From contig MU057865.1 in NCBI GenBank assembly GCA_013265495.1, positions 806,001 through 870,000 of the forward strand: DNA of 64,000 bases, written 5' to 3'. Of the stretch, positions 1-64,000 are shown piece after piece. This stretch comes from Vicugna vicugna (taxonomy: Eukaryota). The translations under genes were made by a program, and so were the position numbers. Each line of letters begins with the position of its first letter. The stretch's first letter is position 1. The notes under the pieces were generated by a model, which saw only the letters and a list, made by a program, of their open reading frames with translations, was not told the origin of the DNA and did no database searches.

Positions 1-916
1 GAAATGACAGGAACTTGGGTTCAAGTCCTGCCTCTGGCATTAAAATTAATCAGTGAAGTCTTGTCCATGAATAGAAATACGATGGGACCCCTGATTTAAT
101 TTTAATTCATTCAGTAAATAGATTCATAACTGAATTCCATTGGTTCTTTTTATTAAAAATTCTTGAACAGTAGTTTTTATATTCTTGGCTCTATGTAGGA
201 GCCTCCATACCAAAAGTTAAAATTATATTGAATACACATATATATTTTATAACGTCAGTTGCATTCACCCCCTGACCCTTCTTGAATGGCTCTCCGTAGT
301 TTCCAGAATACAGCTGGGTCCTCACTTCTGCTAGTTGAGGACCACCCTTAACTGACTCAAAACCATCTACTTAAACGTAACTCATCTACTCCCCAATGTA
401 ATTGCTCAGTCCAGCCACCACGGAGTCCTTAGCGTTATTTAAGCCCCCTTTACTTCCACTGCCATACGTACCACCAATCACATGGAAGTCGCATGGCGCA
501 CCAGAATGGTGCTGACTTTGAAGCAAGATGGTTCAGTTCCAAGGAGCACCATGTATTTCATAAGCCAGGCTGATGAATATTGACTTTCCGGGTTGTGATG
601 AAGACCAGAGATAAGGTGTATAACACAGGATATGGACAAAACTTAACCCGATAAATGCAAATCTATCTATGAGAGCAGAAGCTAGGAAATCAGATCACAT
701 CCAGATAATTTCGGCATGTGGCCACCTACGCTAAAGGAAAGGGCTGTGCATGCAGCCCCCTCTTCCTTTTTTCTCATACAAATTCCCTCCCAGCTCAGCT
801 CAGATCTGAGATCTTCTGAACCTAATGGTTTGCATCATGCATGCTTACATTAGTGACTTACATTGCTCTAACTTCTAAAGTTAAACAAGAGCTCAAAAAT
901 GCTAATAGCATAAAGG

Positions 917-968
917 TTTTATTTTATTTTATTTTATTTTATTTTATTTTATTTTATTTTATTTTTTT
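917..968. repeat. (TTTTA)n microsatellite
   Basis: About nine consecutive TTTTA units followed by a T run, directly visible. Confidence 0.95.
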
Positions 969-3900
969 AGTATTGACAAGGAAGAAGACCCGAAGGACAC
1001 ACTTAGGCTGTTTCAAGAATGTAATTCACATGCCTTCATTTCAAATTGTATAAATCAGGAAAATAAAAGGAAAGAAGAGGGGGGGAAACTCATTTTGAGA
1101 CTTGGATAATCTTAATTCTATTCATCTAGCATCTTGTATTTGTCAGATTTTCCTTCTTTTCCTGTTGCTGAATTTCAGATGTTCTATTTCTTAAATAAAG
1201 TAGGAAGATTGTGGTCTGATCAATAGTAGCAGAGCAGAATGGAGTCCTAAGGTAATTTTCAGGTAAGGTGAAGCAAGAAATAAAAAGCAAAACTCTCTAA
1301 AGTATGTAACTCTCTAAATAAAGCATTTTTAGGGTCTAAAGTCTCCAGATGATGCCCCCAATTCCCAGCTGGACTGTGTGTGGGAACTTGTCCTGAGCAG
1401 AGGAATTCTAAAGAAGAAAACGAGATGGCGTCACTCCTGACCTCACCTCGTCCCCTTCCCTTGCAAAGATGTGACTGAGGTTCTTCAAACAGCCTCTGGC
1501 CCCAGATGAGAGAGGACGATCAGTGTCCCAACTACAAGAGGTTTTTCTGGGGTTAATCTTACTGGTTATTGAAAGCCACCCAGGACAGTTGCTATTCATT
1601 CATTTCTTAAGGGAAAGAGGACTCTAAATTTTGCCATCCTCTTGGGACGAAATTGTGGTCCCTCACTGTACCATTTCACTTCCATCTGACTTTAGGGAGG
1701 CTGTGGGTTACAAAGACAAGCGAGCAGACAAGCAAACAAAAAATATAAGGCGAACAAGGTCTCCCAGCTGGAACACTCGCTGGCAAAATGGTGACAGATA
1801 ATGTCACCCAGATCTCTTGCTTGCCTTACCATCACCTTACTTTTTCCCCTTTGCAATTCATTTCTCAGTGTTTTAAGAAATAACTGAAAATCTGTAAGTT
1901 CATCAATTGCTTTAATTATTCATCTGCAATCCAGATTTTTATATGAATAGGCTGAATTAATAGCCACAATAAGTCTGCAAATGTCGATGAATGGCACATT
2001 ACAGATTTTATTATTTTTTGTTTTAAGAGTTTCTTGCATTTGGTGAATGGAACAGATTTTACAAAGGGAAAGAGAGAGCCCAGGCAGACGCATGTCTGCG
2101 CTCAGAGGCATTTAAAGCGAGCATAATTCCAGTCCCATCCTTTAAGAGTGGAGAGTATTGTCCTACCCATCAGCCAGGGCATTTGGCTGTGAAGTTGAAG
2201 ACAGGAATATTTAATTACCATCAGCAAACAGAAGCCCAGTGAAGAGTATTTGTGTCAGTTAGATGCCAATGGAACTAAGCTTTTCTGAGATGGAGAGGAT
2301 CGATTTAATTTTTTTTTCCCCTTCTCCAGATTTTTGCTATGACAGAATGACATACTCTTCATTTAGCCACTCAAGCAAAAGAATGACTGAGGAGCCAGTG
2401 AAGGTCAAACAGTTTTCCAGCCAGCATATGCTGTTTCAGACCGACTTAACCCACCTTAACAAAATGGCTGGACCAAAAGTTTGTCTCTGAAGACCCTAAG
2501 TGCTACCTTTCCAGAGACAACCCCCCTCTTACTTGCTCTGCCCCCCAAATACACACTGAAAGAGCACTTTCCAGAGGGTGGTTTTACGTCCTCACAAGGC
2601 CCTGCCCTCCCCTTTGTGTGCAGCGGAAGCATCTTGTGACTTTCATGGTACTTTGCTGGCGTTTCCTGGTCTCGCACCATCACTGGGCTCTGGCGTTATG
2701 TCTCATCCATGTCAGTGCGCCCCAGGGAATCAGCTTCTCTCTTTCCCTGAATGAACAAATGCTTTCCCTTAGTGAAATCTGGAAATATATGGCCTTTCTA
2801 ACAAAGTCATAAGGGAGGACTCTCCAGGAGGTGGGAACATTTACATAAAACAAAGTCTCAAAGAGTCTAGTGAATCCTTCAGTTCTGAGCTCTGTTAGGA
2901 GGCCAGGAGACACTCCTGCCTCCGACCTCTGATTCTTTAAGACTGTACATTTTTCAGTATAGCATCATACTCTTGAGAGATACATAGATGGGAGAAAATC
3001 AGGGAGGATTTGGCCGAATATTTCGTGTGCGAAAATCTGACAAAGGGCAGTAGACAGGTGAGCACAGAGGACCCTCTCATTTTGGGCTCTGTAATCCTAG
3101 ACATTATCAACTGAAGTTAGTGGGTTCTTGAAGTTTTATTTTTGTTGTCTTGAGAAGTTGCCTGCTGGCCCGCCTGCCTCAGCACAAATCCCACTTGGCT
3201 AGTTGGCCCCTGGGACCCTCTCGAGACTCTTAATTCCTTTACCAGCCTCTTGAAAAGACATGCCGTCTATTTTTATCCTTCTGTTCCCAAATTCTTCCAC
3301 TTAAAAGATGTGAAGACTCAGTGGATTCTCTCCAAATGTCTCTCAAGGTAAAAACACAGCAGTGTGTAACAGCGTGATTTGCATTTAGCTAAAGAACTTG
3401 CACAGACTTTAACTCATTCCATCCTTGGCTCTGGTTTTTCCAGATTAGAACACACAATTGATAGGTGAATGAAAAGGAAGCCTTGAGTAGTTGTATTATA
3501 TGTTCAGCTTCACCTTATAAGTCGCTGATAAACCAACAACACGGGTGGAGCTTCCTGACTCCTTGGATGGGATTTATCCTACTACGTGTTGGTGGAATGT
3601 TTCCGTTTTCAAGTCCAGCTAAGTCTTACTGATTGAAGCAGTCGTTCTTCGAGCAAGTTGTTATTCACTCCAGTTACACCCAACACTAAGATGAGAAATC
3701 CGGCCCCCACTGAGGGAGAAAGGGATGCAGCGTAAGAGCAACAGGTGTGCTGGACAGAAGCTGGCCGATGGCAGAAATTCTGTAATTCAGCAAACAACAA
3801 TTCTACCACTTAAAAAAAAGCAATGTGACATTTAGTAGCTGAACTTACCAGATAACCTTAATTTCACCACCAAGCTGGAACTGACTGAAGTTCAACAATA

Positions 3901-4121
3901 TACCCTTGAAGTAAAGAAAACATGAGGTATAAAAGAGGATGGTGCTGGCTGATTTGGGTTTTATGAATGTGCCACACATATGAAGAAACCTGGAGTGCCC
4001 TGCATCTCCCGGCTGCAGCCAGAGTCTGCTCAGCGATCTTACGTCTTTTCAGGTGCACCTGACGTGGAGGATGCAAACGCAGGCGTGGAGTTTCCTTCTC
4101 CTGGGTCATTTTCTAACAGTG

Positions 4122-4235
4122 TCACTTACTGTGAGCGTTTTACTTAATCACTCTCAGCTTGTTTTCACCTTCGTAAAATAAGGAAAAGAAAGCCTGTGTG
4201 ACCGTGGGGGAATTAAGTAAAATAATTTGCATACC
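4122..4235 (+). mobile_element. MIR SINE fragment
   Basis: cacttactgtga...tacttaatcactctcagcttgttttcaccttcgtaaaataagg resembles the MIR core (ttacttaacctctctgagcctcagtttcctcatctgtaaaatggg). Confidence 0.6.
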
Positions 4236-5311
4236 GTATTTACTGTATTATACTATTATTTTATTTTCTTTGTCCGTTCTCCTTTTTTCCCACAAAGACA
4301 AAGAAGGGGAAACCGCTAAGAAATATCGACACCATTAGTGTGAGTGAACAGACTTTTTCTAGACTTGCACCGATCTTGAATCTTCCACCAATTGACTCAG
4401 ACCACGGGCTGCTCGGTGTACTTGTTACGCACCCCATGCACCATGATGCAAAATCGCTGAGGACGTGAACGTCAGTACAATTTCAAGTAACATGTCGAGT
4501 CAGGGGAAATGTGTGTGGTATTTTAATCCAAGTGAAATCAATCTACAATAATTTTTGCTTTAAAAGAACCAAAATCACAAGAAGTGGGGCTTTGTTTGTC
4601 AGAGATGCTAAAGCACATAGGTACAAGCAGAGACTGATAAGAAAAAGATGGCCTGATGTTGGATGTTATAAAATACCCAAGACCCATTTATATGTGAGAA
4701 CTCCGAATTTTGTCTCTGCCCCAAATCCTTGCAGCATGCATCTAATATATTGTTTTGCTTTGTTTCTGTTCAAATCTCCCCTTCCTTTAGGAAAGTGCCA
4801 CACCCCACCCCAGCAGTCACATCACAACCACTGGAACTGCCACGTGAGTATAAATACTGGGCGGCTTCAGCTGACACCTTCCACACTGCCTGTGCGCAGT
4901 TTATAACGTGGATGGCGCCCCATATAATTATGTAGGCGGTGGCCCTGGTACCATAGGAACCTGCCCTTGACCACAATTGATTGATCCAGGATTTACACGA
5001 TTCAAGAACTAAATGCTACCAAAAGAAAAGGCTCATTATCCGCAGCTAGGAAAACCTAGTCATCTGACATAATTCTTCCTTTCCTAAGGTTTGGATATTC
5101 AGCACCTGCTTGGATACTCTGATAAATCCTCATATCTTTCTGGTAGTTTCTCTGTTGCTGCATAAGGTCGCGGGATTCAACTTTCCTTAACTTGAGTAAA
5201 ACAACAAAGAACCTTGACTGATAAAACCATTCTGACCTCACATAACATCCTCACACAAACCAGACATGTGGAGCAGAGGCAACGCCTATTCATTATTCAA
5301 GACCCAGATCA

Positions 5312-5490
5312 CTGTGATTGAGGATGTAGGTTCTGGATTCAAACTTCCTGCACCTACATCCTGACCCCACCATTTACTCTAAATGCATTGTGCAAAATAC
5401 TTAATTTCAGTGTCTCGGTTTCTTCATCTTTCAAATAGGAGTAACAGTAGTACCTCTTAGGGTTGGTGAGAAGGAGAAAAGATTCATACA
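5312..5490 (+). mobile_element. MIR SINE
   Basis: ttctggattcaaac...tacttaatttcagtgtctcggtttcttcatctttcaaataggagtaacagtagtacctcttagggttggtgaga matches the MIR head and core. Confidence 0.75.
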
Positions 5491-5787
5491 TACTTTACTC
5501 TTTATAAAGTCAGTTGTTATTATTCAGACCCTGGGAAGTCATCTGAAATTTCTCCCATTGATTCTCCAAACCCACATTTGATATAATTAGCTCTTGTGTC
5601 TATTTCACTTTTACCCCGAATGCCCAGCCAGAATAATGTCGGTCAGATAACAGTGCTCGATAGATACATCTGGAAAAAAAGTAATTAGCAAAATTACTGA
5701 AGAACCACTGTACAAAATCACATTCTGCTGTTCATAAGTACGTTTTTCCCCTCTCTCATAACAGACACAAACATTTCTCTTTTTTCC

Positions 5788-6105
5788 CATTTATTCATGC
5801 ACCTATTTGGCAAATATGTGGGTAGAAGGCTACAGTGTGGTATGTTCTGTGGAAATAGAAAATGAATAACAATCTCTCTCCTCTAAAGCAGTTTGCAATC
5901 CACGAGGGGATAAAGCAGGTACCCAGATTGCCGTAATATAAAGTGCAAGGTGATGGGTTTTATAATAGAGGCCCTAGGAAATTGCCATAAGATCTAGAAG
6001 ATGTAGAGATCATTTTAGGCTGCAAAGCTTGAAAAAGACTTCAGGGAGGAAGTGCATGTGAGGTTGTTCTTAGAGAAATGAGTATGCTTTCAATAGACAG
6101 AGAAA
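5788..6105 (-). mobile_element. L2 LINE 3' fragment
   Basis: Starts with a catttattca-type tail, followed by degenerate antisense L2-like text (aaatagaaaatgaataacaatctctctcctctaaagcagtttgcaatc; aaagacttcagggaggaagtgcatgtgagg). Confidence 0.55.
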
Positions 6106-6574
6106 ATATTTCCTCAAATGGGAAAGGTCTGCAGGTTAATGAGTTTCTGCTAAGTGTGACTATCACCGACAGTTCCTGTCTGTCAGATGGACTTTGAGGA
6201 ATGCAACCACAGTCTTGGCTTGGGTTAGATAAAGGCAGAGGTCATGTGGAGAGATCTCCGTTTTCTTAGGCTTCTGCTTTTCCAATGAACCACTTTAACA
6301 CTACCTAAAATCTCTGCAGATTGAAAAAAATATGTTTTAGTTTTACTCTGAACAGATATCAGTGTTACAAAAATAATTTGGATACCCATTATGAATAATG
6401 ATGATGCAGGTGACATTCTCTTTGAGTTGTCTTCTCAATATTGGCTGTAGTTCTTTGTAGGAAAAAAAATCACCCTCTGAGATTCTTCCTAGAAATAATA
6501 TAATCTAACACATATGTAATGAGTGCCTACTGTGTACCAGACAGGTGCGCCATTGGATTTTTTGGGTCAAGAAT

Positions 6575-8981
6575 ATTTGATTGAAGTATAATTTACGGTC
6601 AGTGAAAAGTGCGTATTTAAAGGGAGCGAGTTCATTGATTTTAACAAATGCACTGTGCCTGTGTATCTTATCCCATGACTCTCTCAGGATAGAGAACATT
6701 CTATCATGCCAAAGAGTTTTCCTTCCCTGCAACTTCCCGATTTCTTTTATGGTAGATTCATTTTGTCTATTCAGATATTTCTTGGAAATGAAATCATGCT
6801 GTGTTCTTTTGTGTCTTATTCTTTCACTCAGTATACTTTTTGGAGATTCATCTATGTTGCCTCATATATCAGGAGTTCCTTTTCATCTCTGCATATTATT
6901 CCCTTGTGTAACTAAAACATAATATATTTTTAATCTGTTTTCCCACTGATGGGCATTTAGATTGTTTTTAGCTCTTAGCTATTGTGACTAAAGTTGCGAT
7001 GCACATTTTTTGACACTTTTTTTTTGTGGATATAGCATTTCTTTTGGGTAAATATCTAACCGGGTGATTGTTGGATCATAGAATATATACATATTTAACT
7101 TTATAAGAAATTAAAGTTTTACACTTCAACGAACAATGTTTGAGAGCTGGTTTCCTCAACATCCTTTCTCTGATGTTATCAGTATTTTTAATTTTAGCCC
7201 TTCGGGTGGGTGTACAGTAAGTGTCTCAGTGGGATTTCATTTTATGTTTCCCTGAGAAAAGGTAATGTTGAGTGCTTTATCAGACTGTTATTATAGCTTG
7301 GTGTATTTTTATTCATGAAGTGCCTGTTAAAGTTTTTCACACATTTAAAAAATCAGATTGTCTTTTTATATTAACTCTTCTAAGTTGTTTATTCTGGACA
7401 AGCCTTTAGTCACATATATGTATTACAAATATTTTTTCCCAATATGTGGTTTAGTTTTTCATTTTCTTAACAATGACTCTTAATGAGCAGATTTTTTAAA
7501 TTTTATAAAGAAAAATTTATTTGTTTTTAATTATGGTTATGCTTGTGTCCTGTCTAAGAAATCATCGCCTACCCTATGGTCTCCTATTTTTCTTCTAGAG
7601 CTTTATAGATGTAACTTTAAGTTTAGGGTTATAAGCCATCGAGAATTTAATTTTTGCATGGCATGCGGTAGAGGTTAAAGTTCTGTGTGTGTCTCTCTTT
7701 CCCGTAGAGCTGTGTAGTGGCTCCCAGATATTTTGTCTTCATTGCATTGCTTTCACATTTTGAAACCGGTTGAACAAATACAATAGGTCTATTTCTGAAA
7801 TTACCAGTCTCTTCCGTTAATCTATTTGCATTTCTTTATGCAATACCGCATTGCCTAATGTAGTTTATAATTGATCTGAGTGTCAGTAGCATAATCCTCC
7901 AGATTCGTTCTTTCTCAGGATGACTTTGCCCACAATAGGTCCCTTGCATTTCCACTTAAATTTTAGACACAGTTTATCAGTTTCTACAAAACACCTGCTG
8001 TGATTTTTGAGATTGCATTGAATCCATAGAATAATTTGTGGAGAAGAGACATCTAAATACTGTCATTTCTACTCTGTAAAATGTATCCAGAACCTCTTCA
8101 GTTTCTCTTAGTAAAGTTTTTTGTTTTATTTTTTTAGTTTTCAGTGTGCAAATGCTGCATATATTTTGTTAAAGTTATTCATTTCTATTTTACTCATTTT
8201 TGTTCTGTGATAAATAGCATTCTCTACTTAATTTTTTTAAATACTTTTAAATATTTTTAAAATACTCATAGAATTATGTTGAATTTTATGTATTAATCTT
8301 GTGTCCTACAACTTGGCTAAATTCACTTATTAATTCTAGTACTGTTTTTTATAGATTGCTTAAGTTTCCTACATAAATTATCAATTGTATATGAAGAAAT
8401 CATTTTCACATTCCTTCAAATTTATGTCTTTTATTTTTGCGTGTTTTTAGTTGAATATGCTTAAAAGTCTAGTACCTTGCTAAATAGAAGTGGTGAGATG
8501 TAAACCCCTTTCTCTACTTTTGATTTTACATACGAAGTTAGCTGCAGGTTTTGCCAAGATGCTCTTTATGAGGTTGAAGAAAATTTTATCTTAGTTTTGT
8601 CATAGTTTTCTGATTGTTTATTTAGTTTTTTAGTCATAAAGGGATATTGAATTTTTCCAGTGTTTTCTGCATCTATTGAGACAGCAAGTGATTTTTCTCT
8701 TATTTTTGCTGATGTGGTGTATAACATGGGTATATTTTTGAATGCTAATAAAACCATGCATTTCTAGAATCAACTTCACTTGGTTATTATGTATGAGTCT
8801 CCATAAATATTGCTGGATTTAGTTTGGGAATATATTATTAATAATAATTCTTATTCAGGTTCATGAGGGATATTGGTAATTTTGTTCTCTTGTAATGATC
8901 TTGCCTGGATGTAGCGTCAGGGTTATACTGACCTCATAAAATGAATTTGGAAGTGTTTCCTTTTTCCTCCAGTTTCTGAAG
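6575..8981 (-). mobile_element. Old LINE-1 (L1M-type) 3'UTR and ORF2 remnant
   Basis: T-rich antisense L1 text throughout. The minus-strand ORF 8566..8757 reads SIDAENTGKIQYPFMTKKLNK, homologous to the L1 ORF2 reverse-transcriptase segment [23 protein letters not shown]. Many stops and frameshifts. Confidence 0.9.
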
Positions 8982-10420
8982 TTTGAACAGCTTCTTTTAC
9001 CTTGTCTTCAGGTTTGCTGATCTTTTTCTTCTGCAGCTTCCATTCAATTTTATAATTTTATACATAATTTCAGATATTATAGGTTACAATTCTAAAATTT
9101 CCATTTGGATTTTTATATATGATTTCTATTTCTCTACTGATATATTCTGTTTTCCTTCATCATATTTTTTCTTTCTTTACACTCTTGAACAAAAATTCTA
9201 GCAGCCCTTTTTAAAGCCTTCTATGGTCAGTTCCATCACCCCATGATCTATTTCTCCTGGCTTTAATTTTCTTTTTTCTTCTTTTAGTTATAGGTTTTAT
9301 TCTCTCACTTCTTCATGTGTCTAGTAAGTTTTAATTGTGTGCTAGATATTGTAATTTCTATGTTGTTGAATATCTAAATTTTGATATTTTTCTTTTCATA
9401 GTATCAAGTTTTACTTGGACAAGAAGTTAGTTTACGTACAAAATAGCTTACTTCTTTAAAGGCTTGTTTTTATTATTATTTTTCTTGAAGTATAATTGAT
9501 TTACAATAGTGTGTTAATTTGAGGTGTATAGAATAGTGATTCAGTATGTTTGCAAATTATATTACATTGTTGGTTATTGCAAGATAACGGGTCTAATTCC
9601 CTGTGGTATACAGTAGGTCCTTGTAGAGTAGTTTATATCTGTTAATCCCATACCCCTAATTTGTCCCTCCCCTCTTCCTTCTCCTCATTGGTAACCACAA
9701 GTTTGTTTTCCATATCTGTGAGTCTGTTTGAGAATACCATACTTGCAAAATAAGTCAGATGAAGTCAAATACTATATAATGTCACTTATACCTAGAGTTT
9801 AAAGGCATGATTTGAATTAGAATAGACTGAGTCTGGTTTAGCCTTTACTCTAGGGTCAGATAAGTTCTGCTCCAAAGGTTTGGTCTTTCTGGGATCTCTG
9901 CTGAACACATTAGCTATTCCATAACTTCTCTTTACTCTGCCTGTGAGAGCTCAAAATCTCCCAGTCCTATTTAGCCCTGGAAAGTGTTTTGGCCACAGCT
10001 CCGCAATAACGATTATTTCCATGGTGATGCTTTGTAAGAATTTCATCCTGCACATGCTTTGATTAGCAATAATTTAAAGACTCGGGGGGCCCTCTGTAAG
10101 TTTCTGGAGCTTTTCCTGTCTGAAACCATGCCCTGTTAATTTGAGCCACCTTCACAACCCCAAATTCTGATCTTTATCCCTTGTCTCATGATGTAAGATC
10201 ATTATGCTCGATTTGTGCATCTCACATACTGTGGTCTGGAAAGAGTGTCCAGGCAGAAATCCTGGGCAATTCTGGAGATCTCTTGTTGTTTATCTTCTTT
10301 GGGGGTTGCAGTCACGTATGACTTCTTATCCTTTTTATGTAAACAGTGTGTTTCCTATGTTTTGCTCAATTTTATAATTGAGAAGGCTATTCTGGTATAA
10401 ATTATTCCATTATAACTATA
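8982..10420 (-). mobile_element. Further degenerate L1 sequence (probably 5'/ORF1 region), interrupted by a younger L1 at 9471-9797
   Basis: Continues the T-rich antisense L1-like composition (tttccatttggatttttatatatgatttctatttctctactg). Family assignment is by recall only. Confidence 0.55.
9471..9797 (-). mobile_element. Short 5'-inverted (twin-primed) LINE-1 insertion with TSD
   Basis: 9471-9730 is an antisense artiodactyl-type L1 3' end (ttgaagtataattgatttacaat...ggtaaccacaagtttgttttccatatctgtgagtctgttt). 9731-9797 is the upstream L1 segment in the opposite orientation. Flanked by tttaaaggcttgtttt (9455-9470) and tttaaaggcatgattt (9798-9813). Confidence 0.8.
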
Positions 10421-11159
10421 AGAAAAATCTCCATTGGATTTTATGAAATGCCTGGCGAAGACTAGTGGTGTGGTATATGGCTAGAGAGTTATGGTAAATA
10501 ACGTAACCAAACCTAAGTAAACTGATAGGCTCAAAAGTGAACTTACAATGGTTAATTGGATGGGAAAATACAATCACTGGAATCGTTATCACATGAGGAT
10601 CATGTGCTATTGCATTTTTTTTTTAACTCTACCACAGAAAAGCTATATGAAGGTCTGGAAGACAACAAAAACACATGTGTGTCACGTGTCCTTTTTTGAT
10701 GACTCTTCCCTCTGAAATTTGAAAGGCAGTAGGTCTAGCATATAGTTTGTCACATCAAAAATTTACATCATAATCATTTTATCATAATATGCCTCTTTAA
10801 TTGTGCTTTCCTAAGGAGAACAGAATTAGGCCTGACCGAGATGATGATCAGAGAAATGGAAGTTGAATGCTCTGGTGTGAGGAATATTTATTTCTTCTAG
10901 GGAACGTTAATGGTCCATTGTCCACAGATTTAATTCAGCTGGTCCTTCTAAGCTTTATGCATCAGAAATATCCACTTCGTTGTTATTCCTCTACATGGAC
11001 AAAGGGTTAAGTCATGCTAGTTCTAATGATATTTTCTTATGGATTGACTTCTAAGGCAGAAAGCTTGTTCCTCAAAATAGGACTCTTACATGTAAATCTT
11101 CAGGTTATGGATATAATGCAGATTTTTAGAGTGTCATGATTTTCAACTACGCTATGCAA

Positions 11160-11410
11160 AATAGAGTAAAGAATACAGAGCTTTCATGTTAAATAGATCT
11201 GGATTCTAGTCTTGGCACGTGAGTTCAAAGTTTTGTGATGGGGAAATTTCCTTTGCCTCGCTCACACTTGGTTTCTACATCTATGAAATTGGAGTTATGC
11301 AAATACTTATCCTGAAAAATTCTTTTGGGAAATAAATGAGGTCACATGTGTGAAACACTTAGTAGAGTGCCAAGTACTTGCTAAACACTAAACAGACATT
11401 TACTGTATTT
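11160..11410 (+). mobile_element. Near full-length MIR SINE
   Basis: agatctggattctagtcttggcac...ggtttctacatctatgaaattggag...aaatgaggtcacatgtgtgaaacacttagtagagtgccaagtac follows MIR order from head to tail. Confidence 0.75.
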
Positions 11411-11516
11411 TCAATGTATTAAAACAAGTGAATATAATGAGGTAACAAGTGGTAAAACTGAGAAATTATCTATGTAAATATATGTAAACCTACATTCAAA
11501 AGCTAATTCTAGCAAG

Positions 11517-11968
11517 TGTGTTGGTTAATTTTGTGTGTAAACTAGTCGAGCATCATTATTCTCAGTTTGTCTGTGTGGGTATTTCTCAGTGAGGTTAAGA
11601 TTTGAATCAGCAGACTGAGTAAAGCAGGTTGCCGTCTTGAATGTGGGTGGGCCTTGTCCAATCAGTTGAAGACTCGAATAAAACCAAAAGGCTGAAAAAT
11701 AGCGAACTCCTCTTTCCTAACTGCGTAAGTTGGGACATCAGTCATTTCCTGCCTTCAGAATTTAACTGGAAAATCAACTCGTCTTGGGCTTTAAGCCTGC
11801 TGGCTTTCAAAATGGAGCTACATCATTAACTCTCCTGGGTCTCCAGTTTGCTGACTGCAGATATGGGGACTTCTTGGCCTCCTAACTGCATAAGCCAATT
11901 CCTTATAATAAATCTCTTTCTCTCTATAGGTTCCATTGATTCTATTTCTGAGAATTCTAACTCATACA
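11517..11968 (+). mobile_element. Solo LTR, ERVL MLT2-like
   Basis: TG...CA ends (tgtgttggttaattttgtgtg ... ctaactcataca). Internal gaatcagcagactgagtaaagcag, gtgggtgggcct..ccaatcagttgaag and aataaatctc are typical of MLT2. 5-bp TSD-like flanks gcaag / gctag. Confidence 0.85.
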
Positions 11969-12268
11969 GCTAGTCTGTAATGTTGGTTGTTCACCCAAGT
12001 TCCCACGGATCATGAGGAGAGTGGAATTTTCTGCATTTCCAGGTGCCAAAGACCCACAGCATCCAGACCTATGTCCTGTTGTCTGCGGCAATTCTTCCTT
12101 TACTGCTGTTACTTTGAAAATAAAAAGGATGATGGCATATTTATTTACATGTTCTGAGAGGTCATAAAGTAAATAGCCTGGGCGGTGGGGGGGAGAGGGC
12201 TGGATAGAACCGCACCAAGAAACAATTGTTTTTCTCTTTGAGACCCACAGGATGAATTTCTAATGGGA

Positions 12269-12282
12269 CCAGCAGGGGGCCA
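12269..12282 (+). promoter_or_regulatory. Candidate CTCF site
   Basis: ccagcagggggcca matches the CTCF core CCASYAGRKGGC. Motif match only. Confidence 0.4.
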
Positions 12283-12769
12283 GCCCATTTCTGACTTAAA
12301 ATGCGTTTGCCTTGTGGATTTATTCATCCTTTTACGATACCGAACTGTCTTAGTCACCCTCAGAAACAAAGCTGAGATCATTTTGAAGGCATTAAGGTGA
12401 GAGGTCAGGTGCGATGATTCCTCAGGCACGTTTAAACTGCCCGATCGTCAGGCAAGTCAGCACTTCCTAAAGTGGCACAGGTTACCGGAGACACTGTGCC
12501 ACGCTGACTCTGATGCTGAGAAACAGAACTCGAAAGCACACATGAAATACTGCAATAATAAATGACAGCTTCTTTCTTTAAAGGACGTTTTTTGAGATGC
12601 ACTCCCCTGATGAAGGGGAAGATAAACGCATGCTGTCTGATATATTTCTCATGTCGACTAAGGGCCTTGGTTCTGTATCTGAGCCCCGATCCCGGACAGC
12701 AGGCCTGCCCTGCCCTAGTTTAGCATCAGAGTTTAGCTCACGCTACGTCCTCCTTACTTTAAAATAATA

Positions 12770-13090
12770 AATAATCATTGAGTTCCATCCATTTACTAAG
12801 TCTTGTTTTAAGTATGTTAAGGATATAAATGTGACCAGGATACAATTCCCCCTCTCAAAGCAGCTCGTAATTCACTGGAACATTTATCGGTCACCCTTAT
12901 ATGGCAGGTTGCGTCCTAGGTAAAGGGGATACATAGATATAAATGGCCCATTCCTTGCTCTTGATAAATACCTACTGAGGGAGAGACACATGAAATAAAC
13001 AGAAGTATATTTCTATAAAATAGAAGTATATGCGAGGAGCCCAGAAAGAGTGAGTGAGTGATTCAGGCTGGAACAGGAGATAGACTGGGT
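12770..13090 (-). mobile_element. L2 fragments
   Basis: Two degenerate antisense L2 tail-like segments (catttactaagtc...caattccccctctcaaagcagctc; aacatttatcggtcacccttatatggcaggttgcgtcctagg). Confidence 0.45.
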
Positions 13091-15589
13091 TACAAATAAA
13101 ATATTAAGATGAGAGAATGGGGAGATGTGTGTTCATGAACCCAGGACCCTTCTAGAATTTATATTTTTAAAAAAAGAAAGCATACGACATGCAGGGAAAA
13201 AGCCATTTTCCTTTAAGCCCAGTCCCAGCAAAGAGGATACTGGCAGTCCTCTACAGGTCTGGCCTGTGCCTTCGAACCCCAGGTCTGGAAGAGGTTCTCC
13301 TCTATGTCCCTAAGTGGGGGTGGCCTTTTACACATAATTCTTACAAGCTAATAGCTGCTCTGTCTTAAGACCCTGTAGCCTGGCTCAGAATTTAGGGGCA
13401 GAGGCTATGACCAACATTTCTTCTGCAGTCACCACAATGTTCTGTACAAAATGAGCAGAATAAATACCACTTGCCTGATGAACATGGTTTTCCTTTCATA
13501 ACACACACATTCAAAGCCCAGCTTCCTCAGAGCTGATGAAAAGACCCCTTGGAGCGATGAAGAGCCTTCTCTCACGACCCGTGCCATGAAACGCCCTCGG
13601 GGTATCATCTGTCTCCACGCCAGCGCTTCTGCTGACCATCGTGATCAGGTCTGGGGCCAAACGTAAGGGCCTTTTTAAGAAATAATTCACTATTCAGTAG
13701 CTAAGGAAAGAACATTTCCTTAGACCATAAAGGAACTATAGAATGACTTCTAAATAGAAACCATACAAACAATGATTTTTGAGGACCCATTATTCTTTAG
13801 CCAAATTAAAAAAAAAATTAGATGTAGCTACGCATAATAGGGAGATAGGAATATATTGGATACATTCCAGCCTAAGTGATTTTCAAGAGTTAGAAGAGTT
13901 TTTGGACCTAAGTTTGCTCCCAGTAAAATAGGGTATATGAAAAATTGAGCACCAGAACAAGAAGACTTCTATTTCCTGGCTTCAGCTTCTGTAAGATTTA
14001 TAGATACTTAAAATAAATGTAAAAATCATGTAAATATAGCTGGGTAAGATAAGAGATAATATAAAAAGTTACTTATTTTTCCAAAGGGACTGGCTAAATA
14101 TTCAGTGGTTGATTTACAAGGGAAAATGCCTGCTTTGCTGCAAGTCAGACTTACTCAATTACTGGCTCCTTAAACTATCAAGACAGCTGCCAGATAGGAG
14201 CATTTGGGTGCACAGAAACGGGAACACTCATTTTTTTTGTCAATGCGACCGATCAATAATTTTTTTTTAAAGTTCAACACCTCACGTATACAAAACATTA
14301 TCCTGTCACAAGGAGACTCAAATAGGCATCAGATGTGTCCTCAAATTGCTTATGACCCAGCTGAGCTGAAAATGGGAGGCCCACATACATACATAATACC
14401 GAGATAAGCCGGTGTCATCCTCTCGAAAGTGTGCACCCTCGCTGAGGGTTTACACAAACAGCACTACGGCTTTATGAAAGGGAGTGGGTGCGTCAATGAA
14501 AGCATTTGTCAGGGGTGCCCTCTACAAGGCAGGTGGGTTGTAGGTGGACTATCATGGAGCGTATCAGAGTGGTCCTGGGAACGAGGCATCGAATGCCTAC
14601 CTTGCCTGGAAAGGACGGTCCCTAAATGGGATTACTGGGAGAAGGGCTCAGGAGCAGATCCTCAAAAACCTTGGTATTAGGACTGAGAAATACGAATTTT
14701 AACCTATGAATGATGAGAACGTAAAGGATCTTGAGCAGGAAGTTATTTACCGAAAGGCACTTTCAGATTTCGGGTCTGGGTGAACTATGCAAGGTAATTT
14801 TCAGAGAAGCGATAGCAAGTAGTGAGGATGATAACGAACCCAGATCTGGAGCAACAAAGGTCAGAGTTAAAGACTCCAAAGCGGAGTGCGTGGGTTTGCT
14901 TGGATGCTTGGATGCTTGGATCCTGGAGTTAACCTGAAGCATCGAAATGTCTTTTCCATCCGACTTACAGTACATTTTTTTTTCTCATAACCTCATAAAT
15001 TTGATAATGAAAATCTACATTCTTACAGGGCACAGCATTTTGGGCACACACTTTTTTCTGATCTTTTCGTACTCAAAGACCCACACCGATTCCCCTAGAC
15101 AAAGATCTGCTTAGATCTTCAGCTCTGCCGGCTGAGCTATGGATTGTCTATTCCCGGGGTACTTCTGCAACTGAACCTCACACATCTAAAGATTGGGATT
15201 TAGTTGACAGTGGAATTGAAGAAGTTTCTCTGTGTTCATTCCCCCATCCCTGGTCAGCCGAGGTCATGCTTCCTGGGAGCGAGGCTGCATCTGTCTGGAA
15301 AGACTCCAAGGCTGTTGGGCATTCAGAAAGAAATGGTAAGAACCTTAGCAAAGTTCACACATTGTATTTAATTCTTATTTTTAAAAAGAGAACAGGCTTA
15401 ACAGAAATCCAAATCCTTGCTTAACGTCTCATCTGTTAACCTCGTGCTATAGTTTATAAACCAGCAATGGCAGAGATGAGGAAGTTTGAAACAGAAATCC
15501 TGGAACCAAGGTCAGTCAGGGGCCTGCGACCCACCCAACAGGGGACAATTCGATGAGCTGCTGAGTCTTGCTCTGGTCAAAAAAGGAAG

Positions 15590-15710
15590 CTCTCTTTTTT
15601 TCCTTCCTGCTCTGGCTCTCTTCTCTTTCCCTCCTTCCTCCTTCCCTCTCTTACATCCCTTGTGACCCTCCTTTTCTCTCTTCCCTCTTCGCTTTCTTCT
15701 TTCTGTCTTT
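15590..15710. repeat. Polypyrimidine (CT-rich) low-complexity tract
   Basis: About 120 bp almost entirely C/T on the + strand. Confidence 0.85.
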
Positions 15711-15808
15711 CTGATGAGAAAAATAACTTAATTTTCTTTAGTTTCACTGAACAAAAAGGTTGGGGAGGGAGTGCCTGTTTCCAGTTGTTGTCGGTTTTCC
15801 CATCCTTT

Positions 15809-15811
<3 letters not shown>

Positions 15812-15840
<29 letters not shown>
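15812..15840. repeat. Poly(A)29 homopolymer
   Basis: Directly visible. Confidence 0.95.
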
Positions 15841-15845
<5 letters not shown>

Positions 15846-17048
15846 CCCTTTAGAAGCCCAAAGGTGGAGCTGTTGCAAAAGGAGAGAGCCAGGCAGGCCA
15901 GCTGCGCCGGCGGGGCCTCCGGCACAAGATGCAAACACAGGCATGCGAGGAGCAGCAGATCCTGGAGGCTTTGCTTCCCAAACATAAACATTCCTTTTTT
16001 TTTTTTCTCCCAAAGAGAAATAAAAATCCTGATTACCGCAGATGCATTACTGCCAAATTGTGCAAAATAGAACAAGTATTAAGTGTCTGCTTAACCCCCT
16101 CTAATTGTTAATTCCATACACTTTAGTAGATTTCAGTATTATCAAAATAACTGCAGGGAGAAAGGATTGAAATTCACTTGGGCCATTAAGACCACCGTTT
16201 ATCAGCATAATGTCCTGTGCATAATGATGGGAGGGTCAGTCTATTCTCTCCAGGTCCCCTTTTCTGGGTAGCTCACTGAAATGTTTTCGGGGTGGTTACA
16301 TTTAGGTGGGGGAAAGCCTGGACAAATGCTCGTTTTGGCAGCTGGAAAGCGGCTCCTGCCTGTGCATTCGGCGACCTCTTGCAATAATTTCCCACACGAA
16401 CAGCACTTATTTTTCAGGATCCTAACTTGGTATTTTGCTGTCATCATCCTGAGCAGCAGCAGCAAATTTTGAAAACCCGTTTTATGGAGAGAAAGAGGCC
16501 CAGAGCTCGCTGACTTTTCCTAGCTCCTCTCAGAGATGGAATGAGTTTATTTCTATCCATTTCCATAGACTTTTAGCTCCGAATTTTGTCTCGTAGTTTT
16601 GCTTGTTCTCTTCCCTTGAATCCTTTCCTTCTTCCTTTGTCTCTCTCCCTGAAGCAAAGGCCTTCAGACTGACCTTTCGAGAGCTCTTGAAGCCCACAAT
16701 TTAGCTGATTTCAAAGTGTCCTTATTTATTGTCAATGTATGACTTTCCCCCTCATCATTTTAATGTTTGCTTTCAACCCCCAGTTACTGGAATAAACAGG
16801 GACAAAGTAACCTGAGATGTTTAATGCCACAGAGACAAAAAGGTATTGATCCTTTTTGCTTCTGGAATAAAAAAAAAAGGGGGGTTTGAATAATTTCCAG
16901 ATATATTGTAGATTGCATTGCTATCTTTAATTAAAACATGACATCGGACAAAATCCAATTATCTACTCTTTTAAACCACAGGGCCACCTTTGTCCTAACG
17001 AATTCTGATGTCCCATGTGCAAATTGGCAAGTTTGTTTTCAATACTGC

Positions 17049-17090
17049 TGTGTGTGTGTGTGTGTGTCTGTGTATGTCTGTGTTTGTGTG
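17049..17090. repeat. (TG)n microsatellite, imperfect 3' half
   Basis: tgtgtgtgtgtgtgtgtgtctgtgtatgtctgtgtttgtgtg. Confidence 0.9.
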
Positions 17091-17539
17091 CATCTGCTTG
17101 TACTACTGGCTTGAATGCAAGCATGCTTGTGAATGTATTCTTGGCTTTGCTTCTGGTGGCATTTAAATGTGGGTTTATGTCAGGTAGTTAAAAACATACA
17201 AAAGGCTGAGCTATACCAACATTGCGTATCATGCGTGCCCCCAGGATGACTGAGGAAGGAATTTCCAAAGTGGTTTTATTGGTGCGGCTTTGGTGCGCCG
17301 TGAAACGGGACTTGGGAAGCAGGGGCTGCAGCAAAGTGGAGGAAAATGAAACGCCTTGAAAGGGAGCTGATTTCAGATACAGAAAGAAAGCAACCTCATC
17401 CCACTACGAGGATACTTGAACCGGCTCAGTCCCTTCCTTGTTTCTTATTCTCTCCCAGCTGTCTCAAAAGGCGCATCTCATCACCTGTCTCTGGGGCTTT
17501 TCCTCTGATCCAGACCTGGCCTGTGTTCCGTTCTTTCCT

Positions 17540-17890
17540 TTCAGACGCTGCTGGTCTCCAAGACGTCTCCTGCGCAGCCCCTGCCATCTGGAGCTGTCTG
17601 CCTTCGACTCCGCCGTGCAGGCTCAGGCTCCTTGAACCTGTCATCGCGAAACAAATTTATTACCTCCTCGTGCCCGGGCCTCTTGGTGCCACGCTCCTGC
17701 TGCTCCGCGACCACGCCGGGCAGAGCCAGGGCGACGCTACCCCCTGCGTTGGTGCTGAGCGGTGCCGTGAGCGCGAGGAGCACGGCCTCGGAGGGAGAGG
17801 TGGGCACGGCGGGCTGCTGCCTGCGGCCGGCTCGGCGGCCGATGCTAAGCGGTACCCCAGGCAGCTCCGACGTTTCGGGGGGGGCGCCTT
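17540..17890. promoter_or_regulatory. Small CpG island (candidate alternative promoter or poised enhancer)
   Basis: About 36 CpGs counted by eye in ~350 bp of GC-rich unique sequence, against a CpG-depleted background. No repeat recognised. Confidence 0.75.
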
Positions 17891-18869
17891 CTCCTCACTT
17901 TGCTGCTACTGGCTATGCTGTGAAATTCAGCTGGTGTGAAATGAATCTACTGTGACTGCTTCTCCCTCTCAGTAGCTGAGAATGTACCCACATGCCTCAG
18001 GTGGCCGTGCCTTTTAGGCCGTGGCCCTTAGTGGCTCCATCCTCTGGAAGAGCGGATCCACTCACAAAGGAGAAGTTGTTTTAGAGACCGGAGAACATGG
18101 ATGTTCTGCAAACCCTTTTCCCGACAAAATGGCAGGCTTGCTGAAGTCTTACAGACAAGACGGATCTAATCCACCGTGAGCAGAGAAATCCATTTGCACA
18201 TCTGCATTTGCAAAACTAGCCTTGAAGTCCGTGCCTTATGACCTAGTTACAGTTAGTCCCATGGTACTGAACGGTTCTCTCTGCATTCCTAGTAATAAAA
18301 TCGCATTTCAGGGACCCACGATAGATACACTGAACAAATAGATACAGATAAGATACAAAAGGACAGACACAGGTTCAAGTGCATCCTGGGATGGCAAGAG
18401 TTATATCTCACAGGCATTGGACAGTGATCGAAACAGTTCGAAAATACTTTACTTTTTAAAAAAGAAATTTAAACTCCACTTGGCTCGGTACCTTCATTTA
18501 CGCCATCACTTCTTTGATTATGGTTGCCCCTTAATTGATAACATTAAATGAATGAGGGGTAAAGTGACTGCCAAATGCGTCCCGCTGCAGTTTTTGACAG
18601 ATGCTCTGATATGAGCTGCTGTAATAATGGACAAGGAAGGGGAGAGCTCCAAGAGGACTTTAGAGTTCAGCTTTGGTTGAAAGGGTATCATTAGTCACAT
18701 GTGAGAAATAGTAACATTTTCCATTAATTCCAAAGAACTTCCCAAATGTATGTGGATGTCCATGGCTAGTATTATGGTGGAAATGCAGCGAGGCCTGAGG
18801 AAGGGAAAGAAACTAAAGCCTTTGAGGGTCTATGAAACGGGGGAGAAATTATACATCTTCCATCTCCTG

Positions 18870-18970
18870 GGCATTTAAATCTCATAGACTCATCTCAGCA
18901 GCCACACAAAGCGAATGTTGTTACCTCGATTTGACACACGATGAAACTGAGGCTCAGAGGCGTGAGATCA
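18870..18970 (-). mobile_element. MIR fragment
   Basis: catttaaatctcata...ttacctcgatttgacacacgatgaaactgaggctcagagg is the antisense MIR core. Confidence 0.7.
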
Positions 18971-19007
18971 AAGCGGCCTCCTGATTGAAAAAAAAAATTT
19001 TAACTCT

Positions 19008-19175
19008 GGGGGAGTGTATAGCTCAGGGATAGAGCACGTGCTTAGCATGCACGAGGTCCTGGGTTCAATCCCCAGCACCTTCATGAAAATACATAAGGAA
19101 ATAAATAAATCTAATTACCTCACTCCCAACACAAAAATAAAAAGTAAATAAAATATTGAAAACAAAAACAAAAAA
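19008..19175 (+). mobile_element. tRNA-Ala-derived SINE (camelid vic-1-like)
   Basis: gggggagtgtatagctcagggatagagcacgtgcttagcatgcacgaggtcctgggttcaatccccagcaccttca is a tRNA-Ala(AGC)-like head with A and B boxes. It is followed by aaataaataaatctaattacc and an A-rich tail shared with the copy at 60.6 kb. Confidence 0.9.
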
Positions 19176-22100
19176 TGCACCCCCAGTGGGTTAGTCTGTG
19201 AGGAGAGCAGCTCTGCTGGTCTGTCACGTCAGAGATCCTGGAGAATAATTATGAGCACAGAATTCAAATCCCAGAGAGCAAGGGATGAGAGACGGGGAGA
19301 GGGAAGGTCACCAAGGCACAGGGACATTTGGTGAATTCTGCTGAGCCTTGGGGCTGCAGGAATAGACCCGCTGGATCTAACTGCTCGCTCACATCTCCCG
19401 ACCAAAACCAGGCTGAGGACCAGGGCCCTTGAGAGCAGAGTTCTTCCAGAGCACTCTCAGGGCTGTGTTTGAGCTGGAATAAAACTGTTCTGTCCCATTC
19501 TTGGCTAATCTACCCTTAAAAAAGAAAGAATTCCTAAGGGGTGGGGACATAAAAGCTTAAGTTACTAACCCCCTCCTGGCTTTAAGGACAGAAGCAGGTT
19601 TCAAATGCTACTAACTTTTCACCCAAGACTGAGAGGAAGTGAAGGGCCTAATGTTGAATTATGACTATTTTTTTCAATCTGTGTTCTCTTCCTTTATGTT
19701 CTTAAGAAAGAGGTGGGCCATATCCTCAAAAGTCAAGAAAATTGAAAAAAAAAAAGTAAAATGAAACACTCAGACAAATAAATAAAACATAAGGAAAATA
19801 TAGACGATGTTTTCTGAGCAATGGGACATCCAAATGGCCCTTGTTGTCTGGAGATGGAAAAGCCAGCTTATCACAGTTGCCTTCTTGCTTTATTCATCCT
19901 GTTAAGGAAGAAAGACAGCCCCTAACCGTCAGAACCCATCATTGAACCGTACAGAAGCACTGTGGTTAAAGAGGCAGGCTTTACCAAAGACACACACACA
20001 CTACTGTGCAGTTTTATTTTACCAGAACTCAGAGTGTTTAGATATTTTATATATTGTCTGGGCAACACATAGAACCTTCAAAGCTACTATTTTAGAGACA
20101 TCAATACACTCAAATAAATTTTTTTTTCTAATTTGTTTTTCTCCAATCTGATCATTGTTTGGAAACCAAACAATGTCCATTGTCTGGCTCAAGGTCAGGT
20201 TTAAAATGGGTTGAGTAGAGGGAGATCAGAATGAAGTGCGTTCATTTTATACTGATGCTACACTTAATGATGCTAATGTGACCACTATGAATGTGTCTAA
20301 GGATTAAATTAGTTCTAGGAAGAACGCTATACATGTGTCTATTTGCTGCACCAATATTAAGAATTCTAATCAGGAAACACTCTCATCTTCTTTGAGTCCT
20401 GACATCACCAAGGCTAAGGTTCTTCTCTGCTAACTGGATTACACGTGCTACTTGAAAGTTGCCTGGAAGTTGCATTTAGCACCAGTTTCCACCAAACTTT
20501 CTATCCTGTGTCCCAAATGAAAGCAAGGGTGGATGGTAAAAGTACAATCTGCCTTCAGTGAACTAAAGACTTGTGATTTCAGAGAGTTGCTTCACCCTTA
20601 AGAGACGGTGTCTTCTCAAGTCTTAGAACTGTAAAATACTGTTGGTAAACATCATGGTGACATGTGAAAATCCTGGGTCTCTTGGCCCTTTTATGAAGAA
20701 ACGTCCCTCAGTCATTAAGAATCAAGACCACCCATCTTTATAAGTGGGTGTGGGTAAATTACCAGGTTTACAGCAAATTTACACACTAATGGAAAAATAG
20801 CTCGAAATTTATTTCCCGATCAGTCAGTTCCCCTTGACTCCTGCACCTCCAACTTGAAGTCTTACAGCATCATTATGACTACTCTTTACTTTATTATCTG
20901 TTTGTTATCCGATCTTGGCATAAACGTGGATCTTAATTTAACTGGACATGGCACTGGAACCTCATTTGAATGTTGCACTCCTCGGTGATGAAGACTTGCT
21001 CTTAAATTTTCCTTCCGTAAACTCCTGCTTCACTGCCTCATTTACTCCATTGTTCAGTTGATTATTTGCTCATCAAACATTACTAAGTAGCTATTCTCAT
21101 TGCTTATTGAAAGTGGAGTGACGACACCCACATAAATGAGATATTTAAAGCAATGTAATCTATATCAAAATTAAAAGAATACATTTACAGTATTGAATCT
21201 ATGTATCCTCTAATCAGGGTAGGAAAGAAAAAAAAAAAACAAACTTTGATGAACAGTTCTGTCTTTGGCAGCTATCAGCAGAGTCCTCCAAACTCTACAG
21301 GAAGCTCCGTATGAAATTTATGACTGGCAGGACAGTCTTGTTTGCAAATGTATTCCATCAGTCTGAGATTTGCAGCGAGCCCGGGTCACTCACATTATTT
21401 ACTCAATGCATCTTTTTATTCATGGGTCATTCCATCATTTTTACCGGATTAAAAAAAAAACCATGAAGTCTGTAAGTATTGCTTCTTTTTGAATGTCCTG
21501 TAAGTGAGATGGCTAAGTAAACAATTAGAAGTGCATTCTAGGTGGCTTTGACCAAAAGAAGAAATGGGTGGAAAAGAGTTATACATGAATTTTGTAACAT
21601 TTCACCTAATTTAGAGCTACCTGGTGTGAGGATAGGAGGGTGGCAGGAGGTGGTTGTTCAGACTGAGTGCTGGTTATTTTCTGATTAAAGACAAGACAAC
21701 TGCTGACCTTGGATTCCTGGTGGTCATGACGCATAATCTGGGGGCACTGTTTGTATCAGGGTCCAAGTGGACAGGGCTGGGTGGCACTCAACCTGCAAGG
21801 TCACACTTCCTCAAGGTCTCTGCTGACCTTAAGATGGCTATATGGATGTCACCATCAGGACCATTTTAAGGTCCCATGTGTGAAAGTTTCTACCCAGGGC
21901 AGTCAGGTTATTAATGGCTAAAGTTTAGAGAGAATGTCTGTAGAAAAATCCATTCTCCTATCATTACTCCAGGAAATTGTTTCTTCTTTGAAAAACGTTA
22001 CTGCTCATGTGCATATACTTTGCTTTTCTACCCCTTGGTAGCCACATGCTGGATGTGAGCCTTTTTTTCCCTTTTTCCCTTGACTTTTTGGCAGTTAGAG

Positions 22101-23254
22101 TGCCAAGGTGCCCATGAGGACTGAGAGTTTGGAAGAATTTTCCTAGTGAACGCAGGGGTGTCTACTGCCGGCAGACAGAACCACGACTTATTTTGAAAAA
22201 CATTCATTTGGGCTAAAAATGATAAATCTGTATTTATCTACTTAAAATGTTCCCAAAGGAGAAGAAAAAGGAAAAGAGGGCTTGGATTTGGAAAGCGTAG
22301 AGACCAGAGAAACGAAGAAGGCAAAAATCTGCTTTTCCCAATAATTTATCTTCTTTGATCCTTCCCAGTGGGCACTGGGTACTTTTCCAGGCTGTATTTT
22401 GAAAGATAAAATAAATATTTCATTTAACCAGCTGTATTCCAGAATCTGCAACTAGCCGAAGCCTCATTATGAAGAAATGGGAGAGGCTGCTTTGTCTCAA
22501 CACTTGTAGGGTTCCCCCACTCTCCCAAAGCAGAGCACGCCTTTGAAACCTTTTGTAAACTGGGATGACGTAAAGCAGAGAAGCAGGTACCTTAGGACAC
22601 ATCTTGCTAACGGATGCACAAAATAAATCGAGGTGAAGCACAGATGCTCATGGACACAGCTCAGAGCGCGAATGGCCTGATGCTGAGATGATGAGTGTAG
22701 CTCCCGGGAAGGGGCTTGCTGGGGACACCCTGGCTGCTTTGGGATGTGCCCTGCCTCTGCGATGGCTCCCTGCCAGACAAACACTGAACGCTGTTTTCAC
22801 TTACCTTGTTTCTTTGTAAAAGCAAAATCCTTTTTGGATCTCTTTTGGTTAGCAAAAACAGGTTCAAATGTAGGTCTTATAAAAGTAAAGTGGCATAAAG
22901 TATATATTTGGAAAGTGGGGGATACCTGTATAAGCCAGAAGAAAATGTTTTACAAATAAGAAATGGTAGATACCTTTTCTGGGCATCATACTAGCTGGGA
23001 CTTTTGACAGCTTTGCAATGCTTCCCAACAAAGTCTTTCTGGTTAAGTTAGTCATGGTTTCTAACATGCTCTACATACTACCCAGGATCATTTTCTCCCA
23101 ATGTTTAACTATTTTGTGAGCAAGAAGTAATTAAATATATTGGAAGATAAATAGAATAAATGAAGGAATTTTGTATGTTTTTGTTAAGGAAATCAACAGC
23201 TCCATTTTCCCCCAGTGGATAATCCAGTGTTGAGAATTAGTCCAATTATAAATG

Positions 23255-23345
23255 CACATTAATTATAATATTGTATTATACATTATATAATGATATATTA
23301 TAATATGCATGTTATATAATTATATTTTAGTATAATAACACATTA
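23255..23345. repeat. AT-rich low-complexity tract
   Basis: Degenerate (TATAA/TATTA) repeats. Confidence 0.8.
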
Positions 23346-23451
23346 AGAAATATACAAGTAAATATTTTTGTATACAAAAAACACTATAGTATTTCTTCCT
23401 TAATTTTCTTTTTTCTTAGTTAAAGACGAGTGACTCTCTTGTATTATTATA

Positions 23452-23604
23452 CAGTCCTTTTCCAACTTTAATGTGCATATGAATCAACTAGAGATCTTGT
23501 TAAACATGCACTTTCTGATTTGGGCAGGGTCTTGGTTTCTGCCCATCTAATACGTTCCCAGAAGGTTCCAGGGCTGTTGGTCCACAGCTCACACTTGTAG
23601 CAAG
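23452..23604. mobile_element. hAT-Charlie MITE, MER5A-like
   Basis: cagtcctttccaactttaatgtgcatatgaatcaactagagatcttgttaaacatgca...ggtccacagctcacacttgtagcaag follows the MER5A consensus as recalled. Confidence 0.75.
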
Positions 23605-23609
23605 TCTCC

Positions 23610-23700
23610 TCATGTCACTGCTTAGAATATTGGTTGGCAAATAATGGACACTCGATAAACATTTGCCAATAGGTGAATGAATGGATAAATAAATGAATCT
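23610..23700 (+). mobile_element. L2 3' end
   Basis: cttagaatattggttggcaaataatggacactcgataaacatttgccaataggtgaatgaatggataaataaatgaat. Confidence 0.65.
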
Positions 23701-23984
23701 CAGGCATATTCTTATTTTTAAATTCTTTATGATATCATCTCCTAGTTGGGTTAATCACTGAGTTCAGTTAACCCAAATACGATTGGTGTTTATATCAGAT
23801 GAAATGTGCCCAAATGTATGGCTTCTCAAGTGAAAAATATTTTCTTTCTCAGGGAAAATAGAATTATAGCATATATTCAATTATAGAATTTTATTAAACA
23901 GATTAGGGGAAAAGAGCCATAGAAGTCAAGTTTAGGAAGCCACATGTTGTAGCTGAAAATCAAAGTTGGGTGAGAATGGTGTTT

Positions 23985-24135
23985 ACATCAGACAGACCCG
24001 GGGTCAAACCTTACTTGCCTTGTCTGCTGTGTGGCCTTGGGCAGCCGCTTCACTAAGCTTCAGCATCCTCCTCCAAAAATGGAAGAATGTTTTCCTATAT
24101 AAAATTATGAGGAAAGACTGAAATGAATTCTGTAA
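23985..24135 (+). mobile_element. MIR SINE
   Basis: tcagacagacccggggtcaaac...tgtgtggccttgggcagccgcttcactaagcttcagcatcctcctccaaaaatgg. Confidence 0.7.
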
Positions 24136-24247
24136 ACATTAGATTTCTTTGTCTTTTCCCTTATCCTTGCCCAAAGGGACATCATGAGGAAGTGTCACAG
24201 CAAGATGGTAATTCCAAGTCACTTAGCTGCCAACTCTTTGCTCACAG

Positions 24248-24287
24248 AAAACAAAACAAAACAAAACAAAACAAAACAAAACAAAAC
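24248..24287. repeat. (AAAAC)8 microsatellite
   Basis: Directly visible. Confidence 0.95.
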
Positions 24288-24729
24288 ATCAGATTTCTGT
24301 AGACATGCTCCTCCAGTTTTGGAGAATAGAGGAGGCAGGTGGTAAATACTCTTAGAGTATATATTTCTCCAGCATTAATTATTTTTGTACTAGTTTTAGC
24401 ATAAGAAATGGCCACTCGCTTTATGCAGCATAAGAGTCTGGGAAGTGCTCCCATCCTTGCCAGTGCTGAAGGCTTTTTCCAAGTTGAAAACTGAACATTT
24501 TCTTCATACATTTTCTTCTCCTTTTATAAATGTTATAACTTTCAATAGCACATCATTGGTTTGCTGTCCTGATGGCAAGAGCTTCTCACGTGCAAATTCA
24601 GCGATTTAAATCTATTTCCTGTTCTCTTTGAAAAATGGAAATAGATGGTACAAAGCAACCTCTTCCTCAAGGAGAAAAGGGGGCAATATTTAATATGCTA
24701 TTTACTTTTTTCCTTCTCACTTAAGCCTG

Positions 24730-24870
24730 TCAACAATCCTGAGTTGAGTGCTCTTAAGTTTGTCTTACAGATCATGAAATTGAGTCTAAAAAAAGTGAAA
24801 TATCTTTCCCAAGGTTACAGCTAGTAAATGGAAGTGAAGATTTGACTCAAAATTTCACTCTTCTGTAAGT
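24730..24870 (-). mobile_element. MIR fragment
   Basis: ttacagatcatgaaattgagtctaaaaaaagtgaaatatctttcccaaggttacagctagtaaatgg. Confidence 0.7.
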
Positions 24871-25463
24871 GCATAAAGATGAGGCATGGTCAGTTTGGTG
24901 ACCTATGCTCTGGGTATGACAGTGCAGGATCCAGGAGGCACCTTGTCTGGACCAACAAGTGTTCTTGTGAGGAAACTCCTTGCCTGGAGCTGGGCAGTGG
25001 GGTCTCTTGACTAGGGAGCCGTGAGCTCTTTGTACCCCAAAACCCCACAGGTTTCCCCACAGTGTGTCACATTTTACTTGTTTTCCTTTGATAGGTAATG
25101 AGTTGACTATCAAGTCTTGATTATGGGATCTCTTTCCAATAGAACCTGCAAAACAGAAGCGTCCCCTTAGCCCAAGGAGAAGGCACTATTTTTGTTTTCG
25201 TTTATAGATAAAAGTCTGTCTTGGTCTATGGTTGTTCCAATCTACAGAGCTTTCTCCTGAATTTCAAACAAGTCACAGTCTGTGCCACGTAACTGTTAAT
25301 TTAGTCTTTGAGTCTGTTCTCTGCTATTTTCCCCATTGTTTCAAAGCGTGATGGGTTTGTCCTCTCAGTTTACAGATTATGTGAAATCAAGTTTTGTGGC
25401 TTCTTCCTCCTTCTCTTCCTCCTCATCTTCCTCTCTTCCTTTGACGTTGTCTTCTTATTTTCG

Positions 25464-25982
25464 TGAAAATAAATGAAGACCAGCAAATGAGTAAAGCAAA
25501 GGCTATGTGAACCGCTAGAGCCAGGGACTCAGGCGTCTCACTTGCATTTGGGCAGAGACTCAAAGGCAGACAGAGGAGAGGGGAAACTTCAGAGTGGAAA
25601 GGAGGGTGGTTTCAGGACCGAGCCTGAGGAAGCTGCACTTGGCAAACTAGAAATGGGGCATCTGTGTAACTGGTTAGCAAAGTACATTAGGCTTCCTCTA
25701 GTTGTCCCTAAGTTGGGAGCAGGGACAAAAATTAAGGAAGCTGCAAGTTAATAACGAGGTCCTGTCCATTTTGGGGTCAATTATCACAGAAATGAATGTT
25801 TAGCTTCCCGGATTGTCAACAGAGATAGCAATCAGGCTTCCTGCAAGTCTGACATAACAGTCTGACTTCCAGGCTTGTTTGTCGTCAATGAGAGGGTTGG
25901 TTTCCTGTGCAGATTGCTGCAAGTATGGGTCAAAGCTCTATTTTTAAATATGGTCTGATCATTCTCCATTTTTATCCTTTCT
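25464..25982 (-). mobile_element. Solo LTR, ERV1-type (MER67/MER89-like by recall)
   Basis: The reverse complement of the right end reads aaaaatggagaatgatcagaccatatttaaaaatagagctttgacccatacttgcagcaatc, resembling the 5' end of MER67/MER89-class LTRs. About 520 bp. Subfamily uncertain. Confidence 0.6.
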
Positions 25983-26389
25983 TCTCTTAGCTTTCTCTCT
26001 TCCCGCCTCCCTCCACCACGTTTCTTCTACTTCTTACTTTGATATTCTCCATACCAAAGTCAGTACAAATAGGATTTGTGGAATATTTTATCTTCTTTTA
26101 GAGACTTTAAAATTACAAAATTTATGCATACCTATTGGAAGAAATGTCAACCAAAGTAGAATGTGTAAAGAAAAGGAATGCTCACCCCCTTCTCATTATT
26201 GTAGAACAGCCATCAGTTGGCAGTTTGGTGCATATTTCAAAGACATTTTTAGACACATATCATCATTTATTTAAATACCAAAATTAGCATATTAGATTTT
26301 TTTCAATTTGCCTATTATCAATATGATAGATGTCCATCTAAGTCAGTGCCTGCAAATCTATTTCATTATGCATTAAATCATTGACCCGG

Positions 26390-26512
26390 AGCTCACTAGA
26401 ATATAAACTCCATGAAGGCAGGGATTGTAATTCTATTGTTAACTGCTGCTGTTCCAGACCAAAAAGTACTTGGCACATTGTAGGCAATCAGTGATGTCTG
26501 TTGAATGAATGA
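26390..26512 (+). mobile_element. L2 3' end
   Basis: cactagaatataaactccatgaaggcagggattg...cttggcacattgtaggcaatcagtgatgtctgttgaatgaatga is a canonical L2 terminus. Confidence 0.85.
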
Positions 26513-28429
26513 AATTAGGGTGCATCCTGTTTTGTTTTGTATTTTTAATTCTTATTTCAAATAATAAAAAAATATGTAGTCTTGAACTGAAATGTCTGCA
26601 CACTTGTACTTCATTAAGCCTCTGTTTTAAGTGATCTAATGAGGATAATTTTAGGACTGTAACTAGGGATGCTTGGGGGAAAAAAATTCTTTCCCTCTTT
26701 ATGAGAATGGCAGTTGCTATGCAGATATGAAGCCTGAAAATACAGCAATAAATATGTCCTAAGTGAGGAATCTAGTCATAGGATGAGGTTGGCACAATCA
26801 AAGCAAGTAGGAAGGTAGAAGTGAGCCAGGTCTGAATCCATCCAGCCCTGAAGGCTGATCCACTGCAGGACTTCACCCACATGAAGCCAGTTGAATTACG
26901 TTGCCTGGCAGGCAGCTCGACCACTCTTCTTTTAATTATTTTATTCTGATGTTTTTCCAAATGATCTTGGACCTAAGGAAAATCAGGGAGAAAATATCGT
27001 CTAAGCAACTCACCTTCCCAAATAACTCTGAGAAATGAAATGATGGAGAGGAGGGGTGATGTATTCACTGGGGCCAAGTGGAAAGAACATTTCTAGCCCT
27101 GTCCGAGGTTCAGAACATGCAGCAGAGTCCCAGAAAGCCGGGAGATGGACACAAAATTAATTACATTACACGATTTTACATTTTAGCTCAACAAGAGGAA
27201 TAAAATGTGGGAGAAAGGGAAGAAATGCTCTGATTGAGGTCAGTTGATTTTACTTAGTTTGTGTCTGTATGCCATCTAGTCACATAATGGGTGATAAATA
27301 CACGGTAGGGGTCTTATGTAGAGTTAACTTCTTCAAATAGCTCTGTGGAAGGAAGGACGCTTCTTCATTATTTGCTGACATTTCCTGTAGGGCAAGAAAA
27401 GGTGATGTATGCCATACAGTATGATTCCACAGCTCTAGCTATCTGTAGGGATAACTATAATAGAAAGGGTGTCTCTTGGACTATGGGACGATACTTTACC
27501 ACGTATTGGTTATAATGCTTATTTTTCCAATTGCGGAAAAGTGCTTTTTGGAATTCCTTTAAATCTATTTGAGACTCAGCTTTTACATAAGTAAAATGGG
27601 ACCTCCCCCCTCCCCCCAAAAAATACTCTGAAAATTCTTGACTGGTTCCAAGATTCTGAGATTCTGTCTCCATCATGCTGCATATCTTTTAGCTTTTGAA
27701 CCTCTGTACACAATTACAAGAGAAATGCTCCCCTCCACCTTTGCTCATGAGATCCTTAGCACACTGAGGCAAAACAGCCAGGTACATGGATGGTTCCAGG
27801 GTGATCAAAAGGGGCAGAAAATAGAATATTTTCCCCTTAAGTCAATAGCACAAGTTTGTGTCAAGATTTCCTGTGTTACTAAGGACAGCCTGAAATTTTA
27901 AGTGACTTGCACCTAAAAGCATACATGTTTGTTTCATCCAAGTAACTGAAATGGCTCTAAAGATGAGAGTTTCATTTTTTAATACTGTCACAAATCCAAA
28001 TTAAGGAGCGGTGTCTGCAAACCCTTTGATTATAGATCATAAAATCTCCAGCTTATATCAGACACTGTAAAATTGCTCAGTGACAAATGAAATGCCTATG
28101 CACTAAATATATCTTTTAAGCACCTTGCAGTGCTGGTACGTTTATCTCGGAGACACAATGGTACTTCTGCAGGTCACAGGTACAAGGTCAGAAATGCTGG
28201 TTCTGCTGGTTTGGAATGTAACACTTAATGGCCCATTATTTGAGGACACAGAGCAGAGGCTTCAAGCAAATACCCAGACTATATTTCATGTGGAAACTTC
28301 AGAAGCCAACAGACCAGCCATATTTAGAAATAATGATGGACGAGACCCAGCATGAGCATGGATGGCTGACAAACTACGGGGACTCACCAGGGTTCAGCTT
28401 TGTGACAATAGCTTGCATCTGGGTAGTGT

Positions 28430-28630
28430 TTTGTAGTGTTTCAAAGAACTTTCACATCCAACATCTCATTTGATCTTCACAGCAACATTGTGAAGCTGGC
28501 AAGGCAGAAATTATTACCCTCATTTTGTAGACAGGAAACTAGCCTCAGAGAGGTTAAGTGACTTGGCCAAGGTCGCCCAGATGGTATGCAACAGAATCAC
28601 CAGATTTGAATATACACCTTCTGACTTCCA
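28430..28630 (-). mobile_element. MIR SINE
   Basis: atctcatttgatcttcacagcaac...attattaccctcattttgtagacaggaaactagcctcagagaggttaagtgacttggccaaggtcgcccag. Confidence 0.9.
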
Positions 28631-31600
28631 TCACAACAAGCAAACAGAAGCTGATCGTGTCTATTCAGCTACACTGTCGGCCGTTTCTGGTTCTGAAAGT
28701 CCATGCTATGGAGTCAAGCAGAAAATACCATAGGCATTTGACAAAATTGCTTTTCTCTTCCCTTGCCATTTCCAAATGCCTAGAGGCAAAACAGGTATAT
28801 TTTGACAATGACAGAAGCAAAATATCTCAGCTGGATGGCCAATGTGAGAGGTTTCCCCTAGAGTAGATTTGGATACCGGAGAAGGAGAGAAAGCAGAGAA
28901 CCACTGGATACTGAAATTTGAGAATGACAGAAGAGAAAAAAAAAAAAAGGCATGTTGATAGTAAATGGGAACTGAAATACTGAAAACATACTTCTCAATT
29001 TTACATTCTAATCCAGTGAACACGTGCCTCACCCTCCTCTACTCCTTTCTGCAGGCATTTCTCATTTAGTGATGCTTTTGGGTACCGTCTTGCTGCTTCT
29101 TGGCTGTTGTGGAACCTAGAGATCTGTTTCTCTCTCTTCAGGTAAATGAGTTAAATTTGGCCCCACTGCCATCCGTCTTGAAGTTACCTGTCTCTCACCG
29201 CCTCAAAGCCCTCCTTTGCACGCTGCTCAACAAATGAGCCAATTCACTAAACAGGACATACAAAGCACAGACAGTCTTCTGGGACACGTGCTGACATCCT
29301 AGAAAGAAATGCCAAATCTAAACCTACCATGGCCGATCCCCATCGTGGATACTGACCGGCCTTATTTTTGCTCTGATGCCACACACCATCAATAGATCCC
29401 AGAACTTCTTTTCCCTGCTGAGCTCAGTGACAGTATCAGAATCCATCTCTGTCCACTGTTTTAGACAGCTGCCAATAATTAATCAGAAGAAGCGAGAGAG
29501 ATGAGAATTATTTAACATCCTCGTTCGTCCAAATATCCTATGTTGGGGCAGCCAGGAGACTCTCCATAACCCCTTTCCCACCCAAATCAAGTCACATATT
29601 TGACCTAGAAGGCAGAAGGTGTTGTAAGCTCCTCTCTGCTTCTCTGAGCCTCATGCTAGTCTATCTCAGAGTAGTAGGTTTCAGAAGCACTAAAGGAAAA
29701 CCTTACAATCCATGAGTGGGAGAGTGCCACATCTCGTGTGCAAAAAACTAAGAATCTGTCACTCAGATAAGCATTACGTCTTGTGTTCTGTGATTCTAAC
29801 ACATGTGATCCAAAAGGCTAAGCAGTGGAGAAAGAGGGATGGCTGTGTCCGTCAGTGACTCGAGCCTTAGTACCTCTCATTTTTTTTCTGAACTTTTCAG
29901 AGATTGAGAGTAAAAAGTTCTCTTCCAATTCTGTTTGTTGAAAACTAAAGATGAGTGTTTGGCAAACGAGCATGCAGTGAAAGGCTGGCAGAACAAGGAA
30001 GTTTGGTTGAGACGATCGATAAAGACCCCTTATTTTCACCTTGCATCCAAAACGGTAATCCGTAAATGCACCCTCAGAGGGGGCTGGAAATAGAATTAGG
30101 CCTTCTAACAGGAAGGAGAGATGCTGGTTCTCCTGCCAGGACCGCTTGAGCTACATCTCCAAGGGGACTTTGCTAGTGAGCGCCTTGCTCCTCCAAGATG
30201 CTTTGAATGAAGGCACGAGCAGGTATCCTGCGAGGCAAGGAACAGAAATGTGGGGGAAAAATGCATTTAATAAAAAAGTGAATCAATTCAACTGGAAAAG
30301 AATCTTACAGGGACTCTGCATTCTGTCTTTGACAGTGATTTTCAGGGAGTAGCGGGAAGCAAGCGGATTTGTAAGGCTTTGCACTGAAACCAAGATTTCA
30401 ACGTCGGCTGTGAATAAGCAAGAGAGGGCAGTGTTGTAACATCTAATCCGCGTCTTGGAGGCTTACAGGCTGAGCTGTGAGAGACATTTTTCTGTTCAAA
30501 ATTTATGGATTCTTATTGTTGTTTGTCTCATCCTCCCAAACTATGCCCCCTCACACGCGTTTCTCTTGGAAGTTTTGTCTGACCCCCATCAAATAAGAAA
30601 CCCTAAAGTAACGTCTCACTGGAGCCTTAGCCAAGACTGAACTGTGAACGAATGTAAACCAAGCTCAACCTGGGAAGGGAAGGAAACACACGATGAATTG
30701 CTTGCAACGAAATGGAATCATTTCAATCAAAAGCATCTTTTTTTTTAAATGAATGAACTTGCTTCTTTGCTTGATTCTACTTCAGCAAGAGGATCAAAGA
30801 GATTTACGACCTGTGTCTCTTCAAGCCCGATGCCAGAAATGCACACGTTCTCATTAATAGTCATTTTCTCATCAAAAGAAGCCTTTTATGCAGACAGTGT
30901 GCCTGGTTTTCGTAGCTTGCTTGTTGGCCACGTTTTTTATTAGAAGTTGGATGGCTCATCGTAGGGGATGATGGGCTGTATGTCTGTGTGTGTTTGGAGG
31001 AGGTCGTTTAATTGCTTTTCTGTTTCAAATGTTCCAAACTTCTGTGGTCCGTGTATATTTCAACTTTCAGAATCCTGGGTGTTTTGTTGAGGTGGGAGAT
31101 TCACCAAGAAGTTCAAAAGACAAAGGTAAATCTCTAGTCATTTGGAATGTTTTAAGTCTGATGCTGTGAGGGGATGACATTTCTTTGGGAGTTCTACTTT
31201 TGCACATTTGAGCACAGCCAGCTTCACACTGAGATTCCACAGAGTTACTCTTGTGAAGACTTAAACAATTAACTGCTGAATTTGAGCAACAAAGTTCAAA
31301 AAGCTGAATAATGAAAAAAAAATAAAAGAAAGAAATACAAATCGTTCTCTCCCTTTCAGGAACAGGATGTTTTGTTCCTCTTCAATGAATAGTTTCTGTT
31401 TGTTTGTTTGCTGAGTATGTCAGCCCCAGTCTGTGTCTGAGAATATATTTAGACAGACAAATGATCAGATAGGAATGACTGCAAAGTTCAATTAAGCAGC
31501 CAGTTTGGATTTTTGTCACAAAATTAACTAATTGTGTTAATTGTGTGGGGCATTACATAACCACATGTAGAGTAATGACATATGTTCGGGGGCATTTTTT

Positions 31601-31990
31601 TAGTTTGATTTTGAAACTAAGATGATCCCAAGACATTGTTATCACCTGTAGACCTCAGTCACCGCGGGGCTGGCTCGTGCCTTACACCAGGAGTGAACCA
31701 TGCCCATCAGATTTTTTTTTTAAACCTCATGTCACTGCACAGGACATTCTCCCGAACTGACTGCTTTCTTTCTCAAAACATTTCTTTTTTTTTTTTTTTT
31801 GGCTTTTAGTATACTGCATATGCCTAACTTCCTTTCCACTTCTTTGGACATTTTTGCTCAGCCTCTTTCTGTCCCTGCTTCCCTCCCCCCCCCATCTAAA
31901 TATTAGAATCCTCACAGTGTTAGTTCTGGGCACTTCACATCTGCAACTCCCACCTAGGTGATCTGATATTACCATGCTATCAAATGGCAC

Positions 31991-32637
31991 TGACGGAGTT
32001 CAGGACAAGCTACCCAAAAATATGGCCCCTAAGCATACCGGGTATTTTAAGCTAAAGGAATCTGAGAAATGGCAGGTGAAAGAAGGATTCTCTGGCCTCC
32101 CCCATCTTCCCTGAAACGGCAGCTTGTGAGCCAAGAGATGTGAAATATAATTCAAAACAAAGAGATAATGTCGAAGAAGTTTAAGTGGAGATGCAAAATG
32201 ATCATGCAACTATTTAAAAATATTGCTCTGGATGTGATACAGTGAATAGATTGGAGAAGCTAAGAATGTAAGGGGTCCTCCGTAAACCCCGATCAAAGGA
32301 GCATCCTTTCAGCAAGTGGAGGGAGGCCGAGAAGAATTGGAACAAACAGGACTTGCTCATCTTCCTCCAGGTTACTACCCTTAGCTCATAAGCTTTTTTC
32401 CTATCACGTGTTTGCGCGACCTTTCATTCTTCATCAGACCTGGTATAAAAACCCTCAGGTTTAATCATTTTGCCAGGAGGAGGCTTCATTTCCTTATGAA
32501 GGTCCCTAATATCAGAAAAAAGAAATAAAACCTTAAATAAATAGGTCTGCAATTTTCTCATTAATCTGTCTCTTGTCAGTCAAATTTAGAGAGTCCCAGC
32601 TGGAGACTTTTGGAAAGTAGAAGGAAAAAAAATTCAA
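31991..32637 (+). mobile_element. MER34-like ERV1 LTR inserted into an L2, carrying an internal inverted insert (32124-32267)
   Basis: tgacggagttcaggacaagctacccaaaaatatgg...tattttaagctaaaggaatctgagaaa matches the recalled MER34 5' end. TATA (gtataaaa, ~32444) and aataaa are present. L2 text on both sides joins up (...ccatgctatcaaatggcac | atatgctgatggctccca...). Confidence 0.75.
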
Positions 32638-33570
32638 TATGCTGATGGCTCCCACAGTTCAAGCCAAACCTAGCCTCTTCTCTGAGCTCCTGATTTACAT
32701 GGCAACTGCTTACCTGATGCCACGCTTTGGATGACTCACAGGCATCTCAAAATGAAGAGGACCCGAAAGGCATTCTCAGTCTTCCCTTTGCTTCATTCTT
32801 GATCACAAACCTTATCCCAAAAGGCTGCCACCGTTCAGCCATCTGCTCAGCTTGCTACCTTTCTCTCATCATCCAACTCTATTCACGCGCACGTCCTGGT
32901 GTGTATATGGTTATGTGTGTTTCAGACAAATACATTTCTCCCCGTCTCCCCTGCTCTGACCAGCTCCACGCCGCTGCCATTGCCTCTCGCCCAGACCACT
33001 GCAAGTTTCTTAACTCTTCTCCTATTTATATTCTTAGCCCCCTCAACCCATTCCCTGTACCACCATCGGAGTCATGTTTTTGAATAGTTGCATGATCATT
33101 TTGCATCTCCACTTAGCATCCGTTGACATCATCTCTTTCATTTTGAATCACATTTTACAACAAACAGTGGCTCACAAAGCCCCTGCCTCCCTTTCCAACC
33201 CCGTCTCATGCCTCCGTTCCCCTCATTCACTCAGGGGCGATAGCCTCCCAGACTTCCTTTGAACACACGTGAGACATTCTTTTCCAGTTCAGGGTTTCTG
33301 CACGTCCTGTTCCCCTGCTCTTCTCAGGAGTGGCTCCTTCTCTGTCTTCATGTGTAAATGCAATGCCATCTCTTTCCAGAGACGGCCTCTGACCTCTGGG
33401 TACCACCGGGTTCCTCCCGGTGCTTCTCTCTGTCTCTGTGCCTGCCCTGCTTTTGCAACACAACACAGGAGGGCAGAGCATACATTTGTTGATTCTCTGA
33501 GCTCTCACCCAGTGTCCAGCAGTGCCTGCTGCATTTGAGCCCCTCAGTAAATATGCATTGAAGGAAGAAA
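32638..33570 (+). mobile_element. Degenerate L2 (3' region); duplicated at 35172-36076
   Basis: atatgctgatggctccca...cctcttctctgagctcc...caactgcttacctga...tgccattgcctctcgcccagaccactgca...ctcagtaaatatgcattgaaggaagaa follows L2 order to its tail. Confidence 0.7.
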
Positions 33571-35171
33571 TTAAAAACAATGAAGGGCTGATAAACCCTC
33601 ATAACTAGTGTAATGGCTGCTTTTGAAGGAGGGCTTGAGAGGAGTAGGTAAATTGTCTTGATAAACTAGGAAGGGCTCGTTCATCCATACCGATGGCTTT
33701 CTTTGCAGAAAAAGTAGCTTTTGTGATTTGTAGGTACTTTACCATATGTTCTTTGTTTGTCAAGCCAGTGACAATCTGCTTGTGACGTGGAGAAAGCAAA
33801 GGTCGCTTGAACAGACCCTCTGTCCCCAAGATCATGGCATTTCTTCTCTAACGAGCATGAAAATTTCTGCTTGAAAACATTTGGGTGTCAGTGCATATAT
33901 TATGTTTACTTAATTCTGAAATGAAGATATTGATTCAAAACCACCTGTCTATGTGACAGGAACGATCTTTTAAAACAGAATTTACCTGGCTGGGCACATA
34001 TTTGGGGGATTGGCCATTGCTCCCTCGAGACGGAAGCTAAGTCTGCAGCTTGGGGTAGCTGCTTCTAGTAGGGTGTGTCTTGTTCATGTATGTAGCCAAA
34101 ATATTTTAAAATTTAAATGCCCCATCGCTCTAACTGGATAATGAGAGATTATGAATCAAATAAGACTAAAATATGAAAATAAAAAGCAACAAAGAATAAA
34201 ACTTAGAACTGGTCCAAACAGCGAAGACTTCAGAATGAGTCAGAAAATTTCAAAATTAAACAAGGCAGGAAGCTGTTCATCTTTGTGCTCTGTGCAAAAC
34301 CACTCTGGTCACCAATGTTTCCCATCATTCTCTGGGCTGCACTGCAGGCTTTCGGCAACCTGCGTAACGTGGCCATTCTATTTTGTGCTAATGGGAAAGG
34401 TGAGCTGACAGTAGGAGTGAAGTCCTGAATAAAATTTAACTAGAAAAAGAATGTAAGAGAGTACAGGACGAAAGGAATTATGATGCTGAAGTTGCTAATC
34501 CAGTTGATTAAAAACACTTTCTTTATTTCAGCATTCTACACACACATCAACTAGTTAATACATTGAACAAACTTTTCCATATTTAAAATAACATTTTTCC
34601 ACATCAGAATGATATGGGATACTGAAATAAATCCACAAGGACAACATCTTTCATTTTGAAGAAATTACACCAATCCGTGGATATGAGAATATGTAATTAT
34701 TGAAAATGTTCAAAGCCAAAGAGTTAAAATATGACTAATGGATGAGTTTTTACTGGACTCCAGGCCAAACATTGCTTTCTGGAAGGAGATGGGTAAGGAT
34801 GTACAGTGTCAAAGATGTGGGAGAGGGCAGAAAGCAAGGAATTAGTGTGCGCACTGTTCAGATGGGATATTTCAGATCCACAATCCAAGTGGCAAATGTT
34901 TGCCTTTCTTCCACCTTTAATGCACCACCCAAAGATCTGCATTCTAGGGCCAGCTGTCTCTAACTGGAACCCTCGGAGCTTTCCAGTCCTATTTCCCACC
35001 ACGCCTTCACACCAGTCATGTTCTTCTGCCACCTCCTGAAGGCAGTACCTCTCTGTTCTCACTCGCACTTCTTTCTTGTCTTGAATAGACATCTTTCCTC
35101 TCTTCCAATTGTTTATTCAAAGCAAACCCGTCCTCAGTGGCCCAGAGGATACCCCATATCCTTTTATCAAA
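32666..35171 (+). repeat. 2506-bp tandem duplication, copy 1
   Basis: aaacctagcctc...cttttatcaaa recurs at a constant offset of 2506. The ORF track repeats with the same offset (32727/35233, 34151/36657, 34724/37230). Confidence 0.98.
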
Positions 35172-37677
35172 AAACCTAGCCTCTTCTCTGAGCTCCTGAT
35201 TTACATGGCAACTGCTTACCTGATGCCACGCTTTGGATGACTCACAGGCATCTCAAAATGAAGAGGACCCGAAAGGCATTCTCAGTCTTCCCTTTGCTTC
35301 ATTCTTGATCACAAACCTTATCCCAAAAGGCTGCCACCGTTCAGCCATCTGCTCAGCTTGCTACCTTTCTCTCATCATCCAACTCTATTCACGCGCACGT
35401 CCTGGTGTGTATATGGTTATGTGTGTTTCAGACAAATACATTTCTCCCCATCTCCCCTGCTCTGACCAGCTCCACGCCGCTGCCATTGCCTCTCACCCAG
35501 ACCACTGCAAGTTTCTTAATTCTTCTCCTATTTATATTCTTAGACCCCTCAACCCATTCCCTGTACCACCATCGGAGTCATGTTTTTGAATAGTTGCATG
35601 ATCATTTTGCATCTCCACTTAGCATCCGTTGACATCATCTCTTTCATTTTGAATCACATTTTACAACAAACAGTGGCTCACAAAGCCCCTGCCTCTCTTT
35701 CCAACCCCATCTCATGCCTCCGTTCCCCTCATTCACTCAGGGGCGATAGCCTCCCGGACTTCCTTTGAACACACGTGAGGCATTCTTTTCCAGTTCAGGG
35801 TTTCTGCATGTCCTGTTCCCCTGCTCTTCTCAGGAGTGGCTCCTTCTCTGTCTTCATGTGTAAATGCAATGCCATCTCTTTCCAGAGACGGCCTCTGACC
35901 CCTGGGTACCACCGGGTTCCTCCCGGTGCTTCTCTCTGTCTCTGTGCCTGCCCTGCTTTTGCAACACAACACAGGAGGGCAGAGCATACATTTGTTGATT
36001 CTCTGAGCTCTCACCCAGTGTCCAGCAGTGCCTGCTGCATTTGAGCCCCTCAGTAAATATGCATTGAAGGAAGAAATTAAAAACAATGAAGGGCTGATAA
36101 ACCCTCATAACTAGTGTAATGGCTGCTTTTGAAGGAGGGCTTGAGAAGAGTAGGTAAATTGTCTTGATAAACTAGGAAGGGCTCGTTCATCCATACCGAT
36201 GGCTTTCTTTGCAGAAAAAGTAGCTTTTGTGATTTGAAGGTACTTTACCATATGTTCTTTGTTTGTCAAGCCAGTGACAATCTGCTTGTGACGTGGAGAA
36301 AGCAAAGGTCGCTTGAACAGACCCTCTGTCCCCAAGATCATTTCATTTCTTCTCTAACGAGCATGAAAATTTCTGCTTGAAAACATTTGAGTGTCAGTGC
36401 ATATATTATGTTTACTTAATTCTGAAATGAAGATATTGATTCAAAACCACCTGTCTATGTGACAGGAACGATCTTTTAAAACAGAATTTACCTGGCTGGG
36501 CACATATTTGGGGGATTGGCCATTGCTCCCTCGAGACGGAAGCTAAGTCTGCAGCTTGGGGTAGCTGCTTCTAGTAGGGTGTGTCTTGTTCATGTATGTA
36601 GCCAAAGTATTTTAAAATTTAAATGCCCCATCGCTCTAACTGGATAATGAGAGATTATGAATCAAATAAGACTAAAATATGAAAATAAAAAGCAACAAAG
36701 AATAAAACTTAGAACTGGTCCAAACAGCGAAGACTTCAGAATGAGTCAGAAAATTTCAAAATTAAACAAGGCAGGAAGCTGTTCATCTTTGTGCTCTGTG
36801 CAAAACCACTCTGGTCACCAATGTTTCCCATCATTCTCTGGGCTGCACTGCAGGCTTTCGGCAACCTGCGTAACGTGGCCATTCTATTTTGTGCTAATGG
36901 GAAAGGTGAGCTGACAGTAGGAGTGAAGTCCTGAATAAAATTTAAGTAGAAAAAGAATGTAAGAGAGTACAGGACGAAAGGAATTATGATGCTGAAGTTG
37001 CTAATCCAGTTGATTAAAAACACTTTCTTTATTTCAGCATTCTACACACACATCAACTAGTTAATACATTGAACAAACTTTTCCATATTTAAAATAACAT
37101 TTTTCCACATCAGAATGATATGGGATACTGAAATAAATCCACAAGGACAACATCTTTCATTTTGAAGAAATTACACCAATCCGTGGATATGAGAATATGT
37201 AATTATTGAAAATGTTCAAAGCCAAAGAGTTAAAATATGACTAATGGATGAGTTTTTACTGGACTCCAGGCCAAACATTGCTTTCTGGAAGGAGATGGGT
37301 AAGGATGTACAGTGTCAAAGATGTGGGAGAGGGCAGAAAGCAAGGAATCAGTGTGCGCACTGTTCAGATGGGATATTTCAGATCTACAATCCAAGTGGCA
37401 AATGCTTGCCTTTCTTCCACCTTTAATGCACCACCCAAAGATCTGCATTCTAGGGCCAGCTGTCTCTAACTGGAACCCTCGGAGCTTTCCAGTCCTATTT
37501 CCCACCACGCCTTCACACCAGTCATGTTCTTCTGCCACCTCCTGAAGGCAGTACCTCTCTGTTCTCACTCGCACTTCTTTCTTGTCTTGAATAGACATCT
37601 TTCCTCTCTTCCAATTGTTTATTCAAAGCAAACCCGTCCTCAGTGGCCCAGAGGATACCCCATATCCTTTTATCAAA
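35172..37677 (+). repeat. 2506-bp tandem duplication, copy 2
   Basis: About 99.2% identical to copy 1 (20 substitutions found by eye, no indels). Confidence 0.98.
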
Positions 37678-40600
37678 CCTTTCCTGACCATTTCATTTGG
37701 AGGTTAAGTCCTTCTCCTTTGAATTCCTATAAGATAATTATTTGTACAGTGCAATTGACATTTAATCACACGCTGCCTTTTGACATGTCTTCTATTGCTA
37801 TCTCCAACTCACATTTGCGTTTGAACTATTATTTTCACTTACTTTTCACAAAATTGGATTCTAAGTCTTGATGCCAACGTCCATGGCTGGTATTTGCCTT
37901 GTAATTTTCACAGAACTCAGTGCAGTGTTTTGTGAGCATCCATTTACAGCTGCTATGTTCCTTTTTTTTCTTTCTTTTTCCTCCTTTCTTTTTCCCTTTT
38001 TCTTTTTTGGATCCTCCTGGACCTGCTAAATTTCCTGCACAAAAATCCTACAGGGAGGATTTTGTTTCAAACTCTCCAAACTTCTTTTGGTCCAGACAGA
38101 GACATACTTGAACTTTGAACTTTGGTTTTTCAGTTTAATGTCTACGTCCCTCCAGTTTCCCTCAAAGTCTACCTTATAGATTTTACTCCTGGGCGAAGAC
38201 CAGCCGTGGTGACCCAGGAAGGGGAAGGACTCTGGAAGTGAGAACGGAGTAAGATTCCTTGGAAGGCTGTAGAAAATATCTTCAACTTTCCTTTTTTTCC
38301 TGTTTGTTTGCACTTTTACCTTTCTGGGCATCTTTATTTGCTTGCATCACAAAGCGTGGGATCTGATTGGCAGGAGTGGATTTTAGTGTTGCTGGTATCC
38401 GGCAAGGGGGCTCCCGACACAGTCGTGAGTTGAATTCAGGAGCGCACAGACTTTTCAGACAGGTGTGTATCTTTGTCTCACTTAATTGGTGAGAACTTGG
38501 GGTGTTACCTAGGATGTCAGAGTGAAAACTGCAGGACTGGGCTTTTGTTTTAGAAGAATATAAAATTTGTTATGTGTTGAACACAACAATAAACCCCTCC
38601 CTCTAAATAGGGATGAAGAAAGCTCTTTTTATCTCATTCCTGGTGCCCCCACGTCTTTCCATCGCAGCTCCAGGGAAGATACCGTTTCAACCATCCTGCA
38701 GTTTTAGGAAGAACAAAAGGTGGCAGCCAGTGAGGCTTTATGATACGTAAGAAGAATCACATGAGATGAGTTGGGGCTATAGTCATTTTGAAGCCAGGTC
38801 CCTGGCCATACTTTCTCTTCTTTGGTGTTCAAGCCCTGTGCACTGTCAGGCTCTTTGGTTAGGATCTGTGTGAGCAGTCAGATTTGACAGGTGCTGATCA
38901 TCTGGGTTACGGAGAGGGAGCCCGGGAGAGGGTGTGCTGTAATGACAGGAAGTCACGGAGCAGCAATACGCAGTGCGAGGCAGCTCAAAACCCTCTCCCT
39001 GAGAGCTGAGAAGACTGTGCATCAAGCCAAACAGTGTCGGCCTGAGTGGAGCGGTCACCGGCTACTTCAGTGACACCGTCGCTAGGATCTGAAACTCCAA
39101 ACGCACTTTTAGTGTGAAAGTGAGATAGTGTGAAAGGAAAAAAAAAAATAAATGGAAGAAAGAAAGAGAAGGGAAGAAAGGAAAGAAAAGTCCGGAAAAC
39201 AGTCAGTCCCTGGTGCTTTTCCCGGGCCTTGGAGGCACAGACATGACATCACCAGCAGCCAATCAGAGCTCTCCAGCTTTGTCCAGGTTCCGAAGCCATG
39301 GCATCATCGCCGATGTGGCCCAGAAATGAAAATAGAACTCTGTCTAAATATACAACAATGAGAGTCAAGCACTGCTTTAAAGGATGTGAGAACCAAGAAA
39401 AACTCCTTCAATCAGTATCCTCCTTTCATGAAGGGTCCGTAAATCTAGATTTTGGCTCCTGGAGCCACTAACCTTGGTATTGCATTTAATCTTTAGAAAC
39501 CGGCAGCCAGAACTGATGAATGCACCACCGAGACCACCACCCAGTCATTCCAGCTCGCTCCTGGATGTGGGACAGAGGCAGCAGCGGGGTCACGGCCACG
39601 GGGGCAGGGGGACAGTCTGCCTGGTCAGGGGCCGGCACGGGGATGCAGGGCCCCTCGCGAAGGTGGGTAAGTGGCTGTCATTGTCAGTAGGTTCCATTTA
39701 GCTAAAAGCACAGTTTACAGTTGTTGAAGGTTGATTGATCTGTTGATAAACACTAATGTTTTCCAGTTGACAATTTCTCCGTGTTAATTTCTTTAATGCT
39801 GGCAGACCTGCCTAGCAAGGGCTTATAAATAGCACCGGTGTCATCGTCCTTTTTAAGTTATTAATGAGCCATCGTGCTTCAAGGGGCTGGGGTTTGGGGA
39901 CAGGTTGTGCTCGACTGCAGTTTCTGACATTGATACGTTAGCACTTGGAACTTGCTTGAGATGAGAACATGTTTCTTAAAAAAAAATCACAGCACTGGCC
40001 AAATGCATCCATAATAAAAGAGACTTGTTTATAATGAGTGACTAATTAAACTTTGGAGAGAGGAATAAACTGCCAAGGCCCTTCACGCAGCATGTCCTTG
40101 ATGCGAGGGCATCAGCACTGTCCCCACCTCGACCGCAGCTGCCCTCTGCTGTCTTTGCGCCTTCCCTCTGCACGTACCCTGTTATCACTGAGATGAATGA
40201 ACTCCTGCCTCTGGGAATCAGCTCCGGCCCAGACGGTTCTGTCTGCCAACTGGTGGCAGGGGACAAGAGCAGACTTCTCCAATTAGCAGAGTCCCCCATC
40301 AGGCAGCCGGACGGACGCAGTGTTTATGTTTGCGGACAGCCTCTCTGGCTGAGGTCTCCTGCGCCGAGAAGTAGAATTCTAAAGGCGAGACAGACAAATG
40401 GACGAGGTGGCGTGATATCCTGGGAAGGCCTTCTCTTGATTCACCTCTTCTTACTCCTTCGGGGCGATGCAGATGAGCACCCGAGGCTTTGCGCAGTAGC
40501 ATGGGGGAGATGATTTGCATCATGGTGGCAGGAGCAGGGGATGGGGGGTTGCTTTCTAACTGACGTCAATACAAACGGACACGTGGCCAAGCTGGGTTTG

Positions 40601-43461
40601 TTATTGCAATAACCCAGGTGTGTCTCTGGTCTTCAGCTCTTGCATTGCACAGAAATGACTCTAAGACCTTTGCTGGGCCAGGATTTTCCATCTAAATGCT
40701 TGTCTCCAGATCCTCCTTTTAATTATTCCATTTCCTTCACTCTGAAATACCAGCTTCTAATTACATTTAATCATTTTATTCAGAGTTCATTTTGGACTAC
40801 TAACTCATGAGTAAATGCCTTCCTGTTCTGGTTTCAAAAGTTCCTTTGTGTGTTTTCAAAATAATTGCGTGAATTTGTTCCCACCCAACAATCTACACTC
40901 AGAAGATCCTTCTTCGATGTCCCAGTATCAGGAGATGCAGGGGCTGATGCTCTGCTGTCCCAGTTTCAATATATGTGACCTGACAGCCTGGGAGGATGAA
41001 CGTATAGAGAAGATTGTATACATTCAGTGTCCACTAAGGAGATTTAGCTCAGCCGAACCAAACTGATGACAAGTTCTCGGTTTTCTCTGCTGGGTCTACC
41101 TACTTCTCATTCCTCAGCAAAAATAACTTAGGGACTAAGGCACAGCTGATAAAACAATTTCTTATAATAATCAAATTATCTGCCATCTAAAGAATATTAT
41201 GGAAAATCTGGGTTGGTAACTTTCTGTGAACCCACAACTTCCAGTATATAATCATTAGCCATAAACTGGTACCAAAGAAACAAATGTCTGAGCTCACCAA
41301 TCAATTATATTTAGAAGCACTGAAATATTTTTGAAAGTAAACATCACTAATCTGTTCGCAGTTATAATGAGAAATGGTTTCATAATATTGAGATGTGGCT
41401 CCTTATAAAGGGAGATAGTTTGAGATATTTAGGGAATACGTTTAAATTAATGAAAATTAGTTGATGTAACATCATATAACAGGAGGCTTGATTAAGTCGA
41501 GTTGTGATTGTAAAGCAACGGCAGTCAGAAGGAAGAGAAGAAGTGGAGAAACAATTGGGCTCATGTTTTCCTGGGTGGATTCTGGAGTGGCCGTCAAGGT
41601 AATCCCACAATAAGAATGACCAAACGATCAGAGTGGTGACAGCCTTACCGGGGCAGCTGTATGTCCTCACCAGCAAACTAATGTGAAGAGGACACACACC
41701 CCATTAAGCTTGTGCAAAGGAAGAACAGAAATATCCTCACATAGCCACTGTCCGTCCCTCAAGCATCACTACCAGAAGACTGTCCAAAGCAATCACTGGC
41801 CGCCAAAAGGCACTGGTGGTGACTGAAGAAATTGTGGACAAATAAAGAGGATGAAGCATTTACGTTTACTTGGTCCAAAAAAGCCCTAATGACACTAATA
41901 ATATGGTTGCTATATATGAACTCTATAAAATCCTAGAAAAGGTGAGAAAAGAAATGGCATGCTGCCATCATTCAGAATTACAAAGAGCAACATGGATATT
42001 AGATAAAGGGTGTGACTGCGAATCCAGGTGACTTGCAAGAGTCAAGTGCTCTGGGGTTTTTCTTGCTCATTTTCAAAACAAGAGGTGTAACAGATCACTT
42101 CTATGAGCATTAATGGCCTCAGTATTGTATTATTTTGTGTTTAACTATCTGAGTTGTATGTGTTTATATGTATATATACCCATGTGTATATGTGTATAAA
42201 TTTTGTATATAACCACTTAAATCATACCATATCACATATGCACAAATATGTAACATATGCATATTTATTCGTGTGTGCACATATGTATGAAGAAACGCAC
42301 AGCCGATCCGATGGGAAATCCTCTGAAACCCAAGTACAGAGAACCAGTCACTGCAATCATCTCCTCTTTACAGCAGTAGTTTTAATACGTCTCGTGGCAG
42401 TCTCCAAAGGAAGTCCGTATTTTTACATTTCAGAATACATCTCTCCACCCCCAGATTCTTTTGCGATTTGATTAAAATGTCTTTTCTCAGATGTAGAACA
42501 ATTTAAAACAGTTGAAACAAGTAAGGAAAAAGTCTGTTTTAGGGTGTTTAATTCCATCCCCTCAGGTTTCGTGACTCAAGGTAACGTTTCAGGTGAAACG
42601 GGATTTACGTGGGGGTTTGGGGGGTGGGGAGAGGGTGTATGGTCAGTTGTCCTCTCTCTTGGCCTTGGTCTAAGGCCCCCTTCTGCTCAACAGGACCTCA
42701 GAGAGTGTAGTTGGGGAGCCCAGTATTCTGCTTCCTTCTCACTGAGGCACTCCCCAGCAACCTTAAATCAACAGTGATCATAATGTACCAGGAAACACAA
42801 TTAGATTCTTTTCCCCTAATAGTTCAATTTTAGGATAAGAAGGGACAAATTACAAAGAAAGAAATGTCACCAGGGACTTAAATTTTGTTTTGTTAAACAC
42901 ACTCCCCTGGCTGTAGGCTTTGGCTGTTACTTGTTCAGACTGTTATCTGCACCAGATTTTTGGAAAGCAATGCCTTACCTTCCTGAGATAACATAGGTGT
43001 GTTATTACCTGAAATCCACACTGCCTGCTGTCACAGCGCCTCCTCTCACCGAGTATAGTAACCTCCCGCTCGCTGCATCTCTGGGAGAGCAGGACACTGG
43101 ACTCCGACACAATCTTCCCTGTGCACGAAAGCAGACAAGGGCCCTGTCCCCTCCTGGCAGTGGGGGCTCTATTCACAGATCCCTCCGCACCTGGGAAGGA
43201 CAGTGCATTGTCATCTCAACGCCCCCCTCACCTAGAACACCTCTCCACGTGAATGTTCCCCTTCAGATGTTACCCATTCTGTATCACCACCCACTGGCAA
43301 TCTGAGAGTGACCAAAGGATAGCTATGACACCCAGAATGAACCAATGGTTGCACCATTATCAAAGAATGATGCAATTATAGTGATTCTAAAACCCCTGAT
43401 TGAAACAGAAATAGGACCTAGCAGAGTGCTTAGAATAGTTGCTCAACATATATGTATGTAT

Positions 43462-43509
43462 AGAGAGAAAGACAGAGAGACAAAGAGACAGAGACAGAGA
43501 CAGAGAGAG
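43462..43509. repeat. (GAGACA)n / GA-rich simple repeat
   Basis: agagagaaagacagagagacaaagagacagagacagagacagagagag. Confidence 0.85.
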
Positions 43510-43961
43510 CTAATTATTTGAAAGAGGGTCAGTACTTCCCAATGAAGAACTGAAAGAGAGGAGAAAAGGATTTTAGTTTAACACTACCATCCAGAAATTT
43601 AATAATCCTTATCTAATCCAAGTTTTATAACTTTTGCTACTGAATTTCAATCTGAATTGCTTTCTCTGTATTGTCTTCATCATAAAGAAATAATTATTTG
43701 GTGTCTAGCAGATCCGTGTTTTGGAAGTTATCAATGCTGACAAGACATGCCGTGTTTATAAGCCTGAATGGTAGCCTATTGTGTGCCAGAAAGAAAACCT
43801 TTAGAAAGTTTACCTAAATCTGGAAAAAAAGATTCCTGGTGAGTTTAGAATGCTTGGCTAATTCCAATCACTAGGTTTAGCCATTAAGCCCTCCACACAG
43901 ATTTTAGAGGTGTTCTAATGAGTGCCTTGCCAGGATGCTGGTGTGATGAAATCTGTATTAA

Positions 43962-44287
43962 AATTTTGCAAAACAGAAACAGACTCTCAGACTTAGTAAA
44001 CAATCTTATGGTTACCAGGGAAAGGGGATGGGAGGGGATAAATTTGGGAGTTTGAGATTTGCAGATGTTAACCACTGTATATAAAAATAGATTTTAAAAA
44101 AATGTTTCTTTTGTATAGCCCAGGGAACTATGCTTAATATCTTGTAATAATCTTTAATGGAAAAAAAAATGGGAAAGCGGGTCTATGTGTGTATTCACAG
44201 GGCTGGGACGTTGTGCTGTTCACCGGAAATTGACACCATGCAATTGACTTTACTTCAATTAAAAAAAATGTAATAAGTAAATACAAT
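43962..44287 (+). mobile_element. 5'-truncated LINE-1 3' end (lineage-type)
   Basis: caaaacagaaacagactctcagacttagtaaacaatcttatggttaccaggg...tgtatagcccagggaacta...acttcaattaaaaaaaa. Flanked by the direct repeat tgtattaa (43954-43961 / 44288-44295). Confidence 0.85.
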
Positions 44288-45309
44288 TGTATTAAGGAGA
44301 AGGAAGGTCACTACCACTTGTTCTTATTGTGTGTCTAGAAGGACACGAAGGGGAAGGGTCTCCTGATTTCTCATCTAGTGATTTTTTTCTGTGACTGTGG
44401 TGCGTTCGCTCACATGAGTGGCACTTGCGAAACTCCACAAATTCCACTCGTGTGGACTTGTGTATGATGTGAAATGGATGGCTGGTAGGCCCTGTGTGTT
44501 ACTGCCTCTTCCATCCTGGGAGTGGCATATTCTTAGAGGAACACCACCAGTGCCTCGGGATAAACAGCCTTAAAACCGTCCACTCCAGGACAGAAACGGC
44601 GTGTTCCAGCAAGTTAAAGCCTTCCTGGGACACGCGATGCTCTGTTTCCTGCTCTTCTCTGGCCCCCAAATGCCCGCATGGCCCCACCGAGAATGCTTCA
44701 CATACTTTCCTGTCTATTCACTGATTGTTCAAGTGTAGTGGCCTTGTCCAGTGTGACTGTCAGTGCCTCCCAGCTAGGACCCTGTCCTCGTCTTACCCCC
44801 GTCACCAGGAAAATCCTAGGAATGCCATTGACACAAAAAATCCATTGAATTACTGGTTAATTGATTAAAACACACAAATCTACAAATCATATTTTAAATG
44901 TGGGTTTTGCTTCTAGTTTGGGTGGCATTTTGGCAGGATAATGACATCATGAAGGGTCAGGAGTCAAACAATAAAATAATGCCTCAAATGTCGGCCAGCT
45001 GCCAGGTAATCTATTGCCCCCAAGCCCACAGAATTGTTATTTAAGAAAGTAACTTTGTCTTCACTGGGAAAATTTTGAGAACATGAACATAATTAGAAGA
45101 GTAATATAAAGCTCAGAAAATTGCTATTGAAGAAGACTAAGGATTTCAACCCGAGATACTAGGTTCAGTTTTTATCTCCAGGCAAAAAAGCCGTGTAAGT
45201 GTCCAGCTCTTCAGTGTCAGGGAAAATAGCCTTTACCCCCAGCCAGACTCATAAATGAGTGTTTACGGTCCTACATTAGAAGAACCTTCATTGTATATGA
45301 AGGGTTTGC

Positions 45310-45670
45310 TAGCATGAGGAGCCAATGATGAGAGGAACCTTAACAAGGAACTCAAAGAAGGAGATTTGAATAAACGGGGGTTCTTACAGAAGTACAGCTG
45401 GGGTGAGGGGACCAGCAGGGCATATTAAAGCCCGCAAGGGCTAATGGCTACTGGAAGCTGATGTCATTTCCAGGTCTGAAGAGTCACAGGGAGGAAATAG
45501 TGTTCCTGGACCCCAAGGAGAGCTAGAACCGTGGAGAATGGACCACTCAGAGGGGACTGCCATCATGGAGAGAGGCGGCCGCTGCTAGAGACGCAGTTTT
45601 AAAGCAGGAAGGAATCTGTCCCTCTTCCTGCTTTTTGTCTTCCTATTTGTGCCTCCCGCTAATTTAACTG
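45310..45670. mobile_element. Old ERVL-type LTR fragment (LTR33-like by recall)
   Basis: gatttgaataaacggggg..cttacaga...gggctaatggctactggaagctg...ccaggtctgaagagtcacagggaggaaatagtgtt resembles an old LTR33-class consensus. Degenerate. Confidence 0.4.
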
Positions 45671-46886
45671 GGAACCAGTTCTGATCACATGTCATCAGCC
45701 AAAGTAAGTCACACGATCAAGCTTGATATAAGCAGGGCTGGAAAGCACAGTCCTTACCCAGCCCAGCACAGGTCAGCTTTGTGACCCACAATACCGTCCC
45801 CCGAGCCCACTGAGCCCGAAGCTGCTGGGGTTGGAAGCAAGTGCTCGAGCTCTCTGGCCACGGGGGGAGTGATACAGCGTGCTGGCTGGCTGTTTAAGGA
45901 CACGTTCACAGCCCATATTCCAGCATCTTGTCCTTGCAGGGCGCTGTGTCTCAGACGGCTTCTCTGACCTTCCTAAGAACACAGGCAATGTATTCCTCCT
46001 CCTGCAATGCCATTTGCCCCTTTGCCCTTTAACATCCATCTTCTGACCTTCTCTCCATTGTTTTTTGGTCGAACAGGTCTTGCTCCCTTCTGTTTGGACC
46101 CAGCCAATGGGAAGCCCTGGTTGAAACTCAGAGGACAAGATCGGGCCCATTCTTTTCCCCTTTGACCTCTGGCAGTGGCTACATTCTCCCCAAACAGCTG
46201 GAAAACCCTTTGGGTAACGTCTGTATCGTAATCACTTTCTACCTCTTCTTAATCATTACCCGCCTCCTGATGGCAGTGTTTCCAGTCAGTCCAAACTGGT
46301 GAACTTTATAGATCACGGCTGAAAACCTGCCTGTAGAAACTTGTCTGTGTGCAGACGATGAAAAAAAACATTTTATGTTCTTGGTGAAGTATTTTTCCCT
46401 ATTCATAACATGCACGGTACTGTTTTTATATCCTAAGCTGTCTATTGATATATTTCAACTTTTATTCCTTGAACATTCTAATCTCTATGTGATGGGGCTC
46501 CCAGAGATAGAATTTTGGCTTTTTTCTTCCTTTGAAAAACCACATCCCTGCTTATACCACCTGGTGGTAAACAAAGTCTCACTCTGCCATCCACGGATCA
46601 TAGCAGCATTCAATCAGTCTTATTTTATTACCCAGTAAGTAAACACTTCACATGATTAATAACATCTTATTACTGGGTGAATTTATCATATTTCCTTATT
46701 TTGGTATATCTAAACTTTTACTTTTGGTTTATTACCTAAGTAAAAGAATAAATGTTCTCTTTCTTCATTTCTATCCTATAATATCATACGCTTTATTTCT
46801 TGCAAAATATTTTTGATGAGGTATGTTTACTTCAGAGTCCCCTTAAAAAGGAGTCACTACTTTTAACATTTTAAAAGAGAACCTAT

Positions 46887-46965
46887 GAATATTTTTAGAA
46901 TATTTTAGAATCTTTTAATTTTAGAATATTTTTATTTTATTTTACAAAATTTTAGAATATTTTTC
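46887..46965. repeat. Degenerate (TTTTAGAATA)n tandem repeat
   Basis: ttttagaat recurs four times within ~80 bp. Confidence 0.75.
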
Positions 46966-49900
46966 TCTTACCAGTTCCCTCCAGAACTAAGTCCATTTTC
47001 TATGAAACAAAGATTATTTTAGGAACTAGGACTCGAATAGTTTCTCAGCAAGGAGGCAGATTGGAACAGGTGTTTGAAGAGGAAAGGTGAAGTCATGCAG
47101 GATTGCGAGCAGTGGGCGGAGCTAGGACCTGCTGGTCACCACCCTACCTTGGTGACATGGTCTGAACTGGGAACACCTGATGTCTAGGTGGTTGTATTTA
47201 CCTACAGAAGAAAACCCTCAAAATTTCTAAAGACACTCATCCTTGTGAAAGAGGAGCACAGATGTGATTCAGCATCTCCAAAAACTTCTTTGATGAGCAA
47301 GTATGCAGCCTCTAAGCAGGTGTTGCTCTGCCTCCCAGAATGCTCCCCTTCGGCCTCCCTACCTTTAATAATTCTCACCGTTTTTCAAGACCGAGTCATG
47401 TACTACCCTCTCCAGTGAGCCTCTCCAACTCATCCGTGTCCTGATTAATCTCTCCTGGAAACCATGAGACTTACTGCTTAAAGGACTCGCTGGCTAATGA
47501 ATCACACACTACTTACATTGTTCATACCCTTCCACTGTAATACTATTTTCCTTTCCATGCATACCTATTATCTTTCTACCTAAGAAAGGTGTTGAAAACG
47601 TGATTTTACAGGGTCAGTTCAAGTCCGTGCCCTCCAGTCTGAGCAATGCTTGTGTCAGAATCCATTTATTAGGGGCAGCCAGTGTTACAGCATCACCTGT
47701 CAACACATTTGCTTGTAGCTCTTCAGGATTTGGACTGTACGTTAATTACGATAACCCTGTCATTTGATTTCTAAATGAGGAAAATAATTCTGATTTGCCC
47801 CATGGACTGAGATAGATGGAGAAAAAAGAGAATGATTTTTGTCTAACAAAGACTTTCAAAATCATGATTGGAGATTTAGCGGTGTTATGTAAGAGAGGCG
47901 GTCCAGGCAGGACCTAGAATTCTGAGGAAAGCCGGGGTCAAGAAGGGGTAAGACCTGTGTAACTGAGCGGTGCTCAGCGTGGCTTTCTAGGGCTTCCTAG
48001 ATCTGCCATTATCTTTTAAAAGAGTTTTTTTTTTGTTTTGTTTTTGCTTTTGTTTTTGTTTTGTGCTAGTCTTTCAGTGCAGAACCATTCAGGAAGCAAA
48101 AACAAGTTATAGACTGGGAAAAAGCTAAGGTTTCTGATCCAAAGACATCTGTCAGTTGGCATCTATTTATAAAGGCTAGAGCACATAGCACATAGGAATT
48201 GATAGAAGGAGGAAAATAGAGTAAAAAAAATACCCTACATTGCAGAGAAGTATGAGGCCGTTTGGGACAAGTCCCAGGGGTATGATTTCTGATTGGCAGG
48301 TAAGCCCTAATGGGAGAATTATTACAGACAACACATGCAGATAAATCAAGTTCTTGAATTATTTAATTATCATCAAATATTTTTTTCCTGCATGGACACA
48401 GATGTGGACCAATTGGTGAATTATTTAGAAAATGTACAATATTCTGCTTTAATATTTATCGTGATTATTTGCCCAATGATAAGATCGATTTCTTAAAGCA
48501 CACATTATGAATGTGCTTTGCTGCAGCCCTTAGTGGTTGCTGTAAGCCTTCATTCTCACACCAGGGCCACACACCGGGCACCACATAAAAGGAATATTCT
48601 GGCTCTCTCTTGCTGTTCACAACCTTAGTTCTGAACCGTTGGTCCTGACCCTTTTTTTCTGTGCTGCTTTCCAGCCTGCCTTTGATCATCTCAGCCTCAG
48701 CCCTCACTGCTCATTCTTTCCTCTCTAGCATTGCCATGCCTCACCCTTTAGCATTCCCAGTTCTCCCCCTAGTGATGTTGACTCCACCGCCATGAATAAA
48801 CACTCCTCCTCGTATGCTCAGGTCCCGGGACCCCCTGGATCAGGGCTGTTCCCTTCAGTCTCCTCTAACTTCTGCCCCCTCCGGGCAGCACACCATTTTC
48901 AGTTCATCTCAGCTTCAAAATAGGCGCCAGAAATCTTGCTCAATAGCACATCCCTCCCCATTTCCCTGCCCTCTTCTTACGTGCATCTACCATAGTACAT
49001 CTCACAAAGCTGAACACGCATCAGAAGCCTGAGATACGTTTCCCGTCTTATTCATAGATGGAACAAACTCCAGGAACACAGGGGCAGGTGGAGTTGTAGA
49101 AATGGAAGGTGAATGAAGAAGCAAACTTCTGATTTTGCGGTTTCACATCACCATTGGCTTTTTTGTCAATTGTTAGTAAACTGGTTTTTTCAAGTGAGCA
49201 TGAATCGGTGACAGTGGACGATGAAGTGGAGACGCTGGTGCAGGTTACCGTAATGACGCCCAGCGTGTTCTGAGGCAGCTCAGACAGTGGTCCTGCTCTC
49301 CCCTCAACTCCCCCTTCTCTCCTTGTCTGGAAGGGCGGAGCCACATTCAAGTGTCTCAGCTGCTTTGCTGAGCACTTTCCTCACTAAACCAACCCATTTA
49401 CGGCGTCAGTACAGAAGAGACCCTCTTAGCTCCCCAGCACTGATTCATTGATCCAAGTATAGTTTTTGTTCGGCAGCTAGGCTGGGCGAGAAATGATCAG
49501 TTACTCTACATTAAAAAAGATACTATTATTTCTTTTCTCACCTGAGATAAGATTGCAACTCTTACAGCATTCTTCAAAGTCAACCTCTTCAACATTGCTT
49601 CATGTGCAAGCCAATAAGGGAAAGAGAAAATTACACAACGTTTTCACAACATGGAAGTGTGGGCAGGGGAACATTAAAGACCCAGACAGACTGAGCCACC
49701 AATATTCTCTGTCAAGAGCAGCTGTAAAGTCTGCCACCTGTAGAGATTTCGGAGATACTCAGCTAAGTGATGTGATCTCAATCCACAAACTCAGTAGTCG
49801 GGAAATAGCACATTTTGTCCCCTTAAAATTCAACCGAGTAAAGATCCCAAGCCGCCATGTTGTCGTGCTGGTGGGAATTTAACCTCAGGCATTCTGGGAG

Positions 49901-50424
49901 CGTTTTCGTCCTCGGAGCTCATTACATGGGGCACATTTACAAAGATGACTCCTGCATCTTTGCCAGGTCTTTGCTCACTTGCCCAATCAAGTTTGTATCT
50001 CAGCCCCATAGCCACATTCATCAGGAAAGGACATCAAGAAGTAAGTAACTTAAAGATGAACAAGGATGTGCTTCCAAATGTACTGGAGTCATTTCGACAA
50101 TGTTGTGTGCAAATATACCCTCGCTTAGTACGTATGGCCTTCATGGGCTCCTGCGTATTCCAAAGGGGATAAAGACTTTGGGAAGAGTGTTGTGGTCAGA
50201 AATAGACCCCTCAGCATTTTCCAAATCCCATGATTTGGTTTTCTTTGTTAGTTTAACAGGGAAAAATAATCAAGAAGCTCCATCCATTGAAGGTGTGGTT
50301 ATAAATCAACTTAACACATGTGTTTATATATAGTTCAGGTGTTGGCTGAAATTGAGTTTAGGACACCCATATCCCGGGAAATAATTTTGACTCTTCGGAG
50401 AAGCACACTCCTTGGCCATTTTTT

Positions 50425-50528
50425 TTTAACATTTTTTATTGATTTATAATCATTTTACAATGTTGTGTCAAATTCCAGTGTAGAGCACAATTTTTCAGTT
50501 ATGCATGAACATATATATATTTATTGTC
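50425..50528 (-). mobile_element. Very short young L1 3' end
   Basis: taacattttttattgatttataatcattttacaatgttgtgtcaaattccagtgtagagcacaa is an antisense L1 terminus. Flanked by ccatttttt (50416-50424 / 50529-50537); the right copy is followed by aaa (TTTT/AA endonuclease site). Confidence 0.75.
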
Positions 50529-52480
50529 CCATTTTTTAAATAGAGTTTCTTTTCTCTAAGTAGAGTGATAACTCTTTGAGGAGAAGACTCACTATGTCTA
50601 CAGGTTTTGGAGTTCCTTCAATAGCCCAGATCTGAACCATAGTAAAGGCTCAGTAAATACTTAAGAAATAAAGTCAGGTCAGAAACATTGTTTGTATGGA
50701 ACGTGTTTCAGTCAGCTTGATCATTCTGTCATAAGTCATATTCAACATGTATATTTGGCCTAATTCAAACAAATCTATTAAGAATGCATTTGTAAACCAA
50801 TACTGTTATCTCATCACAGATATTTGACTTCATCCTCTTCCTAAGTGTAAATTTGCCCATATTTTAAATGACCATATCTTTAGATATGGAAATATGACTG
50901 TATTTTTAATTTCCATATCTTCAGAAGTGGGAAAAGACCTACTGGAGGAAAATGGATGCAAGTACCACAAACCACAACGTCAAGGTGCCCAGATGAATCC
51001 TGAAGCTGCTGCCAGGATCAGCTGGGCCAGGGGAGACCAACAGGAACAGTGCCTGGTTTGAAGTTTGCTGACCTATAACTGTCATGGGTTAAAGCAAGTA
51101 TTTATCCTCCCAGAGACTATCCTTTTCTCTAAAACTTATTCTTACCCATAGGTTTTGCTAAGTGATTCTGAACTGTAATTTTTCATCACACCAGGGAGCG
51201 ACTGGAGAACTTAGAATGCTCACACATGGGGGTCTGGGGAGCCCTCAGCCTACTGGTACCCTCAGGGAACTGTGTGCATTGGACCACAGGATGGAGAACA
51301 GCAACACTCTATCGGAATGTTCTCTTGTGTCCTTGATAATATCACGGCCAGTCTTTCATGAGACTAAAGCGCTCAGACTCGGAAGGAAGCAGGTGAGGTC
51401 TTGAGAACTAGAGGTAAGATGAGGACTAGGTAAGAAGGAGGGCAGGTACATATCCAATCTAAGTGCAGCAGGATGCATTTTGCAAACTTTACTTTGTTCC
51501 TACTTCCATGTTTTTCAGTCTAAGGCTGTGTTCCACATTCACTGATCCTCAAAGGAGCAGTTCGGGTGTTTAAAAGCCTGGTGGAAGCGTCTTCCTGAGA
51601 ACTGGGATTTGCCCCTCTAAGAGAAAAGAGAGAGAATTACATTAGCATAATGCATCCACTCTCTCCCCACCCTAGACCCTCAGAAAGTCACTGCTAACCT
51701 AGAGGGAGACCAAGTAAAGCACGAACATCCAAAGGGTGAGAACAAGGCAATTTTGTACTGCATTCGTCCAGGCGGACAGGAGCGGGATGAGAGCTATAGT
51801 CCGGGGGAAAAATCGGAAATGAGGTTTTCTTTTCCTAAAAGAGAAAGAGAAGGCAATTACTGTGGACCTGGTTGGCAGGCTCGCTCTGAGCTACTGATTC
51901 ACGCTGAGCCTCACTCCTCACCCTGAAGGGGTGGTGAGGAAACAGGATTGTTGCTAGAGGGGAAATTAGAGAACTGTTTCCTTAATCTCCCCCAGGGCCA
52001 CTCCCTGTGGAAGTTTTTAATTCTGGATTTGCTTTAGGCATTCCGCCCCTCCCCAGTGCACAGCCTGGGGCACAGCTCTATTGTTAAGCTTTGGGCAGTG
52101 GGCTGGGGTGGGAGGAAGACCCTGCAGGAAGGAGGGGAGCCAGCAGAAAGAACGTATCCGCCCGGACCACTATCAAAACCTGTTTTAAGAGACTTGGATG
52201 GGCATTCTCTGATACAACTTACAATAAGAGCAGAGTTTGGAATAATACTGAGATAGTTCTTTCCAACTGACTCGCTCCTTGTTAACCCCCTTCTCCATCT
52301 ATGCGATGGTTTGGCAGTTCCCTGCTGGACTCAGTATGGAGGTTCCTAATCTTCTAAGAGGTCATACACTCTTCTGAGAGTATGTTTGAAGCTGTGAATT
52401 ATTGTGGGTAGGAGGGCAAAGAATAAGAGAATTGAATGCGCAGAACATTCTGAATTAATTAATGATATAGGAAAAAATAA

Positions 52481-53030
52481 TGTGGGAAGAAAAATGTGGG
52501 GTGAGAGGATGTCCATGTCCCAGGTCTTGGTTGAGTCCCTGGGACGTGTCCCACCAAGTGTGTCTTTGGCTTCACTGAGGAAAGAATTCAAGAGTGAGCC
52601 ACAGTTGAGTAAAGATATAGATTTATTCGGAGAAGTGCGCACTCTATAGACAGAGTGCAGTCTGTCTCACTCAGCAAGGAGAGCAGCCATGAGGTGTGGG
52701 GGTGAGTCTTCATGGGCTCAGTAACCTTGTAAGCTAACAAGTGGGAGGGTTATTCCAACTACTTTTGGGGATTCCCAGGAATTGGGCCACCACCCACTTT
52801 TTGGCTTTTTATGATCAGCCTCAGAACGGTCATGGCGCTTGTGGGAGTGCCATCTGCCATGCCAATACATTACAATGAGCATATAATGAAACTCAAGGTC
52901 TGCTAGAAGTCAAATCTCCTGCCGTCTTGGGCCTCAAGGCCTGTTGAGAGTTGAATGTTCGGCCACCTTGGTGTTAATTGCTGTGTCTCTCCTTTAACGG
53001 TTGTGTCCTGCCCCCTTCTGCCCTGTCTCA
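52481..53030 (-). mobile_element. Solo ERV1-type LTR, 550 bp
   Basis: TG...CA termini with a perfect 4-bp TSD ataa (52477-52480 / 53031-53034). Antisense poly(A) signal tttatt at ~52622. Homologous to the LTR at 61058-61644. Confidence 0.9.
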
Positions 53031-55918
53031 ATAAGGTCTAAGTACTGAAGGTAGTACCATCCATATGTGCAGAGAAAGGACACCTTGACTAGGCAGGGAA
53101 GACTGAGACTTTAAGACTGCCCTAGGTGGTAAGGAGGATTTTAAAAGAAGACAGAAGAGCATGAAAATTAGGGGAGAAAAAGAATGCGTAGAGATGCTCA
53201 GGTGGGAATAAGATAGCCCGCAAAATAATCCTAACTAAATTAGTGAGTAGGCACTGTAGGCTCGTGGAAAGTAAACCTGACAATGGAGAAACTCTCTGAG
53301 AGATTCTTCTTGTTTTTTGAACTTGTATCGAACCCTGAAAGTTAGCCTGAGGGTCTCGAACTGTACTTCTAAAGGACATTTGGTAACTGTCTCAGATTTC
53401 CAGAAAGGACCATCCTACAGTTTAATCTGCCCATGGAAGTTCACAAATTTAGGAAGATGTGGCCAAGGGAAATGAGAAAAACTCTTTACCAATCAGGAGT
53501 AAAACCAGGTCTCATTTAAGTCAGGAGCCATAGCTACTTGGAAAGTTCAAACAAGAGTATTCAACATATTTCTTGTGCTTAAAATGATTAATTGGTAATG
53601 ATATTAATAAGCAAGATTGTCACTCTAAAAGTCTCCGTGGAGCACTCCCACTGGAATGGAGGCTACATGCTGTAGCCTCACAATTGGGATGAAAATTGGA
53701 CTCCATAATAGCAGAGGAAAGAGAAATTAAATGTTATAAGCCTGATAGAAATGAGAGGGCACAGGCAATGAGAGTTGAAGAGCAAAAGGAAATTTAATAA
53801 GGGTAATGTAATAAGCTCTCCCGTCTGGCAGACACTGAAGGAGGTGACTCCCCCACCCAAAGGAGAAAGGATGACAGGCATGTCTAGAGAGACTGATTAT
53901 TCACGAGAAGTTCAGAGTATGTCCTGGCTGGGCTGGCTACAATGGCAACAGACTCCAGGGCTGGGATCCTGGGCGTTCTCCCTGACGCAGCTCTCCCAGC
54001 ATCCGCGCCACCGGCACTGCATCTGAGCCTCTTGTTTGTTTTTAATATCAATCTCGGTGAGCAGCCTGGTCCTTACCCTTGTCCCATCCATGTCCCTGCT
54101 CAATAAAGGAATTACCTTAGCTCCCTGCACATGTCAATCACTACATCCTTCGGGGGAAACACTTTTATTCAGTACTGGTTTTCTTTACAATAACTCTAGG
54201 AAGTCATTAAATCAGGCATTATTATCGAAATCATACAGATGTGGAAATTGAAATACAATATGGTAAGTGGGTTTTCCAAGGTTAACTGTGATGCTGGGAC
54301 TTGAGGCTCCTGGTTCGGGGTTCTGCCTGCACACCTTTCTGTTTTCTCTAAGGGTAGCAGAGGGAGCAGTAAGTATCCTTTTCCCTCATGTTCTAAGTAC
54401 AGGTCAGAGAGCAGGGCTCTGGGCCGCTAGCTGTGTGGAATAAAGTGCTCTCATTGTGAAATCTGATTCTGGCATAAAGCTTTACAGAGAGACATTTTGC
54501 ATAACAAAGTCATTCATGTATCCCGGGGGAATGGTCTATGGTAATAGCATTTTGTTGATCTGGTCACAACAAATAATGCACAATTAATAACACCATATTA
54601 TAAAATGCTATCTCTCTTGACTATTCATAAAACATGCTGTCTCTAAAATAAAATACTTGGTGGTTTATTGCTTAATTATTATTTAATTATTGCTTTTTTA
54701 AAAAAAAAAGTAGTCAGTAGAGGAGTGCATTTTGTTAGAACTGTAAGTGAGAAGGCGAGATCTCCATCTCTGCACCAGCCCAGCTCTTCCAAATTGAGCT
54801 CCTGCTCATTACTGGTCAATGCCCTCTCATCTTTCTGGGCTTCCACTTACCATCATTCAGTTGCCACTCTCCCAGATGAATAAATGCAAAGCCAGCCTTC
54901 GTTATAACAAACAGATGATCTTGGAGATGGGAGAAACGTGTGGAATGAGCTACAGCACGTCTTTTCATTGCTGAGATCACTTCAGAATGTAAGCAATCTG
55001 TCAATGTTTGATGGACTTGCTTTTGTCTTGTTAGCTCCAGCTCATGCCAAGGGTGAATGTGGTTTATGGAAAAAAGTCATTACAAGACTAAATAATTTGA
55101 ATTTTTTGCATTATTTGCTATATGAAGAAGTTTGATTGGTGTCTCTTTCCAAGGTATTCAGATTTGGAAAATATGTATTCATAATTAGAAAATAGGCAAT
55201 TAATCCTATCCTTTGGCTTACCTAGGAATTAAACAAAATATTTATTAATTTGCCTTTTTAATCACCTTTCTTCAAATTGCTCTACTTTGATCTTTGTCTG
55301 TCTTATGTAACTATACATAATATGTAAATGTACACATACATATATCCGCATATGTGTATACTCACACATATATGTGTATACATTTGTTGGCAATGCATTT
55401 GAATTGAGATAATGACAAAAAAAAATTGGATGAGCGTGGATAGACTATAAAATGCAGTCACCTTTCATTTAATGGGAAGGTTCTAAGTTGGTCTTGATTG
55501 GGTGTCAAAAGCTGCATTGTTACAGCCTCCGTGTGGAAACGGGAATCCGAAACTCAAAATTAGAACAGTTGTACAACTGAAGGCTACACTCACCCGGAGC
55601 GCCCAGTCAGTGCCAGCCCCTGAGCTCAGCGACTGGCCAGCACTATCGTCTTAACTCTTCTAACATCCCTGTGTAGCAGGTGCTCTTCTCACCTCCTCCT
55701 GTAGATTGAAAGAGAGGTCGGTTACCTCGCATAAGTGTCTATGACTAGAACTTCAGGCAACTGCGAGTTAAACCCAGATGTCTTCTACTCCAGCCTCTGT
55801 CTTTAAACACAAGAAAACTTACGGGAAAACTTAGCAGAGGTGGGTTAAGAACAATCAAACTGCTGCAAGGTGGAGTGGGTTTTTGGAGTTACTACATTCT
55901 TTTTCCAAAGTTTTAGAG

Positions 55919-56130
55919 CAATGATTCTCAGTGTTTTCTTTCATGATGTCCCTACCCCTCCATGGAGACTTTTTGGAGATTTTTCCTAATTGCCTTCCCA
56001 TGAAATGTTCATTTCACAATATACTATATTTCTGTGTGTGTACTGGATGTACCTCTGAACTTTATACACGGGATTAGTAACAGTTTTTTCATTCCCAAGA
56101 ACCAGTTTACCCCCTTGTTGAGAACGCCAG
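55919..56130. mobile_element. hAT-Charlie-type MITE
   Basis: Imperfect terminal inverted repeats caatgattctca ... tgagaacgccag with 8-bp flanks ttttagag / ccttaaag, resembling the Charlie TCTAGA-type target site. Confidence 0.55.
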
Positions 56131-56180
56131 CCTTAAAGGCTTAGAGCAAGCAATCTAGGTCTTGATAGAAAATAATCTTA

Positions 56181-56246
56181 ATATATGTATGTACATATGT
56201 ATATATGTATGTGTGTGTGTATACATATATATATATATACACACAG
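56181..56246. repeat. Compound (TA)/(TG)/(CA) microsatellite
   Basis: Alternating purine-pyrimidine tract, directly visible. Confidence 0.9.
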
Positions 56247-56359
56247 CCCAGAGAAATAAAAATATTTAGTCATTACATTTTTCATTCTTCCTTTACCTAT
56301 AACTGAAGATTTTTCCAGTATTTATAAAAAATAAACAAAATTTAATTATCAATATACAG

Positions 56360-56493
56360 ACTTTTGCTTAATTTTAAACATATTTAATTGACTATTTGTT
56401 ACTTTGTGTAATTGATTTTAAATATATTTAATTTGCTATTTGTTACTTTGCTTAATTAATTTTAAACATATTTAACTATTTGCTACTTTGCTT
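56360..56493. repeat. AT-rich minisatellite, three copies of a ~40-44-bp unit
   Basis: Unit approximately actttgcttaatt(gatt)ttaaacatatttaattg(a)ctatttgtt, repeated three times. Confidence 0.85.
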
Positions 56494-57399
56494 TCTTATA
56501 AATATGCTTAATTATAAATGTATGTTAAAAAAAAGAAACTATTTTAGTAGTACTAAATTGACCTAAGTAGATGTTACTGTTCAGCTCTGAACAGCTACCT
56601 GAAGTGAAGCGAAGGCATGTTTATTAGCAGAATTTCATGTATTAGAAGAAAAGAAAAAAAAATAAAAGTTTTAAGTGTAGAACAATCACCACTAGCTTAG
56701 CAAAGTTTATATGCAAAAATAAATTACATGCATGCATTCAATTTTTGCAATATAAAAGCATAAACTCTTTAATACTGGCTTGCCTGAAATTTATACATTT
56801 TCTTTTCATGGATTTATTGCTGTTGCTTGGCTGGTTTTGGCCCCTAAAAATTTACACTATTTCTCTTTTCATTACTCCCTTTAATTTATTCCTCAGTTGC
56901 ATTATCTTCACTTCCCTAAAACTCTGAAAATGCTCAGAAATCATTATCATTTTCTATTCTCAGAATTTTAAGTATTAGATTTTTTAAAGTCCTTTAGGTG
57001 CAACTGAATTATTTGATCTCGTACTCTCTTGATCCCATGACAAGGGTGTGATTCTGAAGTTTCTGTTCACTCATCTGTGGATTTATGGAGCGCCTCCTGC
57101 CATGTCACAACGGTTCCCCAGATGCAGGAGATGGCAAGTGCTCACTTCAGGCCGTGGCCCTGAGATGTAGGGAATGGACAGTAGAGTTGGGGAGTCCCAG
57201 TAGCTGACACTCAAGACACGAGTGTCAACTCATGGCTTTCGAAGCTAAGCTGCTAAGCTGCTCTGTCCCTTCCTATTTACAAAAATCGATTGACCCTGTC
57301 TCCACCTCAGTCTCCCATGATAATAAATATTTCTGCTTCCACTACGACTGTCATTAATAACAATGGTTACTAGTGATAATATTAAAAAATAAAAATAGC

Positions 57400-57610
57400 A
57401 GCTAACATTGATGAGATATGTGCTGCCTACCTGATGATTCATTTAATCAACCCAGGAATTTCTTATATGTGTACTATGATTATCTGCATTTTACAGATGA
57501 AGCCAAAGTGAAGAAAATGTCTTGAAACAGATAGCAGAGCTAGGAGACAGCAGGCTAAGATTCGAACACAGTCCTGAGTCACAGCCCGTATTTTTACCTG
57601 TGATACCACT
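57400..57610 (-). mobile_element. MIR SINE
   Basis: gctaacattgatgaga...tcatttaatc...attatctgcattttacagatgaag...gattcgaacacagtc. Confidence 0.75.
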
Positions 57611-60363
57611 GCTGCTGGATTAGATGGCCCCTAAAGTTCCTCCAAACTCAACTGCTTTCTGGTTCCGTGACTTTTCATTATTCTACCCAGGCTTTGTTCA
57701 GCAGAACACCTTGCCTTTAACGATGGTAAAATCTTGGCTTCCCTTCAGTGAATACACCGACCATCAGAGCCACAGGACGGGACCACAGGGCCACAGGGGA
57801 GTCACACCATGGCTACTTTTAAAAAATCCCTTTTAATTCCTTCTACTTTCCTACACACATTTCTCATGTTATTAACCCAACAATGATTAGCCATTAAACA
57901 TCCCCCACAATGGAGAGGGTGAGAGAAAGAAGGAGAGGGAGAGAGAGAAAGAGAGAAAGAAATAACCACCAAGACAGGAGAAATTCAGAGAGAGACAGAA
58001 AACCAATAGTAAGGCGAAGAACTCACTAAAGGGGATGCAAAAACAAGGACACAACCCCTGTATTTCTACAGATAAAAATTTAGAAGGATGTTTATTCTGA
58101 ACAGATATTAAGTCTTGATGGAATTGGACACATTTAAGCAGGTATGTTCCTCATCATAGCTAATTTGGGGCTGAAAAGATAAACTAATGAATTGAATACC
58201 CCCAAAGGCTTAAGTTTTCCCTTACTGGCTTCCAAAATTTTATAGAACTAGATTTGCAGTCTTTTTTCTTTTTTTCCTGAATTAACTTGAATCTAGTACT
58301 GATTTGATACCGGGAATACACTGCAGTCTCTTCCTTCTCCGAACTTCTTGTCTAAAATACATCCCCTTGATATAAGAGGATCATAAACAGGCATAAAGCA
58401 TCTTTTCTGTGTCTATAAAAGGAGCTCAACATTACTGAATTAATAAAGTAGATTTATTGAGTGGCCACCATATTCCCTGCTCCAGGCAGAATGAAATATC
58501 AACACTCTTTTGGGAGATGCTGTAAAGCATCCTTTGCCTTTGGAGGAAACCCTGCTCTCCTTCTTTGCGTCTGGCATGTGCTCCAAGGTGTGGGCTGTAC
58601 CTTTTGTATCAACCTGCGGCAAAGCCAGAGCACGACACATTTGGGTTTGTGTAAACGTCTTTGCTTCTGCTGCTTCTCTGAAGAGTGAGACAGCCTCGCT
58701 GGAATGAGCTCCTCTGATTCCCAGCCCTTCAAACTAACCACCAGGCGATAACCACTCACAACAGATACTGACTTTCCATGCATAAGGATTCATTTTATGT
58801 GCAAAACATTTCGTAGTGTTCCAGTCATAGCTCACTGGGTGTTATTCCAGAAAGCATCTTTCTGAACCACTAATCGAGATTTCTTAAACAAACAGCATTA
58901 GGCATCTCTTTCTGGGTTTTTCAAATTTCTTAGAGAGAAAAATACAAGATTTGAAATGCTTGCGTATCATTATCAAGAACATAATCAAATACATAGGATA
59001 TAGAGTAAGGCGTATGGTAGGGACTTATTTTCTTCTGAAATCAGTAGAGATTTCACAGAGGGATATAAGTTCCTAAAAAGATGTTCTTTTGAAAACCTTT
59101 TAGAAAAGAATTTTTGGTTAAATAAGTTTGGAAAATAATATACACTACATAACTCTCTTAGAAACTTACAAACATGCCAGTATTAAGGATTCCAAGGAGT
59201 TCTGTAATAATGGGACTTCATTATATTTAAGATTTTCTCAGCTAATTTTAACTCTTATTCTTTTTTTTTTTTTCTTGTGACATGTAATACCAACAAAGAG
59301 AACCAGTGCCCCACAGGGCTCTGGGGCGTGAGAATATCATGGGAACAACTTGGAATGTGAGTTCCGAGACCAGCTCCTCTTCTAAAATCAGTCCTGGAAA
59401 TTTGGGTTCAATTTTACCTCTTAGACGTTGTTTACTCATCCGCCAAATTCAGGTAAAAGTGTTTACCATGTCAGACAAGATATGGAATATTCAGAAAGAA
59501 CAATTGTTCAATAGCCGTGAAACACATTAAAGTTCAAGAGCAATGTACACATGGGAATTCCTTTGATGTCTCCTGATCTTCAGCACAATTCTAACTGTAT
59601 CACTGAAGTGTCTTCTGTAGTTTGTAACCTTCATCTTCATAACGAAACATTTACAAGAACAGTGGTTTACAGCTGGCTAGGTCCTGGAGATTGTATTTAA
59701 GTAAGTCAGCCAGGACCTTTTCTGCTTCTGCAAAATTTAGACTGCTATTGATGTAAATAAATCCAGAAGTAGAAATTGAATGTACAGTTCAGTTAAACAT
59801 TATGCAAGATTTACCCCCAGGTAATGGTGATTGAGTACAATGTAGCTACGTTATGATGCTGATCTTGGTGAAAGAATTTACTCCCTTTAATAATGTCTTT
59901 TATATGACTTTCACAGTACACACCTCTGATAATTGGAGGAAGAGAATGCGTTCTTGGCAAATGAAGATTCATAACATAACAGGCAGCTGTATTGTATCAA
60001 CTGACATGTGGGGCTGTAAAAAGAAAAAAAAAACTAGCACATTTCCTTATTTTCCTAAGATTTTTTTTCCTTAAACGAGTGTAATGATTGATGTTACCTG
60101 ATAGATTGGGGTTGTAAGGCCTGCATTCCAAATCACTATGCCTGCTATTGGGTAAGTTATCAATAAGTTGACAGAAGCGCCTGATTATAGTCAAATACCT
60201 TGTATTCCCACAAGTCAATCAGCTCACAGAGTTAATAACACACATTGCTAGTTAGCCGAGCTTCCCTTCAATCAAAACCACCACAGAAACAATAAATCTA
60301 GCTTTAGCTACAAAGCATAACATTTGCTAGACATTGTGTTAATGCAAATAATAAACACCTAAA

Positions 60364-60365
<2 letters not shown>

Positions 60366-60394
<29 letters not shown>

Positions 60395-60404
60395 TGTGTG
60401 TGTG
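60366..60404. repeat. (TG)n microsatellite
   Basis: Directly visible, one interruption. Confidence 0.95.
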
Positions 60405-60618
60405 TTCTGCTTTCTCACTAATCATGAACAATCCTCAAATACTACTTAAGCTGACTATTTGCCCCAAGGCTTGACATTTCCATGGTTCCTGTATGGTTTT
60501 ATGATACTCTGACCTCTGGAGAGCATCATTAGAAACCTCTTTTTTTTTTTTTTTTTTAAGATAAAGAAACCAATGTCTAGAAAAGTGACCTAGGTAACCT
60601 CTTAGAGTCTAAGTCTTT

Positions 60619-60770
60619 AATGTTTTTCTTTTTTTTTTTTGGGGGGGGGTGATTAGGTTTATTTTATTTATGAATTTATTATTTATTTTAATGGAGGTAC
60701 TGGGGATTGACCCCAGGACCTTGTGCATGATAAGCACACATTCTACCACTGAGCTATACTGTCCCCCCTA
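60619..60770 (-). mobile_element. tRNA-Ala-derived SINE (camelid vic-1-like) with TSD
   Basis: Reverse complement reads ggggggacagtatagctcagtggtagaatgtgtgcttatcatgcacaaggtcctggggtcaatccccagtacctcca, then an A-rich region, aaacctaatcacccccc and poly(A). TSD ctaagtcttt at 60609-60618 / 60771-60780. Confidence 0.92.
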
Positions 60771-61057
60771 CTAAGTCTTTTAAAATACAGCTGGTTTGAG
60801 ACCTTTTGGGGTCCTGAACACTCTATTTTGGAGGTCTCACTACTCATCATACCAAACATCCACATCAGACACCACATTTATACGAGTCTGGATGTAGCTC
60901 ATTAGTGGAAGTTATGCTATGTTTTATAGCTGTCATGAAATATTTATAATTCTAATTTCTGCACTTTCAAGAATTTAAAGTATATATATATTTTTAGTTC
61001 TCAAGCATCATTTTTATAGGCCCTTAGAAACATTGTAGGTTTTAGACACTATACCTA

Positions 61058-61644
61058 TGTTGGGGGAGAATAGGTTCTTGCCTCACGCAGGAAAGAATTC
61101 AAGAGCAAGGCATGGTAAAGTGAAAGCAAGTTTGTTTAGAGGGCTCCACACACCACGGACAGAGTGGGGTCTGTCTCATTAAGAACAGAAAACGGCTTAG
61201 GAGACACACACTCCATAGGCAGAATGCGGGCCATCTCAGAAAGGTGAGAGGGAGAGAAGCCGAGAGGTGTGGGGTGTGTAAAGTAAAAGTAGATACACAC
61301 TTGCAGACAGAGTGCGGGCCATCTCAGAAGGTGCAGCAGAGGGACCACAAGGTGTGGGGTTGTTAGGTTTTATGGACTCGGCAATTTCGCATGCCACTGA
61401 GTAGGAGGATTATGCCAACTACTTCGGGGAAGGGGTGAGGATTTCCAGGAAATGCCCCCCACGCACTTTTTGACCTTTTATGGGCAGCCCAGGAACTGTC
61501 ATGGCGCCTGTGGGTGCACCATGAGGCTCAAGGTCAACTGGAAGTCAAACCTCCCGCCATCTTGGTTCTAACCAGTTTGTCCTGTCCTCAATGGCTGTGT
61601 CACTCCTTCAGTGGCTGTGCCTTGCCCTCTCCCCTCCCACTTCA
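61058..61644 (-). mobile_element. Solo ERV1-type LTR, 587 bp, same family as 52481-53030
   Basis: TG...CA termini with a perfect 4-bp TSD ccta (61054-61057 / 61645-61648). Shares ggaaagaattcaagag, ccaactactt, gtcatggcgc and gaagtcaaa with the 52.5-kb LTR. Confidence 0.9.
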
Positions 61645-62708
61645 CCTAGAGAACTTGCAGGATGAGAGACCTTGTTTCAGATGCATGTTCACACTTTCCT
61701 CAATGTAGAATCCATGCCACCCCAGAGATCCTTCTCTCTGTCCTGTTGTCTCTCAGCCAGTGTGCCAGGCAAAATCCATCTATTTTTTAGGGACAAACTT
61801 GAGCCCCATTCATAAAAATATTCTCACTGATTCCTCCCTCTCTATACTTCATATCTGAGGACTTGCAAGTGAATTTTAATCCCATATCCCATTTTTCCAC
61901 GGTTGTTTTCTTGTTTCCTGCATTAGCCTGTCAATGAAGTTTTCCTTTTTTCCTTTCTTCCTGCAGAGATCGACACTTGCTCCAGGGTACCGTGGATAGA
62001 ATGTTAGGAAACTCTTCTGGTGTGTTCTGGGGGTGCGATCGGTGCAGTGGAAGTCCACAGAAAGCACAGCGCCATGCTAGTCACCAGTGCCCCCGGAGTG
62101 TCCTCCTCCTCTCCACACAACCCAGGGGACAAGCGATCAGAGAAATTCTGCATACAGCTTTATGGCTTGCTTGCTCTTCAGACAATTTTCTTTCCCCTAA
62201 TCTAGGGGGTGTGGGTGTTAGGACATCCCCTTTCATTGAACATTACACAGTTGAGTAAAAGGAGATTATGGAAAATTTGAGGAATACACTTGTTTTACTG
62301 GCATTGTAACAGCTGTACTCATAAATACTCAGCCTCTTTCCCTCGGCTTCCAGTGGTCCAAGGTTGGCCTGGAGATGTTTTGCTAACATGCAGACTTGAG
62401 AGCACGCACCTGCCCACGGCCTCACACTCCCTCTGCAGCCTTTTAGGAGGGCTGGTGACAATGCCACTCCTGGGCACACAGCCCTTGTTTTACTCTTCCT
62501 AGAGCATGCTGTTTTGACCTCTGCCAAACTACTAGAAAGCGAACGGCTTAGGTTTATCCCGAAGCCAGCTGTCTCTGTGGGTTACACAGTGTGCCATTCT
62601 GAGATTCCCCCAGGAACTGGAATGAAATTGGGTGATATTTCCAGAGAATGATTCCTGACTTTCAGACTTTCAGCCTTTGTATGTCTCTCAGCTTCACACT
62701 TTCTCATA

Positions 62709-62740
62709 CCACACACCCACGCACACATACACGCACGCGC

Positions 62741-62771
<31 letters not shown>
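62709..62771. repeat. (CA)n / (CG) compound microsatellite
   Basis: cacacacccacgcacacatacacgcacgcgcacacg followed by (ca)n. Confidence 0.95.
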
Positions 62772-62885
62772 ATAAGAGAGCCTCTCTTCAGTACCAGGTC
62801 TGGAGGACCAGGGGTGCTGCTGTGAAGGCTGCTTGTTTACAGAGACAAAACATGTGCGAGGATTAAACCTGAATGTTGGATAATA

Positions 62886-62913
62886 AAACAAACAAACAAA
62901 CAAACAAACAAAG
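62886..62913. repeat. (AAAC)n microsatellite
   Basis: Directly visible. Confidence 0.9.
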
Positions 62914-63729
62914 ACAGCCCTGAATTCCATATATCTCTCATATCACTCTCAGTCTTTTAAAGTCATGTATGCCATGTCATGCAAAGTTTGAAAGCTACTT
63001 CCCATCATAGCACATCATACCTCCACGCTGGGAATATGATGGGATGGTTCTGAGTGTTGATGGGGCTGGAAGAAGGAGAGGTGGGCAGGGTAATCATAAA
63101 AAAATAAGTAAATAAAAGGAGAGGTCATCTCCAATTTATAGACAAGAAAGAAAATTCAAGCATGGTTACTGACTTGTCTCAGCTCTAAATGAAATAAAAT
63201 GGATATCTAGATTTCCAACCACATCTCCTGCATCTGTTTCAGTGCTACATCCAGTGCCTGTCATTTTGTCTTCGGTAACGGTGTGAAGTTGCCAAAGACA
63301 AAGCCTTGTGCTCCCAGGCTGCCTTGATTTTGCTGTCCTCTCCTCCCTTCCACAGGGACCCTTTTCCCAGGTGACCCTGCCTCTCAGGATCGCTCGCTAT
63401 GAAAGCCAGGGATAAACTCGTCAGGCACAAGGGCAAGGAAATGACAAACTAGCATGCTTCTGCTCCCAAGAGTCCAACCACACGGCTCTTAAGTAGTTTC
63501 TTTAAAATGCCGAAAGGCTTACAGCCTTTGCAAATACCCTTTGTTCCCCCAGGGCACGTTCCTCCTGTGTTTCCCCTGCGTGTTGACTGCTCTGCTTTGG
63601 GGGCTCAGCTCAAATTGCATTCCCTCAAATGGGCTAGCCTTCACCCCACATCCAAGTTAGACATGGTAGTTACTACTCCCCACACAGCACACCGGGGAAT
63701 TTTGTTCTTAGTTCCCGGGACTCTTCAGC

Positions 63730-63903
63730 ATTGTGTGTTCGGTTACTTGTTTTCTGAATGTCTGGTCCTGCTCGCATGTCCCACCAGGACAATAGAAACC
63801 ACCCCTGGTTTTTGTTGTTGCTACATCTTACCTGGCTAGTATAATGCCAGGTAAACTGTAGGATTTCAGTGATTTTTGAATAAATGAGTTAGTGAATCAA
63901 TAA
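63730..63903 (+). mobile_element. L2 3' end
   Basis: ttacttgttttctgaatgtctggtcc...cctggctagtataatgccaggtaaactgtaggatttcagtgatttttgaataaatgagttagtgaatcaat. Confidence 0.6.
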
Positions 63904-64000
63904 AGGAGCTCTTGTCCTTCATCACTGGCTGAAGCCCCTTTCTCTGTTTTCCATTCGCACTTGCTCGCTAGGTGCTGCCTTTTAAGAGAGGACTTCTTTT

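Follow-up and report, generated by a model that had tools for sequence, protein, structure and literature searches.

A 2.5-kb non-coding piece is written twice in a row in the vicuña sequence analysed here, and the locus raises the question of whether the chromosome itself carries two copies, and by what event they arose, or whether two alleles of one stretch were placed side by side during assembly. Throughout, the window refers to the whole stretch of DNA that was analysed, 64,000 nt in length.

Structure and content of the repeated unit

Copy 1 of the 2506-bp unit occupied positions 32666..35171 and copy 2 positions 35172..37677, both on the forward strand and adjacent in head-to-tail orientation, the arrangement of a tandem duplication. 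Only an offset of 2506 produced a long self-match among the five offsets tried (2504-2508), and self-BLAST of the copies returned 99.202% identity across 2506 bp with 0 gaps. Both approaches reproduced exactly the offset, the lack of indels and the 20 substitutions given in the initial annotation, and the four example differences and the junction string (35166-35180) quoted there were all correct.

As far as tested in Pfam and Rfam, the unit is non-coding. The window contained 44 stop-to-stop frames of at least 100 aa, 14 of which were scanned in Pfam, including four that overlap the duplication. Thirteen of these 14 had no family and one gave a weak match to DUF5562 below the cut-off, with no Pfam family in any of the four overlapping frames and 0 Rfam matches over positions 31000-40000. 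No gene could be named in the window from frames, Pfam or homologue searches.

The initial annotation had suggested that the duplication may double a regulatory element containing an AP-1 site. An AP-1-type motif was indeed present at 34236..34242 (forward strand), with its counterpart at 36742, and a second pair at 32732/35238 had been overlooked earlier. The window contained nine TGASTCA motifs (four within the two copies), fewer than the 12.8 expected, and a count of nine was reached in 90 of 100 shuffles. The unit displayed a GC content of 0.43 and a CpG o/e of 0.35, close to the window values of 0.41 and 0.33, and no CpG island was found within it. With motifs at chance level and a CpG o/e near that of the window, the suggested doubling of a regulatory element was not supported. 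We regard it as very unlikely that a real duplication was kept since it doubles an AP-1-bound enhancer and alters the expression of a neighbouring gene; two motifs per unit would fit such a role, whereas neither motif enrichment, nor a CpG island, nor a gene on which the enhancer might act was found. The duplication is most likely neutral, which is the default inference.

An L2-like remnant extends over 32636..33570 (forward strand; boundaries approximate), which we take to be L2 from the resemblance to an L2 3' end, and it is cut by the left breakpoint. A remainder of ~1.6 kb had been described as apparently unique; it is not entirely so, its final ~130-240 bp presumably being L2-derived as well. 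Immediately to the left of the unit lies what we take to be an old solo-LTR-like element (31990..32635, strand not given), for which a target-site duplication was looked for and found to be absent. An inverted repeat spans the left end of the unit, with a left arm at 32124..32271 (reverse strand) outside the unit and a right arm at 33026..33178 (forward strand) within copy 1, the duplicate of which starts at 35532. The arms share ~78% identity across a spacer of 754 nt, and the left breakpoint falls within this spacer. This was the sole inverted pair of at least 40 bp with a spacer below 3 kb in the window, and a left breakpoint would fall inside such a pair in ~3% of cases by chance, a value computed post hoc. 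The arms have a perfect run of ~33 bp in common, the left arm lies inside the LTR-like element, and the axis of the pair (32648) is 17 bp off the left breakpoint. The arms appear closer to each other than two independent L2 remnants presumably would, and the pair may therefore be an old local inverted templated insertion.

Breakpoints and junction

The outer breakpoints have a 7-bp microhomology, CAAACCT, in common. The left breakpoint reads C-AAA-CCT-AG-CCT (32665..32676, forward strand) and its right partner C-AAA-CCT-TT-CCT (37674..37685, forward strand), with 7 exact bases and 10 of 12 bases matching. A clean join at this microhomology predicts a unit of 2503 bp; the actual junction, C-AAA-AAA-CCT (35168..35177, forward strand), has three A more. 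These surplus bases allow two notations, either a blunt join without homology or a join guided by CAAACCT with a three-base slip or insertion. The join therefore carries microhomology, microhomeology or a small insertion, though the blunt reading is formally possible. As for an assembly join, the blunt notation can be used with equal validity here, and this counts against a real duplication.

In chance tests designed once the match was already known, a 7-bp near-register match occurred in 0.4% of 100,000 trials with random breakpoint pairs from the window, in 1.2% and 3.8% of pairs under looser windows, and a match of 10 in 12 bases in 0.4-0.8% of 40,000 trials. No long homology was present at the breakpoints. 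Aligned locally, the 300-bp surroundings of the two scored 20 compared to a shuffle mean of 21.8, and self-BLAST of the window revealed no in-register long repeat at both breakpoints. Duplication by NAHR was therefore not supported, and NAHR between L2 remnants was rejected. A second similarity (15/20), ~50 bp inside the right breakpoint, also scored at shuffle level and was discarded.

By its head-to-tail arrangement, the nature of its join and the lack of the long homology that NAHR needs, the duplication looks like the non-recurrent, microhomology-associated kind. Among 159 human join-points, microhomology was reported at 22%, microhomeology at 32%, insertions at 24% and blunt joins at 5.7% (PMC6902434 Table 2). 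As far as the accessible text of that paper describes the human PLP1 series, the vicuña locus resembles it in the head-to-tail arrangement, the short identity or near-identity at both breakpoints, the few extra bases and the lack of flanking low-copy repeats; unlike that series, the vicuña unit is far smaller, non-coding and without phenotype, has copies 0.8% diverged and is known here from the assembly alone. Polymerase-theta-dependent tandem duplications are described, in the available part of PMC7368036, as having micro-homology and occasional insertions. The brc-1/brd-1 duplications of C. elegans reported there share these features and range from 1 kb to 1 Mb, which includes the size of this unit; unlike this unit, they came from repair mutants, and most measured 10-20 kb. 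One junction does not reveal which enzyme made the vicuña duplication.

On balance, we consider it probable that the locus is a real, old, non-recurrent head-to-tail duplication of 2.5 kb, formed via template switching or polymerase-theta joining, and infer that the animal's DNA contains its junction. In this scenario a broken end or nascent strand would have copied the unit up to ...TATCAAA and would then have primed again at the matching CAAACCT, 2.5 kb upstream, by either a template switch of the FoSTeS/MMBIR type or polymerase-theta end joining, with three A slipped or added there. Stalling of the fork might conceivably have been aided by the old inverted repeat in whose spacer the left breakpoint lies; an enrichment of long inverted repeats near human deletion breakpoints has been reported (PMC4319165, accessible text). 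The copies would then have diverged by drift over roughly 1.6-4.4 Myr.

Divergence of the copies and alternative origins

The 20 substitutions comprised 15 transitions and 5 transversions. A recount confirmed five CpG-type differences, copy 2 having lost four CpGs and copy 1 one. The CpG decay had been put forward as an argument against an artefact; it does exclude read errors and does not exclude a false duplication of two alleles, because alleles decay likewise. With the GG/TT doublet at 33836-33837, copy 2 forms a short direct repeat with the neighbouring bases; the doublet is probably one templated event, which brings the total to 19 events. Polarisable mutations were distributed as 6 versus 1 events between the copies, an asymmetry that was not significant among these polarisable events (p = 0.125). 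The first half of the unit contained more differences (p ~0.06), in step with its higher CpG count (25 versus 15). The first 278 and the last 272 bases were identical between the copies (p ~0.01 for two such ends with 19 random events, post hoc). Every significance value in this analysis was computed post hoc, with the features already seen. These difference-free ends of ~275 bp each are unexplained by an old duplication with later drift and count against it; a heterozygous bubble with homozygous borders might give them.

A camelid mutation rate of 7e-9 per generation with 5 years per generation is given in the accessible part of PMC7331169, and the same rate is repeated in that of PMC11102080. 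At this rate, 19-20 differences correspond to 2.7-2.9 Myr (95% range 1.6-4.4). Divergence after duplication would therefore make the event older than typical allelic ages. In favour of a real duplication, the 0.8% observed exceeds the mean heterozygosity published for the four South American camelids (heterozygous SNP rates of 0.18-0.30%, PMC7331169, accessible text) by a factor of 2.7-4.4; against it, the probability that two alleles reach 19 differences was 2-9% under an exponential coalescence time, or 16% at a cross-ancestry distance of 0.4%. The copies are thus either long-separated paralogues or alleles that had diverged. The divergence is incompatible with a recent duplication of a single allele, and the event is young only if two already diverged alleles were joined. 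Of the earlier description as lineage-specific or polymorphic, the first part fits, a real lineage-restricted duplication being likeliest, and a recent or polymorphic origin does not follow from 0.8%.

Two diverged alleles could have been joined by the assembler. In a false (heterotype) duplication of this type, a single heterozygous stretch would be represented by both of its alleles in tandem, with no gap left between them by the assembler or a gap-filler. The initial annotation had rightly kept this alternative. Both the divergence and the difference-free ends are compatible with it. The Lama-Vicugna split is placed at ~2.5 Myr and the alpaca is reported to carry ~36% guanaco/llama ancestry (PMC7331169, accessible text), and the 0.8% observed matches what this split predicts for a Lama and a Vicugna allele (0.7%, 17.5 sites per 2506 bp); the published heterozygosities, however, imply a cross-ancestry distance of only ~0.4%. 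According to the available text of PMC9516828, such errors tend to arise where homozygous sequence meets heterozygous sequence, and wrong gap-filling can join copies without a gap. The false duplications described there resemble this locus in their adjacent near-identical copies, allele-like substitutions and difference-free borders, and are unlike it in that no assembly gap is present here and the breakpoints have microhomology in common. The window contained 0 N and no gap separates the copies, which weighs against an assembly error, though gap-free cases exist. The identical unit ends and a junction readable as blunt favour a false duplication. Near-register microhomology, however, has no cause at arbitrary contig ends (0.4-4% by chance), and identical tracts of 402 and 338 bp inside the unit exceed the identical ends, so that a simple bubble would have closed within the unit. 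Taken together, a false duplication appears unlikely.

The junction and the divergence would be reconciled if the duplication were real but young, and if a switch from one homologous chromosome to the other, in an animal of mixed ancestry or high heterozygosity, had brought together copies that were diverged alleles from the start. The junction looks biological and the divergence matches the Lama-Vicugna distance. The cross-ancestry distance implied by the heterozygosities, however, is half of that observed, and an inter-homologue event is required. Inter-homologue events are less common than sister-chromatid ones. It is thus quite improbable that the copies were already alleles when they were joined, and we would be surprised if a Lama-type and a Vicugna-type allele stood side by side on one chromosome after a microhomology-guided homologue switch in a hybrid camelid. 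Were this so, the locus would be a datable admixture marker and would offer a clean example, from nature, of template switching between homologues.

Sequencing runs were searched with 390 sampled words from 32400-37950, which listed 24 runs. A word share of 0.73-0.78 was found in 18 runs from 8 studies and three organisms (14, 3 and 1 rows); outside these, two rows with small shares (0.09 and 0.07) and one with 0.00 were not used as evidence. A single-copy chromosome would give a maximum share of 0.84, which further divergence of 0.2% or 0.4%, an ordinary allelic distance, would lower to 0.78 or 0.73. No listed run exceeded the single-copy share, which fits both a false duplication and a switch between homologues and counts against the real, old duplication. 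None of the 18 demonstrably carried both copies; the runs are, however, contigs that drop variants, so carriers would look alike and word shares can separate neither them from single-copy runs nor one reading from another. All that the search establishes is that this sequence occurs in three related organisms. No RNA run containing it was found among the matches listed, and the unit's final 25 bases, looked for in metagenomes, gave 0 matches, host DNA not being expected there.

The real, old duplication is the reading preferred here. A preprint on 24 South American camelids (bioRxiv 10.1101/2025.08.28.672513) counts 4,247 CNVs, of which 1,265 are duplications. No published account could be tied to this locus by matching without genome coordinates, which is no proof of absence. 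Kilobase-scale non-coding duplications are common and this one has little significance on present evidence. If real, it offers a simple structural marker that can be typed by PCR and whose junction can be read; a false duplication would instead call for caution with this assembly. Only a true fusion of two diverged alleles would be of interest to those who study admixture or the mechanisms of rearrangement.

Other features of the window

A CpG-island-like patch was observed at 17501-18000 (GC 0.63, CpG o/e 0.75), with frames of 117-211 aa on both strands, and is possibly a promoter or first exon; its CpG-rich frame at 17541-17894 had no homologue among longer proteins or in the Atlas. A purine-rich tract with an A29 run and a GC-rich stretch at 15560-16050 gave the impression of the 5' region of a leftward transcript, and at 4001-4500 the local CpG o/e reached 0.88 at 44% GC. 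Two tRNA-derived SINEs in opposite orientations (19008-19148 and 60624-60767) were 76.6% alike, and we take them to be the camelid tRNA-derived SINE. Two LTR-like fragments in direct orientation (52648-52853 and 61305-61522) were related, being 69% alike, and an AT-rich minisatellite with a 44-bp period and approximately three copies was present at 56368-56499. Finally, the stretch at 6600-9800 was AT-rich and T-skewed, and is presumably an old reverse-strand L1.
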